DNA of 61,583 bases, the filler included, from Trichosphaerium sp. ATCC 40318 (lineage: Eukaryota > Protista > Tubulinea): the NCBI GenBank assembly GCA_038496445.1. It is 3 parts of 3 records of this genome, joined end to end, with 100 filler letters (N's around TTAATTAATTAA, not from the genome) between each part and the next. Parts side by side here need not be neighbours in the genome. Positions count along the whole stretch, not along the records: positions 24,332 to 55,962 come from JALMLS010000118.1; 2 more parts are not named here. The stretch is one strand, 5' to 3'. The position numbers were made by a program, and so were the translations under genes. The notes under the pieces were generated by a model. The model ran no database searches. It was not told the DNA's origin and was given only the letters and a program-made list of their open reading frames with translations. Below, piece by piece: positions 1-61,583 of the stretch; position 1 is the first letter of the stretch; each line of letters opens with the position of its first letter.

Positions 1-3000
1 GACGCCTGTCTTATTAAAACCGTTACCAGCTTCATCCGGAGGTTGTAGCTCTGATGTGGACTTGACCTATGTTGCACCACCAAAATGTCAAAACCGCCAC
101 TAGCCATTTTTAAATGTTTTACGCACCTTTTTTAAAACAGGCTCCGCAGGCGGTGACGCCTTGTGGTTTGCTGCTGAATTTGCGCGCTGCAAGGTTTGGA
201 CTCTACAAGCGTGACGAACTTAGTTTGAATTGAATCATACATACAATGTCTAAATACGGGAATGTAGGTCGAACCTGGGACTTCCATGCACATTACATCG
301 TTCTGTAGTTGCTCTAGTCCTGCACTGACTTGATCAAACTCGTCTATCAGAAAACCTAACGGATCATGTTAAAATAAGAGATCGCTTTCAGATTTTGGAG
401 ACCTGTTGTCGATGAGTCCTCCAAATCAGGCTGTGGCGGCGATTCAACTACTATTTGTGGTTGTTCAGGCTGCTCTTCTGACTCTTGCGCACTTTCAAGC
501 GCTTCAGCTTCAACATACTACACGATTGATTAACCCCATATCAATGGTTTGGATTCTGTACCTCCTCATATGCCTGCTGCAGTAATTCTGGGTTTTTATG
601 TGCTATCACAAGTTATATTCCTTACGGGATACCCTTAAACGTCATATTTAAGCGACGTACCTGCACAAATAAGCTCGCCATCAACTACAGCGTAGTCATT
701 AAAAACAGGATCGAAGTTGGGATCACTAAACGGGGTTAGTTGGTCATTTTGAAGTGTGTTTTTACAAAAATTATGATGGAACCTACGATGGGTGCATTAG
801 TATGCCATCACATTTTGAGCATTTGAAGCATGATCCACATATCCACCCAAGACCAGAAATATCGAAAGCGTTGTCGTTGTGTGCGGGCTTGTTGCATCTA
901 ACCGCGGTCATGTTAGATCTTTTGTAGAGGAGGATATTTAAGGTGTAAGCGCGCACCCAATGCATCGTTTCAAGAATCCTTCTTCACAATTTTCGCAGCT
1001 ATGCCGGTTAATACGATGATAACAGAAGGTCATTCAGATTGCTGGTTTTCGTACAGTAGCTTGCCAGTTTCATTGAGCGTCATTTGACCACACAAATGCC
1101 TGTTGGAGAAAAGATTAATAACCTAGTCGTTAATAGAGCCAAGGTCTACCTCGTTCCACAAAAGCGTTACACTTTTCGCAAGTAAGGCATTCCCAATGAT
1201 AACATCTGTCCTTGAACATGATAGAAAGTGTCTTTCCAATATCCAATTTGCATGAAGGACACTTTGGTGAAGGCTTTTCTCCATTTTCGTCTGTCTTTAT
1301 GAATCATGCTGTTAGCCAAACAGGTTCCACACACGTGCTTGAATTATAACGTACTGCTGCTTCCATATCAAAAGTGATTATAGCGCGGAAGTTTGAAGGA
1401 TAGAGTCTGTTGTCTGCATCGTTGTGGTCCAAATCTGACTTGTGAAAAACGATACGTTGTTTGTTTTTGCGTATGAATTCAGTATTGATCCAAACGCCAA
1501 ACAATCGATGCTTTTTTACTTAATGTTGAGAGCTACAGTAGCGTTATAAGCGTACCTTAACGTTTTTGTAAAAGAGCTCCACTTTGACATCTCCATTAAC
1601 AGGTATGCCGTTCAGCTTGAAACGCATCCAGTTTTCGCGTCCTTGGGTATCTCTAGACTAATGTGGTGTATCAGGAACGCGAACAGGCTTGTCTTGGACG
1701 CGAATAGAGGACGTACAGCGGGTTTAGCATAAAACGAGCGTTTGGGGCGGACTGCTATGCCGACGTAGTATTTATCACGTTTTTGTGGCAGGTTATAGAC
1801 ACGAATAGAGTTAAGATACACCGTGCGAGATCCAACGTAGCTCGCAGAGGGCTTTAGAGATTGCTCAAAGTATGTGATATAGCGCTGCTGGCTAGGTATA
1901 GTAACACCCTTTAAAAAACATGGTTAGAAGATTATCTAAGCGTATCGATGATGTGGCATTCACGATGGTATTGTAACACTTACGTTACCGTCATGTGTCC
2001 TCTTTTCACCAAAAAATGTGAGCGCTTGGGAGGCGGTTCTGCAGGTACAAGAATGAAGGAGGTAGCAGCATATGATTGTTCCAGTTCTGCCCTAAAGAAA
2101 ACAATATATATTAGGAGGACATCTAACTTTGTCGCCAATCTGGTGCTTAATAAAGCTTGCCTTTCCAGCCTTGCAGTGAAGTACGGCCACATTGGCTGGA
2201 TCTCTGTCTAGCCTAAAGCGGGGAATTATTGGATAAGTGCAAACAAGTGTATATACCATTCAGTTATGTCCGCGCAGATTTTGATGATAAGATCAAAGGG
2301 CGGAGGATTGTGATCATCAAACGGATATTCAGCCACTCTATTCTGGAAGTGGTCATGGTTGTATTTTCTTTCGGAGCACAGATTGTAAATCTAGTGGTGG
2401 GGTAGTCGAAATGGGTCATGACAAATTGTACTTGAATGGTTCAATAAAATATGTAATTACCTTGTAGTGATTCTAAGAGCGGTGAGTGGCTTGCAATGTA
2501 ACGTGAACATAATATGAGTCATTTGGGTAAAATCAACCCACGTACTGGATGGCTTGTGGTCAAAAAGTTCTTTACGTCCTTCATGCTGTTACGATAGAGA
2601 CCCTCAATACCTTTTTGCGTTAGTTTTGTTTTGTTAATGTCAATTCAATTTATGTGCGCAGTAAGGTGGTGCCAGCTCCAACTCATTTGCACGTGCGTCA
2701 AGCCCAGAGTGCAAAACACATAACCGCACTTTATATAGAGTACGCAACTAGCGAACGAACTAAAGTCACGGAAATTTGGGGTTTACAGCGTTATCTAGCA
2801 CGCCGCTTCGAAAAACGTGCGTTGCTTGCCATTTCAAAATTTTTATTCTTCTGGTGGACTACGTACCTTGCGCTGGAAATCCCATGGCTATGATGCGATC
2901 GGTTATGTAGGACAAGTCTGCCGAAAGGTGTAATGTAAATAGTTGTGCGTTTTGCGGTAAGTAGAAGTAATAAGGCGTGCCGTACCTAGATTAAACTTTC

Positions 3001-3064
3001 CAGATATGTAGCGCCGTTTCTTCATGGATACCTTAGTCCGTATAACGTTAAAAGGCTTATCCAT
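1..3064 (-). CDS. PTEN-like phosphatase (phosphatase + C2) with C-terminal LIM-type Cys/His domains; multi-exon, 3' end runs off the window
   Basis: Spliced by eye: [56 protein letters not shown]...[10 protein letters not shown]...YPFDDHNPP...[19 protein letters not shown]...[11 protein letters not shown]; C2 region ([19 protein letters not shown]); then CxxC...H/CxxCFKCxxC repeats ([23 protein letters not shown]). Confidence 0.9.
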
Positions 3065-3331
3065 CTTGTATAGCAAGGATAATGATCGTTGTGGTGCAGG
3101 AACGAACCTTGCGGGTCGCAAGTACAAAAGCTATTCAGTTTTTTTCTCCAGAAAAAAAAAGTCAGCGCCAGTTTTTCTCATTCACGTGGGAGTTATTTAA
3201 TGAAAAAAGAGCGTGTATTAGTATACAATGATTCCTAACTTTATTTGGGTGCGTTGGTTACATAGATGAAGAGTGATCAAAGTGGAAATCATAAGGAGAA
3301 AAAAAAAACTGAAATTCTACTTGTCACATGT

Positions 3332-4435
3332 TCACGTGCTTGGCGCCGCTGTAGATTTGTCTTTGGATTCTTGTTTCTCTCCGTCGTTCGTGGATTTGTC
3401 TTTTAAAGACTCTGGCATTGCCTCTGGACCACAGTAGTATTGTGCTCTTTCCCAGTTTTCTTCTTTGGATTGTTCTATAGCTCGAGCGCGTTCTTCTTTG
3501 CGTTCTTTGCGCCTCTTCAAAAAATTGTCATAGGTGTGATAATAGTCTTGCAGTTCTGGCGCTAATCCTGGAGCATTTTGTTGCTTTAAGTAAGTAGCAC
3601 CAATGACATACGGCAATCGTATGAACTCTGCCACTTCGTTTATGTACAGGGCTGCGAAAAAAGGTTGAAACAGCGCCGACTTGGTTTGTACATAGGCCTC
3701 CAAGTCAGCAATTGACGCCAATCCTACGGTATTATACGCTAGCACTATTGTGTCTGCCCCTGTTGGTTACCAAAGGTGTAAGTAAACATTGTAGACTAAC
3801 AATATTTTGACAGTTTACCTGCTAGATGTGTAATGCCGGCCAAGGCAGCTAATCCTCCTAGCCATACATCTAAAGTCTTGTTAGTGGATACTCAACTTCA
3901 TTTGTACAATATTACGCACATGTGTACAATTGGACACCTGGTAATAAGTACCTAGGTACGCGCATGAGCGATGACGTTGGTTTGGTAGTGTAGCGTACTT
4001 TATGCTGAAATTTACGCGTGCAATAGCGCTCAACTCGTCTTTTTTGTGCATGCGTTGCTTCAAGAGTATAGCCAGTTGTTCTTTTTTGTAAAGTGCGTCT
4101 TGCTCGTCGTCACTCAGCTCTGCTAATTTATCCTCAAGCTCTTTCGCTTTTTTGATAGCGTTCGCGTCAGTAGTGGACGGAGGGGCCTGATTGGGCGTTG
4201 TTTCTTCAGTTTTTTTGTTTTCTTCTGATTTCACTGTATCCTTTGCGTGTACCGTACAGAACCAGCGCGTTTGGCAGGTGAATGAGTGGGTATAAGATCG
4301 GTTGCGTATAACGCGTCTATAGTGTGCGCCAGTACTGATGGGCCTTGTTTGAACTCGGTGCCTGCGATTACGCGGTGTATTTGATCTTTTCGTAACCTGT
4401 GGCGCGTGTAGCGCGTGAACAGTTCTACATTGCAT
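3332..4435 (-). CDS. Probable mitochondrial membrane protein, FAM210/DUF1279-like
   Basis: Arg/Ser/Thr-rich, acid-free N-terminus (presequence-like), coiled coil, then hydrophobic segments ending FFAALYINEVAEFIRLPYVIGAT, resembling the DUF1279 motif FAxAYxxxKxxxPxRLPxT. Several introns. Confidence 0.55.
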
Positions 4436-5452
4436 GTACACTTTGCCTTGAAGCATTTGTAGTATGAATTGCAGCTTTTGATTGTTATTTGTTGATTCAG
4501 GTAAATATTTAAGGATTCCCTGTTTCAAATTTACTGTTTTATACATGCTTTGTTTAATATTATACTCATTCCAGAACACATACACCTCATCATAACACTG
4601 TTTCCTGGATGAGGGCTTTGTTTTTCCAGTTTAACCTTTACATTTCATTACTTTTTGCAGTTTTTCCAGTTTTCATTTACCAACACAATACTATGATTTG
4701 CTATGAGGTCAGCTTGGTATTGATTTTTCAAAAGAATTTACCTATTTTGGAGTGTAAATCTTAATTTTGTATTTGTTAAAAAGTGCACCAAAAAAGGAAA
4801 ACTCAGGACTTTCATAAAAACATTGTAGCTCATTAATTTGTTTCAATGGCCCTTTTTAACAGTGAGTGCAAGTAGTACTTGTTGGCATTAATTCATTTTC
4901 AGTGACCTGTTTTAACAGTGTGAGAGTAGTACATAAGCATATTGTTCATAACATGGAAGAGAAGACATCACTTTACTTTTCTTTTTTGTCAATACAACTG
5001 CCATCAACAGTTGCTCAATTTCAACAGTTTTCTGAAATAGACTGATGTTTTATTTTGTGTACCTAAAAGAACAACACAATTTGAAACCAAACACCATCTT
5101 TCAATGGTTGGTTCTTGTTTGTTAGTGTATAAGTTAATAGAGGACAAATGAAAAGTTAAATTTCCTACTTTACATGTAATGGTCTACAAACACACAAAAG
5201 AAACACTTTTTAATGAAAATAATAATTTTATTTTACAGGCCAACATATTTGACAATGATTGCAGATGCTTTAATTCTTGCACACCTGGTGGTATTCAATA
5301 TTAATTTGCCAATGAAAGTGGCAATTGTTTTGGGTGTTTTGGGTAGTATACACATAAAGGAAATGCATGATTTGTCCTTCAACATCTGCAAGTATTAGAA
5401 AATCCAGTTTATGGATAATTCTTGAAGGTATGCTTAAGTTTCCAAATTGTAT

Positions 5453-5545
5453 TAAATGTTGTCATTTGCATGTTTTAACCATGACTTGTCAGTGGTGGAA
5501 TCAGACAACATGCAAATTGCACATTTTTGGCATGTTTATTTTCTG
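5453..5545. repeat. Degenerate copy of the MITE end found at 10908-11973
   Basis: cagtggtggaatcagaca (~5490) matches TIR cagtggtggaatcggaca; the preceding ~35 nt match the reverse complement of ~11815-11850. Differences are mostly CpG transitions. Confidence 0.75.
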
Positions 5546-5749
5546 TTTCCCGTGATTACAGCTAATGTTACAAGTTTTGACAGTACAAAGTTTCTTTACA
5601 TAAGATATAAAAGATGGCATGTTGAAGTGTTTGAGTGCTTTTGTGCCTTTAAAATGAAGCCTTGCAAATTTACTTCCACCAAGCACTTGACATGTTTTTT
5701 TGATGCTATTGTGGCTTTAATTTTTTTGGTTTTTCCCATTTCAGACATA

Positions 5750-5799
<50 letters not shown>

Positions 5800-5860
5800 G
5801 GTGGGTTTATTGTGCTGTGGACGACAATAACCACGCATGCAATTGGGTTACATTAGGTTT

Positions 5861-8842
5861 TTACAAATCAAAGTATGGATCATCATCCCATTCATCTGAA
5901 CTTTCATAGTTTGAGTAATAGTTGTGTTTTTTCCTTTTATACCTAATAATGGGGGTTAAGTGGTTAGTAATTGAATTAATATAGGTGTTTTTAGAAGGTG
6001 TAGTTGGTAAAGGAGGAGGTTCAGGTGGAGGAGGTAAGCCTGCACCCCAATCTTCCCAGGTATCGGTGATATCTGCCAACCAGCCCGTGGACTTCCAGAA
6101 ATTGCCAACATAAGTGAACTTTTCTTCATCTGGGGGATTTTCGCACTGTGAATTGTCAATGTTGAGTGCAACAAGAATATTTTGTTGGTGCCAGAAAAGA
6201 ACTTTGTGAACTACTGGAGTTGCTTCATCATGGAGAAGAGAGTTGCGACACTTCCAAATGCAATGCATGATGGAGCTGATGTGAATGGCTTTTTCTTTGT
6301 TAGTGGTTAGTTTAAGAGTGTTAAAAGACCAGGAGGATAAGAAGGGTGAAATGTGTTTGATGAGCATACTACCTATAGCATTAGCATATTCCCATTCAAA
6401 AAATAGACAATGACAGTGTAGTGGATACTTGACATCAGAATGTTTGACTGGAAGGAGCTTGAGCAGATATCTCCAAAGAATATCTCTAGGTTTATTGACT
6501 CCCCTAAGCTTACTGACAGACTTGAGCATAAGATGAACTTTCCAGCCTAGATCTATCATTGCTTGAAGAGTAGGTGGCCAGTGAACCTGGTTGGGAGCAG
6601 GGGTATTATGTTTGACAATGTCTGAGACTTTGACATAGGTTTGATTAGGAGGAATTTTTACACCACGACCTAATTTGAGCCATTGGTCATGACAATAGTT
6701 TCCTATTTCAGAAAGACCAGATTCCCAGAGATCGAAATACAGTGTGATTGTGTTGAGGTGCCTAGACCAAAGAGAAGCTTTAAAATTGTCAGCTATGGTG
6801 GAGATATCAGGGATAGACAGCCCACCCAAGTGGAAAGGGAGAGCAGTCCTAGAACCTAAGGAAGAACAATAAGTGTGGTTGTTATTGTAGACTTTGGAAA
6901 CATTGTTAGCACTGTCATAATAGCCATAAAACATGAACCAGTTGACAATGTTACGCCATTGCTTATCAATACACAAAGGTATCTGCAGAGGTCTAGCAAA
7001 ATATAAGATACGTGATTGGGCATACGTCCTGAGTATTGAGTGCTTGGCCTTGAGAGTTCTAGCATAGGGTTTCCATGAGTTCAAAGACTTGATGATACCG
7101 TCTAATGCCTTATGAAAGTTGAAGGTGAGAGAGGTACCTGGTGACAGATCAAAGCCTAAGTATTTAGTAATAGAAGCAGAGGGAAGTACTTGTTCTATAT
7201 CTTTGACAACGTTAATTTGAAAGCACTTGGCTTTGTTCAAGAACAATCCAGATGCTTTAGAGTAATTGTTAATCATATCTAGGCAAAGCGTAATATCAGA
7301 GGAGGATGAGGAGGTTAGCAATGCGTCGTCAGCAAAGAGGATTTGTTTGAGGAGAAGAAAAATGGCTTGAGCACCTTTGACATCATTGCATTGATTAATC
7401 ATTCTGTTGAGCGGCTCTAACTTGATAGCAAACAGTGTGGGAGAGAGGGGATTACCTTGACCAGTGCCTCTTTCTACTTTGAAAGTTTTGTTGGAGACTA
7501 CACCATTGATACGAACAGCCACCTGGATCTGTAGTTGGCTGACAATGGCACCTGGAGCTTTGTTAGAGGGCATGGATGCAATAGCATCAAGAATCTCCTG
7601 AATAGAAATGCTGGCAGACAAAGCATCAGCGATAGAATCCTTGCAGTAAACCGTCCAATACTTGAGAAAGTCATCCATAAGGGATTCGTCGGCAGACCAG
7701 CTGGCGTATAGGTTTTCTTTATAGTACTTTAATCCTTTATTGAGCATGCCATCAAGTCTAGAGTCCATGGGGTGATCGACAGAGCGACGCAGTTGTTTGA
7801 TAGACTGGGATGATTGTTTACCTTTGAGAATGCGAGTGAGGTAAGGAGATGGAGTTTCTTCATCAGTGACACGTTTGACCTGAGAACACATGTTAAGAAA
7901 CTCAAGACGTTCAGACATCATGTCTAAATACTTAGCTTCTTCAAGAGGAGAGATGCTATCGCCATTGGCAACACGGAGCGTATAACTTTTCCAGAAGCGA
8001 TTGCGCTTGTTAAGAAAAAGCTTTTGGTTTTGTTTGACGTCTTTGGTAAGAGCAACCTTGAGCGCTTGATATTTGGAAGGAGGAGCAGCGACCATGTCCC
8101 TAAGAAGCGTACGTAGAGTAGGAGCAACCCGCGATTTCTTCCACACAACTGGATTGAGACGCCAAGGACGAGAGGGCTTGCGCTTGAGAGAAAGAGTGAC
8201 CATGAGCGTGCGGTGATCAGCGCCAGGAAAGCGGACAGTGTGGACACATTTGACTTTGGAGAGCCAGCAACTGCGAACAAAAATGTAATCAATGCGGCTG
8301 ACAGAGCCAGACGACGCAACAAAGGTGTGGCTAGGAAGACCGTACCAAGAAGCAACGTCAACCATACCGTGCCTACGCATAATGGCTACCAGAGTGGGAT
8401 AGTCAGTTGATGGATTACCGAATTGGTCGTTGTGGGTATTGAAATCGCCTAAGACAAAATCTGAGTTGGTAATAAAGCTGTCGAGCTCATTCCACTGGCT
8501 GACATGAGTCTTGAGAGAGGTGGCAGTGTAGACAGAAGTAACAACAGCAGAAACGGAGCCTATGTTAATACGTGTTTTGAGGAAGTGACCATTGAGTGAG
8601 TCTAAAAATTCTACTGGCGAGCGTTTACTACCAACTAGAATAGTACCATTACCTTTGGATCGTCTGTTGCAAGTGAACCAACCATTGGAGAATTTGCCTG
8701 TGCTAAGATTTTTGTGAGAGCTAGGATGGTTAGTTTCAGTGAGACTAATAATGTCGATGTTGAGATCAGAGCACGCTAGACGAGTTTTATTCACGTTACA
8801 GAACCCACGTGTATTTGACGTGGCGAGGGTAAAGTCAGTCAT
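5861..8842 (-). CDS. LINE ORF2: AP endonuclease + reverse transcriptase (domains 1-3 missing)
   Basis: APE motifs LATSNTRG, IISLTET, VLGDFN, SRIDYIF, ADHR; RT motifs KAPG, GTGQGNPLSPTLF, LFADD, KYLG; degenerate C-terminal zinc finger HCLFFEW. Likely start ATG at 8842. Confidence 0.9.
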   Translation of the reverse strand: MTDFTLATSNTRGFCNVNKTRLACSDLNIDIISLTETNHPSSHKNLSTGKFSNGWFTCNRRSKGNGTILVGSKRSPVEFLDSLNGHFLKTRINIGSVSAVVTSVYTATSLKTHVSQWNELDSFITNSDFVLGDFNTHNDQFGNPSTDYPTLVAIMRRHGMVDVASWYGLPSHTFVASSGSVSRIDYIFVRSCWLSKVKCVHTVRFPGADHRTLMVTLSLKRKPSRPWRLNPVVWKKSRVAPTLRTLLRDMVAAPPSKYQALKVALTKDVKQNQKLFLNKRNRFWKSYTLRVANGDSISPLEEAKYLDMMSERLEFLNMCSQVKRVTDEETPSPYLTRILKGKQSSQSIKQLRRSVDHPMDSRLDGMLNKGLKYYKENLYASWSADESLMDDFLKYWTVYCKDSIADALSASISIQEILDAIASMPSNKAPGAIVSQLQIQVAVRINGVVSNKTFKVERGTGQGNPLSPTLFAIKLEPLNRMINQCNDVKGAQAIFLLLKQILFADDALLTSSSSSDITLCLDMINNYSKASGLFLNKAKCFQINVVKDIEQVLPSASITKYLGFDLSPGTSLTFNFHKALDGIIKSLNSWKPYARTLKAKHSILRTYAQSRILYFARPLQIPLCIDKQWRNIVNWFMFYGYYDSANNVSKVYNNNHTYCSSLGSRTALPFHLGGLSIPDISTIADNFKASLWSRHLNTITLYFDLWESGLSEIGNYCHDQWLKLGRGVKIPPNQTYVKVSDIVKHNTPAPNQVHWPPTLQAMIDLGWKVHLMLKSVSKLRGVNKPRDILWRYLLKLLPVKHSDVKYPLHCHCLFFEWEYANAIGSMLIKHISPFLSSWSFNTLKLTTNKEKAIHISSIMHCIWKCRNSLLHDEATPVVHKVLFWHQQNILVALNIDNSQCENPPDEEKFTYVGNFWKSTGWLADITDTWEDWGAGLPPPPEPPPLPTTPSKNTYINSITNHLTPIIRYKRKKHNYYSNYESSDEWDDDPYFDL

Positions 8843-9953
8843 TTGAACGTTTAGCTTTCTTGGCATTAGCCATTTCGAGTCGTACTTCAGACTTGCGCTT
8901 GTATTTGGTGAGCTCGGACGGAGAAAACAGCGTAACTTGGTCGTAAAGATTGTCAGCTCTGGTAGCTTGATCGGCATTGGTGAAAGGAATCATCACCAAC
9001 AAACCATTGGAGCCAATACCATACGGAACCGGTTCATTGTTGGTTAAAATGGCTGGGTACTTATCGACGTCGATGATGCATGCGTTGGTGGGCATACCAA
9101 ATGTTCTATTGATGTAGCGCGAGAAAGAGAAAAGGCGAATGTTAAGACGAGAGCACAAAGCTCTACAAAACGAGCAAAAAGAATCGTCAGTTAATCCACG
9201 GCGTATGCCCTTGATATAAATGCGAACAGAGCCTTTAACGTTGACGTAAAAGCGGAACTCGTTGCCTTTGTAAGTGTCGAGATTGCGTTTGATACGCTGC
9301 TTGGTGAAGCAGGAGGCAATAGGAACCCAAATCGTGGCCGTAGTGGTAGTGACTTTAGAATCGTTGACCTCTAAGGAAAGAGACTCCAAAAGCTCTCTAA
9401 CACGTATGACCATAGGACTAAGTTTCGCACGAAGCGCTGTACCATCTTGTTGATCAGTGGAAGCCAATACGATTGAAATTTTAAGTGAAGGTTCAACTGT
9501 AGCTTGCGAGAGACTCTCTTCAAGAGCTTTGCCAACGTCGGTATAATCCTTGGTGGTGGAGCCATTGTCTAATAGCGGATACTTCTTGAGGAACGCCTCA
9601 ACGTTGGAGACCATTTTGCTTGGATGGACAGTAACATCACGCGAACGCTTCTGAAAGTTAGAGCCGGGAGAAACAGTGGTATCATTGTTGTTCAAAGCGG
9701 CATCAGTGTCGGAAGCACTGACATTGCCTGGAATAGGGGAGTGCTGAGAAGAATATTTAGCATGAGAACCTTTAGGCGGCGTGACGGGCATAAAAACCCT
9801 GTCTGCGCGACCTGTGGTGCCAATATCAAGAGTGCGAGTGCCTTTACGGCTGGGAGAGCTACTTGGCAGTTTACTACATGACAGCTGAGCCACAGCTTGC
9901 TTGAGATGGTATACAGACGAAGAGCAATCTTCAGGAGCGCCGTTGAGTGACAT
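8835..9953 (-). CDS. LINE ORF1 (nucleic-acid-binding, possibly RRM-like)
   Basis: Intronless ORF directly upstream of ORF2 in the same orientation; VRIYIKGI segment is RRM-like; basic C-terminus; first true ATG at 9953. Confidence 0.75.
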   Translation of the reverse strand: MSLNGAPEDCSSSVYHLKQAVAQLSCSKLPSSSPSRKGTRTLDIGTTGRADRVFMPVTPPKGSHAKYSSQHSPIPGNVSASDTDAALNNNDTTVSPGSNFQKRSRDVTVHPSKMVSNVEAFLKKYPLLDNGSTTKDYTDVGKALEESLSQATVEPSLKISIVLASTDQQDGTALRAKLSPMVIRVRELLESLSLEVNDSKVTTTTATIWVPIASCFTKQRIKRNLDTYKGNEFRFYVNVKGSVRIYIKGIRRGLTDDSFCSFCRALCSRLNIRLFSFSRYINRTFGMPTNACIIDVDKYPAILTNNEPVPYGIGSNGLLVMIPFTNADQATRADNLYDQVTLFSPSELTKYKRKSEVRLEMANAKKAKRSND

Positions 9954-10907
9954 AGAGTTTTGAAATTTAGAGAACACGCATAAGTGCACCGTGCACTTGC
10001 GTACAAATACACAGAGCACTGTGAGGACACAGAACAGAATACTGAGGTGGCGAACGAAACGCGGCAAAACAAATACCTAGTGAACGGAAAGCAGCGCGTA
10101 GCTGAAAAGCGATAGGACCCAAGAGGAGGTGATACACGCTAAAAGCGGGGCAAAAGCAGACACCTAAACGAAACGGGACCGTATGATCCGTGCGTAGGTC
10201 AGGGATGATCACCGAGGAAGGTAGGAAGGAGGAGAAGGTGTAGCTAGAAAAGAGAAAAAAATTGTGAAATAAATGGTAGTAAAGGTAGACGAGAGTAGTT
10301 AAATCAAAACAGAGGTGACGCCAGCGCAAAAGCGCTGGCTTGAAAGTAAAAAAATAATTAAAGCCGCCCACAGCACACCCACCTAACGCCAGTCTAATTA
10401 CTGGCACAGGAGAAGTGAGGACAGCGATAAGCTGGGACCCTTTAGGGAGATGTTGCACGCTTCGCTAAGTTAAGGAAGCCTCGCCACTCCTATAAACAAC
10501 TACATTTATACATATCAGCTTTATTATGCATTGTATCCAGAAATGCCACTATTTGGTTTTTTGATGTTTCACCCACAAAGTAATACTTTTATTACACTCA
10601 AAATAAACAACTTTCAATGTGAATCAATGCCAGATGAAGAAAAAATCACAAATAAATGTTATGGAAAGCTACCAAATGGTTAGCTGAATTCAAGGATATT
10701 TGGAAGGATTGGGGTGGTTAACCTTTTCCTCCAAATCTCTCCTACCACTTATTAATCCTCACAATACTCATATTAACAAATGTATAATCCACATATTTAT
10801 CCAATTTCACCATTGTAGGTAATCTGTACATGGTGACATTGTCTATATAAAATGTCAGTAGTAAATGAAAAAAAAAGTTTAAGAAGTGTTGGTGTGGTGG
10901 AGACTTA

Positions 10908-11973
10908 CAGTGGTGGAATCGGACAGAACACAAATCGCACATTTTGGGCACGTTTTGGGCACGTTTATTTTCCACACAAAAGACACGTTTCTCTTCCACA
11001 TGCTAGCCACGCAAATTGCACATTTTGGACACGTTTTGGGCACGTTTATTATCTACGTTTTGGGCATGTTTTAGGCACGTTTATTTGCACGTTTTGGGCA
11101 CGTTTTGGGCATGCATATTTGCCACGCATATCACACGTTTTGAGCACGCATAAAACACCACTTTATAGAAGAAAAGAAAATAACAGTTTATTACGATACA
11201 TAACACATAACGATTACAAAGAGGTTTGGTACAATTATTACAAACTTTACATAAAACTATCCCCACATAAACGATACCCAGTTTATATCAACCAACTTCA
11301 TGTTTTTGCCATTTTACCTGCTTTTTTCACCAATCCTGCCTTATTGTAAATACTTAAGCAAGAACTTACCTAATTAGGCAAAAAATCTCAAATCCAATAA
11401 TCGTCTTTAAAAAGGGGGTTAATGGAGTTATTGAGCCATAATATCCTTAAACTACCCTAAATATCTATTTTCTATCATTTTTGCCTTAAAAAGGGGCACC
11501 AAACCCCAAACCACCACGAAACCATGCTTCGTACCTAATAGTGGGCCATACTTCGTTTTTTAAAGGATTCGTACTAGTAGACCTGAGTTATTCACAAAAA
11601 ATAGGAAAATCAAGAAATTGTTGGTTTTTGGGTATTTTTAGATTTTTTCGCCTACTTTTAGAGCCATGCCAATACAAACCTAACTACTGCTTACTTGGGT
11701 GAAAATACATGTTTTATTGTTGACGATCGGAGGCGATCGGCTTTGGGGTGAGATGGTTGAGTTTTGAGTTTGTCAATTTTTTTATTTTGAATTTTTCTCC
11801 AAATTTCTATTAAGGACAGGTCATGGTTAAAACACGCAAATGGCACGTTTTGAGCACGTTTATTGCAAATATACAACACGCGAATGGCACGTTTTGGACA
11901 CGTTTTGGGCACGTTTATTTTCCACGCAAATGGCACGTTTTAGGCACGCATATTTTGTCCGATTCCACCACTG
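10908..11973. mobile_element. Non-autonomous TIR DNA transposon (MITE, hAT-like CAG ends) with subterminal GCACGTTTTGG repeats
   Basis: 18-bp perfect TIR cagtggtggaatcggaca (10908-10925) / tgtccgattccaccactg (11956-11973); many gcacgtttt(g/a)g copies near both ends; no real ORF; no TSD seen. Confidence 0.8.
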
Positions 11974-12094
11974 TTGTGAATATCAAAACAGGAGCCAATG
12001 GAAAAAGTAGTTATTGGCTTGTTAATACTTTTTTATACACTTTTGCTAATTAATGAGGCAATCATGTGAATATGTAACCAAAAGTAAAATAAAT

Positions 12095-12250
12095 GTAGCA
12101 TTGGGTATATTTTGGTACAATGTGTGGTTTTATGGTGGTTTGGAGATCATCATTTTTAGACAAAAACAACAGAAAATATGTATTTGAGCAGTTTAAGGAT
12201 ACTATAGCCTAATAACTCTATTAAACCACTTTTTACAGGTGATTATGGGT
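12095..12250 (-). repeat. Diverged inverted copy of MITE internal segment ~11395-11550
   Basis: Reverse complement aaaaagtggtttaatagagttattaggctatagtatccttaaactg...ccaaaccacca aligns with aaaaagggggttaatggagttattgagccataatatccttaaacta...ccaaaccacca. Confidence 0.7.
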
Positions 12251-12386
12251 TCCAAGCATTTTTTTGAACTCAGCTAGATTGTACTAAGGCAAGGAAAAGC
12301 AAATAATTTGAATGTATATAAAGTAAATTAAAATAACAAATTATTCATCAAAGAACTGTATTATAGTACAAAACAACAACAAAAGG

Positions 12387-14545
12387 CTAACGAATCTGCA
12401 TGTGTACATCACAAGAAAAGCTAGCACGGCCAGCAATGATTTTGTTGATCTGCTTGGCATATGTTCGACAATCTAAACCTATGTTATCATTCAACTGTAT
12501 GCTGCACCGCAGCCAAGAACCAATGCGCTTCAATGTGCCATATATTAAGTTAACCATAAAAAACCCATTCAAAACATTAGCCAATACAAGCACCATGTAT
12601 ATACCTGTGCATAGAATTGGATTAAAACGACATATTACCACAGGCAAACAAATGCGCACCAATTTTGAGAACAACCTCATCACGGATACTGGTTGCAACA
12701 CGTGCTGTGATGAGCCAAACAACAGCGTACATATAGTATGTGACAGCATAAACAACCACATTAATGAGCATCATATACCACACCTCTAAAAACAGCGACG
12801 AGATTAACACAAATGACGTGATTTGTAGTAGTGTACCTCTGAAATATATGAGGAATATTCGAATTTGCTATTTCCCATAAGGTTAAAATAAATTATACTG
12901 TATAGTATGCTAGTCGAGATATTGTACCTTTGCCTCAAGCTTTGGCATTTGTTTGAAGCCTCTATGTAATGTAGTAATGCCTTGATTAACCATACTAGAG
13001 TAAGAGGACAAATATTGGTGTACTACAACGTTGAATATGAGCTGCAATAATCCAAGTTAGTGGACCTGACCAAATCAACATACTCCTGTTAATAACGTAC
13101 CAGCCACATGTCCACAGTTACGTCCATGCCACTCTCTTCAATTGCATTGAGATGAACCAATACGAGTAAAAAGATAACGGTGAGATTATAGATGAACATG
13201 AGCAACGAATACTACCAAAAAGAAGTTAAGTTTTTGTGTGGGCTACAGCTTTATGTAGATTAAAGTAACTCGCGGTAGGTACCATTATAGCAAGCACATG
13301 ATACGTCCACCAATAACCGACAGGCTCTGCCCTGTGCAGCTGGAGTGTAAACATGATGACGAATTTAATGTAGAGAATAGTATCCAAAACAAGGAGGACG
13401 ATGGAATCGTAGTCAAATAAATCGCCCTTAAAAAAAAAAGATGAGTGCATGATGCATAGAAAGAAAAGAAGCTCACAGTATCATTAACAAAGAATTCAGC
13501 GTTTACAAGAAAGCCATCTATTATAACAGAAGGAATGAATACAAATCTACACAGTTGGTTACATCTCTGCCAGTAGCATAAAACAAAGAAAGCTAGAATA
13601 AAATATAAAGCTAGATGGATGTGTAGGTACCCTTCTAGTAGCTCTAGCCAATCAGGTCGCAATCCCAAGTACACTGTAATACGCCTAGATTAAGGATTAG
13701 TGCTTAGCGCCATGGGTGATATAAAAGATAAGAAGTGGTTTCGCGTGCATTTTGATGTTGGTGAATTTATATTCCAACAAATAGCCAGCAATCAACAACA
13801 GGTATTTTAGCCCCACATTAATGACGTAGAACGCTATGCGTATAGCGCCAATGTCCAAGCCTCGCCATTCAGCCTCTAACCACAAACTTTAATAACAACA
13901 ACATGTAAAGTCACAAGCTGTTGCAGTGTACCTGTTCGCTGCTCTAACGAGATGATCCCCACTATGGTAAAAACTATTGACAAGTTATGCTAAATACCGT
14001 TTTCGATGCAAACGCGCACCCAATGAGATAAGCTCTAAAGCAAGTTAATCAGTTTGAAGTGGAGGGTGTACAGTAAGACAAGCGTGCCTATGAGAATGAA
14101 CTGAAAGAAGATTTTAACCCAGAGCTTCCAGCCTGTGAGCTTCTCCTCCTACAGCTTCATTAGTCACCAAGGTAATTGTACAGTGCACGTGTCACGCGTA
14201 ATTTTTGCCACACGTGCGTGCGTAAAATAGTGGTTATGAGCACTTCACGTGCTGTGACAAAACAAATGCAGTAACATCAAAAAAACCGTTAGACTGTACC
14301 GATTTTTGCTTGTATGTTTTTAGAGATCGTAAATACCGATTTCTACACGTCGTGTCAACAAAAGGGGAGGAAATGAGATTGGCAAACGCCTACCTTAGCC
14401 ATAGAAACAGTAGAAAGCCGCCAAGAGCCAACAAGAGTACTACCACTACCGCCTAGAGAAATGTTGTGCGCTAGTACAAATTAATTACGTACTATGGCGA
14501 CACCTGTCACTAGCTTATCTTCTGCCTTGTTAGCTGACGCTGATG
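12387..14545 (-). CDS. Multi-pass membrane protein of unknown family (many exons; start uncertain)
   Basis: Successive GT-AG-bounded hydrophobic exons: AVVVVLLLALGGFLLFLWL, WVKIFFQFILIGTLVLL, IHLALYFILAFFVLCYW, YWWTYHVLAIM, WYMMLINVVVYAVTYYMY. Confidence 0.6.
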
Positions 14546-15039
14546 CAGTGTTAGTCTATTTAACGCGGAACAACATCTAAAACAGCCAAAAAGGATCAAC
14601 AATACATCCTGTTCTACCAGGTAATGTAACTTGCGTTACGGCGCAGTAAAGCGGCAGTAAATTTGAAAAAAATTGCCAAAAAGGTTTTGTTTGTGTGGCA
14701 ATTCGGAAAAACCTGTCTACAGTAACACCAAATCACGTACGAGCTACGGTTTGCGAAAATACGCCACAAACGAAAACAATCAGACACACCCACCTCAAAA
14801 ATGTACCCATACTCCCTGCGATGCTGTTTTGTACGTAATGTAGGTATTTTAAAGCAGTGCCAATGAATGACCAGAAAATATTGTTAAGCCATCCAATTCG
14901 GGAGGAAAAACTTGTCTGCCCTGGTACGCGACGTTGTGGGATACTATTGCGTGTTCATATGACGTAGATACGGTCGGTTATAACAACGTTAAATTTTATT
15001 AACAACAAACATACTCACAATGTACAACCGCACGCGGGT

Positions 15040-16805
15040 TTAGTTGTAATCGCATATTGCCACTTGTGAACATAGATTAGGTGGATTTTCCTAGGATTAG
15101 TTTAGCTAACTTGGTCTTGCAAACAACAAAACAAAATGCAAAATGGTTTAAACACATTCACCATACCCGTCGTGAGATAAACTCAATCAACTGTGGCGTG
15201 TACACTGACACAAAGTTGACACACTAGAAAAAAAAGAGGGTGAGCTCGTTGAGAAGTGTAATTATTGCGTACTGTTTCGATGTAATCGGATGGCAGAAAC
15301 GTGCACAAATTCTCTACAAACGAAGATAACTCAGAGACTGTAGTATTCTCAGTAGCGAAGGCTTCAATTGCGCTAATCACCCACATGCAGAACTGACAAG
15401 CTTGGTGCGGATCAGGAGAGCTATTTAACCAGATATCAGATATACGTCAATTGCACAACAAGACAACGGTCGTAGCACGCACGCAGTTAGGGGATTTGTC
15501 TTTACAATGTGTGTGATTTGTTTTGCCAACAATGGGTTGCTGTAATGTGAAATGAGAATGACAACCTATTTAATCCAAGGGCAAGGCAGTTATATATAAA
15601 CTTACATTGTCGGCTTAGGTTTGATGACTGGTTGTTGTTGTTGTTGTACTTGCTCTTTTGGCTGTTCTTTAATCTGTTGCTTGTCATCATCGTCGTCTGT
15701 CCACTCAAAATCAAACTTCTAACGGATTGTAAATGGGTGCATGCACATTGCCAAGTATTTAACTGGGTGGGAGACTGGTTTAATAAATACGTACAAAATG
15801 GAAGTTGCGCTTTTGACTGCTTTCGTCGCTGATGCTTCTCTTAGTTTTGTCGGTGTGTCCAAGTCTTTCTTTGTGATGGTGTAGCAGTATTGACCCAAGC
15901 TAAATCCAATAAACTTTAATTATGTAACAATTTGCACGTGTAATGTAAGCTGTATTGCATGCATGAACGCTCACCTTTTTATGGCACGTGCCCAATAAAG
16001 TGCAAATAGTGGATGGTGAGTACTTGCTCTGTAAGTACTTAACAATTTGTGGTTCGTTGGCATCGATTACGGAGCGACACTAGGTGCCTGCGTTAGTACG
16101 TATCCGTTACAGAGTTGGCTTCGATTTGGGCATACTTGGTCCTCTTCGCCAAGCGGCTTGAATATTACACAAGCACTGTCCAGTAGCTTTTCGATCTCAT
16201 GTTGTGTTGCCTCTTTGTCCAATTCCGAATACAAGAAATCAAAGAGCATGCTGCAGACTAAGATAGGAGTTAATTCAACATGCAACGAGAAAAAATGTAA
16301 AAACACCTTCACATTCTACACCGCCATTCGCTTGAACGGATTTAATTGGGCAAACATCTACCTAGGTAGCTGATTACTTATTGCATTAAAGCGTGTGAGA
16401 GCGCATACCTTGGCACACACGCTTTGAGGGGCCATGTCGGTTACTACTAATTCCAATAGGCGGGGAAGGTTGGCAGCAACGAATTGGGAGCACTGCAGCG
16501 CGTTGTGAGACGTGTTGATTTAGAATGTAAAACGCCAACAAATTTTCGTGGCGGCTCAAAACTGCGTACTTTTGCGCTCTCACTACCGAGGAGATCACAC
16601 GCGGCGTCAAAGAGTTGAGCAATGGTATGTTGCGTCGATTTGTCTTCAAGAGAGTTATCTACCCATGCGACTGCTAATTTACATACTGCATTGCATTAGC
16701 AAAAATGTAGTTAAATGTTTACATACTATCACACTCCACCGTTTGCGTTTGCGCCAATAGTGTACAAAACCCAAGAATTACCAACAGTACTGTTGCGTGC
16801 TTCAT
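15040..16805 (-). CDS. Prosaposin-like protein with about three saposin-B domains
   Basis: Signal peptide MKHATVLLVILGFCTLLAQ; SapB patterns CKLAVAWVDNSL...FDAACDLL, CSMLFDFLYSEL...LDSACVIF, CQFCMWVISAIE...VENLCTFLP, ending PPNLCSQVAICDYN*. Confidence 0.85.
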
Positions 16806-17421
16806 GCCGGCTTACAATTTATGGTCAAGTGTTGTAAAGCAAAAAAAAAACAAAATAGAAGCTCGGAACACTTTGTAATCATATGCAGATACCTTAAGCA
16901 GGCAGCAGGCTATTACTATTCCATGTAAGCATATAGCTAAGGAATGAATTTCTTCACCGCTTCGAGTAACATCAGCGGGATGCGACTTTTAAATTGAGCA
17001 AAACAAACAAAAAATTTATTGTGGGCGGGTCAGTTCTTTGCGAAAGTACTCCCTGGGCCACTAAACTGCGTTCTTGAGGCGTTCTCAAAACAGGTTTTTT
17101 AGTAATAATTTTTTTTGATTGTAGGGACATAAAAACGATATCAATATACCTAGGGCATTTGCTGTACTATGTTATAGGCGCACAAAGCAAACTACACGCG
17201 TACAACCCTCTTGTATACGAACAAGCAATAAAATAGCGTAATAATGTAATTTGTAGTTACTGTACGCGTATGTTGGTTGCACACACCCCAAAAAGTGATA
17301 CATTGCCCACTTCAACGCTATAGAGAACAGTGATTGCGTGTCCGTTTAGTACAGGCATTAGTGAGTATCAGGAGAGGAGAAGGCGACATTTGAAAAGATT
17401 TTGACTTAGTTTACACCAGAA

Positions 17422-17701
17422 ATGGCGGACATAGCGCAAGACGAAGCAGCCAAACGTAGGCAGCAAACTGCTCGAATTAATGATTGTATAAGTAGAATCT
17501 CGTATTGGTGGACAATTGGAGGCGTTGCATTAACTGCACCTATAGCGTACTATACAAGTGCGCCTGTTGTACTAAAAATTGAGGTAACTAACGCAAAATT
17601 CAGAGAGCGTTATACCGCTTGTTCTAGGCTTTACTACAACGACAGCTATCGAATTGTACCAGGGATACGACTGTAGAACTCGCGAGCAGGAAGAAATGTA
17701 A
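17422..17701 (+). CDS. Small two-TM protein, unknown function (two exons)
   Basis: MADIAQDEAAKRRQQ...WWTIGGVALTAPIAYYT / SVIPLVLGFTTTTAIELYQGYDCRTREQEEM* after removing one GT-AG intron. Confidence 0.55.
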
Positions 17702-17808
17702 CTGCTCCTACTCAAGGTTGGTTTTTTTTTTACACGAGTTTTTAACGTGGTACGTGCTAAACGCAGAATTATGGTTGTATCAATATCTTATTATGTACAT
17801 ATAGTCAA

Positions 17809-18835
17809 TTAACAAGCGCAAACAGAGTCATCATCGGCTGGCTTGACTTCTTTCGGATCCTTCTCGCCAAGTGGGAATGACGCCAAGTCGGGCTCTTCTG
17901 CAGGTTTCATTTGACTTTTGACTGTGCTGTGTCTGTGATAAATATCTATACGAAAACACGCATGGTTTAGTTGTACAATTACTACAAGGTGAATGCGTCG
18001 TGCCTGTCAGTAATTGCTTAAACGCATTCTCTACATTAGTAGATTCCAGTGCTGAGGTCTCGATGCAATTTAGACCGTTCTCTTTGGCGAAATCCAGTGC
18101 CTCTTTCTCCGTGCATTCGCGTAAATGACCCAAGTCTTTCTGCAAGTAGTGGTTATTCGTCAGTTGGTAAATTATACTGGTTGCAACACCAACCACAACA
18201 ATGTGACGCACCTTGTTTGCTACCAGTACGATGTTCATATCGTTGGGGCAATTTGCACGCAGTTCTTTTAGCCAGTCTTGGCAGTGGTTGAACGTGTCGC
18301 GGTTGGTAATGTCAAATACCAAGAGAGCACCAAGAGCGCCGCGATAATATCTATAAAGCAATCATGTCAAAAAAACCCAAGGTTCCAGAATTGGCATTAT
18401 TTTTCTAGGTGCAAAGCAGGCTGGTGGTAGTGAAGCGTACGCGTTTGTAATTGCTCTGTATCTCTCTGTGATTATATAGGTTTAGAACTGGTCCAAAGGA
18501 GAATAAGCGTTAGGTTCGCGTACCTTGACCTGCTGTATCCCATATTTGTGCTTTTATCCTTTTGTTTTCAACTTCGATTGTGCGGTTGGCGAACTCGACG
18601 CCTATGGTGGATCTAGTCTCCAAATTGAATTCGTTCTTTGTAAAGCCTATAAGAGGTTGGATTGATTCGTTGTAAAAAAAGAATAAAATACAGCAAAATT
18701 ATGTACGGGACAAAAGATTGGACTTTCCAACTGCGCTATCGCCAATGAGCACTACTACGCAAGGAGTGAGGACAATATTTGAGCTACAAACGTATTTTTA
18801 CTTTTAAACAAGTAGTCGTATTCAGATCCAGCCAT
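17809..18835 (-). CDS. RAB11: Rab11-family GTPase
   Basis: [46 protein letters not shown]...[33 protein letters not shown]...ETSAL; C-terminal CAC prenylation motif. Confidence 0.95.
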
Positions 18836-19163
18836 GTTTATCGTTGGTACGTGCAATCGAAGTAATGGATAAGTCGGAAATCTAAGTCTCCTCGCGTTCA
18901 GTTCGCGTTGACCTTTAGTTGCTGTGAAGGCCGCGTACACGTCACAGTGAAGCAGGTAATGCGTCAACGGTATTGATCAGCTCTACATTAAATGGAGGTA
19001 CGTTCCAAAGTATTGGATGTGAAAACGTAACCCCAACACAAGGGTGAAGAACCATACGGCGATAGCGCCAAACGCAAGGTACGCGATGCTCTAGTTAAAA
19101 GCGACTGTGAGAATTTTAAATTATCTGATTCTACAGCCTTTTACGCTATCAAATCGATACACA

Positions 19164-22100
19164 ATGCCTACCAAGAGTGTTTTGGCAGTTTTAGCATCTC
19201 TTTTTTAACGCATACTTCGCTGCCATTTTGTAGGCGCCGCAAGAACAATTAAATGGACCGCCGGCGAAGAAACAACGCACCAACAAGGGTAGGTGTCATC
19301 TCCAAGCAATTTTGGTTGTGTGCAGAATAATTAACATTCCTTTTACAGCGGCACACCCACATTTTAGGCTGAATGATATGTTTGAGAGGAACGATGCATT
19401 GATGGATAAGTACGAGGGTCGTGAATTAAAGGATCTTAAAGTGCGCGCTAATAACAAGACTCTTCAAATTTCCTTTTTGTGGACCTCTGGACATCACGTA
19501 TATCTACCACGCGGTACCCTTATGCAGACTAGAACGAGCTTTCAGTTGAAGATTGGTATCAGCTGAGTATTCAACGTGTTATGCGCCCAGACTATCGAAA
19601 GACGAAAGAAAAAACGCTGAGCCAAGCAAGAAAAACTGAAATTTTGACTTATGACAAAGAGATGTCTATGATACTTCATGCCACTGGACACCCTGCTCTA
19701 ACACCTACTGAGTGTGCCACATTACTGGAGGAGGTGACGCAGTCGCACAGTTTGAATGATTTTCTTATAGTAATTCCTTTTAGGAAGCTAGAAACTATGT
19801 CAGAGCGCTATTAGCGAAAGCGTATGAAGTGTTACATGGCACACCTTTCAAATTCCGAAAGTTTATTCTTTCTCCGAAGTCCAAGGCCAAGAGAGTTGCC
19901 CCACCTACCCCACCCACCAATACTACTAAAGCAGCTACCAAAGTAATCACTACACAACCGGTTTCCGCCCCAGAATCAGCTTTACCGGTTAGGTATTCCA
20001 GATGGAATAGGGTCAAGAGAGCGGATCTCCCACTTGCTATACGGCTACCAAGAGTTGTTGTTGACAACTACCTTCGCATGGTTAACCTTTATTCTCAAGT
20101 AAGACAGACTTGATACAAACAAAAGCAACTATTGCTGACGTGTAAATATAAATATCTCAAGTGATTCCCTGTCTAGGTCTGCGATATTTGCAAGAAGGGA
20201 GACGATGACCCTAAGATGCTACTATGTGATAACTGCGATAAGGGGTGCCACATCTACTGCTTGATCCCACCTCTAGCTGATATACCGACAGGGCAGTGGT
20301 TTTGCCCAGATTGTCAACAGAAAGTGGTACGATAACCAAGCGCTCCTTTTTGAAGTAAGAGATTGACATGGCGATTAGGCAAAGCGAATACAGCCGCCAC
20401 AGCATCAGCAACAGCGACAGCAGAAACCAGTGGGTGGAGCGATCACGCCTACAGCCACAGCCACAGGCACACATACGCAAAACGTTCTGGGTGTTCCTCC
20501 GGCTGTTTCAGCACCCAATCCGATATCAGGCTATACCTCTACAATCAATGGCGGCGTGGGCTTGCAAACCCCCTCAAATGCCGCTCAAGTCAACACAGAG
20601 AGCCCCAGTAGCACACAGAACGTGCCTTTAAATATGCCCACAAATGTCAGCGTTTCTAGCATGCTTTCACCTTCGCAACTGTCTCATCCATCTCATATAC
20701 CATCTGTGAACCCTGGTTTATCTCGTTTTACTGCTACAGGAGGAGATATCTCTACGTCTCAATCAGCGATTACAGATGCTACCAGTGGAAGCAATAGCAC
20801 TGTGCAATCCAACGTCAGTATTCAACCAATCAAGTCGGCGACCAATGACAGTGTGTTCACAAAAGTGGAAGGGAATGGCAAAAAGCAAACTTCACCACCT
20901 TCACTCCTCATGTTTTTGAACCAGCGAGCGGCACAAGCATCGCAATCATTAGCACAAGCAACAACAGCTAATGCGAATGTGAAGAAAGCAACTTCTCTGC
21001 CTCCTTTAAGAACTTCTCTACCTCCTTTAAAGTCTGCTAAGCCTTTGCCAAATATAGTCGGTAATGGTGTATCACAAACATCGCATGCATCAACGGTTGC
21101 ACTTTCAATCACACCAGCTTACACGTCCACGGATGCACCACCGGAAATAGCATTAACAACCAAAGCCATTGATGATGTTGCACCCAAACAAACGCATACA
21201 CCAATACCAACTATGGCCACACCCACACCAACTGCCCCTACACCCATGCAAATAGACAGTGTAGGAGATATACTGACAGATGGACCAACAGCCGCCCCAA
21301 CATATACCTCAACAACAGGACTGTCGAGCACACCCGCGTTTATGTCAGGTCAAGCTCCACCAGCAATGCCAGCGCCCCAAAAAGTGATTAAAACATCACC
21401 TGTTACTACACCACCACCAGCATTTACGCCAGCACCTGTAACGACCCCAACGCCAATGTCTATATCTCCAATGATAGTCCCTAATCCTCCTACAGTTCCT
21501 CCTCAATCCAGCGTAAAAGGGCTTGGACCGACAAATGTTCCAGTACCTCCACCTGCACCTATGCAAATAGATAATGTAATAGGTGCTCCAAGAGACGTGT
21601 TAACTGGCACGACACCTGCTGCGCCTACAGCCTCTCTTTCGGGTGTACCCACATTTACACCAACAACACATGCTCCGCCGACAACACCAGCAACTACAAC
21701 AGCCATCACGCCCGCACATCCCTCTACTTCCACAACAGCAACGCCAACGTCTATATCTCCAGTGGTTGTCCCAAAGTCTCCTCCTAAACCTGTCATGTCG
21801 CCTGTTAAATCAGCACCAACAACACAACCAATACCCAAGGAAGATCCCATGGAAATTTCTTCGTTGCTTGGTGCCAACACTGCTCCTCCTCCTCCGAAGC
21901 GCAAAACTCATACCAAGGCTCCTCGGCAGTACACAGGAGTTAAGATGACGTTGGATATTGTAGCAGAGGCGCTATGGCCAAATGAGCGCCGGATCAGACA
22001 GGTACCCAACCTATGCTTGTGCTCCTCACTAACACAGTCAACTCTACAGCTGGAGTACATAGTGGCCTTTACAAAACATCACAAACGGCTCAAAAAGGAT

Positions 22101-22835
22101 AAAAAACTGGCGTCAAAATCTGTAGAAGCGGCTACCACTACAACAGACTGTACGTTTCTGGCTTCATTGTTGCTTTGCATACGCTTACTGCCACGTTTTG
22201 CCAGTAGACGAAGATGAGGAAGACGACGATTTGGTTGACTCTCTAAACACGGACACAATAGGTTAGTTTTATTGTAACTGCTGTAAAAACTGACTTGTTG
22301 CCATAGAGACAGATAACGGCACAGGTGAAATCTTCTATGAAAAAGCGAGTACTTGGCATCCTCAACCATCTCAAGGGTAAGAAACCTTTTATGCATAGAA
22401 GCAATTAACTACTCTGTGTGACATTTTAACAGGGTTATCAATTTAACCATCAAAAGCATACATCAAGAAAGATTCCAAAGATTACAACACAGGTACCTGT
22501 CTACACGCCCTGTTTACGCACCTGATCTGAGAATTAGGGAATCCAAGTGCAGGACAATGTCCCATGACGCCTATCTGTATTTTTCCAAGTGCGCAGGGTC
22601 GTCCATTGCTCGAAGGATATCCAAGTTTCAAAAGTGGATGAAAAAGTGGTGTGGATACACATTAGCCATGTCGAACAAGCTCAAACTCAGTCGTGAGATG
22701 TACGGATACGTGGCTCACTTGACGAATCTACACATTGAGGATCTTGCCAAAAACGCCTTGGCTTTAACACCCAAATTGAGCGTCTTGCAAGCCGTAAAAC
22801 ACGTCTTGGAACAGAGTGGCACGAAACCAGTTTGA
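19164..22835 (+). CDS. Spt3/TAF13-like double histone-fold protein with inserted PHD finger and long Pro/Thr-rich region (5' exons uncertain)
   Basis: [15 protein letters not shown]...[24 protein letters not shown] (Spt3 N histone fold); [48 protein letters not shown] (~20177-20315); [23 protein letters not shown]; C-terminal [25 protein letters not shown]...[20 protein letters not shown] (Spt3 C fold). Confidence 0.7.
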
Positions 22836-23120
22836 ACTCTACCAAGCCTATTTTTTTTTTGTACAACTACGTAGTGCCTGACGACAGTCTTCTAAATTAA
22901 ATACAAAAACAACGTCAAGACACTCAAATCCGAGTCACATTTGTGCTTTTTTTTCTTAATAGAATCTTGATCGCGCCGATGCACATGTGCTTATATTCAG
23001 AAATTGCGATTCGCACGTGCTGACTCGAAATTGCGGTATTTTGGTGAGTTGGTTAATAATAGTTTTAACTGATCGCTAATAAGGAAATGTACTGACCTAG
23101 CTTGCGTGGTATTATTCGTA

Positions 23121-23806
23121 CTAGCGGTGTAACATACACAAAGAGTAAAATAACAGGTTTTTAGTTATTTTTTCTAACTTTTTTGTTAAATATTGTTTCA
23201 AGGCTTTAGCGTGTCTTCTATGTAAACGTTTGAGGGATCCACCATAGGCAGCACGTCTTGCTATTGTACAAAATTCTTGAAAGGCCGGTACAAAAATCGT
23301 CTGTAATATCATGTATACGTCTGGTGGTAACTAAACCGCTGTATCACCCCTCAAAGTACTTTGAGCATTAAGTTTCTATCTAACAGAAAAACTAAAATTT
23401 GAAAAAAAAAAAAACTAAAACGGATTATTACCTGTGATGGAGGAATGTAAACAGCATTTTCTTCTGCATACCAGCTTGCGTTACAGTTTGAAAATCAGCG
23501 TTTGTCCAATCTGGATTAAAACCGTCTGGTAGAGGCTGTCGCCGCATGTAGTCCTCTGTTACATCCAATTGTACCAGAAAATCTCTAACAGTCCCATTTT
23601 TGGGACATCGTAGGTATTTACAACGCCAACAAACTTTTTTGCTACAACAAGTGGTCTGCCAGGTGCCTGACGTGAAGTGGTTGGTATAATTTTCACACGA
23701 GAAAAGAAAGTGTCGTTTGATCGCACGAGCTACCACTACGAATATCTTGTGCGCACGTACCTGTACGAACTGTTATGGTGTATCCAGTTGGCTTGGAATT
23801 GCCCAT
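23121..23806 (-). CDS. Hypothetical small protein, possible N-myristoylation (MGNSKP); boundaries uncertain
   Basis: ATG exon MGNSKPTGYTITVRT followed by a GTACGT donor and an open exon at 23428-23670. Confidence 0.35.
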
Positions 23807-23975
23807 GTAAAGCGAAACGGTAGTGTGTTGTTATCGATGTATATTATGCAAATTGACGAGAATTGATCCAATTCAATAAACCGGTAAAAAAACACAATGG
23901 TTTTTAGATTGGGTTCTTTTATTGCTACAAAAACTGTTGTGTTGCTAGAGCTGCAGGCAAAATGTTGTATGGCTT

Positions 23976-24198
23976 TTAGTCTTTAATGCTTGTGAGCCAA
24001 TCCCCAACCGCTTGGTAGTCTACTTGTCCATTCTTATTGAAGTCTACGGCATCGATAAACTCGTCAGCCTAATAGGTAATTGTTATTTTTTTGATACTTG
24101 GCGTTTTTAATATTATTTATTCTACCTCTTCACGTGTCATCTTGGCTCCATTGGTCATTACAACGACGCGTAAATCTTCAATTGAAAGCGAGCCGGTC
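23976..24198 (-). CDS. Calmodulin/myosin light chain-like EF-hand protein, 3' part (5' end lost in gap)
   Basis: TGSLSIEDLRVVVMTNGAKMTREE/ADEFIDAVDFNKNGQVDYQAVGDWLTSIKD* matches a CaM C-lobe pattern. Confidence 0.85.
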
Positions 24199-24231
24199 TA
24201 TTACATTTAATAACGCGAGATTAGTTATATA

Positions 24232-24331
24232 NNNNNNNNNNNNNNNNNNNNNNNNNNNNNNNNNNNNNNNNNNNNTTAATTAATTAANNNNNNNNNNNNN
24301 NNNNNNNNNNNNNNNNNNNNNNNNNNNNNNN
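24232..24331. other. Artificial contig-joining spacer
   Basis: 100-nt N block with central TTAATTAATTAA (stops in all six frames). Confidence 0.95.
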
Positions 24332-25693
24332 TTGTTTATAATACTATATCCGTGAGCAACAATGACCTTTTATGGCGTTGAGGTGCTTTTAGAAAATGCA
24401 ATTGATAATAGTATCAATCACTCGCCTCCAGAAATTTGATTTATTTTGGTACTTTTGTAACAATAAAAAAGTTGATCGTGTTGGGCCATCCAAGCTGTTT
24501 TTGTTTGTAAAAACGTAGTGTTTTAAGACAAATACATTACTCATTATTAACGGTAAAGACTTATATAACTAATCTTGCCTAGTGAGGTCCGCTAGCAATG
24601 TATTCTCTGATGTTGGCAAAATATTCGCAAGAAAAATGCAACTTGTCCTCGTTTTTGTGATTGTTTGTGCTACTCTGGTATCTTGTGATACGTGCAATGC
24701 ATGGGCCGGACATACAGGAAGTGATACAGTATGACAAATAGCTTATTGCTACTGTAGGAGGTACTGGTTTGATTTATTTAAATTCCAACTGAGAAATAAT
24801 ACAGGAGAACAGAGTACCAAGATCGTGATTTGTATAGGATGGAACATATAAGTAGCTTTGTAGCCAGCCTTTAAAATACATGAATAGGGTTATCATCTTT
24901 TTGATGGCAATTAAGGCATTGTCAGAAACTTGTTTTTAGCTCTGGGAGCTAGTACATTTGGCAACAACTTAGCCTGCCACACCTACAATCCAATACTTTA
25001 CAATAGGGAACCTAAAAGTTGAACTTATAGAAGAGTTGGATACCAGTGGGTGCTCTATTACAGCATGTACAGCTATAGCAAACGAAATCCCAGCCTATAA
25101 TTGTGACTTAGGATCACAGTAGGTAGTTACAGAAAGTTCACTTTGTCCCATTTACGTGACACGCTTAACAAAAAGTATGTTGTAATTGTTTACCAGTATC
25201 AGCTCTGTTGAGAGCGGTTTGCATGACGGCTTTCCACGTGATATAAAAATTAAGAAATGACTTTGACAATAACTGTTGTACCATAAGTCAGTTCCATTGC
25301 TTAATTGTTCGGCAATTGGCTCCTAGAAAACCAACAAATACAATAAATGAACTTTTCAGGCGTTTCAGTGGAGCAAGCGCTTACTTATTTACAAAGGAAG
25401 AGCAATTCAGCAGCGTTTAGTAAAAAAGTAGATGAAACATTCTTGAAACAACTTGAAAGCATCTTAGATATCTCAAATACACGCTTGACGCAACAACTCG
25501 ATCAACTGTTGTTAAAACACGGATGCCAACCAAACAACTTCAAACCAACGTTTAGAACACTCTGAGTGCCTTGACACACCAAAACACAAGCAAATAAAAG
25601 AGTACGTTTCTGTTTGTTCCAAACCAGCCTTTTTCTTTCACTTTCAAGCCAGTTCGCTTTCTCGCTTTCTTAACAAGATATTGTAGTCTTGTG

Positions 25694-26826
25694 ATGCCAA
25701 CAGAACCGAACATTCTTGACCTTCCGCCAGAGATTATTTCAAATATTCTAGGATACACAGAATACCAGGAAAAGTTTAATGTTGCTCAATCATGCCGATT
25801 GATGGCTGATATTATTCATGATGTTGTTGGATATGAATATATCTTGTTAAAAAGTCCTAAAGATATTCTAAAGATCAGACAGTATAAAGGTATTATGAAC
25901 AACACTCGTATTGATTTGAGTTTATTGAATGATAATACCCTCTATTCAATGCTATTTGGGTGTAAACACATTGATACACCTTATGGCAGTGTATGTAAAA
26001 TCAATGATACTGATTTGAAAGAAATTGCTGGTGTACACAGTATAACTCTTTGTGTCAACATATTACAGATGAAGGATTAAAATTACTTGCAGGCGTTCAT
26101 ACAATCGATCTTGTCAGTTGTGAGAATATAACAGATGAAGGCATTAAAGCACTTGAAGGTGTTTATAAAATTGATATCATGAACACTGAAGTAACAGATG
26201 AAGGTCTTAAAGCTCTAGTAGATGCTCATGAAGTCAACCTCTCATTTTGTGAACATGTGACAGACAAAGGTATAAAACTCCTCAAAAATGTACACACTAT
26301 TGGTCTTCGAGATACAGCAGTTACAGATGAAGGACTCAAGGCGTTAGGAAATGTTCATACTATTGATCTTTGCCATTGCCATGACATTACACATGAAGGG
26401 TTTAAAGCATTAAGAAATGTTCATCGTATTGAACTCATGGATACTTCAGTCACAGATGAAGGGCTCAAAGCTCTCAAAAATGTTAATGAGATTTATCTCA
26501 ATAAGTGTAAAAACTACACCAACAAAGGCCTTAAAGAACTTGCTGGTGTTCGTTATATTGTCCTTTCTGGTGCCTTCATAACAGATGAAAGTATTGCACC
26601 ACTGACAGGAATCTATGATATTGGGCTTATACACACTTCCATCACAGACAATGGGCTCAACGCACTAAAAGGAGCAAATAAAATCTACCTGTGTGGTTGT
26701 CCAAATGTGACAGATAAAGGTATCAAAGCACTTGCTAGTGTTCAAGAGATTGTCATTTCTGATTGTAAAAATGTGACAAAAGAATGTATTGCATCACAAA
26801 CAAATACCCGACATACTACTAACTGA
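25694..26826 (+). pseudogene. F-box + leucine-rich-repeat protein with a frameshift near 26050
   Basis: F-box ILDLPPEIISNILGY...VAQSCRLM; ~22-24-aa LRRs GVHTIDLxxCxxITDEGLKAL; frame changes at HSITL/CQHITD. Confidence 0.85.
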
Positions 26827-26874
26827 ACATTGACTAACTAAGTTACTATTTATTTGTCTCTTGGAAGCATGTCT

Positions 26875-28543
26875 TTATTGTTCTATCTGGTTGGACCACG
26901 ATTCTAGCCCGTATAACTTTTTGCCCAAGTCCGTTAATTCTATACCTCTCGGTACGTTCATTTTAATAAGGTTCCTTCTGTATGAAACTCCTTTAGCATC
27001 CGGATTTGCAACAAACATTTTGAAGTATTGAACAAAACGAAAATTACTTGAGCTGTTTGGATAATTAGCATGAGGCAGTTCAGAGTTCCATATTAATAAA
27101 CTCCCTGGTCTCATTGGGACCTTTTTACCTTGGCTTCTAATCTTATCGCCTAAACAAACAATTATTAAATGATCATAGAACAGTGGCGGGGCGGAGACAA
27201 CAAGCAAATTCATTTGAGAAAAAAAAAAGAAAAAGAACTTTTCAAACAATGACAAAAAAATCACGTGCATAAAGGGACATGAACCAAGTCTAGAATATCA
27301 TCTTTCTTTTTACAAGCTCTTGTATGTTTTGTTTTTTGTGCCCAATCAGCAACATATTTTTGAAAGCCTGGTACCTAAAAACAATTGATCACTTGAAGTA
27401 TTCTTAGGGTAGTTCATTTTTCGTACACAAAAAAAGCCACCATCATCTTTTGAAGAAGCACCAAGGTTTAACACTCCTTGCACCTTTACATACTTTCCTT
27501 TTTTTACTCCATTATTTTCAGTAGAAAAGTCAGTAAACGCATAGTCCATCCCTTGGCCTGTCGTCCATTTCCCTTTGTTTGAGTTAGCAAAACACAAAAA
27601 ATGCTGAAACTTGTACAAGGATTAAGATCCCAGTGTATCCAATCTGATCCTTTCGTTGACACCCAGTCTTTCTTATCAATAGCACCTGCTCCTATCTTAG
27701 GAGTAGCGTTTACTCTTGAATTATTGGGTTCTAGAGGCACCGCAGAAATTCCCTTAAACAAACATGTTATTTACTAGTCATTTAAAAAGTTTACCTTTGT
27801 TGGTCTCATGGCTCCTATCTGCTCTATAGCAACCCATAAATTTGGATTACCAATAACAGTTTTAAATGAGTTATATATGTTCTCATTAACACGATTCATC
27901 CACAGTTGTTTCGTCCTTGGTTGTCCCAAAAAACCCTAAAAAACCACCAAAGGTTAATGAAAAAAACACGTTTTTAAAGAGAACCATACCAAGTTTGTAA
28001 AGAAAGCAGGCCATCCGGACTCTATACCCCACGTGGATGGATCATTTCTGTTTATTTTAATATCAAGCTCAGTAGGTTGATCAAACTTTCCAGTCTCGAG
28101 TTGTGTCCAAATGTCTGAGACACTGTTTGAGACCTTTTTCTCGTCAGTTTTTTTGCTTTTTGTTTTTGAGAAAAAATGGCGACAGCTTTTCTGAAACGGC
28201 AAAAAACTTTTTTTCCTTCATACCTCCTGTTCTGTGAGTACATTGCGTACAACAACAAACCCGTATTTAGAAAAAAACTGCTTAATCTCCTTCTCCTTGT
28301 TACTTGGCCAACTAACGCAGTATCCTTCATTATCTAAGGGTACATCAAGCTCTGGATACGTTAAATCTCCAATTGGCGCATCAGGCTAACAGAGTAAGCC
28401 AATCAACAGCAATGCCGTTTTTTTCCCCAAAAACAAGTACGAACCTCTTTATCATCGTCGAAGCGTGCGTATGTACTATATTCTTCGCCAAACGCCTTTG
28501 CTTTTGCCAAATAACGCTCCAAAAAGGATTCAGAGGAAGCCAT
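26875..28543 (-). CDS. Phytanoyl-CoA dioxygenase (PhyH)-like 2OG-Fe(II) oxygenase
   Basis: GFVVVRNVL, WIHWDLNP (HxD), VQGVLNL...DGGFFCVPGF, PMRPGSLLIWNSELPHANYPNSSSNFR; several introns; start approximate. Confidence 0.85.
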
Positions 28544-29039
28544 CTATGCAGGAGCCTTCAACAGAAAGTAAACCGTTAGTGTGATGTTAGGAGGAAGTTT
28601 GACCGAAAAGACAACGTAAATCCTCACCGTCTGCGGCACCTTGGGCCTTCAAGTTAGGAGACTTCGTTCAATGGCATAGCACCATCCGCTGGGAAGTCCC
28701 AAATATAAAAAAGTGTCGGGCATTTTATCACGTTTTGGTTCGATAGGCAAGTGCTATTGTTTACTTGATTCTCGGAAAGAGCTACTTCATTTTCGAGTAC
28801 TCGTAAAGATACCAAGTGAGTGTCGAATGTTTTACTATTGGCGACTTTGCGCAAAAAATTGTCAGCCTTGAATACGCAATAAAATTATCATTTTGCGTCA
28901 CGACATCTATACATGTACTTAGATATAATAAATTAGACTTAACTATAACTCGTATCAACGCACCTTCTTGTCGTAACATTTTGTGTTTACACGTGCCATA
29001 AATACACCAAATCAGCAAACTACACCAAATTGATCTTAA

Positions 29040-30265
29040 ATGGACAAATTGAGGTATGTTAAACGAATCTCAAGCGCCTATTCATAACAAGACTGTCTAA
29101 AAGCCGCAATCTAACGTTATATGCTAGTGAACCGCTTGTTAGTAATATTCTGGACCTTCCAAACGAAATATTAGCGCACATTCTAACGCTGAACCACTCA
29201 CGTCTTAACGCTATCCTGACGTGTAAACTGATGCGTGAAGTAATAGAAAACCATATAGGACCTTATAAAGTTCTTATACAATCAAGAGAAGAACTAGCAC
29301 GTCTTTTCGAAAAGTCAAAAGTAATCAAACATACAAGAGTTGAAGTCTTCACTTTTGAAGAAAAGCCATTCACAGACGATGATTTAAAGGCTCTATCACA
29401 TCAAAGAGTAAGATATCTAGGTCTACATGGCCACTCACGTATAACAGATGAAGGATTAAAGTCCTTAAAGGGGTTAAAAAGCATAACTTTAGACAACATA
29501 AGAAAGATTACTATAGAAGGTATAAAAGCATTAGCTGGTATACCAACTGTTCGGTTAAAAGGAAAAAACCTTGGTAATGATATTGGCGTATTATCAGGTG
29601 TTCATGATCTAGAAATAAGCCATTGTGATACACTTACTCTTGAAGCAATTCGAGAAATAATGGTTAAGCCACCACATAGAATAAAGATAACTTATTCTAA
29701 GTTATCAAATGATATTATAAAATCACTTGGTGGTATACATACAATAGATCTTTGTGGTTGTGATCAAATAAAAGATGAGGATATAAAGTCTTTTACAGGT
29801 GTAAAAAACTTGAATCTATCTTGGTGTCATAATATAAAAGGAATATATTTTGAATGGATATCTGGCGTACATACAATAGATTTATCAAGATGTAAAAATA
29901 TTACAGATGAAGGTATTTGTCATCTCTCAGGTGTCTATAAAATAGATATAACAGGGTGTGGTCGTATAACAGATAAAGGTTTTTGTGCTTTAAAGGGTGC
30001 CAGTATTGTTTTAGCGAGCAGTACTTATATAAGAGACAAAGGACTTGAGGCTATTGCTGGTGCTACTAGAATCGATATTGCTTTTTGTCAATATGTTACT
30101 GATATTGGTGTTTCTAAACTTATTGGTGTTAAGCATCTATGTATATCAGGATGCTCAAATGTTTCAGATGAGGGTATTAAGCCGCTTATTGGTATTGAAA
30201 AACTGTACGCTAAAAGAACTAAAGTCACAGAAGAAGGATACAAATACCTTGGATTAAGAATGTAA
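29040..30265 (+). CDS. F-box + LRR protein
   Basis: Exon 1 MDKLS, intron gtatgt...ctag, then in frame EPLVSNILDLPNEILAHIL...TCKLMREVI (F-box, upstream of the listed ORF) and LRRs GVHTIDLSRCKNITDEGI. Confidence 0.9.
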
Positions 30266-30837
30266 TTTTCAAAAAAAAAAATAAAAAGCTTTCAGACCTT
30301 GCTACAAGTGACAGTTTCCACTATTTTTTTATGCATAACAGTTGAGTGTGTCAACGATCACTAGGAACTCCGGTTATTTGTAACAATTGAAACACTTGAC
30401 TAGTCGCAAAACACTCAAGACGGAGGCAACAAAAGGTGTCTATTTATGACTTAAGTTGCCTAGCAGTCTGTTGTTAATGAATAAACTATTTTGAACGACT
30501 ACATACAGTACAACACATATTGTTATCACAGACCTATTGCACTCAAGTTCACTTCTCAACTAAAACAATGTGGGGAAAAGAAAAAAATATCTTGTCTGCC
30601 AAACAATTGTTATCTATTACGCCCAGTTGGCGGACCTACTGGTGCTTGAAAACAATCAGAAGTCATAGTAGAAATCAACAATCGCTTTCAAAGCAGGGTT
30701 TTCTTGTGCATGTAGTAAAAACTCCTCCAACGATATTTTACCGTCATTGTTATCATCTGCTTTAAATATACTAAAAGAATCTGTCACGTGTTGATAAAAA
30801 ACCTTTCAAAAATAGAAAATTCTTCTAAATAAGATCC

Positions 30838-31635
30838 TCACCGTTGTAGTCCTGCTTCAACTCTTGCACGTTGGTTGGCACGAATGACTTGGGATTCTCT
30901 GAGTTTGTTTTGTCCTTTTTCTTCTATTGGGATACCCATACTATCACGCAAGCAAATGTTAATCTCCTAACAAGCATAATAGTGAGTTTTTTTAATGAGG
31001 TCAATTCGAAGCATCAAATTCACAAACTACTTCAAACCTCGCTCTGAGACAGATCGATGTTATTCAAAAATACAGACATGCAACCTTTATAAACTTCATC
31101 ACGTGTTAATAACCCACTACCATCTTCATCTATAGCGTTAAACACAGCTACAAACATAAGCAAGTCGTCCACAACTGAAAACAAACAATACATTTGGAAC
31201 CACGTGTTGACGAGCGGTTTTCAGGTCGCTCTAAACACTACTGAAATAACCCCACGTACTTGTAGCTTTGTCTTTGAAGCTTCCAGATGATATTGCTGTC
31301 AAATAACTGAGAAAATGGCCAACGTTGATTTTACCCTTTTAAATCGGTTGGAATCAATAATTTTTTTAACGTCATAAACGGAGTTTAGACGCATAGAAAG
31401 CGCGTACTGTATGGTCCTTATCTATCATTAAGAATAATTTATGTATTTGCTCTAAAGTTAGCTCCTTCGTAGCCAGGGACTTGCAATACTTTACGAAATC
31501 TGCTCTGTATGAGTTTTAATCTAATTTGTTTTAAACGTTACCAAGTTCCGTTACATTTCCTTTCTGAACAGCGTCTAATGAAGATATTCTCTTTACAAGT
31601 GATATTATATCACCAGAGGGAGATGTCGTCGCCAT
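30838..31635 (-). CDS. Small EF-hand protein (multi-exon)
   Basis: MATTSPSGDIISLVKRISSLDAVQKGNVT... and exon AVFNAIDEDGSGLLTRDEVYK (canonical EF loop). Confidence 0.6.
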
Positions 31636-31925
31636 CACGCCCTTTTTGACTATAAATGAAACTCGCCTTCACTGATTTCCGCTCCGCGTATTGTCCTTCG
31701 TTTATGAGACCTTAGCATCACCTTACACGTGCGAGCGCACGCGAGAATGTCGTGACATAATTCTGTAAAGCCCTTGACATCGCTCACGCTCAAATTTAAC
31801 CCGTCTGTGACACGTGATAAAAAAACTTTGAGGAATTAAAAAATAGTTATTATTTCTATTACTTTTTTACACTAGAATACAATTTGGTGGTTAAGGTGGT
31901 TTCTTTTTCTGTCACGTGAATATCT

Positions 31926-32424
31926 TCAAGATGCAGTAATAAGAACCCATCTAGATGTACTCACACCTTTCCATAAAGGTGTTCTGTCATCTATATCAAG
32001 TGAAACAATTGACAAACTATCAACATTTTTTGTCCAATCAAGAGAATGTTTCTCGAGAAAAAGTGTCTTCCATCTTTCTCTCCAAAGTGAACTACTCCTA
32101 CTTATAGAGCACAATGTACCGCATGTACAACCAATTGCTTGGAGCCCTTTATAGTTCAGACTCTTAAATACATGCTCCCATATCTCAACAGGAAGTAAAA
32201 GAAGAACATGGTTTACTAGTAATACATCTTCATTAGCATAATCCTGCAGAGAAAAAGTGAGAAAGGAAAGAAAAAGAAAAACTCGGTGAAAAAAAAGGCG
32301 ACAGGAAAAATACTTCTATTATTAGTGTTTCTACGCTTCGCGTCTATCAAGAGCGCGTTGTGATAGATATGACGCTATCAAAAGCTCGTTCAGCTAAAAG
32401 CAAAGTACGCTTTGGTTCTTTCAT
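31926..32424 (-). CDS. Short F-box protein (start uncertain)
   Basis: LLLLPVEIWEHVFKSLNYKGLQAIGCTCGTLCSISRSSSLWRERW is a clear F-box. Confidence 0.75.
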
Positions 32425-34059
32425 GGGCGATGTACACAAACGATACGACTACGCTTGTTTAAGACTGAAATGTGGTTTTTGATGCGCCAACGTAGATCGT
32501 AGAAAAGTTTTTTTGAAGGTTCTTGGATAATTTGGAGGCCAGAGTGAACCCTCGACCAGCGCTTTGGCCGTAGCAAAAGCTTGATGACTTTTTGGCGTAC
32601 CGTGTCAAGTTGCGATATAATTTTAACCTCTGCCTTTTTAAATCGCTTTCTAGGTGACTCTTTGAGCTGTAGACGCGAGCTGCGGCGTATCTACCAGAAT
32701 TATGTAAGCGCTTCTGTAAAAAACACTATTGATGTGTGCGATTATCTAGCTGCCGCTGAGTCATGCGTACCATGCTTCTTTTGTTCTTTGAAGCTCTTGT
32801 TTGACGTCGTATACTCCGTTGGCTTGGCACGCATAACACATCGGAACCTGGTAACGCCAGCGGTGAGTTACAAGGGAAAACACGGCCGCGTGATCTCTGT
32901 TGTACGTAGTGGAATGCGGAAGGCAATACAGAGGATGTAGGAACTACATGGAGGTGCTCTAGGTCATTTATATAGGGTACTGGTGTTGCTAGCTTCATCG
33001 TTGTGGGTTTTATTGTGAAGGATTTTGGGTATGAAAACTGATTTACGCTCAAAGCTTTAAACACATTACTGGTATAGTACGCTGTTTCGAGTTTTCTTGA
33101 ATGCTACCACGTAGATTCCTCGCCGGTAGGCGGAAAAATGCCACCAGCAAGGTTACAACCGAAAAGAAGTCGATTAAAACGCAGACACAGAAGAAAAACA
33201 ACGTTGTAGTAAACAACACGCGTTTTACTCCTTCATACCAATCGCCATTGCAGTTTTTCGGAAAAGACATAGCTAGTGCTTTCAAGTTCAATAGAAGCAA
33301 CAATACATCATCAACAACAGTATGCTTTGCTACAATGAGAAGGTACACATGGAGTTTTAAGCTTGGACAAACATAAAAAAAATACTATCGCAGTAACCGG
33401 AGAGATACAACCAGCAATTTCTAAACAGTGATTTCACTACGAAGTAATTAAAAATGCTTATAACTTTGTAGAGCGAACTTTATACGATTATTAACAGGCT
33501 TCATGCCAATTCAGTTGCTTCTTGCTGTATGGCTTGCGCTTCTTGGTACGTTTTGACACGGTAAGCCAAAACAACATTCACGCATTTTTTTTGTCTAAAT
33601 ACTAAGTAGACACGTAGAACCAACATAGTCTCATCCTGTGTTAGAGGGCTCGTAGTTTTACTCACAGGGGAGAAAAATCCTATAAAACAACAGAATAACA
33701 CGCTCAAGGAGGAGCAATACTCTATAAATTGGTGATTTAGCGACCTTGTACTCTATAAGAAAACAAATCTATGTATGCTACCAATGCTAATAAAAACCCG
33801 AACGCTTGTCTCCAACGTACGCCCCCAGCACTATTATGAAGCAACAAACTCCAAGTCTCGCTGTTAGATGAGGATAAAGCAAAATTTTTCATATTTGTTT
33901 ATTGGCGTCTACAACGTTTGTCCACGCAAGCCACGGCGACGAATCATGGTGTACAAGGCTAGGTAGAATTTTGGCCTGGTTTTCGTTAAAAAGTTTCAAA
34001 AACGTCAAATTTTGTTCTTCAACTAAGCGGCAACAGTACCGACAACTCGTTTTGTCGTA

Positions 34060-36585
34060 ATGATACGTAAATTAATCGTTGTGGGTCTTGTTCTAGTATG
34101 TATAGGGGTACACGTGATAATGTTTTACGTTTTTAGCATAATATCGTTTAGAAGATAATAACAGTCGACAGCGCTGTATGTGATAGCTATATTTCGCCTA
34201 CGGGAAGCGACACCAAGGTACGTCTAGTGAAAAAAATGCCATTGTTTGTCAAAAATGGCGTATTTGGCCGATAGTCAAAAAATAAGAACAACTACGTTCC
34301 CTTGGCGTTGATTCTTTGTATTAAGGGTAATGGAACTATTGACAGTCCTTACCATACCCTAAGAAGAGGGTTTAATGCTATACCTATCTACCAAAACCAA
34401 GTTGAGTGGCATATATGCGCTCAAGGCACGTGTTCACCTCAACAAATTTATTATCTTTTTTTGGTGTTTTTGTAGCAATACTCTTTTCTCTCGTACTACG
34501 TCACTCAAAATCGTTATACAGCGGGCGTATACGACTATTCGGAGTCGGAGAGTAATGTTGTATGGACAACTGGGCATGGAAAGATAGATATAATCTACAT
34601 TACACCTATTGGAGCAGAAGATAATCTTGGTACTAAACCATTATGTTCCTTCGCTTACCAACATGAAAGGTTATGCAGCAGGCGTTATTAACTTCAAGAA
34701 TGAAGTGGTACGCTTTAACAAAGGCGTTGTAATTGTACATTAACGGTTTTTGTTCATTAGACTTTTCTTAATTTCAATGACTTGAGACTTTATGTAAATG
34801 GTTAGAAACTGAAGCTTTTGAACTCTTGTTTTGTAGATTTCTCATTGAAAATTGGTTGTAGGCGTTACTGGATTCTTCTCGGTAGCTGGAGAAACGCCCC
34901 TCGAAATATCCTTTACGGATTGCACTTTTAAAGACGGTGAATGGGGTGGTGAGTATTTTTTTTTCGAGTTTTTTTTTATGGATTTAGTTCTAGTACTAAA
35001 GAATCTTTAGTTGCCTCTCAGTCTCTTCTCACTGGTCACATTAATGTCACTTCGTGCTCTTTAGGTCTTAGTAAAGGATTCAGTGTACCACGTATGTGCA
35101 TAGATAAAGGTTTTAAATCAAAAGTTCAATCATATTAACAAGTGATTTTTTGTAGAGTTTCATTCGTTAAACGTTGAAAACATTACAATCAATTCAGCAT
35201 CCCACACCACTTTGAATGGTACATAGAACAAAGAAAACCGTGTTGTTTTTTTCGCATAAACTTTCAATAGCGAAGATTGTTTCGATGTCACGTGTTCATG
35301 CTAAGGGATCTCGATTTACTGTTAGTGCAAATATTTTTAGGATGAGTGACTCTAGTATCGATGATTGTAAAGCGTGCACTGTACGTTAAAGCTTTTTATC
35401 TTGTAACTCACTTTGTTGTTTAATTAAGGGTCCTGTTCTCAATGTTACACTTGGTGTAGATTCCTCTCATCCACATGAGTTCGTGATGGAATATACTACT
35501 TTTGAAGATAATGAGTAAGTCTTTTATTTTTTTTTTTTCCAATTTAACTAAGACATTCCTAATATAGAGTTCCATTACATCTTATCCAAATAAGTCCAAA
35601 CTATACGTTGAACTCAGAAGGTTTCTTCTCGATTATTGTGAAAAACGTGTCTTTCTTAAATAATACAGAGGTACCTTCTTCGCATAAACAGAAACCACAT
35701 TTAAACTAATCTAACTTTCTCTTTTCAAGAAATCAGAGCCTGATCCGCCAATCAAAATCAAAGATTACCAAGATCACCTCGATATAATCATGTTCAACTT
35801 GACAGGACTAAATTTTGAACCAATGGGTACCAGACAAACAAATAACCCAAAAAACCGCGAATGTCTACTTCGGCAAATCAACATTTTTTAGGTACTTGCA
35901 ACGAACTCGGAGAATTCAGTTTGTATCATCTTTTGGAATGCGAACCTTGTTTGCCTGGATTTTATGCAAATTCAACAGCACAAGCTACTTGTAATGCATG
36001 TGAAATTGGGTTTTATTCAAATTCTACAGGAGCTTCAAATTGTTCACGATGTAGCCACGGATTTGTCGCAAATACCACGTGCGTTGTTTCTCATAATGGA
36101 ATCCACGTGGGCTCATAAAATATAGAGGGTCATTAGAATGCTTAGGATGCCCTGATGGATATATACACAACGAATATTTGACTGAATGCAAGCCTTGCCC
36201 TGCCGGTAAGCACATTGCCTTTTTTTTTTTGTAAAAATGGAGGACTTACTGTTTGTTCCACATTAGGCCATAAGCAAGTTGGCATGGAGTGTCGTAAGTG
36301 CGCTTTTGGATTGACTTCCTACGAAGGAACAAATTATTGCTTAGTAGAACAATGGGTTGTTGCAGTGCTCGTGTCAATACTTCTTGTTGGCGTTCTTGTG
36401 TTTTTAGGTACTGTATAGGACCAAGAATTTTTTTGTTTGGTTTACTGATTTATGTCAAAGGTTATATATCACGTGATGTTGTATGTGGATATTGCATAAA
36501 GAAGATGAATAATAGAACGCCGGGCATTGAACCAGTTGAGTACTCTGCTATAAATGATCCTGAACCAAACGTTGATTCTTTATAA
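34060..36585 (+). CDS. Type I membrane glycoprotein with Cys-rich GCC2/GCC3 (ephrin-receptor-like) repeats
   Basis: Signal MIRKLIVVGLVLVCIG; CEPCLPGFYANSTAQATCNACEIGFYSNSTGASNCSRC, CKPCPAG; TM WVVAVLVSILLVGVLVFL; tail ending EYSAINDPEPNVDSL*; many short introns. Confidence 0.8.
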
Positions 36586-37337
36586 AAACACATCAATACT
36601 TTTTTTCATAACTTTGTGTTTTTGTTGGTTATGGGTTCGGAGGTTGTCACCAGTTTATTATCTCTTTAAAACCCTGGCATTGGACATATATGTCCAGAAA
36701 TAGTTGTTACCAATGACGAGCCATGTAGCTAATATTTATTTATTATTTTTTTGGTACATGTTGATTATACTCGTGAGGCAATCTCATTACATACCCAAGC
36801 ATGGATCTTGGAATTCAGTTCATGGATGAGTAAGGGATTGCTTGGAATAGAAGCGCAATGTGATTTCACGTACAAACAAGCAGTTTAAATTAAAAAAATG
36901 GTACAGTACTCAACAGCGAAAATTGCTAAATTAGGTTTGTACTCTCCAACTCGTTTGTTTTCTTTTAATAATACAAACACAACAGCTGAGAAACAAGAAA
37001 TGGTAAACTGCTTGAGCTAACAGTTTTTTAAACTTTGTTCTTCATACTTAGCTTCCCATATTCATTCTATTAGCTTAGAAAGCGTTATGTATAGATATAC
37101 AAACGTTTTATTCTTTTTAAGGAGCACTATTCCTTAAATTGGACATATATGTCCGATAGTACTTAAAGAGATAACTGAGGAAAGGTTGCAATGTAATATC
37201 TTAATTTCAGTTTTAATGAGATACAGGTTGTTAACCAACAGCCTTCTTTTCTTCGAAAAAATTAAATTGTGTTTTCGGTGACGAGCACAAGCTTGTGTTG
37301 ACTTCATTTTTGTGGAAAAACAACATACTACATTACA

Positions 37338-38711
37338 ATGCCAGCAAGAAGACGGACGCGACCAGTTCCGATAGAAACAAACCCACATCGCTTTAAACAG
37401 ATACTAGTGGTAGCTGATTCAACTGTTAAAGAAGTCATACAGCAAAAGGTAAACGTCTAAGCCTGTTTTTGGTGTTGCTTGTATTCAAGTTTGTTTAGTG
37501 TTCTGATGAAAACGCAAAGTGCTACTACCTGCTCACTAAAAGAGAGGCTGTGTTGTACGTTCAATGTTAGAGGTTGTGGAATTTTTTTGTCACATCACGG
37601 CTGTCAACCAAGATGTTTAAGCATCAGCTAGGAACTGTCACATTCGTAATATTCTTCGTACTTTTCTTCCTTTTCACAATCGTGTGTATCTTATTTCTAA
37701 TGCAAACAGGGAGGGCACAGACATATTGGTCGTAACTAGCACTGGAAAGGTTTACCGTGGCAGGAATGCTGAAATATTCTTGGAATTTTATAAAGGTGTT
37801 ACACCAATAGTTCTTGTTCCAAAAGGAAAAAGGCGAATATTCATTGAGGCTTTACCTACACGTGCTGTGAAGCAAGGAACATAGTACAACATCATACTTC
37901 TACATTGATCTAATCTCCTCGCTTACAGATACAATAGTGTAGCATATGAAGATACTTCAGAACCTGAAGAGCGTCCTTGTGATGAAGAGAATGACGAAGA
38001 GCCTAGACTTGAAGAGCTTCTTGCAGATTGTCATATCTCTGGGCTAGTGTTAAAAACAGTGTTTAAGCACAACCCAAAAGCCGCTGAGATGGCTGCACGT
38101 ATGTTGAATTTACTCAAAGATCGACCTGTACAACTTAACATGGATTGGGATTTCATTTGTTCTGAGCTTGATGGTCAAGATCTTGATGAGTTTCCAGGTG
38201 TTTGGACAAGATTTATTAACCCAGACATACCATCTTTCGTTGGTAATGAGATTAAGCATTACCCAGAGAGTACTTTGAAGGATTATATTAAATCAATACA
38301 TGAGGCATATGAGAAGACTGGTAGGTGGCGCCAAAGAAGGGTACAAGTTAGCAAAGTTCGAAGGCTAGTTTGCTTTGAAGATAGCGCCAATAGAAATAGA
38401 ATAGCCTACTTTGAAGGCCGTAGTAATGAAAGGTTTAAGGTTACCTTCATGCAACTAGGTGACTATTCATTGATAATAGGTAAGATGCTACAGAATAGAA
38501 GCAGTATTGGAACTGACACTATGTTTTATTAGGAAATGTCAATTCGAAGCAGTTTGTAATCTGTAACCTTGTTTTATTCAATATTGAAACTGCAGTTGAT
38601 TTTGATAGATTGAAGGGTAATTTAAGCTCAGGGTGTATCTTTGAAGATGCAATGCAACAGTTCAAGTTGTATACTATCAAATTCTACAAAGAAGATAGTG
38701 ACAGTGAATAA
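37338..38711 (+). CDS. Hypothetical protein (multi-exon)
   Basis: MPARRRTRPVPIETNP... exons with GT-AG boundaries, long open exon 37930-38480, last exon ending FYKEDSDSE*. No family recognised. Confidence 0.55.
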
Positions 38712-39720
38712 AATATGTAACGTTTACTATCAACTTCTGTGTATGCTGTCTTGACAGTTTTGTGCATCCTTCGTTGGAACTAAAGAGCACGTGCACTAAA
38801 CTCTCGTTGCTGGCCAAAATAGCCAACGTAGATACATAACCCTGGGCTACTCAAGGTTTTTTGTGTGACGTTTTTATTTTGAACGTGCATGGCCATGAAA
38901 CAATCTGCCAATGAATGGTTTGTCAGAGGCTCCCTATCGAATGAAGCTATGTCAATGGATACGACCCATTGCTAGCAAATTATCTAGTATTTGTTCGCTC
39001 TATTTTATTGTCCGTTTCAGTCAAGTTAGTCAACTAGGTATTTCATCAGTTTTTTTTCTCGTAAAAAGTGCTCCAATGGATACTACAATAACAACCTATA
39101 CGGGTATTTTTTGGGTACTGTGCTTACTGCCTTTGAGTACGCTACAATATGACAAATCATTCAAAAGGATGTGTTGAAAGCGTTGGTCCGCAATTACAAA
39201 AGTGCAATGCACCACAAATAGTTTAGACTATTTTGGAATCTTGTATTGAATCGTCCTTTTGTGCCTTAAAAAAACAAGAATAACATTCACAACGATACCT
39301 ATTTATTATGACAAAATAATTGTGTGCATTTGCTTCAGGCGATAAACACGTGATTGTATCTATTAAACAAATTTTGTTTAACTAACATTGGAATCGTTCC
39401 TGAAATGATATACAGGATAACAACTTGAAGACTACCCTTGAGTACCATTGCTTACTCAATATATGTGCATAATCACGTCTAACAAGCATCAAGAAGTCAG
39501 GTCCCAAAGAAAAACACAGCAACTGCTTGAGTTTGCATCATTGCAATAATGGCAGCCAAAAAAAGGTCATCAGCTCATTCCGTCTATATTACCGTTTACC
39601 TCTGTGTTACCTGTTTGTATTCACAGTGACTACTTATGAACTCTTTTGGTATTGAAAATAACAATGACTTTTATGGAAAGCAACAAGACATTCAAGAGAG
39701 TGTTTTAATTTTTTATTATT

Positions 39721-40698
39721 TTATTGTTCCCAATGTATACTAGTTGTATCTACAAATGATTTAGTTATCTTTTTACAGTCCTTTATTCTGATACTTTTAA
39801 GAGCTTTCATGTATTGTAAGGCATTATTTGTGATTGCATGACAGTTATTAAGTACCAAGTGTTCGAGATTGATCAAATGTTTGAACCCTGAGTCTGTTAT
39901 TTTCCCACTTATACTCAACGACAAACATTTGACATTGACCAATGATTTAAGTCCATCATCTGTTATTAATGCTCCATTAGCAATACAAATAGTATGTACA
40001 TTCCCAAGATGGTTGAGCCATGATTCTGTTGCACGACCTATTCTAATTTCATGTACATCTTTGAGTGCCTTTATTCCTTCTTCAGTAATATTGAAGCAAC
40101 CACAGATATCAATAGTGTGTACACCTGTAAGTGCGATCAATGAAGCATCTGTTACCTTTGCCAAACGCAAATTTATATTGTGTACAGTGTGCTTTCCTCC
40201 ATGTACTAATGAGAGTATACCATAATCTGATACTTTAGTAAATCTTAGATTTATCGCGTGAACGCCAACCAATGCAGCGAGAGATTTTTCATGGAGCTCA
40301 ATATGACCAAGACTTATTGAATGAACACCACTTAAGGCTGTCATCCAATCACCTTTATTCGTGGTTGATGTGATACTGACATGATCTAGGGTTATAGTAC
40401 GAACGCCAGAAAGGTATCTCAAGTCAGTGTCTGATATAGTTAACTTACGACATGCTATCTCAGTGTTTTTGAGCAAAGGGCTGCCTTTTAGAACACGACA
40501 ATCAGATGAATTGCGCAAACGGATGTAATCGAAGCCAATATTACAGCGAATAATGTTATTAAACGCATGAGAGACTGTGGAAGCTTTAATACGTTGTGTT
40601 CTGTTTAAACAGCGAAGAATATGCGTTAAGGTCTCCGGAGGGACATTTTGGGTCCAACGATGGACGTTGTTTATCGTTTCACGTTGATTTGTTGCCAT
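39721..40698 (-). CDS. F-box + LRR protein
   Basis: VPPETLTHILRCL...ASTVSHAFNNII (F-box), LRRs GVHTIDICGCFNITEEGIKAL; uninterrupted ORF. Confidence 0.9.
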   Translation of the reverse strand: MATNQRETINNVHRWTQNVPPETLTHILRCLNRTQRIKASTVSHAFNNIIRCNIGFDYIRLRNSSDCRVLKGSPLLKNTEIACRKLTISDTDLRYLSGVRTITLDHVSITSTTNKGDWMTALSGVHSISLGHIELHEKSLAALVGVHAINLRFTKVSDYGILSLVHGGKHTVHNINLRLAKVTDASLIALTGVHTIDICGCFNITEEGIKALKDVHEIRIGRATESWLNHLGNVHTICIANGALITDDGLKSLVNVKCLSLSISGKITDSGFKHLINLEHLVLNNCHAITNNALQYMKALKSIRIKDCKKITKSFVDTTSIHWEQ

Positions 40699-42420
40699 TG
40701 GTTGCTGTATAGGGTTCAAAAGGTCAAATCCAGTCGGTCAAAATACCACGTGATTTTCCAAACTCACCAAAAAATTTTATGAACATATTTGACCCTGGCA
40801 GCGTTTACAAACACCACAGCAACGTTGGTAGTGTTTTGAGAGGTTTTTATGTCAATATACCTGCTTTGTTGTTTGAATGCTGCGAGAGCGCTTCTGTTAG
40901 CGTGGAGTAGGCGCTAGCGTAGCACTTGTACGTTATATACACGTACGTTGATTTTTAAAAAAACAGCAAATAGTGTGAGGCATTCGTCTGTGTTTGGCGG
41001 AATGCTCAAGCTTTGTTGACCATATAACCTTTAATTCGCTATTAGACTGATGTGGTTTTAACGTACGTGTGCCTACGTAAAATACTGCGATCGTCTTGCC
41101 AAGGTCTTTGAAAGTGACATTAAAAATGTGTTTATCACGTAAGGGACGTAAGTCGTACTATGCTAGACAGCATTGTGATTAATGGCACGCTAATAGTTCA
41201 CATTGTGATAGATCTACACCATCTAACAGAAGTGTAGATGTGCTAAAAGTGCTAAAAACTCACTAGAAAATACTAGTAAACTTGAATGATATGTTAAATC
41301 AACAGAACTAGCATTTTGTAACTAAACCATGACCTTGAATTCTCGCTATTCTAGGCACATAGATATGAAACTAACTAACTATAAATAAACATCTAAGCGC
41401 ACTCCTTCACAGATAGTGTGAATTTGTTTTTATTGGTAACTATCTCCTTACTCAGTTGAGCTTGTAGGTCCATCGCTAATCAATGAAAACTGTCCTAGCG
41501 TCAATTAGCATCTGAAAAAGGTACTCCAACGATGATTGCTCAAGAAAAGGAGCAGGCGAAGCAATTTTCTGACCCTTGCACCTAGGTATCGTTACAATCC
41601 TACTGCTTTGATAACGGAGCTAACCTAAACGTGTTGCTTCGCCTCATGAGTCTATTAATTATTTTAACAAACTTCAACTTAAACAGCTTCATGCTAAATC
41701 TGTGGATGAACTTGATGTTCTTAACAAACCGGCCAAATGAGTTGATGTTCCGGCGAGAAGGTGTTATTCTCTATGGTTCAGAGACTTGAAACAGAGCAGA
41801 CGTGGCAAAGAATCTCATTGTTGAATACAAAAAGGAAGTACAGTTTTTGCTCTGTTTTTGAAACGTTTGTCACGTGCTTATCACGTTTTTGTTAGGTAAA
41901 CCTGTAGCTACGCTATGGATGACTTTCATCTTGATTAGTTACCTACCGCTGGCTCGTTCAATGCCTGCAAACTCAGAGGGTCTCTGGAAGCTCTTTGTCA
42001 CAATGAACTACCTAAGTGCTAGTCGCTAAGGCATGGCAACTCTTAAGCACATCACAGTACATTAACGCACTTCATTGTATAAAGTTAATGTCGTCACCAC
42101 AGCCTATGTAATGCCCGTTTTTGTTATAATTTTGGAATACTGTACTCTAATTATTATTAGAGAGTAGCAAAAATTGTGAAAGAATGGAAATACATACATG
42201 CGCAGAGAAAAAGGTAAAACGCTCAAACAGGGAATAAATTAGCAGATAATTTGTTGCATATACGGGAAAAAAACAAACTTTAATGTCACCACCATAGGCT
42301 ATGTAATCCACCGTTTTTAACAAATTCTTGTGACGATGTGCGCTAACTACTAGAGAGTAGCGCCAATTGCAAAAGAAGGATGGAAATCACCTACATACTA
42401 TGAAAAACGCAAAAAGTCAT

Positions 42421-42494
42421 TGGTCATACAGGGGATCGAACCCTGGACCCCCGCGTTATTAGCACGGTGCTCTAACCAGCTGAGCTATACGACC
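42421..42494 (-). tRNA. tRNA-Ile (anticodon AAT)
   Basis: GGTCGTATAGCTCAGCTGGTTAGAGCACCGTGCTAATAACGCGGGGGTCCAGGGTTCGATCCCCTGTATGACCA forms a cloverleaf with A and B boxes, followed by a T5 Pol III terminator. Confidence 0.95.
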
Positions 42495-44077
42495 CATTTA
42501 CAATCTTTCTACTAATACAAAGTGAGGCGATGACTTATGATTTGACTAATCAATCAAAGAGCGAGATACTTTTCACTCACTAAACATCAATCTATTCACT
42601 CTGATCACTCAAATCAATCTTGCCAGCGCAGTCATTCTATTAAACCAACCTCAAGCATCACACCTCCTCCTCTTTCAAGCTATAGTAATCATGATAAGAA
42701 CAAACGCTGTTTGGGCCGGCATAAAATTTTCACTGACACCGAATGGGCCAAAGGAACACTCACTTGCATCAATTGTGCGCATTCATACAACGAGAATAGA
42801 GAATGTCCGTGAACAAGCCATTCAAGAGTGGTCCGAAGCAAAAAAGGCAACCAGAGGCCACGAAATCGCACATGATATAAGGCGCATACCTCACCACGTT
42901 GCTCTTGAACTGTGCGAATTATTATGGCAAGATACGTTCAAAGGTAACTCAATCAACCAACAAAAGAAATATTTTACGCGCCATGAACGCGGTTTGAACT
43001 TTGTTAGTGAAAAATAAAAACTTTTTCAACAATTAATTTTTTACCTAATACCACAAAAATTGTTTCGCATTCACCTGGTTTTGATCTTGTCACATTACTA
43101 ATAGCCCACAACAATCTTTCTACTAACAAAATTGTTTTGCATTCACCCGGTTTTGATCTTGTCACATAACTAACAAGCCCTCTCAACAATCTTACTACTA
43201 CTATACGACCGTGATTACAATCTTTCTACTAATATAAAGTGAACCGATGACTTATGATTTGACTAATCAATCAAAGATGAGAAGAGCGAGATAATCATGA
43301 CATAAGGCGCATACCTCACCACGTTGCTCTTGAACTATACGACCATTTACGACCATTTAATCAATAAGAGCTGAAGCGGTCACTTTCAAAATAACTAATC
43401 ACTAGAGATCACGTGTTTCAATTACAATATGGCCTACTACTCATTCTGTTCAACACCTTCTCTGCAATTAGTGTAATGGACTATAACTCCTACATACCAC
43501 CAGTGTCATCAGTTGTAATCAAATGCAGACAAAGTAGAGTGCTAGTGCAATCAACAATACCTTTTTCCGTCTTCGTTTCGACAAAAATCTTCAGCTTTCG
43601 TACGAAAGTGATATGTCTAGCCACAGCAGCGTACATGCGTTGTCTTTCTTGTAAATACGCTCATATCAGATTATCCAAATGCATGCATGAGGCTGGAACC
43701 GAATTGCTACAACGTCAAGGTTGTTTACGATATTATTACGGTTGTGTAGCTAATATGAACGCACAGAGCGTGTGTCATCTGGTTTAGCCATTTTGATAGC
43801 GTTTGACGTTGACATTTGCTTTTTTATTCTGTGGCCCGAATTTCAGTAGATTCTTTCAACAATAGCTTGTAGAGAACGATATCTGTATTATTACGTAGTA
43901 TGAACGCATATTAACAACTTGTTACCTATTTCTGCTTTACAGTGTCCAAAGCGCTTTGTTTCGCGTTTTTTACAAAGCCGTCACCTGTTTCAGACAGTGG
44001 AACACCGGGCCAATGAGTTCCATAGTTTGTACTTCGTTTACGTCGTCATAAAAAGTCTTGTAACAAAAATTTCAGGA

Positions 44078-44194
44078 ATTAGACCAATACCTCAATCCCA
44101 ACAAAAGCGGTGCAAGACGATCTGGGAGGAAAGGAACACACGGTCCCTGGCCGATAGCTCTGGCGCAGAGCGAGCATGTGTGAGGTTTATTTAC
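44078..44194 (-). repeat. Split direct repeat B2 (117 bp; identical to B1 at 44386-44502)
   Basis: attagaccaatacctc...gaggtttatttac present twice, offset 308. Confidence 0.95.
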
Positions 44195-44282
44195 AAAACA
44201 TGATCGCGAATGCAATAAAATACAAAAGAGAAAAAGAAAAAATTTTTTTTTTTTTTTTTAAAAAAGGGTGGTAGTGGGAGGG

Positions 44283-44387
44283 TGATTTCTGCTTGCTATC
44301 GTATAAACCAGCTTGAGTCGGTTGTCTGTCTTTGTTGTATCAGTCCAGTTTGTTCAAACGCCTGAAATGTCTCACATGTTCAGACAT
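44283..44387 (-). repeat. Split direct repeat A2 (105 bp; identical to A1 at 49032-49136)
   Basis: tgatttctgcttgctatcg...atgttcagacat present twice, offset 4749. Confidence 0.95.
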
Positions 44388-44507
44388 TAGACCAATACCT
44401 CAATCCCAACAAAAGCGGTGCAAGACGATCTGGGAGGAAAGGAACACACGGTCCCTGGCCGATAGCTCTGGCGCAGAGCGAGCATGTGTGAGGTTTATTT
44501 ACCCATG

Positions 44508-45568
44508 TCAATCCTCAAGCCATGGTTGAGGTTGACCCTCCTCCCCAGAAGCGTCTGAAGCTGTCATTTTTCCTAATCTAATTCTTTGCGTCATAAGTTT
44601 TTGAGCTATAAGTCGGTCTTGCTTTCCATGGACAACGTATATATTATATGCATCTGAGCTCCAATCGCCCATATACTTAATCCATTCCTTTGATACTCCT
44701 GCTGCAGCTGCGTATGTGGCTCCTCCTCGTCTATAGGAGTGTCCAGCATATTGTCTAGCGTCCTTATATGTGCCTTCTATTTGTAGTTTTGTCCATGCTA
44801 CAAACTTGCTGTATGTAATCTGAACCCACCGTCCTTGTTTCTTATATCTTAACAGAGATCTGTATCTAGCAGGGTTCACTTTCCTAATTAGCATGTCTAT
44901 TGCTTGTACCGGACACAGTACATGTCCTTCAAGGTTAGTCAAGGGTAACACGTGTTTACGTTCTCGAAATCTAATCGTTTTTGTCTTACGTATTGTATAC
45001 CACCATGTATCTCGATCTCTCGTCATGTTAGCGAGTGCTATGTGTCGCAGGATGTCGAAATCAGCTGCTTTTTGCGGTACTAGGTTGCCAATGCGCAGAA
45101 AGCCCCAGAAAGCGATGAGAGCTCCCGTCCAAAAAACTAAGTCCTTGTGTTTGCGTAAATCTATGTTTTGTCGTATCTTGAGAAGCATCAGCGGTGTGAT
45201 TGGCCTTTTCCTGTCAATCTTGTGCCCCAATGATGTTCTTAAACTTCTCAGCATATCGTAGTATTGCACACAGTCAGTTCGAGGGTCTGTGTGTCCTAAT
45301 CTTTTGCATAGCCAAGCCCAATGTGACAGATATACCCTGATAGTATCTGGAAGTAATCCTTTCGAGTTCTCGCTCTCTTTTGCCCAAAGCGCTACAACCA
45401 GTTGCAAGTTCTCATGCGACAGAGGCATCCATTGATCCTCTGGAACTTTCAAGCAAATCAACGCTAAAATTACAGCTGTAATAGCTGATCGTCTATTGTT
45501 GTTAGTGCTTTCAGGATACGCTGTCCTGAGGATATTGACACGTTTTTGTTCTGCTAATTGCTTAATAT
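44508..45568 (-). CDS. Tyrosine recombinase of the YR retrotransposon
   Basis: Catalytic set FLRIGN (R), KTKT (K), GHSYRRGG (HxxR), GDWSS (W), AYNIY (Y). Frame stays open upstream of the listed ORF (IKQLAEQKRVNILRTAYPEST). Confidence 0.95.
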
Positions 45569-45588
45569 CTAGGAAAAAAAAATGAATT

Positions 45589-47190
45589 TTATTTAATAAA
45601 TCTTCCGCTAGTGTTAGTAAAACCAGCTGTCGCCGCCGCTTTATGAAACCTCTCCCAATTGTATCTACTTAAGGAGTCGGCTAGCACATTATCCTTTGAG
45701 GCAATCCAAGAGGACTCAAGCCTGAATCCCAAAGAAGCCGACCACAAATGAAGATCGTATATCATCTTCATGGCTCGTTTGTTACGCATGACCAATTTGT
45801 TCACCGCTTGTACTACTCCTGTGTTGTCGATGAGCATGTTTCCCACTATCTTATTGCGAAAGAGGTGGCGCCATTCCTTGACAGCCATCCACACTGCGTA
45901 CATCTCTTTAACGTTGATGTGCCATTTGAACTCTGCATTGGTAAATGTGTGTATAATCCACTTACCCTTGAAAAACGCTGCTGCTGCAGCCGATGATGCG
46001 TCTGTTTGCAAGGATCCTTTGACCAACGGGAGAGGAGACAGGAGTATAGCTTTCCCGTCCCACTCGTCCATCATATCACGCCACCAAAATAAATCTTTGC
46101 GCATTGCTGCTGAGCAGAACACCCATTGCTCATTGTTAGTTGCTTTTCGCATGCCGTCATACAGGCGTCTCAAGTAGGTGTGACCACCGTAAACAACTTG
46201 AGCTGCGAAGTTGAGCGTACCAGTCAACTTCATCCACTTACGCAATTTTGCTGATTTTTGTGTAAGAAACCAGCTTATGAGCTCCTTAATTTTTTGTTTC
46301 TTGCGTTGTGTGAGTGCAACTGTTCTTGAAACCATGTCAAAATCTAAACCCAAAAAGGTAAGTCGCTGTTTGGGTCCCTCACACTTCTCTGGGGTCATGG
46401 TAAAGCCCAGGTCTTTAAGCATTTTAACCAGAACCTCAAGACCTTGTTTAGCTTCTTCTGGTGATCTTGCAACAATGAGCCAGTCGTCAAGGTATACTAC
46501 ATGAAACCAGCATCCTTGCTTAGCAAACAGGCGTGAGACTATGCCCATCAACCTAACAAAAACGAATGGCGCTCGGTTCCATCCAAAAGGGAGTCTGCTA
46601 TCAGCATAGCACTTGCCCTGCCAACAGAAACCCAATAAATCATGATCGTCTGGGTGTACCGGAACCATCCGGTATGCACAAAACATGTCCGCTTTAGCTA
46701 ACCAGAGCTTTCCTTTGTGGTCTCGAATAAAGGTGATAACGTCCTTTAGAGCTGAGAGAGCGAACTTAGGAGGTGGTACTGAAAGGTCGTTAATAGACAT
46801 GCCCACCGGAAGATTGAGACAGACAATCTTTCTTATCTTATTCCTAAAATTGCCTTTTGCATCGTATTTAGGTAATGCGGCTATCTTGTTGCAGCGTCTG
46901 ATATGGTTGCCTATATAAATCCAACCGTTCTCCTTTTCCATCTTAATGTCAGCTTCCACAAACTTCTTAAAGGTAATGCATGTTTTAGAGTTGTCCAAGT
47001 GGAAGCTTTTAACTATGGTGTCTTTTGGTACAATACGAATACCTGTATGTATCCAAGATTTAAGCCATAACCAGTCTTTGTCGCTATTAGTTAACTGCTC
47101 CCAAACTTTATAGCGCTGAGATATAGGTGCAACAGAATATGGTAAAACATTTTTATTAGCAGGCAAGACAGGTACAGCGGCTTTTAATTG
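45589..47190 (-). CDS. Reverse transcriptase + RNase H (DIRS-type), in frame with gag
   Basis: KADMFCAYRMVPV, LPFGWNRAP, YLDD, FLGL; RNase H LQTDASS, HINVKEMYA, IDNTGVV, NVLADSLSR. Confidence 0.95.
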   Translation of the reverse strand, partial: QLKAAVPVLPANKNVLPYSVAPISQRYKVWEQLTNSDKDWLWLKSWIHTGIRIVPKDTIVKSFHLDNSKTCITFKKFVEADIKMEKENGWIYIGNHIRRCNKIAALPKYDAKGNFRNKIRKIVCLNLPVGMSINDLSVPPPKFALSALKDVITFIRDHKGKLWLAKADMFCAYRMVPVHPDDHDLLGFCWQGKCYADSRLPFGWNRAPFVFVRLMGIVSRLFAKQGCWFHVVYLDDWLIVARSPEEAKQGLEVLVKMLKDLGFTMTPEKCEGPKQRLTFLGLDFDMVSRTVALTQRKKQKIKELISWFLTQKSAKLRKWMKLTGTLNFAAQVVYGGHTYLRRLYDGMRKATNNEQWVFCSAAMRKDLFWWRDMMDEWDGKAILLSPLPLVKGSLQTDASSAAAAAFFKGKWIIHTFTNAEFKWHINVKEMYAVWMAVKEWRHLFRNKIVGNMLIDNTGVVQAVNKLVMRNKRAMKMIYDLHLWSASLGFRLESSWIASKDNVLADSLSRYNWERFHKAAATAGFTNTSGRFIK

Positions 47191-49032
47191 TCAAGTACGA
47201 CGAGGAGAAGGACATCCATTGATCCAATGTCCAGGGTTACCGCAATTCAGGCAAACGTGTTCCATTATGCAGTTGCCAGCTGCCTTGAAGCGGCAGTTGT
47301 CGGTGCCAGTGATATTTGCATTGATACACGCCATGTGTATGTTATAAATACGCCAAGGGTTTCTCTTGCTGCCCCTTTGTCTGTCGCGTAGCTGCTGAGT
47401 GGTAAAACGCTGACGAGGAGGGGCCTGTGGGCGCTGTTGTTGTTGTTGAGGTGCCTGTGACGGATAAGCTAGCTGTTGTTGCTGGTATTGTTGCGTTTGT
47501 ACTGGACCTAAATACATACTTAGGTACAACGAAGGCACCGTGTAGCTAGCGTTGGTTCTTTCCCAACAAACACGGACCGCTCTGTCAAAGACTAATACCT
47601 GTTGCCATGGGTATAGACACAGTAATTGCCTGAGCTGGTCCTGATATGCTTTGTGTCGGTTGAGCATATCCTGGGTTAGGAGTCTGTGTTTGACGTCCTC
47701 GTTTAACTGCTCCTCTATCATAACCAGCCTGGCCATAAGGTCTGGGGCGCTTGTTACGCAGACCGGCTTTGATGCCTTGGTCAACGAGCGCGCTGATGTA
47801 CTGTGCAGATACGTCAGTGGTGCCACAAACTCAGGGAAGTAGACCGGCTTGTCAATGCCGAATCTAACAACACCTGAAAAAAGGGGTGCTTCTGCAAAGA
47901 GAATACGAAGTAGTTTCGCTTTTTCTGCACTTACCGCTGTTAATTGGTGCGGAGAGCTGAACGCATTACCAAAAACATTGGGAGCTGTTGCGGTTGCTAC
48001 ACCAACACGTGAGTCAAAGTCAGGGAGCGCAAACGGCGTACTTGTAGGAGCGCTAGCCGGCGTTTGTGGAGGAGCTGTAGGAGCCATGGAGGGAGCTGCA
48101 CCTCCAGTCATGTATTGCTGAGTGTGCTGGGTTGAACCCGTATGCGTCTGAACGGACAGAGTGCTTTGCTTTTTCGCAATGACGCCTGCTTTTGCAAGGT
48201 ATGAGTCAGCGCGTTGTCTAGCGCGAAAAACATTATCTTCCAGCGACTTTGCTTTTTGCCACGTGGAAGTAGTCGTACTTGGTTTAGTAACGGGCTGTTG
48301 CTGCGTTACATTTTGTGGCTGCTGTTGAGCCGCCAAACGTTCTTTTTCCATTTTTGCGCATTTGGCTCTTTCCATTGCTACCGCCTCTTCCGCTAACTTG
48401 ACACGTAGTATCAGGGCGTTGTTAGCTGCTTGCAGGCCCTTAATAACCGGTATAGGTGAATCTAAGTCTTCATCAGCTGTCGCAAATTCGTCGTCGATAT
48501 TAAGCTCTCCGCCTGTCGCATTAAGCTCTTCATCTGAATTAGGATTAGTAGACGACGGAGAAGACAAAATTTCAGCTTTTTCATTTCGTTTGGAAAAGGG
48601 GGAAAATTTTCTAATTCGATCAATAATTTTCGTAGAGTCTTGGGCGTCTTGTAGTATCTCTTTTAGTTTATCGGAGCGTTTACGCGATAAATTAAGTTTG
48701 AATTGGGTACCGATCCTATCCCAGTTAGGGTATTGCTTGCTGTGGATGGCTGCAGCGACATGTTGGAAAATTTCTATTAAATCCGGTCTTGTTTTCTTAG
48801 CCAATATATCCCATAAATTAACACCCCTAATACGCTTATCTGGGTCTAACGTTACCCTGAAAAAGTTTATGATGTCGTCTTTGGTAACAGTATTTGGATT
48901 AGCGGCGATGGTCTTTTCAAAGTCGGCGAGAGGTCCAGCGGCATTGACAGCGATTTTAAACCAGTACGGACCTACAGGCGGCCGGCTTTGGTCTAGCCGG
49001 TCTTCGTCGGTGATTTCGTTATTCTTTTCCAT
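47191..49032 (-). CDS. Gag-like ORF1 of the YR retrotransposon
   Basis: 613 aa; YPWQQVLVFDRAVR capsid-like motif of DIRS/Ngaro gags; C-terminal CxF-H-CxxC and CLNCGNPGHWINGC zinc knuckle. Confidence 0.9.
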   Translation of the reverse strand: MEKNNEITDEDRLDQSRPPVGPYWFKIAVNAAGPLADFEKTIAANPNTVTKDDIINFFRVTLDPDKRIRGVNLWDILAKKTRPDLIEIFQHVAAAIHSKQYPNWDRIGTQFKLNLSRKRSDKLKEILQDAQDSTKIIDRIRKFSPFSKRNEKAEILSSPSSTNPNSDEELNATGGELNIDDEFATADEDLDSPIPVIKGLQAANNALILRVKLAEEAVAMERAKCAKMEKERLAAQQQPQNVTQQQPVTKPSTTTSTWQKAKSLEDNVFRARQRADSYLAKAGVIAKKQSTLSVQTHTGSTQHTQQYMTGGAAPSMAPTAPPQTPASAPTSTPFALPDFDSRVGVATATAPNVFGNAFSSPHQLTAVSAEKAKLLRILFAEAPLFSGVVRFGIDKPVYFPEFVAPLTYLHSTSARSLTKASKPVCVTSAPDLMARLVMIEEQLNEDVKHRLLTQDMLNRHKAYQDQLRQLLCLYPWQQVLVFDRAVRVCWERTNASYTVPSLYLSMYLGPVQTQQYQQQQLAYPSQAPQQQQQRPQAPPRQRFTTQQLRDRQRGSKRNPWRIYNIHMACINANITGTDNCRFKAAGNCIMEHVCLNCGNPGHWINGCPSPRRT

Positions 49033-49442
49033 GATTTCTGCTTGCTATCGTATAAACCAGCTTGAGTCGGTTGTCTGTCTTTGTTGTATCAGTCCAGTTT
49101 GTTCAAACGCCTGAAATGTCTCACATGTTCAGACATAAAAGAAGATTTGGTATTTTTTTATTTTCTAATCGTACAACTATAGTGGCGCTACACCGGTAGG
49201 ACAAAGATCTCAGGTGCTGACCTTGATGTCACATAAAGAAGATTTGAATTGTTGGATTGTCACATACATTGCAAGAACAAACACGCTTGAAAAAAGGGTA
49301 CAAGTATCCTTCCACCATGTCATGTGATAAAACATGCCTCTTCTATTATCCTTCAACCACTTCAGAATGGCCTGTTTGTTTGGTTAACTGTGGAGATTAT
49401 TTACTAGAGACGCTACAACCAAGATTAAACTTTTCACCGCCT

Positions 49443-49715
49443 TTTTCAGTTCTGTCAATCAGCTTATATTATTGTACATCCATAACAGATAAAGGTGTCA
49501 AGGCCTTGGCCGGTGTCCATGATATCGATTTAACAGCGACACAAGTAACAGATGAAGCCATCACAGCATTGATTGGTGTACGTATTATTGTGTTACACGA
49601 TACAAATAAAGTAACAGATAAAGGTTTGAAGTCATTGAATGGTGTACAGGCTATCAGTGCAAAAAGATGTGAATCAATCAAATATAAATACGGACCAACC
49701 TACACTTATAAGTAA
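49443..49715 (+). pseudogene. LRR fragment of the same F-box/LRR family
   Basis: ISLYYCTSITDKGVKALAGVHDIDLTATQVTDEAITALIGV...VTDKGLKSLNGV; no intact F-box upstream. Confidence 0.7.
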
Positions 49716-50211
49716 TTATCTGTAGTTTTACATGAAATTATGTGAAAATAAAACCCTTGGTAATATTCTAATCTTGTTAAAAGTTATTTTACCGTTTACT
49801 CTATTAGTTCAACTACATTTTGGATAGATATCTATTTTTAAGCAAGTGACTTGTTAGGGCAAGAAAAATACTATCCTTCCAGAAGAACTTTTCTTGCTGA
49901 CTACATGGTTGCACAAGATTTCTTTTTGGTTGTTTTATTCCAAAATTGGGGTACGTTTAAACAATCACGAGCTTCTTTTGATGGGCTACAACGATTTTGT
50001 ATCCTCGTAAAGGATGCAAGCCATGTACAGTTGGCAACAAGAACGATTTGGTAGAGGAGAAAAGTGACCCCTGTCGATGGTAACAAAATGGCAAAGATAC
50101 AAGATTGCCATTCTTTAGTCTAGAATTTACAAAAACTTTCAAAAAAAAAAGTCACTTTAAGTTAACTTGAATGCCAGACAACAATTGATGATAAGTATTT
50201 TACTGTTAGGT

Positions 50212-52629
50212 TCAAACAGAAGATACTTCTACTTTCTTAGTTGTTAAAGTATAAGGGAAAATGGCTTGTCTCAACGAAGGTATAAAGAAAGCAATAATCA
50301 GACCTGCAGCAATCTACCACACAAATTTAGTTTGCGAAACAATAAATGAAAACAAGAAAAAGAAGTGTCTTCACATACGAACACAAGGATGCCAAATGTG
50401 ACACCTAATACCAAACCAACATTTACTGATGCTCCGTTATCACAACTATCAGATCTTGATGTGATCACAATTATACTAGCAAAAGTTAGAGATCAGTGCA
50501 AAGATAAAAAGCATACGATGAGAGAGTCTGCTCAATTCTCGCCAATACACATTCTGGTGAAAGAACTGTAAAAGTACCATTGATACAGTTGCTGTTGCTT
50601 CGTATTACTTCTCTTCTTGTCTCACCAACACTTGTTGTGTTATCACTTGTGAAGTCAATGATGAACGTTGTATTCGATGGTATCACAATACATCCTAAAC
50701 ATTAGATTATCCAATAAACGTGTCTAAATATCTTTTGATACAAGACATACCTTCAACTTGAAGAAAGCCTCCTGGAGCGATTGTTGCTATCTCTGAGTTA
50801 ACAAAGTCGCCAACTATTGTCAAAGAACTAGACAACACTATTTCAGGTGGTAGACTACCAACTGTTGGTGTAGCTGTAGGTGATACAGTTGTCGGTTCAA
50901 CAGTTGGTGTTAATGTAGGTGCAGTTGTAGGCGATATTGTTGTTGGTGATATTGTTGTAGGAATGAAGGTTTTGCCTTCACAAGTAACTATTCAACACTG
51001 TAAGCGAGCAAATACAAATAATTTATACCATTAGCTTGACAATCTGCAAAATATGAGGTGATATCAGAGTAGCCACATGTGAAATTTGTTGGTGAAAAAC
51101 GACAATCAAAAACGCTTCCAGTATCTACTTGATAAATTAGTACAATACAATTGCTTGTGCAGTACTATCGTTGAGGCTGTTTTCGACTGTTGTTGTATTT
51201 CTAAACACGACATTTAGTATTCTTATTGTAGGAAATAACATATTAGTAGTGTACCTGATTGTAATGTCTATGGAAGCCCCGATCAATGCAGGGGATCTTA
51301 TAGTTGTTGAAATATTTTGTACTTGTTTTCTAGAAGTAGAAATCAGGTATTTACTAATCAGTTTAGGCAGAACGTTACACGCATGTAATATTCTCAAATA
51401 CACAAGAATCTATCACTGCGGATGCACGTCCTGATAGACCGACCAACACCAAAGAGCCAACTATAACCGGCAATTAATATGATACTTGGCTAGAACATGT
51501 GTACCAGTACATCTGTCCTCGATTAGTGGTCTTTCTTCTTCCATAGTATTATCAATAAAAGTTGAATTCAATATCTGCACATCAATTGAATTTGTGTATA
51601 GTACTGAAACATAGTACTCAGAGTCCGCTAAAAAACAAATGAGAATAAACGAGGAATAAGATTTGCATACCAACAGACTTTGCAAGTATGTAATTGTCCT
51701 TGAACAAGCAAGAGTTGATTGTAACCTAAATAAATGCATGTAAATATTTAGCCTGTTATGCAAAGTCGCAAATTACTCTATCAACAGTTTTGAATGTAGC
51801 AACATTTCCTATGTTTAAATAGTTATGATCAAACACAATAAGAGTATCAAATATTACCTCTCTGTGTCATTCTATTGATATGCCTCCCTCCTCTAAAATT
51901 ATGTTGAAAATGACAATTATTCACAGAAACCGTTTCGACTTTTTCAATCCATAATCCCAAAGGCTGGGCAAATCCTATCGAATCGAACAGTTCATGGAAA
52001 AGTGAATTGCGAACAATAACATTTCGGCTATTTTTCTCATTAAAAAATCGATCAAATCACGTGTACCTGTCAAATATTTTAATAAAACTCTCATTGCCTG
52101 TAACTACCATATTCCTACAATCGTCAACTGATCAATAAAAACTAGACTTGTAATGAATGTACTCTACAGTTACATTTGCAAAGGCGTTCAATTTGATTTT
52201 ACAACCATCAAACGTAAATCCTGATAATGAGATGCTAATGTTTTGATACCCGTTCACCGTCTCCTGTTCAAGTGAGCACGAAACAGTTATGCCTTTATTT
52301 AACGCTAAATAATTTGTTACAGAACCTTTCAAAAGCGCCAACATACCATAAATGTCTATACTTTCGTTAAGTTGAAATTGAAACGTGCTGCCAATAAAGT
52401 TTAATCCAGTAGAATTGAGAATAAGCGTGGTTGGCCCTTCGTTCAAGTAGCACTCCATATCAGTGCCACAATCGTGGTCACTTGAAGTTACAACTAAGAC
52501 ATAAAAAATTAACAAACGTCATATCGCAATCGCACTATCGCGCTGAATAATATTCGTACTTGTGTTACCGTGGGCAGGTACAGCAAGAGCAAAAAACAAA
52601 AAGGCAGTACAGAAATAACGCAAAGACAT
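50212..52629 (-). CDS. Type I membrane glycoprotein with beta-helix-like ectodomain and PT-rich linker
   Basis: Signal MSLRYFCTAFLFFALAVPAHG; ILNSTFIDN/FRNTT repeats; PTISPTTAPTLTPT linker; TM GLVLGVTFGILVFV/IAAGLIIAFFIPSLRQAIFPY. Confidence 0.75.
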
Positions 52630-53164
52630 TAACTATAGCAGGAATAAGCATTATTTGGCGTAATGAAGCGTTTTTTATAAGGTAAATTTCTTTTTGAAAC
52701 GCACGTGATGCTTTCCAAAACTATTATCAAAACAAAAGTTGTGTGATACGTTTTTGTCAACCTCTCATTTGCTTTTAACTGCCCACAGAGGCTTTATCAA
52801 TCATTTTGACGCGATATTTAGCAGATGAATTATAACACGCTTTTGTGTACCAAAAGTATTTGAAGGGGACAATCTATACGCCAAAAGAACGTCACTGGTT
52901 GAAAATTACAGATCACACAATAAAATGTGAGCTTGCTCATGATGCCTCAGTCTCGCCGTACAAAAAGCTCCATTTATATGGGAACAAAAGCTACAGTTTT
53001 AGGCTGAATAAGTAGATTGCTATCTAAAATCAAGCAACAATACTCTAGATGCCGTTGCTTACGCGTAAAGAGTGTGTAGGTTTCTACAAAACGCTGTTTA
53101 AAACAAAACGGAAATTTTGAGGCCCTCTAGCATGCCTCAACTTAGATTTCAAGAAAGCGACAAT

Positions 53165-53545
53165 CAAAGCTGCAGCAATCTACCATAGAAATTAAGTTGT
53201 GCGAAAAATACTGCGATAAAGCAATAATACTAGACATACCTTCAACTTGAAGCAAGCCTCCTGGAGTAATTGTACTATCCCTGAGTTAACAAAGTCACCA
53301 ACTATTGTCAAAGGACTAGAGAGCACTATTTCAGGTGGTAGGCTACCAACTGTTGGTGCAGCTGTAGGTGATACAGTGCGTAGGTAGTTTACCAAATTGT
53401 AATGTACATAGAAGATGCAATCAATGCTGGAGTTTATAGTTCTTGTATCATTTTGTATTTTGCTAAGCAGGAATCAGATGTCTGCTAGTAAAATCAAGGA
53501 GAACGTTACACGCATATCACTGCAGATCCACCAACAAAAACCAAA
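53165..53545 (-). pseudogene. Partial, deleted duplicate of the neighbouring membrane-protein gene
   Basis: 53232-53378 closely matches 50743-50889 (TVSPTAAPTVGSLPPEIVLSS...GDFVNS), flanked by pieces matching ~50290-50320 and ~51335-51385. Confidence 0.8.
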
Positions 53546-53858
53546 GCTCCAACCTCTACCCTTGTACAACTTTTTTACTAGTTTGGGTTTTCTTCAAATA
53601 TTCCGATTTGATTTTTTTTCTCGTCACATCTGCTAATAACGTTGAAGAATCAAATTCAGTGTTTGTTCTGAGATCTGTAAGGCAAACCCAGAAACAACGA
53701 AAGTCAAAAAAAAAGCTGGAGAAGTTAAGTTTGCATTTTTGCTACTTAATGAAACTCATTGTTTACAAAATAGGTTGAAATTAGTAAAACGTGGAATACT
53801 TGAAGGACTTTGACCTTATTCCACAGCCTAATTTACAAAACCCAGAAAAGCACGAAAC

Positions 53859-54916
53859 ATGACAGACATTGTTAAAGCTATAGACACCACTGCTGTCTCA
53901 TTTCAGTTAGAAATCTTACAACTTGGTAACGTTTGTGGTCCGTTAAACTTGTAACAATTACAGAGGAGCGGTTGAAGTCCTTAAACGAACAACGTGGTGT
54001 ATCTGAAGCGCCAGAAGTTACCGAACAGCGCACAGAGCTTGAAGAGTCTATTGCATGGTACAAAACGCGAATAAACGCTTCTGGAGCGTCTTGCGCCATC
54101 TTTAAAACACGTACGACGTCGTCGTTATCTTCTTCAGTAAAAAACTTTCATTTAACCTCGCTTGTAGCTAAAGAGGACTTGTTTAACGCTATTCGAGAAA
54201 AAAATGAGCAAACAAAGGCAACAGTATCAGTACCTTACGTAGGGTCTTTGTTTTTTTTTTTTGGCAACCAAACACGTGTTTTAGATTTGCCTTTTTTTTA
54301 ACGTTTCTAACGTTACTAGGGACCTCCTGATAACCCAATGCCTGTACAATGGCAAAAAGTACCTTATGGACCACCTGAGTTTTTTCAGCGAGGTAGAGCT
54401 GTGGGACCTTCTACACAAATAACTATCCACCAAGGTAGTCATTTTTTTTTTCAGTTTTGCTGTTAATTGTTGACGCTTGTTTATTTGAAAGGTCATTATG
54501 AAGGAAAAAAATGGGTGAATGAGCAAGATCATGTTGTAATGGTTAATGATGACGACACAATGGTACAAGCGAAGAATAGAATTAAGACCGCATTAGGTAC
54601 CAGTACCTCCTTTCTTTTTTTTTTTTTTTTGTCTTTTGAAAAAATCAACAAAACGAAGACAGAGTTCAGTTGTTTGTATGCATACACATACCACAGACTC
54701 ATATATATTGATTCATTATTTAGATGTAATTTTTTTGCTCTCACTGTTAGTGTCATCTCGGTATCTTACATTCTTTTCCTAGCGCTTGAAACAGATCCAG
54801 AAGTTTTTGCTGTTAATTTTTTGAAAATTCGTAGTGACCTTGATGATGCAGCCACCGTAACTCAATTAAGATTAACTAAAAGAAACATAAGGTGTATTGT
54901 TGCTAAACACGCATAG
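53859..54916 (+). CDS. Hypothetical protein: coiled coil + possible ubiquitin-like C-terminal fold
   Basis: MTDIVKAIDTT... multi-exon; C-terminus HVVMVNDDDTMVQAKNRIKTAL...DLDDAATVTQLRL resembles the Ubl pattern. Confidence 0.55.
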
Positions 54917-55350
54917 ATCCTATACCCTTCATAAACTAAATAAACTAGTTAAGTTGCATAGTGTCTTGGTAGGAATTAGTCTTTGTACGATTTGGGTATT
55001 TCCCTTGACATACAACAGCCGTTCTAAACTGGCTATTCTAAGGAGTCTCTTACTGATCCGGATTATTGAATAAAGAGACCCCTTGAGTTAAGGCTTCGTA
55101 CATTTAATAAGGGTAAGTAACAACATGAAATTTAATAACATCTTACGTTACTTTTTTTGCATTTAACAATTTCAGGAACAACTAATTAAGTACCAATCGC
55201 TCAATATATATTGACAAAGCCAAAACCATGAGATGTATCCTTAATACCAAGAGTAAGTCCATGTCTAAGAGTATAATGGATAGACTACGAGGCAATGTTG
55301 CGATGCTTCATCATGTCGCCATACTTAGGTGCAAATATTAACCTGTATGA

Positions 55351-55411
55351 AATTCAACCATGGATCCTGTGTTATTAGCACAGCGCTCTAACCAGCTGAG
55401 CTGTAACGACC
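55351..55411 (-). pseudogene. Degenerate tRNA-Ile(AAT) copy
   Basis: gttattagcacagcgctctaaccagctgagctgtaacgacc matches the 5' two-thirds of the tRNA at 42421-42494; T arm and acceptor stem decayed. Confidence 0.8.
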
Positions 55412-55962
55412 ATTTACTCTTGTTTTTTGCCCAACACCAAGTAGATCACTTACAACACTTTTCGATCGTTACAATCAATCAACATCACTTTTTTGGCTCA
55501 TTCTAAACGCTCGTTTTTTAACCAGTACAAAAACACTCGACGGACTTACTTACAAAGCAAAATCTATGTTGCACGTTTATATTATGTTTACTTAAGTTCG
55601 TACAAAGCACCTTTTAGTTCCTGATTACTATTCAGGACTATTTTGTTGCCTTTTTGTGAAGCTACAAAACTTATTAAAGGCGCACCTTACAACATGGATA
55701 TAAACTGGTCAAATCCTGATACTTTCCAGCTCGTTTCACGTGGAGTATTACTTTCAATACTTCTTATATGCATTGTAGCAGTAGTACTTGGCTATGGTTC
55801 AGTTTATAAAGAAGTTGGAGAAGGAAGACTTGGATCAACTCAGAAATCACGTGGAAAAAGCGAGAAACTAAGATAAATCAATCTATTTGTATATCACGCA
55901 CGTGTAGCAGTACTATGTACATAAATATTACCAACTTGATCACACGAGTGTTTCTGGTTTTT

Positions 55963-56062
55963 NNNNNNNNNNNNNNNNNNNNNNNNNNNNNNNNNNNNNN
56001 NNNNNNTTAATTAATTAANNNNNNNNNNNNNNNNNNNNNNNNNNNNNNNNNNNNNNNNNNNN
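55963..56062. other. Artificial contig-joining spacer
   Basis: 100-nt N block with central TTAATTAATTAA. Confidence 0.95.
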
Positions 56063-57731
56063 TTCCAATGGGATTTTTTTAGCCAAAAAATTGGATACAT
56101 CTTTGCTTGGAGGCCGCATTACATGATCATCTATAGTTGACTTATGCATATACATGTATGCTATTTTGCTCAAGGAATCCAATGCATTCATCTATTTTGT
56201 CATACATGTCCATCATGAATAGTTATTAATTAATTTATATTTTACCTTTTATAGCATATGTTTTCGAAAATGGTCACAGCCAACTACATGATGGATCAAT
56301 GGCGACTGAGGATATATAGTACTTGGCATAGTAATAATAAGAGGTATACAGTTTATTTGGTGGGGTGGCATATATGCGATCCAAAATCAGGAAAATGTAG
56401 AAATTTTCCTCCATTTTTTCATTTTTAGTGGTCGTCCACCATACCCCCTATGAATATTTACTTTAATTGTTATGCCATCTTAATATACTTTATATAAGCC
56501 TATATAAAAACAAAAATGATGGTTGGATTTGAAGGCTTAGAAGCATTTTGAGTTTGTGCCCTTTTTGGCCAAAAATGATGATATTGTTCGTTGATGCACC
56601 AGGCCCCCCATATATTATCTATGGTGTGCGATTCTTCATTTTTCTATTAACAAACATCATGGCATCATCTTATAATTTACTATATATACATAGATGATCT
56701 TGATGAAGCTACCTACAATCATACTTTATGGTAAAAAAACCAAAAAAATGCCATTTTTGCCAAAAACAGCTTTGCCTCCATGGTACCTCTTGATGCCATA
56801 TATCTTTGTTATATGGTTATTTTTTATCCATTTGGAAATGTTATCATGGGTGCAAAATTATATTGGCATAGAGCTTTTTATAGTGCCAATAATATTTTTG
56901 GTGTGTGTTTATGCAATTCATCTATTTTGTTGGACTTATATCATATATTTGCAATCTATTGCACATACATGATCTCAAGCATGGTAGTTGATGACTTGTG
57001 AAACATGAATTCAATAGATGTTTTTAATGCAGCGACACAGATGTTTTATTGAGAATTATAGCTTTTTTTATTTTTTTTTTGTGGTATATATGCCTATCAA
57101 GGCCACTTATGTTAAAATTACATACATAATTGTTTTTATATTTGATTATTAGATATATAACATACTTTTTATAAAAGAATATATCATCTTAGTGCTAAAA
57201 TAAAGGTTTTTTCTCAATGTCAACATGCAAAAATGCTATTTGTACTAAAAAATGATGTAAATAACAGTTTTAATATCATCTATGTTATCATACAATATAT
57301 TTTTATAAAGTATATATTGTAGCTACATAGAAATAACAATGATTTAGTCCTAAATGATCATGGCATTTAGTAGTGATAGCAAATAAATATTTTTGCCATT
57401 TTATAGTTTATCCATTAGGGTTGCCTTGATTACTCACCATGTATATCATCATATACATAGCGCTTGATGTATATTATGTAAATATGCCTTGGTTTATTGT
57501 GTATAAAGTATGTACCATTTATATTGCCTTGGTGTATAGTTATGAGGTGTTTTTTGTAGAAGTACTAAGTTTTTTAATATTTAGTGTATATTTTCGCTTA
57601 ATGAGCAAGACTTGCCTTTTTTGGTAGTTGTTTCACCGAATGAGAATCAGCGAACACTAGGTTTAAACACCTAAGCCCTAGTGTACAAAACCCTAATTCA
57701 CTGATACTAGGATTTTCACTGAACAATAGAG

Positions 57732-57763
57732 TTTAGGGTTAGGGTTTAGGGTTAGGGTTTAGG
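57732..57763 (+). repeat. Interstitial telomere-like repeats
   Basis: TTTAGGG TTAGGG TTTAGGG TTAGGG TTTAGG. Confidence 0.75.
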
Positions 57764-57983
57764 AGTCTGCTACTATTTTTTTTTTCAAACCTTACATTTG
57801 CTTGTTAGTAACATTCCGAGCTAATTTTGCCACATGCTATTGCATGTAGTAATTTTCGTATGTTACAAGGGTCATAAAGATTAGTCCTTGTCATAATTTT
57901 GCATTTTCTCATTATTTTCTTACTATTGTCTACATACACAATTGTCATCAACAATGTCAATTGCATGTTTGAAATTGTGCATG

Positions 57984-58126
57984 AAACTAAAGTGTTTGTT
58001 TGAATTACAAAGACTTTAAGCAGATTCAGTGAAATAGCCTTGATAAAACTAAAGTGTATGTTTGAATTATAAAAACTTTGAAGAGATTCAATGAAATTGA
58101 CATAATAAAACTAAAGTGCATGTTTA
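57984..58126 (+). repeat. ~62-bp tandem repeat, ~2.3 copies
   Basis: aaactaaagtgt(t/a)tgtttgaatta... recurs at ~57984, ~58046 and ~58108. Confidence 0.8.
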
Positions 58127-58402
58127 TTTATTATTTTATAAATAACAATGTATGTACACTTTTTTTTTTTTTTTATAATTATTAATCAATTTCAAAGAAC
58201 GTAGGTGTTCCCTGGTATTGACATACATATGCATGTGTGATTCAATCGCCGTCACGTGATATTGTCTTAGTTTGACTTTATCAAAACACAGGATGAGCAA
58301 CAACAAAGAAGACTCTCCTACATCTAAGGGCTCTGAAAAGCCTATAAATGCTAGGAGAATACCCAAGCAGAAAAAAGGTACCAACTTCCTCCTTTTTTTT
58401 TT

Positions 58403-58453
58403 AACCCCTTCCATTAGGCTTTATTAATTAAATAAAGCCTAATGGAAGGGGTT
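58403..58453. repeat. Perfect inverted repeat (23-bp arms, 5-nt loop)
   Basis: aaccccttccattaggctttatt-aatta-aataaagcctaatggaaggggtt. Confidence 0.95.
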
Positions 58454-58687
58454 TTTTTGATTTTAAAGGGTTTTTTTAAATCCCTAATTTTTCTTTGAAA
58501 GTTTTTCGTTGAACCTCGTCGCACATGTATACGCATGTCACGATAGGCCGCCATAGCAAAGCATTTGAGGACATATTCTATGTGTATCAATGCTAGCTAT
58601 TGCTTTATCGTGTACAGGCATATATGTGTTTTTGATGGGTTTATTTTTTACTTTAATTATACAACAAGTCAATGTATGTACGCATAC

Positions 58688-58870
58688 GTTCCGAGGTCGG
58701 AACTCGTGTTTACATACATTGACTTTTTTGGATTACGTTCCGAGCTCGGAACGTATGTTTACATACGTTGACCTGTTTGGATATGTTCCGAGCTCGGAAC
58801 GTACGTTTACATACGTTGACCTGTTCGAGTACGTTCCGAGCGCGGAACGTATGTTTACATACGTTGTTTT
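58688..58870. repeat. Palindrome array 1 (4 x 48-49 bp, core GTTCCGAGCTCGGAAC)
   Basis: Cores start at 58688, 58737, 58785, 58833. Confidence 0.95.
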
Positions 58871-59327
58871 ATATATTTAGTTGATATTTCTATTTTAACT
58901 TGTTTATTGTTGACTATGACTAACTTTTACACTAGTTCCAGAGCCCAAAGGTATTGGCTGGTTTATATTGGCAAATATAAATTCACGCTTGAATTGGAAG
59001 AAAGCTATTGGCACTCTGTTGGGCGAAGAGGATGGTATTGCCATTGGGTTTTTGTATGTTGCTTTGTTAGATTCTCATATACTTTTGTTCCTTTCAATGT
59101 TTTATTTACATGTATTTAGAGAAGCAATTTTACCAGACAAAGATATTACCCAAGTACATGTCAGAAGTATGCCTTTAGAGCAATTGGAAAATATTTTGAG
59201 CAATAGTTTTTCACTCAGTTTTACAAATACATTGGCTGCAGCATGTGATTTGAATGATCCAGAGCAGCTATCAAATTTGTTCAAGGTATGTATTTTCCCT
59301 TTCATAAACACACACTTGTCACGTAGG

Positions 59328-59540
59328 GTCTCAGTCTCGGAACCTATACCTTACATGCGTTTTTATTGTGTGATAGCGGTCCGAGCTCGGGACCAATGTT
59401 AACATGCATTTTTCTTTTATGATAGCGTTTCGAGCTAGGAACGAAATCCAAACAGGTCTATGTATGTAAACGCACGTCCCGAGCGCGGGACGTATACTTA
59501 CACGCGTTTTCTTGTCCGGTAGCGTTCCGAGCTCGGAAGG
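59328..59540. repeat. Palindrome array 2 (5 x ~49 bp)
   Basis: Cores at ~59328 (degenerate), 59378, 59427, 59476, 59524; within intron 59286-59611. Confidence 0.9.
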
Positions 59541-61004
59541 TTAGCACACATGCCTTTTTAGTCTACTTATTTATCAGAATTGTTGATGTTGACATTGTTT
59601 GTTTTTTTTAGATAAGATTTCCTCACTTTGATACCAAAGACTCTTTGGCAACATTCTTAAACAAAGTGATAAATACTTTTAATGAAGCTCCTTCTGAGTG
59701 GTGGGAGCCTATGGCCTATGATGAGAAATGGACAAACAGACTTGGTATAATACTTGTGTGGAAAGAATATTATATTGGCAGATTGTTATTTGGACAGAGC
59801 AATTGTATGAGGCCACAGCATTAAATCTGACAGATTCTGAATACTATGCTGCACTGTTGATGGTGTATGCCAGAAACTCACTATCCTTTCAGCAAGCTGC
59901 TGATTTTGATGAATTCATGTCGTACGTCCGAACGAACATGCCGACCGCATGTGTATATTTTCGTTTACTCTTTGATATTGTACTTACTTCTATATTAGTT
60001 GCACTAAAGCACATGAGTCAATGAATCTGTGTTTGATTGATAAAAAGGATCTAGAAGCTTTAAATCATACAGCAGCTAAAGATGGCATGAAAGTAGAAGA
60101 CCTACTACTTCCTGGGGATGTTGAACCAAAAGCTGATGAAATGTCTCATATTGTGTGTTTTATGGATGTCAGATCAGTAAACACTAGAAATATCTTGGAC
60201 AAGATGGAACTGAAAGATACTCATCTCAAACCTTTGATATTAACATATAACCCTGTGATCTATAATGGGGTAAAAACACCTGGGTTTGGTGTTGCTGATG
60301 GAGCTCATTGCTTGTTGACAGCTCTCTGGTACGTCACGATCGACCGCCGTCGCACAGACGTTACGCTTGTACGGCGGCGTTCGCGACACATGACCATACA
60401 CAACAGTTGCCTGACATTTTTGTTTTAGCAAACCAAGTCCAACACATGCCAGGACCAACTCTGTCAGCAATTTTAAATTGGGAAAGCAGTTGACATGGTT
60501 TAATCCTTTTAAGGGTTTAAATGCCATATCAACATATTGCTCCAAGCTGAATGAAGACCAAACCAGAGTCACAAAGCATACATTGGTGGATAAGTGCATA
60601 TCTGCCTTGGGGACATTCATGACACTTGCTAACCTGAAATATGACTATCATGCAGATCCCAAGGTTAAGGACAACAGGATAAACAAACGGAAGTGGAGTG
60701 TTGCAAGGTCTATTAAATATAAAACACAATTAATACGTTTGGTATGTCCATTTATTAGCCCCTGAACATTATTTTTTTTACTAATGACATAACTAATTGT
60801 TTTGATTATTAGACACAAGACAGTTTAGTAGGTAAATTTGGTGGCCTGAGTGAAAACAAAACAGCAGAGATCATTAAATCTGGATTGTTTTTCATGCCTG
60901 TGCCTACTATAGTGAGGACACAAATGACTTCTGTGGTGGATAAAAAGGTAAGTGTATTTTATTTATTATGCCCTTTTACACACGCATAATGTATGTACGC
61001 GAAC

Positions 61005-61172
61005 GCTCCGAGCTCGGACCGTCGTTCAACACACATTGCGCATGTTCGCGGACGTTCCGAACTCGGACTGTCGTTCAACACGCATTGCGCATGTTCGCGG
61101 GCGCTCCGAGATCGGAACGTCGTTTCTAAACCACGCATGACGTATGTTCGCGTACGCTCCGAGCTCGGAACG
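61005..61172. repeat. Palindrome array 3 (4 x 49-53 bp)
   Basis: Cores at 61005, 61054, 61103, 61156; within the intron starting gtaagt at ~60948. Confidence 0.9.
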
Positions 61173-61583
61173 CCATTTTACATGCATTACATTTATGAAA
61201 ATCTGTTTTTATAAAATGGGTTTTTTAGTTCCTGTTTTCAAAAAAAGCTGTTGCTCATGGTTTTTGTAGCAAAGTAAGACCATACCAGATATACTATCAG
61301 CATTTTAGTCATGGTGCTTGAATGACCTACCTCTGCTGCAAAAATATCTGTAAGTATCACATGGTAAAGTTACACCAACTCTTATTTTTTTGAATAGTTT
61401 TGCAAAGCAATAAACACATGGTTTATACCCTACAACATCACAAAACTATTTTTTGTCAGGTATAAACTTTGCAAAAAGTTTACAGTACAAGCTTTAAACA
61501 GAGCTGAAAAATCTTGGTGGACCCACATGATAGATGATGAAACACCCTGTTGAAATTGAAGATGAATGTCTTTGTCTGAATAT

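Follow-up and report, generated by a model that had tools for sequence, protein, structure and literature searches.

In-frame UGA between gag and reverse transcriptase in a Ngaro-type retrotransposon of Trichosphaerium: a candidate for stop codon readthrough

Introduction

How is a reverse transcriptase made when its reading frame follows gag in phase, is separated from it by a single stop codon and lacks a methionine codon over its first 83 codons? This question is raised by a YR retrotransposon from Trichosphaerium sp. ATCC 40318 (assembly GCA_038496445.1). The window, that is, the whole stretch of DNA analysed, comprises 61,583 nucleotides, filler included, and the element lies in the part derived from record JALMLS010000118.1 (positions 24,332 to 55,962). 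In an earlier note on this DNA, it was proposed that the stop codon, followed by a hexamer of the CARYYA type, is read through to give a fusion of Gag with reverse transcriptase and RNase H (RT-RH), and that no such recoding was known from Ngaro/DIRS elements.

To our knowledge, YR retrotransposons are described in reviews as having separate or overlapping open reading frames (ORFs), and the route to Pol has never been studied. The novelty claim agrees with the searchable literature, a scope that excluded the primary Ngaro descriptions and in which no report of gag-pol readthrough in Ngaro or DIRS elements was found.

Structure of the element

The locus is a young, intact Ngaro-type YR retrotransposon of 5.07 kb, located at 44071..49136 on the minus strand. 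A repeat search of the locus gave the layout A1-[gag, RT-RH, YR]-B1A2B2, with a gap of 88 nt between A2 and B2. Features are given below in the order of the element, with positions in the window.

49032..49136, minus strand: split direct repeat A1, 105 nt, 100% identical to A2; repeat family D2
47194..49032, minus strand: gag ORF, 613 codons; gag relatives are present in the same genome
47206..47256, minus strand: CCHC zinc knuckle CLNCGNPGHWINGC at the gag C-terminus, few codons upstream of the stop
47191..47193, minus strand: in-frame UGA, proposed readthrough codon, context U-UGA-C; kept in 15 lineages
47185..47190, minus strand: CAATTA hexamer, CARYYA / yeast CAAUUA leaky context (classes: PMC4615788)
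46942..47190, minus strand: 83-codon stretch from the UGA to the first in-frame AUG, with the protein-conserved motifs LPYSVA, KVW and DKDWLWLKSWI
45592..47190, minus strand: RT-RNase H frame, 533 codons; stop TAA at 45591..45589; RVT_1 at about 46342-46779
44511..45461, minus strand: tyrosine recombinase (YR) ORF in a frame different from that of RT-RH; HSYR and, further on, the catalytic Y in GDWSSDAYNIY
44379..44502, minus strand: split direct repeat B1, 124 nt, 98% identical to B2; repeat family D1
44283..44387, minus strand: split direct repeat A2; repeat family D2
44071..44194, minus strand: split direct repeat B2; repeat family D1

The gag ATG is located at the 3′ edge of A1. The YR ORF stops at TGA (44510..44508), and a TAA is found two codons further on.

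Domains were assigned using Pfam and by inspection of motifs. The zinc knuckle matched zf-CCHC_2 with an E value of 5.6e-4 (residues 593-609), under the curated cut-off, and its motif is visible by eye. The RT-RH ORF contains RVT_1 (E 4e-21) with visible TDAS and DN motifs and encodes RT plus RNase H of the LTR-retroelement type; its match to RT_RNaseH is weak (E 5.8e-4, under the curated cut-off). For the focal YR ORF no Pfam match was obtained, as PF00589 does not score this YR. The ORF was aligned to the YR of a relative, encoded in a neighbouring ORF and carrying PF00589 (E 4e-22), in which HSLR and the Y of GRWKSTAYQLY match HSYR and the Y of GDWSSDAYNIY. No Pfam domain for a protease, DDE integrase or methyltransferase was detected in any of the three ORFs of the element. 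A methyltransferase domain is a feature of DIRS1-like elements, and in the tree methyltransferase-bearing (PF05869) elements fall outside. The nearest named relatives by RT are hydrozoan elements, at an identity of only 32-33%.

With the Ngaros of the DIRS order (Cafeteria burkhardae, zebrafish, fungal), the element has in common the gene order gag, RT-RNase H, YR, the split direct repeat layout A1-[ORFs]-B1A2B2 as defined in PMC8547959, and the lack of a detected protease, DDE integrase or methyltransferase domain. It differs in that Ngaro ORFs were published as separate or overlapping/frameshifted, whereas the focal gag and RT lie in one frame; neither an in-frame gag stop nor readthrough is mentioned in those descriptions (PMC3783388, PMC9210276, PMC3266345).

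At the junction, the minus strand reads CGT ACT TGA CAA TTA AAA GCC GCT GTA CCT GTC TTG CCT. The gag and RT-RH ORFs share one frame with the lone TGA between them, and the first in-frame Met past this TGA is codon 84 (ATG at 46941..46939). The sequence and ORF maps thus bear out what had been noted earlier, namely gag, one TGA and RT-RNase H in the same frame and a first AUG about 80 codons past the stop. The focal family is present as one copy only in the assembly, so that the base calls of the junction stand without a confirming sister copy.

Conservation of the in-frame UGA

Exactly one in-frame stop, always TGA, was found at the junction in 11 of 11 diverged lineages of this genome, which span RT amino-acid identities from 70% down to about 30%. 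Clytia hemisphaerica, Hydractinia symbiolongicarpus and two metagenomic lineages (30-34% identity) likewise have one in-frame TGA at this point. On the P0019 contig, gag and RT were judged by coordinates to be in the same frame. All lineages with this layout, 15 out of 15 and from at least three host sources, carry the lone in-frame TGA; a sense codon at this site, which the earlier note would have taken as the sign of a private nonsense mutation, occurs in no relative with this layout.

Even if only 8 lineages are taken as independent, the ORFs would be in frame every time with p about 1.5e-4 and the stop would be TGA every time with p about 1e-4; the in-frame arrangement is far beyond chance. 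In the same elements, the stops at the ends of RT-RH and YR are TAA in 8, TAG in 7 and TGA in 7 of 22 cases, as opposed to the invariant TGA at the junction (Fisher p 2e-5). Because the RT-RH and YR stops vary within the same elements, neither inheritance nor host bias accounts for the junction TGA. In more distant relatives, either the ORFs overlap in a different frame or the layout is another one that lacks an in-frame gag. On inspection, no gag zinc-finger motif was seen in the longer database proteins P0044, P0049 and P0066.

Codons 3′ of the UGA are under purifying selection (C341/C396: pN 0.34 vs pS 0.75; C26/C38: dN/dS 0.24), and synonymous change is saturated over the 83 codons that lead from the UGA to the first AUG. 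Upstream of the stop, the last four codons (PRRT) are kept at the protein level between C341 and C396 despite synonymous changes.

Stop codon context and RNA structure

The CARYYA hexamer that had been put forward as the signal is present in the focal copy and in two related lineages and is not conserved across the family. It occurs in the three closest lineages only, as CAATTA in the focal copy and C396 and as CAATCA in the C452 group, and in these three the RT-RH ORF ends in TAA. The hexamers of the other lineages are CTGCCA, CTGCCG, CTGTTC, CTCCTC, CTATCT, CAACCC, AATGTA, AAACTT, AACGTG, AATCTC and TGCTTC. UGA-CUN is found in six lineages, among them Hydractinia with UGA-CUA, UGA-A (UGA-AAN) in four and UGA-U in one degenerate copy. 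CARYYA is therefore not the signal of the family and can be no more than a lineage-specific enhancer; what all lineages have in common is UGA itself, in most of them followed by C at +4.

UGA was described as the leakiest stop and UAA ranked as the least leaky; in mammalian cells basal readthrough is raised by C at +4 to about 3-4%, and in yeast CAAUUA has a stimulating effect (PMC4615788). U-UGA-C plus CAAUUA, the context of the focal copy, is leakier than any other known combination, while family-wide probably only the UGA and the +4 base matter. Compared with viral contexts, the focal copy and C396 have the exact UGA-CAAUUA of type I readthrough (TMV stop-CARYYA / yeast CAAUUA) and the C452 group has UGA-CAAUCA; the UGA-CUN of six other lineages, UGA-CUA in Hydractinia, resembles type II (UGA-CGG, UGA-CUA). 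In contrast to these named viral cases, no single context is common to the family, and the UGA-AAN of four lineages fits no class.

Minimum folding energies were determined for folding windows from 5 nt past the stop and compared by rank with all windows along the respective element. Downstream RNA structure was not enriched (Fisher p 0.48, 0.23 and 0.07 for windows of 50, 70 and 100 nt, respectively), and in the focal copy the region past the UGA ranks with the least structured windows of that element. Individual hairpins were found in C452a, C30 and L069 and are not common to the family; the sole significant one is that of C452a, starting about 10 nt past the stop (z -4.1).

Alternative explanations

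RT-RH could be made independently of gag, the UGA being a true terminator, through an internal promoter or subgenomic mRNA, an IRES, a non-AUG start or termination-reinitiation. A precedent is the Candida albicans element Tca2, whose gag-UGA-pol junction held an internal promoter and gave no readthrough in S. cerevisiae reporters; its Pol was nonetheless concluded to come from gag-pol RNA (PMC2194720). In C396, C452, C26 and C368 a Met is located 5-7 residues ahead of the conserved VW motif, and the YR of the same element must already use some non-fusion route because its ORF lies in another frame. However, no AUG is found from the stop to the conserved, selected N-terminal motifs in the focal copy, C38, C85, Clytia, Hydractinia and L069, and stop-start reinitiation needs an AUG overlapping or abutting the stop, which is not there. 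Independent translation also leaves unexplained the shared frame with zero extra stops in 15/15 lineages and the constant use of the leakiest codon, and we consider it unlikely. Production of Gag-Pol from a transcript from which a short in-frame intron had been spliced out together with the UGA is very improbable. The focal sequence GTACTTGACAATTAAAAG (18 nt, a multiple of 3) does begin with GT, finish with AG and include the stop, but host introns measure about 40-90 nt, as deduced from HSP70 exon spacing, and GT is missing from the last four gag codons (AGA CGA ACC TGA) of C396, the lineage closest to the focal copy. This 18-nt candidate was ruled out as far too short and as missing from C396. 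Because the protein is conserved through synonymous changes, the codons flanking the stop are exonic.

Decoding of the UGA as selenocysteine, after the pattern of the selenoprotein-encoding Naiad Penelope-like elements, would agree with the exclusive use of UGA at the junction and with the host having a tRNA-Sec (61.7 bits, above cut-off) and SepSecS exons, and transposon selenoproteins have a precedent (PMC8557442). The likeness to Naiads consists of an in-frame UGA in a retroelement ORF that is not a terminator. Naiads carry several UGAs at conserved Cys positions and a grade-A SECIS in the 3′ UTR, whereas the focal element has one UGA, in a variable linker past the zinc knuckle rather than at a redox or metal site; SECIS searches gave no match, either in the focal element (E up to 10) or in 10 related loci (E up to 5). 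As no homologue has Cys or any sense codon at this site, and TGA also serves to end YR ORFs in these elements, we give this explanation only a very slim chance. Least probable of all is that the copy is dead and has acquired the TGA as a chance or private nonsense mutation, or that this organism reads TGA as sense. The single-copy state of the focal family would fit a dead copy, but the same TGA recurs in 15 lineages from at least three host sources, and the repeats are 100% and 98% identical around three intact ORFs. TGA is a normal terminator in this genome: it is absent internally from four intronless HSP70 ORFs and from transposon polyprotein ORFs of 1300-1900 codons, and it ends YR ORFs. 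Code reassignment was ruled out on these grounds. In a homology search, an HSP70 of this genome reached no more than about 65% identity, with animal and fungal sequences alike.

Discussion

Programmed readthrough of the UGA, giving a Gag-RT-RH fusion, is likely to be the correct reading and is the best one that these comparisons offer. Of the earlier proposal, the fusion has strong comparative support in the conserved in-frame UGA and the selected codons 3′ of it, whereas the hexamer is borne out as its signal only in part. Most ribosomes on the genomic RNA would stop at the gag UGA and release Gag; a minority would decode the UGA by a near-cognate tRNA and continue in frame to give Gag-RT-RNase H of about 1147 residues. 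Rare readthrough would keep the Pol:Gag ratio low, and the fused enzyme would be tethered to Gag assemblies. As the searches revealed no protease domain, the fusion is likely to act as an uncleaved protein or to be processed by host enzymes. We infer readthrough as the route past the stop, and likewise its efficiency and the role of context.

The arrangement resembles gag-UAG-pol of the gammaretrovirus MuLV in having gag and pol in one frame, a single stop and a minor Gag-Pol fraction, required by retroviruses at 5-10% of Gag (PMC4178896). It differs from MuLV, in which UAG-G is followed by an 8-nt spacer and a pseudoknot, in using UGA, in lacking enriched structure and in having no detected protease domain. 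In MuLV, RT is known to interact with eRF1. In the retrotransposon Tca2 (Ty1/copia), gag and pol are likewise separated by an in-frame UGA; unlike the focal element, it is an LTR element with a protease, an integrase and a putative 3′ pseudoknot. Because its junction failed to drive readthrough, the gag-UGA-pol architecture alone is no proof of readthrough.

More tentatively, and with the odds somewhat against it, in-frame gag-UGA-pol may be an old, clade-level strategy of a Ngaro-like branch found in this selenocysteine-using host, in hydrozoans and in uncultured organisms. It would operate without the three classical cis signals, via the UGA and the +4 base or an effect in trans such as an RT-eRF1 interaction, and would yield an unprocessed Gag-RT-RH where no protease domain is detected.

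The gain is moderate, because the readthrough mechanism itself is well known from gammaretroviruses. If the reading is true, the conserved in-frame UGA carries the logic of the retroviral Gag/Gag-Pol ratio to an order described without protease and integrase, and the more than 10 diverged UGA contexts would form a natural series for the study of stop codon leakiness. It would also matter for annotation: RT ORFs are now called from arbitrary internal starts, as in the Clytia and Hydractinia models, by which the true product would be missed.

Organization of the focal element

The tyrosine recombinase (YR) retrotransposon of the window is a young and intact Ngaro-type element of 5.07 kb. Its repeats and ORFs follow the order A1, ORFs, B1, A2, B2, the layout that defines Ngaro elements (PMC8547959).

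Features of the focal element (all on the minus strand)
49136..49032, direct repeat A1 (A pair 100% identical)
49032..47194, gag ORF, 613 codons, C-terminal CCHC zinc knuckle
47190..45592, reverse transcriptase-RNase H (RT-RH) frame, 533 codons, same frame as gag with no further stop between; RVT_1 E 4e-21
45461..44508, YR ORF, frame different from RT-RH; placed by alignment to the YR ORF adjoining a related RT
44502..44379, direct repeat B1 (B pair 98% identical)
44387..44283, direct repeat A2
44194..44071, direct repeat B2

In Pfam searches, the RNase H match was weak, the YR ORF gave no match, and there was no hit to a protease, integrase or methyltransferase domain. The YR ORF was aligned (E 4e-22) to the ORF adjoining a related RT, which carries PF00589, with HxxR and the catalytic Tyr both in register. 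At a DNA identity of at least 72%, the family is single-copy in the 70-Mb assembly.

The minus strand at the gag end reads CGT ACT TGA CAA TTA AAA GCC GCT GTA CCT GTC TTG CCT, with the TGA at 47193..47191. Re-reading of the sequence bore out the in-frame gag-TGA-RT-RH arrangement described in the earlier note, including the late first in-frame AUG (codon 84 after the TGA).

The YR ORF ends (44496-44510, minus strand) in TGA CAT GGG TAA; equivalent sites occur in the related lineages C396 and C452a (TGA CGT GGG TAG in the latter). In all three, a UGA-C stop is thus followed two codons on by a second in-frame stop, at the B1 start. The second stop could serve as a safeguard against leakiness of the first, or the arrangement could reflect conservation of the repeat terminus.

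F-box/LRR genes surround the element, with repeats immediately on either side.

Features flanking the element
49257-49715 (+) and 39721-40719 (-), F-box/LRR-type ORFs (F-box E 3e-5; LRR_6 E 3e-4)
49483-49655, three LRR-coding repeats of 63-66 nt, immediately 5'
42498-43342, repeated segments of 47-63 nt, 89-95% identity, spaced 72-717 nt (families D4-D6), immediately 3'

Conservation of the junction

Numerous diverged relatives were found by protein searches of the host genome and the junction was read in each.

Junctions in the host genome (lineage, RT identity to the focal copy, stop and next six bases)
C341 (focal), 100%, TGA CAATTA
C396, 70%, TGA CAATTA
C452/C398/C77/C566 group, 61%, TGA CAATCA
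C26, 58%, TGA CTGCCA
C38, 52-62%, TGA CTGCCG
C368, 50-58%, TGA AATGTA
C30/C541, 48-49%, TGA AAACTT
C85, 34%, TGA AACGTG
C41, 32%, TGA AATCTC
C269 (degenerate), 29-37%, TGA TGCTTC
C509 (degenerate), about 33%, TGA CTGTTC

In all 11 lineages, gag and RT share one frame with one stop only between them. A private nonsense mutation, the possibility left by the earlier note, is contradicted by the single in-frame TGA in every diverged relative read. Contig C509 holds two degenerate Ngaro-like copies in opposite orientation (L024, G000:C509:5562-9416; L025, 1-3139), sharing the junction and a second in-frame TGA within RT.

Outside the genome, the closest RT-RH proteins were 30-36% identical; their loci were fetched and the junctions read.

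Junctions outside the host genome
Clytia hemisphaerica (L065), TGA CTCCTC
Hydractinia symbiolongicarpus (L066), TGA CTATCT
Metagenome contig L069, TGA CAACCC
L070/L071, TGA CTGCCA
Contig of protein P0019, same gag/RT frame as judged from gene coordinates only, without DNA
L074 and L076, overlapping ORFs in different frames
L075, gag in a different frame
L067, RT frame interrupted by several stops on its upstream side, without an in-frame gag; the RT ORF as called has an ATG of its own
Sycon ciliatum (L068), 120 codons upstream without a stop

In L065, L066, L069 and L070/L071, gag ends in a zinc finger, after which comes the TGA, in frame with RT. With methyltransferase-bearing DIRS proteins as the root, the RT-RH tree placed the UGA-type elements in two well-supported clades: all elements of the host-genome clade made up one, and hydrozoan and metagenome elements the other. 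Lineages without an in-frame UGA fell between them; the trait is therefore either old, with later losses, or was gained twice. The Clytia and Hydractinia gene models (P0008, P0010) start at 4001, downstream of the RT homology start (about 3887-3896) and of the TGA at about 3844-3850, which precedes that homology; the annotation therefore lacks the gag portion and the likely fusion.

The junction stop was TGA in 15/15 cases, against 7/22 at other ORF ends of the same elements (Fisher p 2e-5): RT-RH ends comprised TAA 4, TAG 5 and TGA 2, and YR ends TGA 5, TAA 4 and TAG 2. Counting 8 independent lineages only, p was about 1e-4 for TGA and about 1.5e-4 for the shared frame. At synonymous sites, C341 and C396 differ to saturation (pS 0.75), so there was ample time for a neutral TGA-to-TAA transition.

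By comparative criteria, the region 3' of the stop is translated. Over codons +1 to +82, pN was 0.34 against the pS of 0.75 for C341/C396, and dN/dS was 0.24 for C26/C38. LPYSVA (codons 16-21 after the stop) is preserved despite four synonymous changes, as is PRRT (last four codons before it) despite three.

Putative readthrough context

The proposed signal, a TMV-type stop-CARYYA, held for part of the family: it is exact in C341 and C396 (CAAUUA, which is also optimal in yeast; PMC4615788) and in the C452 group (CAAUCA), and absent from the other lineages, L069 fitting at 5/6 positions. UGA-CUN occurs in six lineages (Hydractinia having the type II UGA-CUA), UGA-AAN in four and UGA-U in one degenerate copy; the +4 base is C in 10/15. 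Leakiness follows UGA > UAG > UAA, and basal readthrough of UGA-C in mammalian cells is about 3-4% (PMC4615788), near the Gag-Pol:Gag level of 5-10% maintained by retroviruses (PMC4178896). UGA with C at +4 could thus be enough, the hexamer serving as a lineage-specific enhancer. In the three CARYYA lineages, RT-RH terminates in ATT AAA TAA; UAA is the least leaky stop (PMC4615788).

Downstream windows, starting 5 nt past the stop, showed no excess stability over the remaining windows of each element; the focal one fell among the least stable 2-14% of its windows (GC-adjusted). Hairpins in C452a (strong, from about 10 nt past the stop, z -4.1), C30 and L069 are individual cases and not a family trait.

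Alternative explanations

The main rival is initiation of RT-RH independently of gag, retained because of the Tca2 precedent: in this Candida albicans Ty1/copia element, the gag-UGA-pol junction held a promoter and drove no readthrough in yeast reporters, Pol nonetheless coming from gag-pol RNA (PMC2194720). Such initiation would leave the strict conservation of frame and stop without explanation. In the focal copy, C38, C85, Clytia, Hydractinia and L069, the stretch from the stop to the conserved VW / DKDWxWL motifs contains no AUG. Splicing out of the stop could use an 18-nt GT..AG segment covering it in the focal copy, but host introns look like 40-90 nt and the GT is missing in C396.

Selenocysteine decoding of the UGA has the host machinery in its favour, since a tRNA-Sec gene (G000:C5:742868-742954, 61.7 bits) and a multi-exon SepSecS gene (G000:C99:184861-186224) indicate that the organism uses this residue, and selenoprotein-encoding retroelements are known (PMC8557442). 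Against it, SECIS searches of the focal element and 10 related loci gave no match, and the site, a variable linker, is not occupied by Cys in any homologue.

TGA as a sense codon was rejected: internal TGA is absent from four intronless HSP70 ORFs and from transposon polyprotein ORFs of 1300-1900 codons, and YR ORFs stop at TGA at the homologous C-terminus. The four HSP70 genes form two oppositely oriented pairs (G000:C8:25652-27466 / 66110-67924; C56:189563-191377 / 211415-213229); the remaining family members are interrupted by many short introns (about 40-90 nt). Host HSP70 is at most about 65% identical to database proteins, which suggests that the collection searched contains no closely related sequenced organism.

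Proposed expression and significance

Under readthrough, a single genomic RNA would be translated, termination at the UGA yielding Gag and occasional near-cognate decoding a Gag-RT-RH fusion of about 1147 residues. Given that the search for a protease domain gave no hit, and that YR retrotransposons are said to lack one (PMC3783388), the fusion probably either works as it is or is cut back by host enzymes.

The YR frame relative to RT differs among lineages, frequently overlapping the RT-RH end: it is +1 in the focal copy and +2 in most others, the overlap in the latter being 10-80 nt. In the C452 lineage (L005, G000:C452:11699-16288), RT-RH stops at TAA and YR carries straight on in the same frame. 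From these frames, the mode of YR expression seems to differ between lineages.

Reviews describe ORFs that overlap or, in Ngaro, usually do not (PMC9210276, PMC3783388, PMC3266345). The novelty claimed by the earlier note stood insofar as gag-pol readthrough in Ngaro/DIRS was not described in the literature searched; the original Ngaro descriptions, outside that search, may hold an earlier remark. Gag-pol readthrough is well known in gammaretroviruses and is suspected in Tca2. Comparative support for it in Ngaro elements, resting on sequence comparison, is unusually broad, and it would be a known kind of recoding, apparently undocumented so far in this order of retroelements.

Follow-up and report, generated by a model that had tools for sequence, protein, structure and literature searches.

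A candidate ParB-like gene of Trichosphaerium sp. ATCC 40318 with CpG-retaining palindrome arrays in its own introns

Giant EnSpm/Plavaka, MuDR and TLH elements of red algae carry a gene, PAG3, that lies beside tandem inverted-repeat arrays (Petroll et al., bioRxiv 10.1101/2025.02.11.637652). PAG3 is described there as having a very divergent ParB-like domain, with a best HHpred E value of 0.29 and no InterPro domain, and self-binding is proposed for it (bioRxiv 10.1101/2025.02.11.637652). The Ectocarpus element Sola1-1_Ec32 has an accessory gene combining ParB-like and DNA methyltransferase parts, whose proposed role is to bind the element that carries it and to modify that element, and ParB-methylase-type genes may, according to the same source, represent a new class of accessory protein (PMC12477816). 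In Arabidopsis, VANC motifs have increased in number as tandem repeats within introns and other non-coding sequence; they are bound there, and CG methylation is lost locally (PMC5735166). These motifs, YAGTATTAY and AGTTGTMC, are 8–9 bp long and asymmetric (PMC5735166, PMC10398659).

By analogy with these systems, the locus studied here is most like PAG3, the Sola ParB-methylase and VANDAL/VANC. Likened by description, PAG3 and the studied gene are both eukaryotic ParB-like candidates with inverted-repeat arrays, but the arrays adjoin PAG3 in red algae, whereas here they lie inside introns. PAG3 as described combines an N-terminal ParB domain with a 2OG-oxygenase, whereas the studied gene has about 280 residues before its ParB-like part and no enzyme domain up to position 61583; a CpG footprint is seen in the studied arrays, whereas the available part of the PAG3 report describes none. 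Sola1-1_Ec32 resembles the studied locus in that a transposon-borne, ParB-like self-binder is proposed there and a ParB-like candidate is found here. In the studied gene, by contrast, no methyltransferase or transposase was seen, and arrays are undescribed for Sola1-1_Ec32 in the part of that source at hand. Anti-silencing has been demonstrated for VANDAL/VANC, whereas at the studied locus it is suggested by CpG retention. VANC is not known to be ParB-like. The F-plasmid sopC region consists of 10.7 units of 43 bp, compared with 48–49 bp in the studied arrays, and a 16-bp palindrome or inverted repeat is found in each unit of both. The studied locus differs from SopB–sopC in that its gene is spliced, its arrays are intronic and in three parts, no ParA or helix-turn-helix (HTH) was detected, and its core does not match that of F sopC.

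ParB-like genes beside inverted-repeat arrays are already known from algal transposons, where self-binding and self-protection stand as proposals. What is new here is the location of the arrays within the gene's own introns, in what appears to be a CG-methylating host, together with a candidate sequence footprint of protection. The locus offers a single clean 16-bp candidate site and a CpG footprint in the DNA itself, so that one protein, one site and one methylome prediction make the self-protection proposal directly testable. If true, it would represent a second, bacterially derived route to anti-silencing, so far shown for VANDAL, and the gene would be an anti-silencing gene rather than a new partition system.

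Gene model and palindrome arrays

Positions are counted along the window, the whole stretch of 61,583 nucleotides; the studied piece is 56063–61583 (5.5 kb; JALMLS010000109.1), and the gene is cut off at 61583. A GT-AG gene with eight phase-consistent exons on the plus strand, running from 58293 to 60947, was predicted from the sequence alone, splicing included. It comprises 468 codons with 0 in-frame stops in exons 1–8, compared with 40 and 43 in the other two frames. Exon 1 (58293–58377) starts with ATG, encodes a low-complexity N-terminus and ends at a GT donor in phase 1, with 0 stops and 0 CpG. Exon 2 (58936–59053), whose AG is preceded by a CTAAC branch-like site, is followed by exons 3 (59120–59285), 4 (59612–59744) and 5 (59798–59921). 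The gene was compared with short pieces from three low-coverage runs (X1, X2 and X3) of three differently labelled organisms. These pieces showed 86–100% identity overall, and those of the gene, including parts of arrays 2 and 3, showed 97–100%; a 202-nt piece at exon 3 is 100% identical in run X3, as is a piece at exon 5 in run X2.

Probable further exons, in degraded form and with uncertain limits, lie on the plus strand at 61229–61583, where there are 0 CpG as in the exons. In a three-frame reading of this tail, translation probably stops near 61306 and the frame breaks near 61545; indels occur at 61226–61237 in run X1. The studied copy is probably dead. Inactivation by stops, as the original prediction had it, is plausible for the breaks 3′ of exon 8, whereas exons 1–8 are stop-free. 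The Cys codon of the ADGAHC motif in exon 6 (TGC, 60309–60311) stands at the motif Arg position and fits CpG deamination as a candidate change.

The 16-letter palindromic core GTTCCGAGCTCGGAAC occurs in 13 copies in three clusters: at 58688, 58737, 58785 and 58833; at 59328, 59378, 59427, 59476 and 59524; and at 61005, 61054, 61103 and 61156. Core-to-core spacing is 48–50 bp, and once 53. Allowing 3 mismatches, 12 copies were counted, whereas first-order Markov simulations of the piece predict 0.03. Array 1 (58663–58866), in intron 1, has four cores at a period of 48–49 and ends that form an inverted repeat. Array 2 (59320–59556), in intron 3, has five cores at a period of 48–50, and one of its spacers is inverted; array 3 (60987–61189), in intron 8, has four cores at a period of 49–53. 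Array 2 and both ends of array 3 were seen in run X1. The arrays stand at the same positions in the reads of another organism, at about 97% identity. With TRF, arrays 1 and 3 came out at periods of 48 and 49. The original prediction of about 13 copies in three clusters at a period of 48–53 bp was borne out by the counts and TRF, and the phase-consistent model agrees that all clusters are intronic.

The repeated unit exceeds the core. Eighteen adjoining bases are related across all three arrays, spacers of different arrays are alike at 10–14 of 20 bases beside the core, and one array 2 spacer is an array 1 spacer in inverted form. The first core of array 1 sits inside a 66-bp palindrome at the array start, and arrays 1 and 3 terminate in inverted flanks. 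The shared adjoining bases and the inverted spacer indicate that the arrays have a common ancestor and spread by copying from intron to intron. Core and period do persist as had been claimed, whereas the spacers, which had been taken to differ, are homologous and not independent. The claim of compensatory changes in the copy at 59476 did not hold up: symmetric pairs numbered 1, compared with a permutation mean of 0.33 (P = 0.30), and the related copy in run X1, on one low-depth contig, has just one change of the pair. When the 5.5-kb piece was scanned with a profile of the unit, no copy was found beyond the three arrays, the 2.1 kb upstream of the gene included.

Other inverted repeats were observed nearby. 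The array 1 spacers, for example at 58745–58770, contain a second small one (GTATGT-TT-ACATAC). At 58403–58453, intron 1 also holds an inverted repeat with perfect 23-bp arms around a 5-nt loop, which is flanked by T runs and is perhaps a tiny foldback insert.

CpG content of exons, introns and arrays

The exons contain 4 CpG compared with 51 expected (observed/expected ratio, o/e, 0.08), and TpG and CpA are raised. The CpG o/e is 0.30 in the upstream DNA, 1.71 in the introns and 1.91 in the arrays. Among the exon codons for Thr, Ala, Pro and Ser no NCG is used, 13 of 16 Arg codons are AGR, and Cys and Trp occur at ordinary levels. This codon use and the absence of in-frame stops indicate that the exons lost CpG while the gene stayed coding. 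RIP was ruled out as the cause of the loss because CpA is enriched rather than lost.

In the twelve alignable cores, the four CpG positions changed in 1 of 48 cases, by a transversion and not a transition, compared with 17 of 144 (12%) at the other positions. CpG that is methylated is known to decay at a much higher rate than other positions. Given this decay and the divergence of the arrays, unprotected arrays would be expected to have lost their CpG. The simplest reading is that the arrays may have been protected for long from germline CG methylation, that their CG-containing half-sites may have been under selection, or both. The CpG contrast was not part of the original prediction, and it points to methylation shielding rather than to partition.

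CpG is also retained in places that hold no palindrome, namely in introns 5 and 6 and in patches of intron 1, and three short introns contain no CpG. Intron 6 (60329–60428) alone has 13 CpG in 100 nt. To account for introns 5 and 6, either another cause or another motif has to be assumed. The intron 6 words GTCACG and CGTCGCACA are also found in intron 1 (58507–58549), and GTCACG may possibly be a second candidate binding motif. It occurs four times, always on the plus strand (58251, 58537, 59318 and 60333), in non-coding patches rich in CpG that lie ahead of the ATG and in introns 1, 3 and 6, and CGTCGC is found at 58517 and 60348. The o/e of CTG was 0.2–0.3 in upstream (56063–58200) and intronic DNA versus 1.9 in exons; given this abundance, CHG decay is not evident in exons.

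Predicted protein and homologue searches

PLILT, FGVADGAHCLLTAL and LNEDQTRVTKHTLVDK are encoded in frame across intron 6, as had been stated; the candidate ParB domain is split by this intron. Its putative core is the 3′ half (about 60180–60323) of exon 6 (59999–60328), which ends in ADGAHC. All protein searches were performed with single exons as queries, and home-built profiles were made from SopB, P1 ParB, YbdM/IbrB, phage ParB-methylase and plasmid ParB-like proteins. Exon 6 was top of 73 six-frame pieces with both mixed ParB profiles (1.6 bits, 6/1000 shuffles; 4.0 bits over 48 residues, 2/1000 shuffles), ranks that are weak, and partly circular because the motif was first chosen by eye. 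In hhalign, VADGAH fell unprompted on the ADGSRR box of SopB, with a probability of 3% and 0/200 shuffles. HMMs of IbrB only and SopB only scored exon 6 no better than shuffles. When exon 6 and what follows were compared by eye with YbdM and phage ParB-methylase, a helix, a P-hydrophobic strand, the DGxHR/GxxR box, a helix and an Asn helix appeared in order, with the motif Arg replaced by Cys in ADGAHC.

Exon 7 (60429–60741) carries the Asn of KLNEDQ at 60550–60552 and is predicted to be helical (residues 26–42, 49–74 and 91–101 in a low-confidence model); it scored at shuffle level against the ParB profiles. The start of exon 8 (60813–60947) had looked by eye like a Spo0J-like HTH. This candidate was rejected, and the search for a downstream HTH called for by the original prediction was negative: against a ParB HTH profile, which is small and may miss a divergent HTH, exon 8 scored no higher than its shuffles (444/1000). 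Exon-by-exon searches for a ParB/Srx fold gave no match in Pfam, NCBIfam, PHROG, PADLOC, PDB or the Atlas for any exon tested. Single-sequence exon models reached pLDDT 38 and 59, too poor to search, with a best Z of 4.3 and a best Foldseek E value of 1.3. The protein probably has a ParB/Srx fold. The DGxH motif appears closer to the IbrB/YbdM and ParB-methylase type than to the GxxRxxA type of parS-binding SopB.

Searches for homologues were extended to larger collections. With single exons, phmmer against 1.84 billion representatives returned repeat-inflated chance matches only, and the fish NLR LRRs and Ig repeats among them were rejected. Word-index searches were blank among proteins of 0.55–1.75 times the query length, a range in which full-length kin are invisible. 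Scans of IMG/VR and JGI gave no homologue, and tblastn against phage and plasmid collections gave only matches of E ≥ 2. PPR repeats in the PDB were set aside as scores summed over weak pieces, and the only Atlas matches, receiver-like ones, were weak. When viral, metagenome and GTDB collections were scanned for the palindrome, it appeared as single sites or in GC-rich repeats of an unrelated kind, and the tandem pattern was not present in the viral, metagenome and prokaryote collections, apart from such repeats. There was no Rfam match for the arrays, no VANC-family match in Pfam on any exon tested, no sign on the 5.5-kb piece of a transposase, of terminal repeats or of a target duplication, and no 2OG-oxygenase or methyltransferase in exons 1–8 or the tail up to 61583.

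Competing explanations and the upstream DNA

The explanation that we tentatively prefer, with a probability of roughly 0.45, is that a DNA transposon carries this gene as an accessory, and that the gene's product, a dimer, binds the palindromes in the gene's introns and shields the arrays and the element from CG silencing. The host would be a CG-methylating eukaryote, and the gene would ride on a DNA transposon or a similar selfish element. The product, with a divergent ParB/Srx-like domain, would bind the 16-bp palindromes as a symmetric dimer. The palindromes would have been multiplied by tandem duplication and then copied between introns, which would be the sole places in the gene free of coding constraint. 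Binding would keep the arrays free of CG methylation, either by occupancy or through an enzyme domain or partner gene beyond the piece, and the shielded arrays would keep the element active, in the way that VANC acts for VANDAL and that is proposed for Plavaka PAG3. This explanation is favoured by the three arrays in one 3.3-kb gene with none upstream, the CpG contrast under coding constraint, the arrays at matching positions in another organism's reads, the divergent copies of the upstream DNA, the ParB-profile ranks of exon 6 and the precedents from PAG3, Sola and VANC. Against it count the lack of a transposase or element ends on the 5.5-kb piece, ParB scores of at most 4 bits with blank library searches and no HTH, and the CpG kept in introns 5 and 6.

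Inverted flanks bounding each array and homologous spacers, one of them inverted, would also be expected if the arrays were independent foldback or MITE-like insertions or minisatellites in introns, with CpG kept through youth and a protein that has nothing to do with them; palindromes, moreover, perfect themselves by template switching. We consider this unlikely, since the spacers have diverged to 50–70% between arrays and the cores by 12%, yet no core CpG shows a transition, and since three arrays in one gene with none upstream, and with no target duplication by eye, do not suggest independent insertion. Rather more doubtful is a host gene, perhaps domesticated, whose intron arrays are bound by an unrelated host factor and whose CpG contrast results from exon-biased gene-body methylation. 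The clean 8-exon structure under purifying selection, the 97–100% identity of gene pieces in three organisms and the CpG retained in two array-free introns agree with such a gene, but the three short introns and the upstream DNA are CpG-poor, the 3′ end is degraded, repeat DNA lies directly upstream, and no homologue was found in the protein collections searched. The arrays might instead act as RNA, with intronic hairpins that serve as a source of small RNAs or influence how the element transcript is spliced or edited. The folding energy of array 1 is −101 kcal/mol (z −11), and a 90-nt stretch of array 1 is complementary to array 2, but any palindrome array folds, which makes this z value trivial; covariation is at chance, Rfam gave no match, and small RNAs ought to attract methylation and lead to CpG loss, contrary to the observed pattern. 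A role as RNA is thus very unlikely.

The original prediction combined a selfish ParB-like gene and its cis arrays with a ParB–parS/sopC-like partition or centromere-like module, tethering an episome or element for segregation. The first part stands as the best reading, with weak support from the ParB motif, and the second does not. A partition module would account for the geometry shared with F sopC, including the palindromic 16-mer, and for the weak alignment, in register, with the VADG box of SopB. However, the motif is of the DGxH type with Cys at the Arg position, no HTH was detected, the core is unrelated to that of sopC, and the tandem pattern is missing from the viral, metagenome and prokaryote sets save for unrelated GC-rich repeats. 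Linkage to ParA or a transposase, also sought at the suggestion of the original prediction, was not found on the 5.5-kb piece, whose 3′ side is cut off. There is also no sign of an episome, and the eight introns and heavy CpG loss indicate long residence in methylated chromosomal DNA. We regard a partition module as highly improbable. There is likewise little chance that a eukaryotic selfish element has kept a working bacterial ParB clamp, which would load at the intronic parS-like arrays and spread over the element, so as to tether an extrachromosomal form for segregation or to extend a methylation-free state.

The DNA upstream of the gene (56063–58200) is AT-rich and has divergent copies in the other runs; because these copies overlap, the region is a repeat. 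Within the three low-coverage runs, multiple copies were seen of the upstream DNA. It contains no long ORF and gave no family match. A lone half-copy of the core, TTCCGAGCT, is present at 57814–57822 and scores below the unit in the array profile. A short telomere-like run mixing TTAGGG and TTTAGGG was observed at 57727–57763, and just upstream of it lie the word AAACCCTAA and a CACTAGG...CCTAGTG hairpin. A 62-bp tandem repeat of 2.3 copies (57984–58125) is located shortly upstream of the start codon, and one X1 read departs at 58069 into unrelated DNA, which may represent an insertion in the X1 copy.
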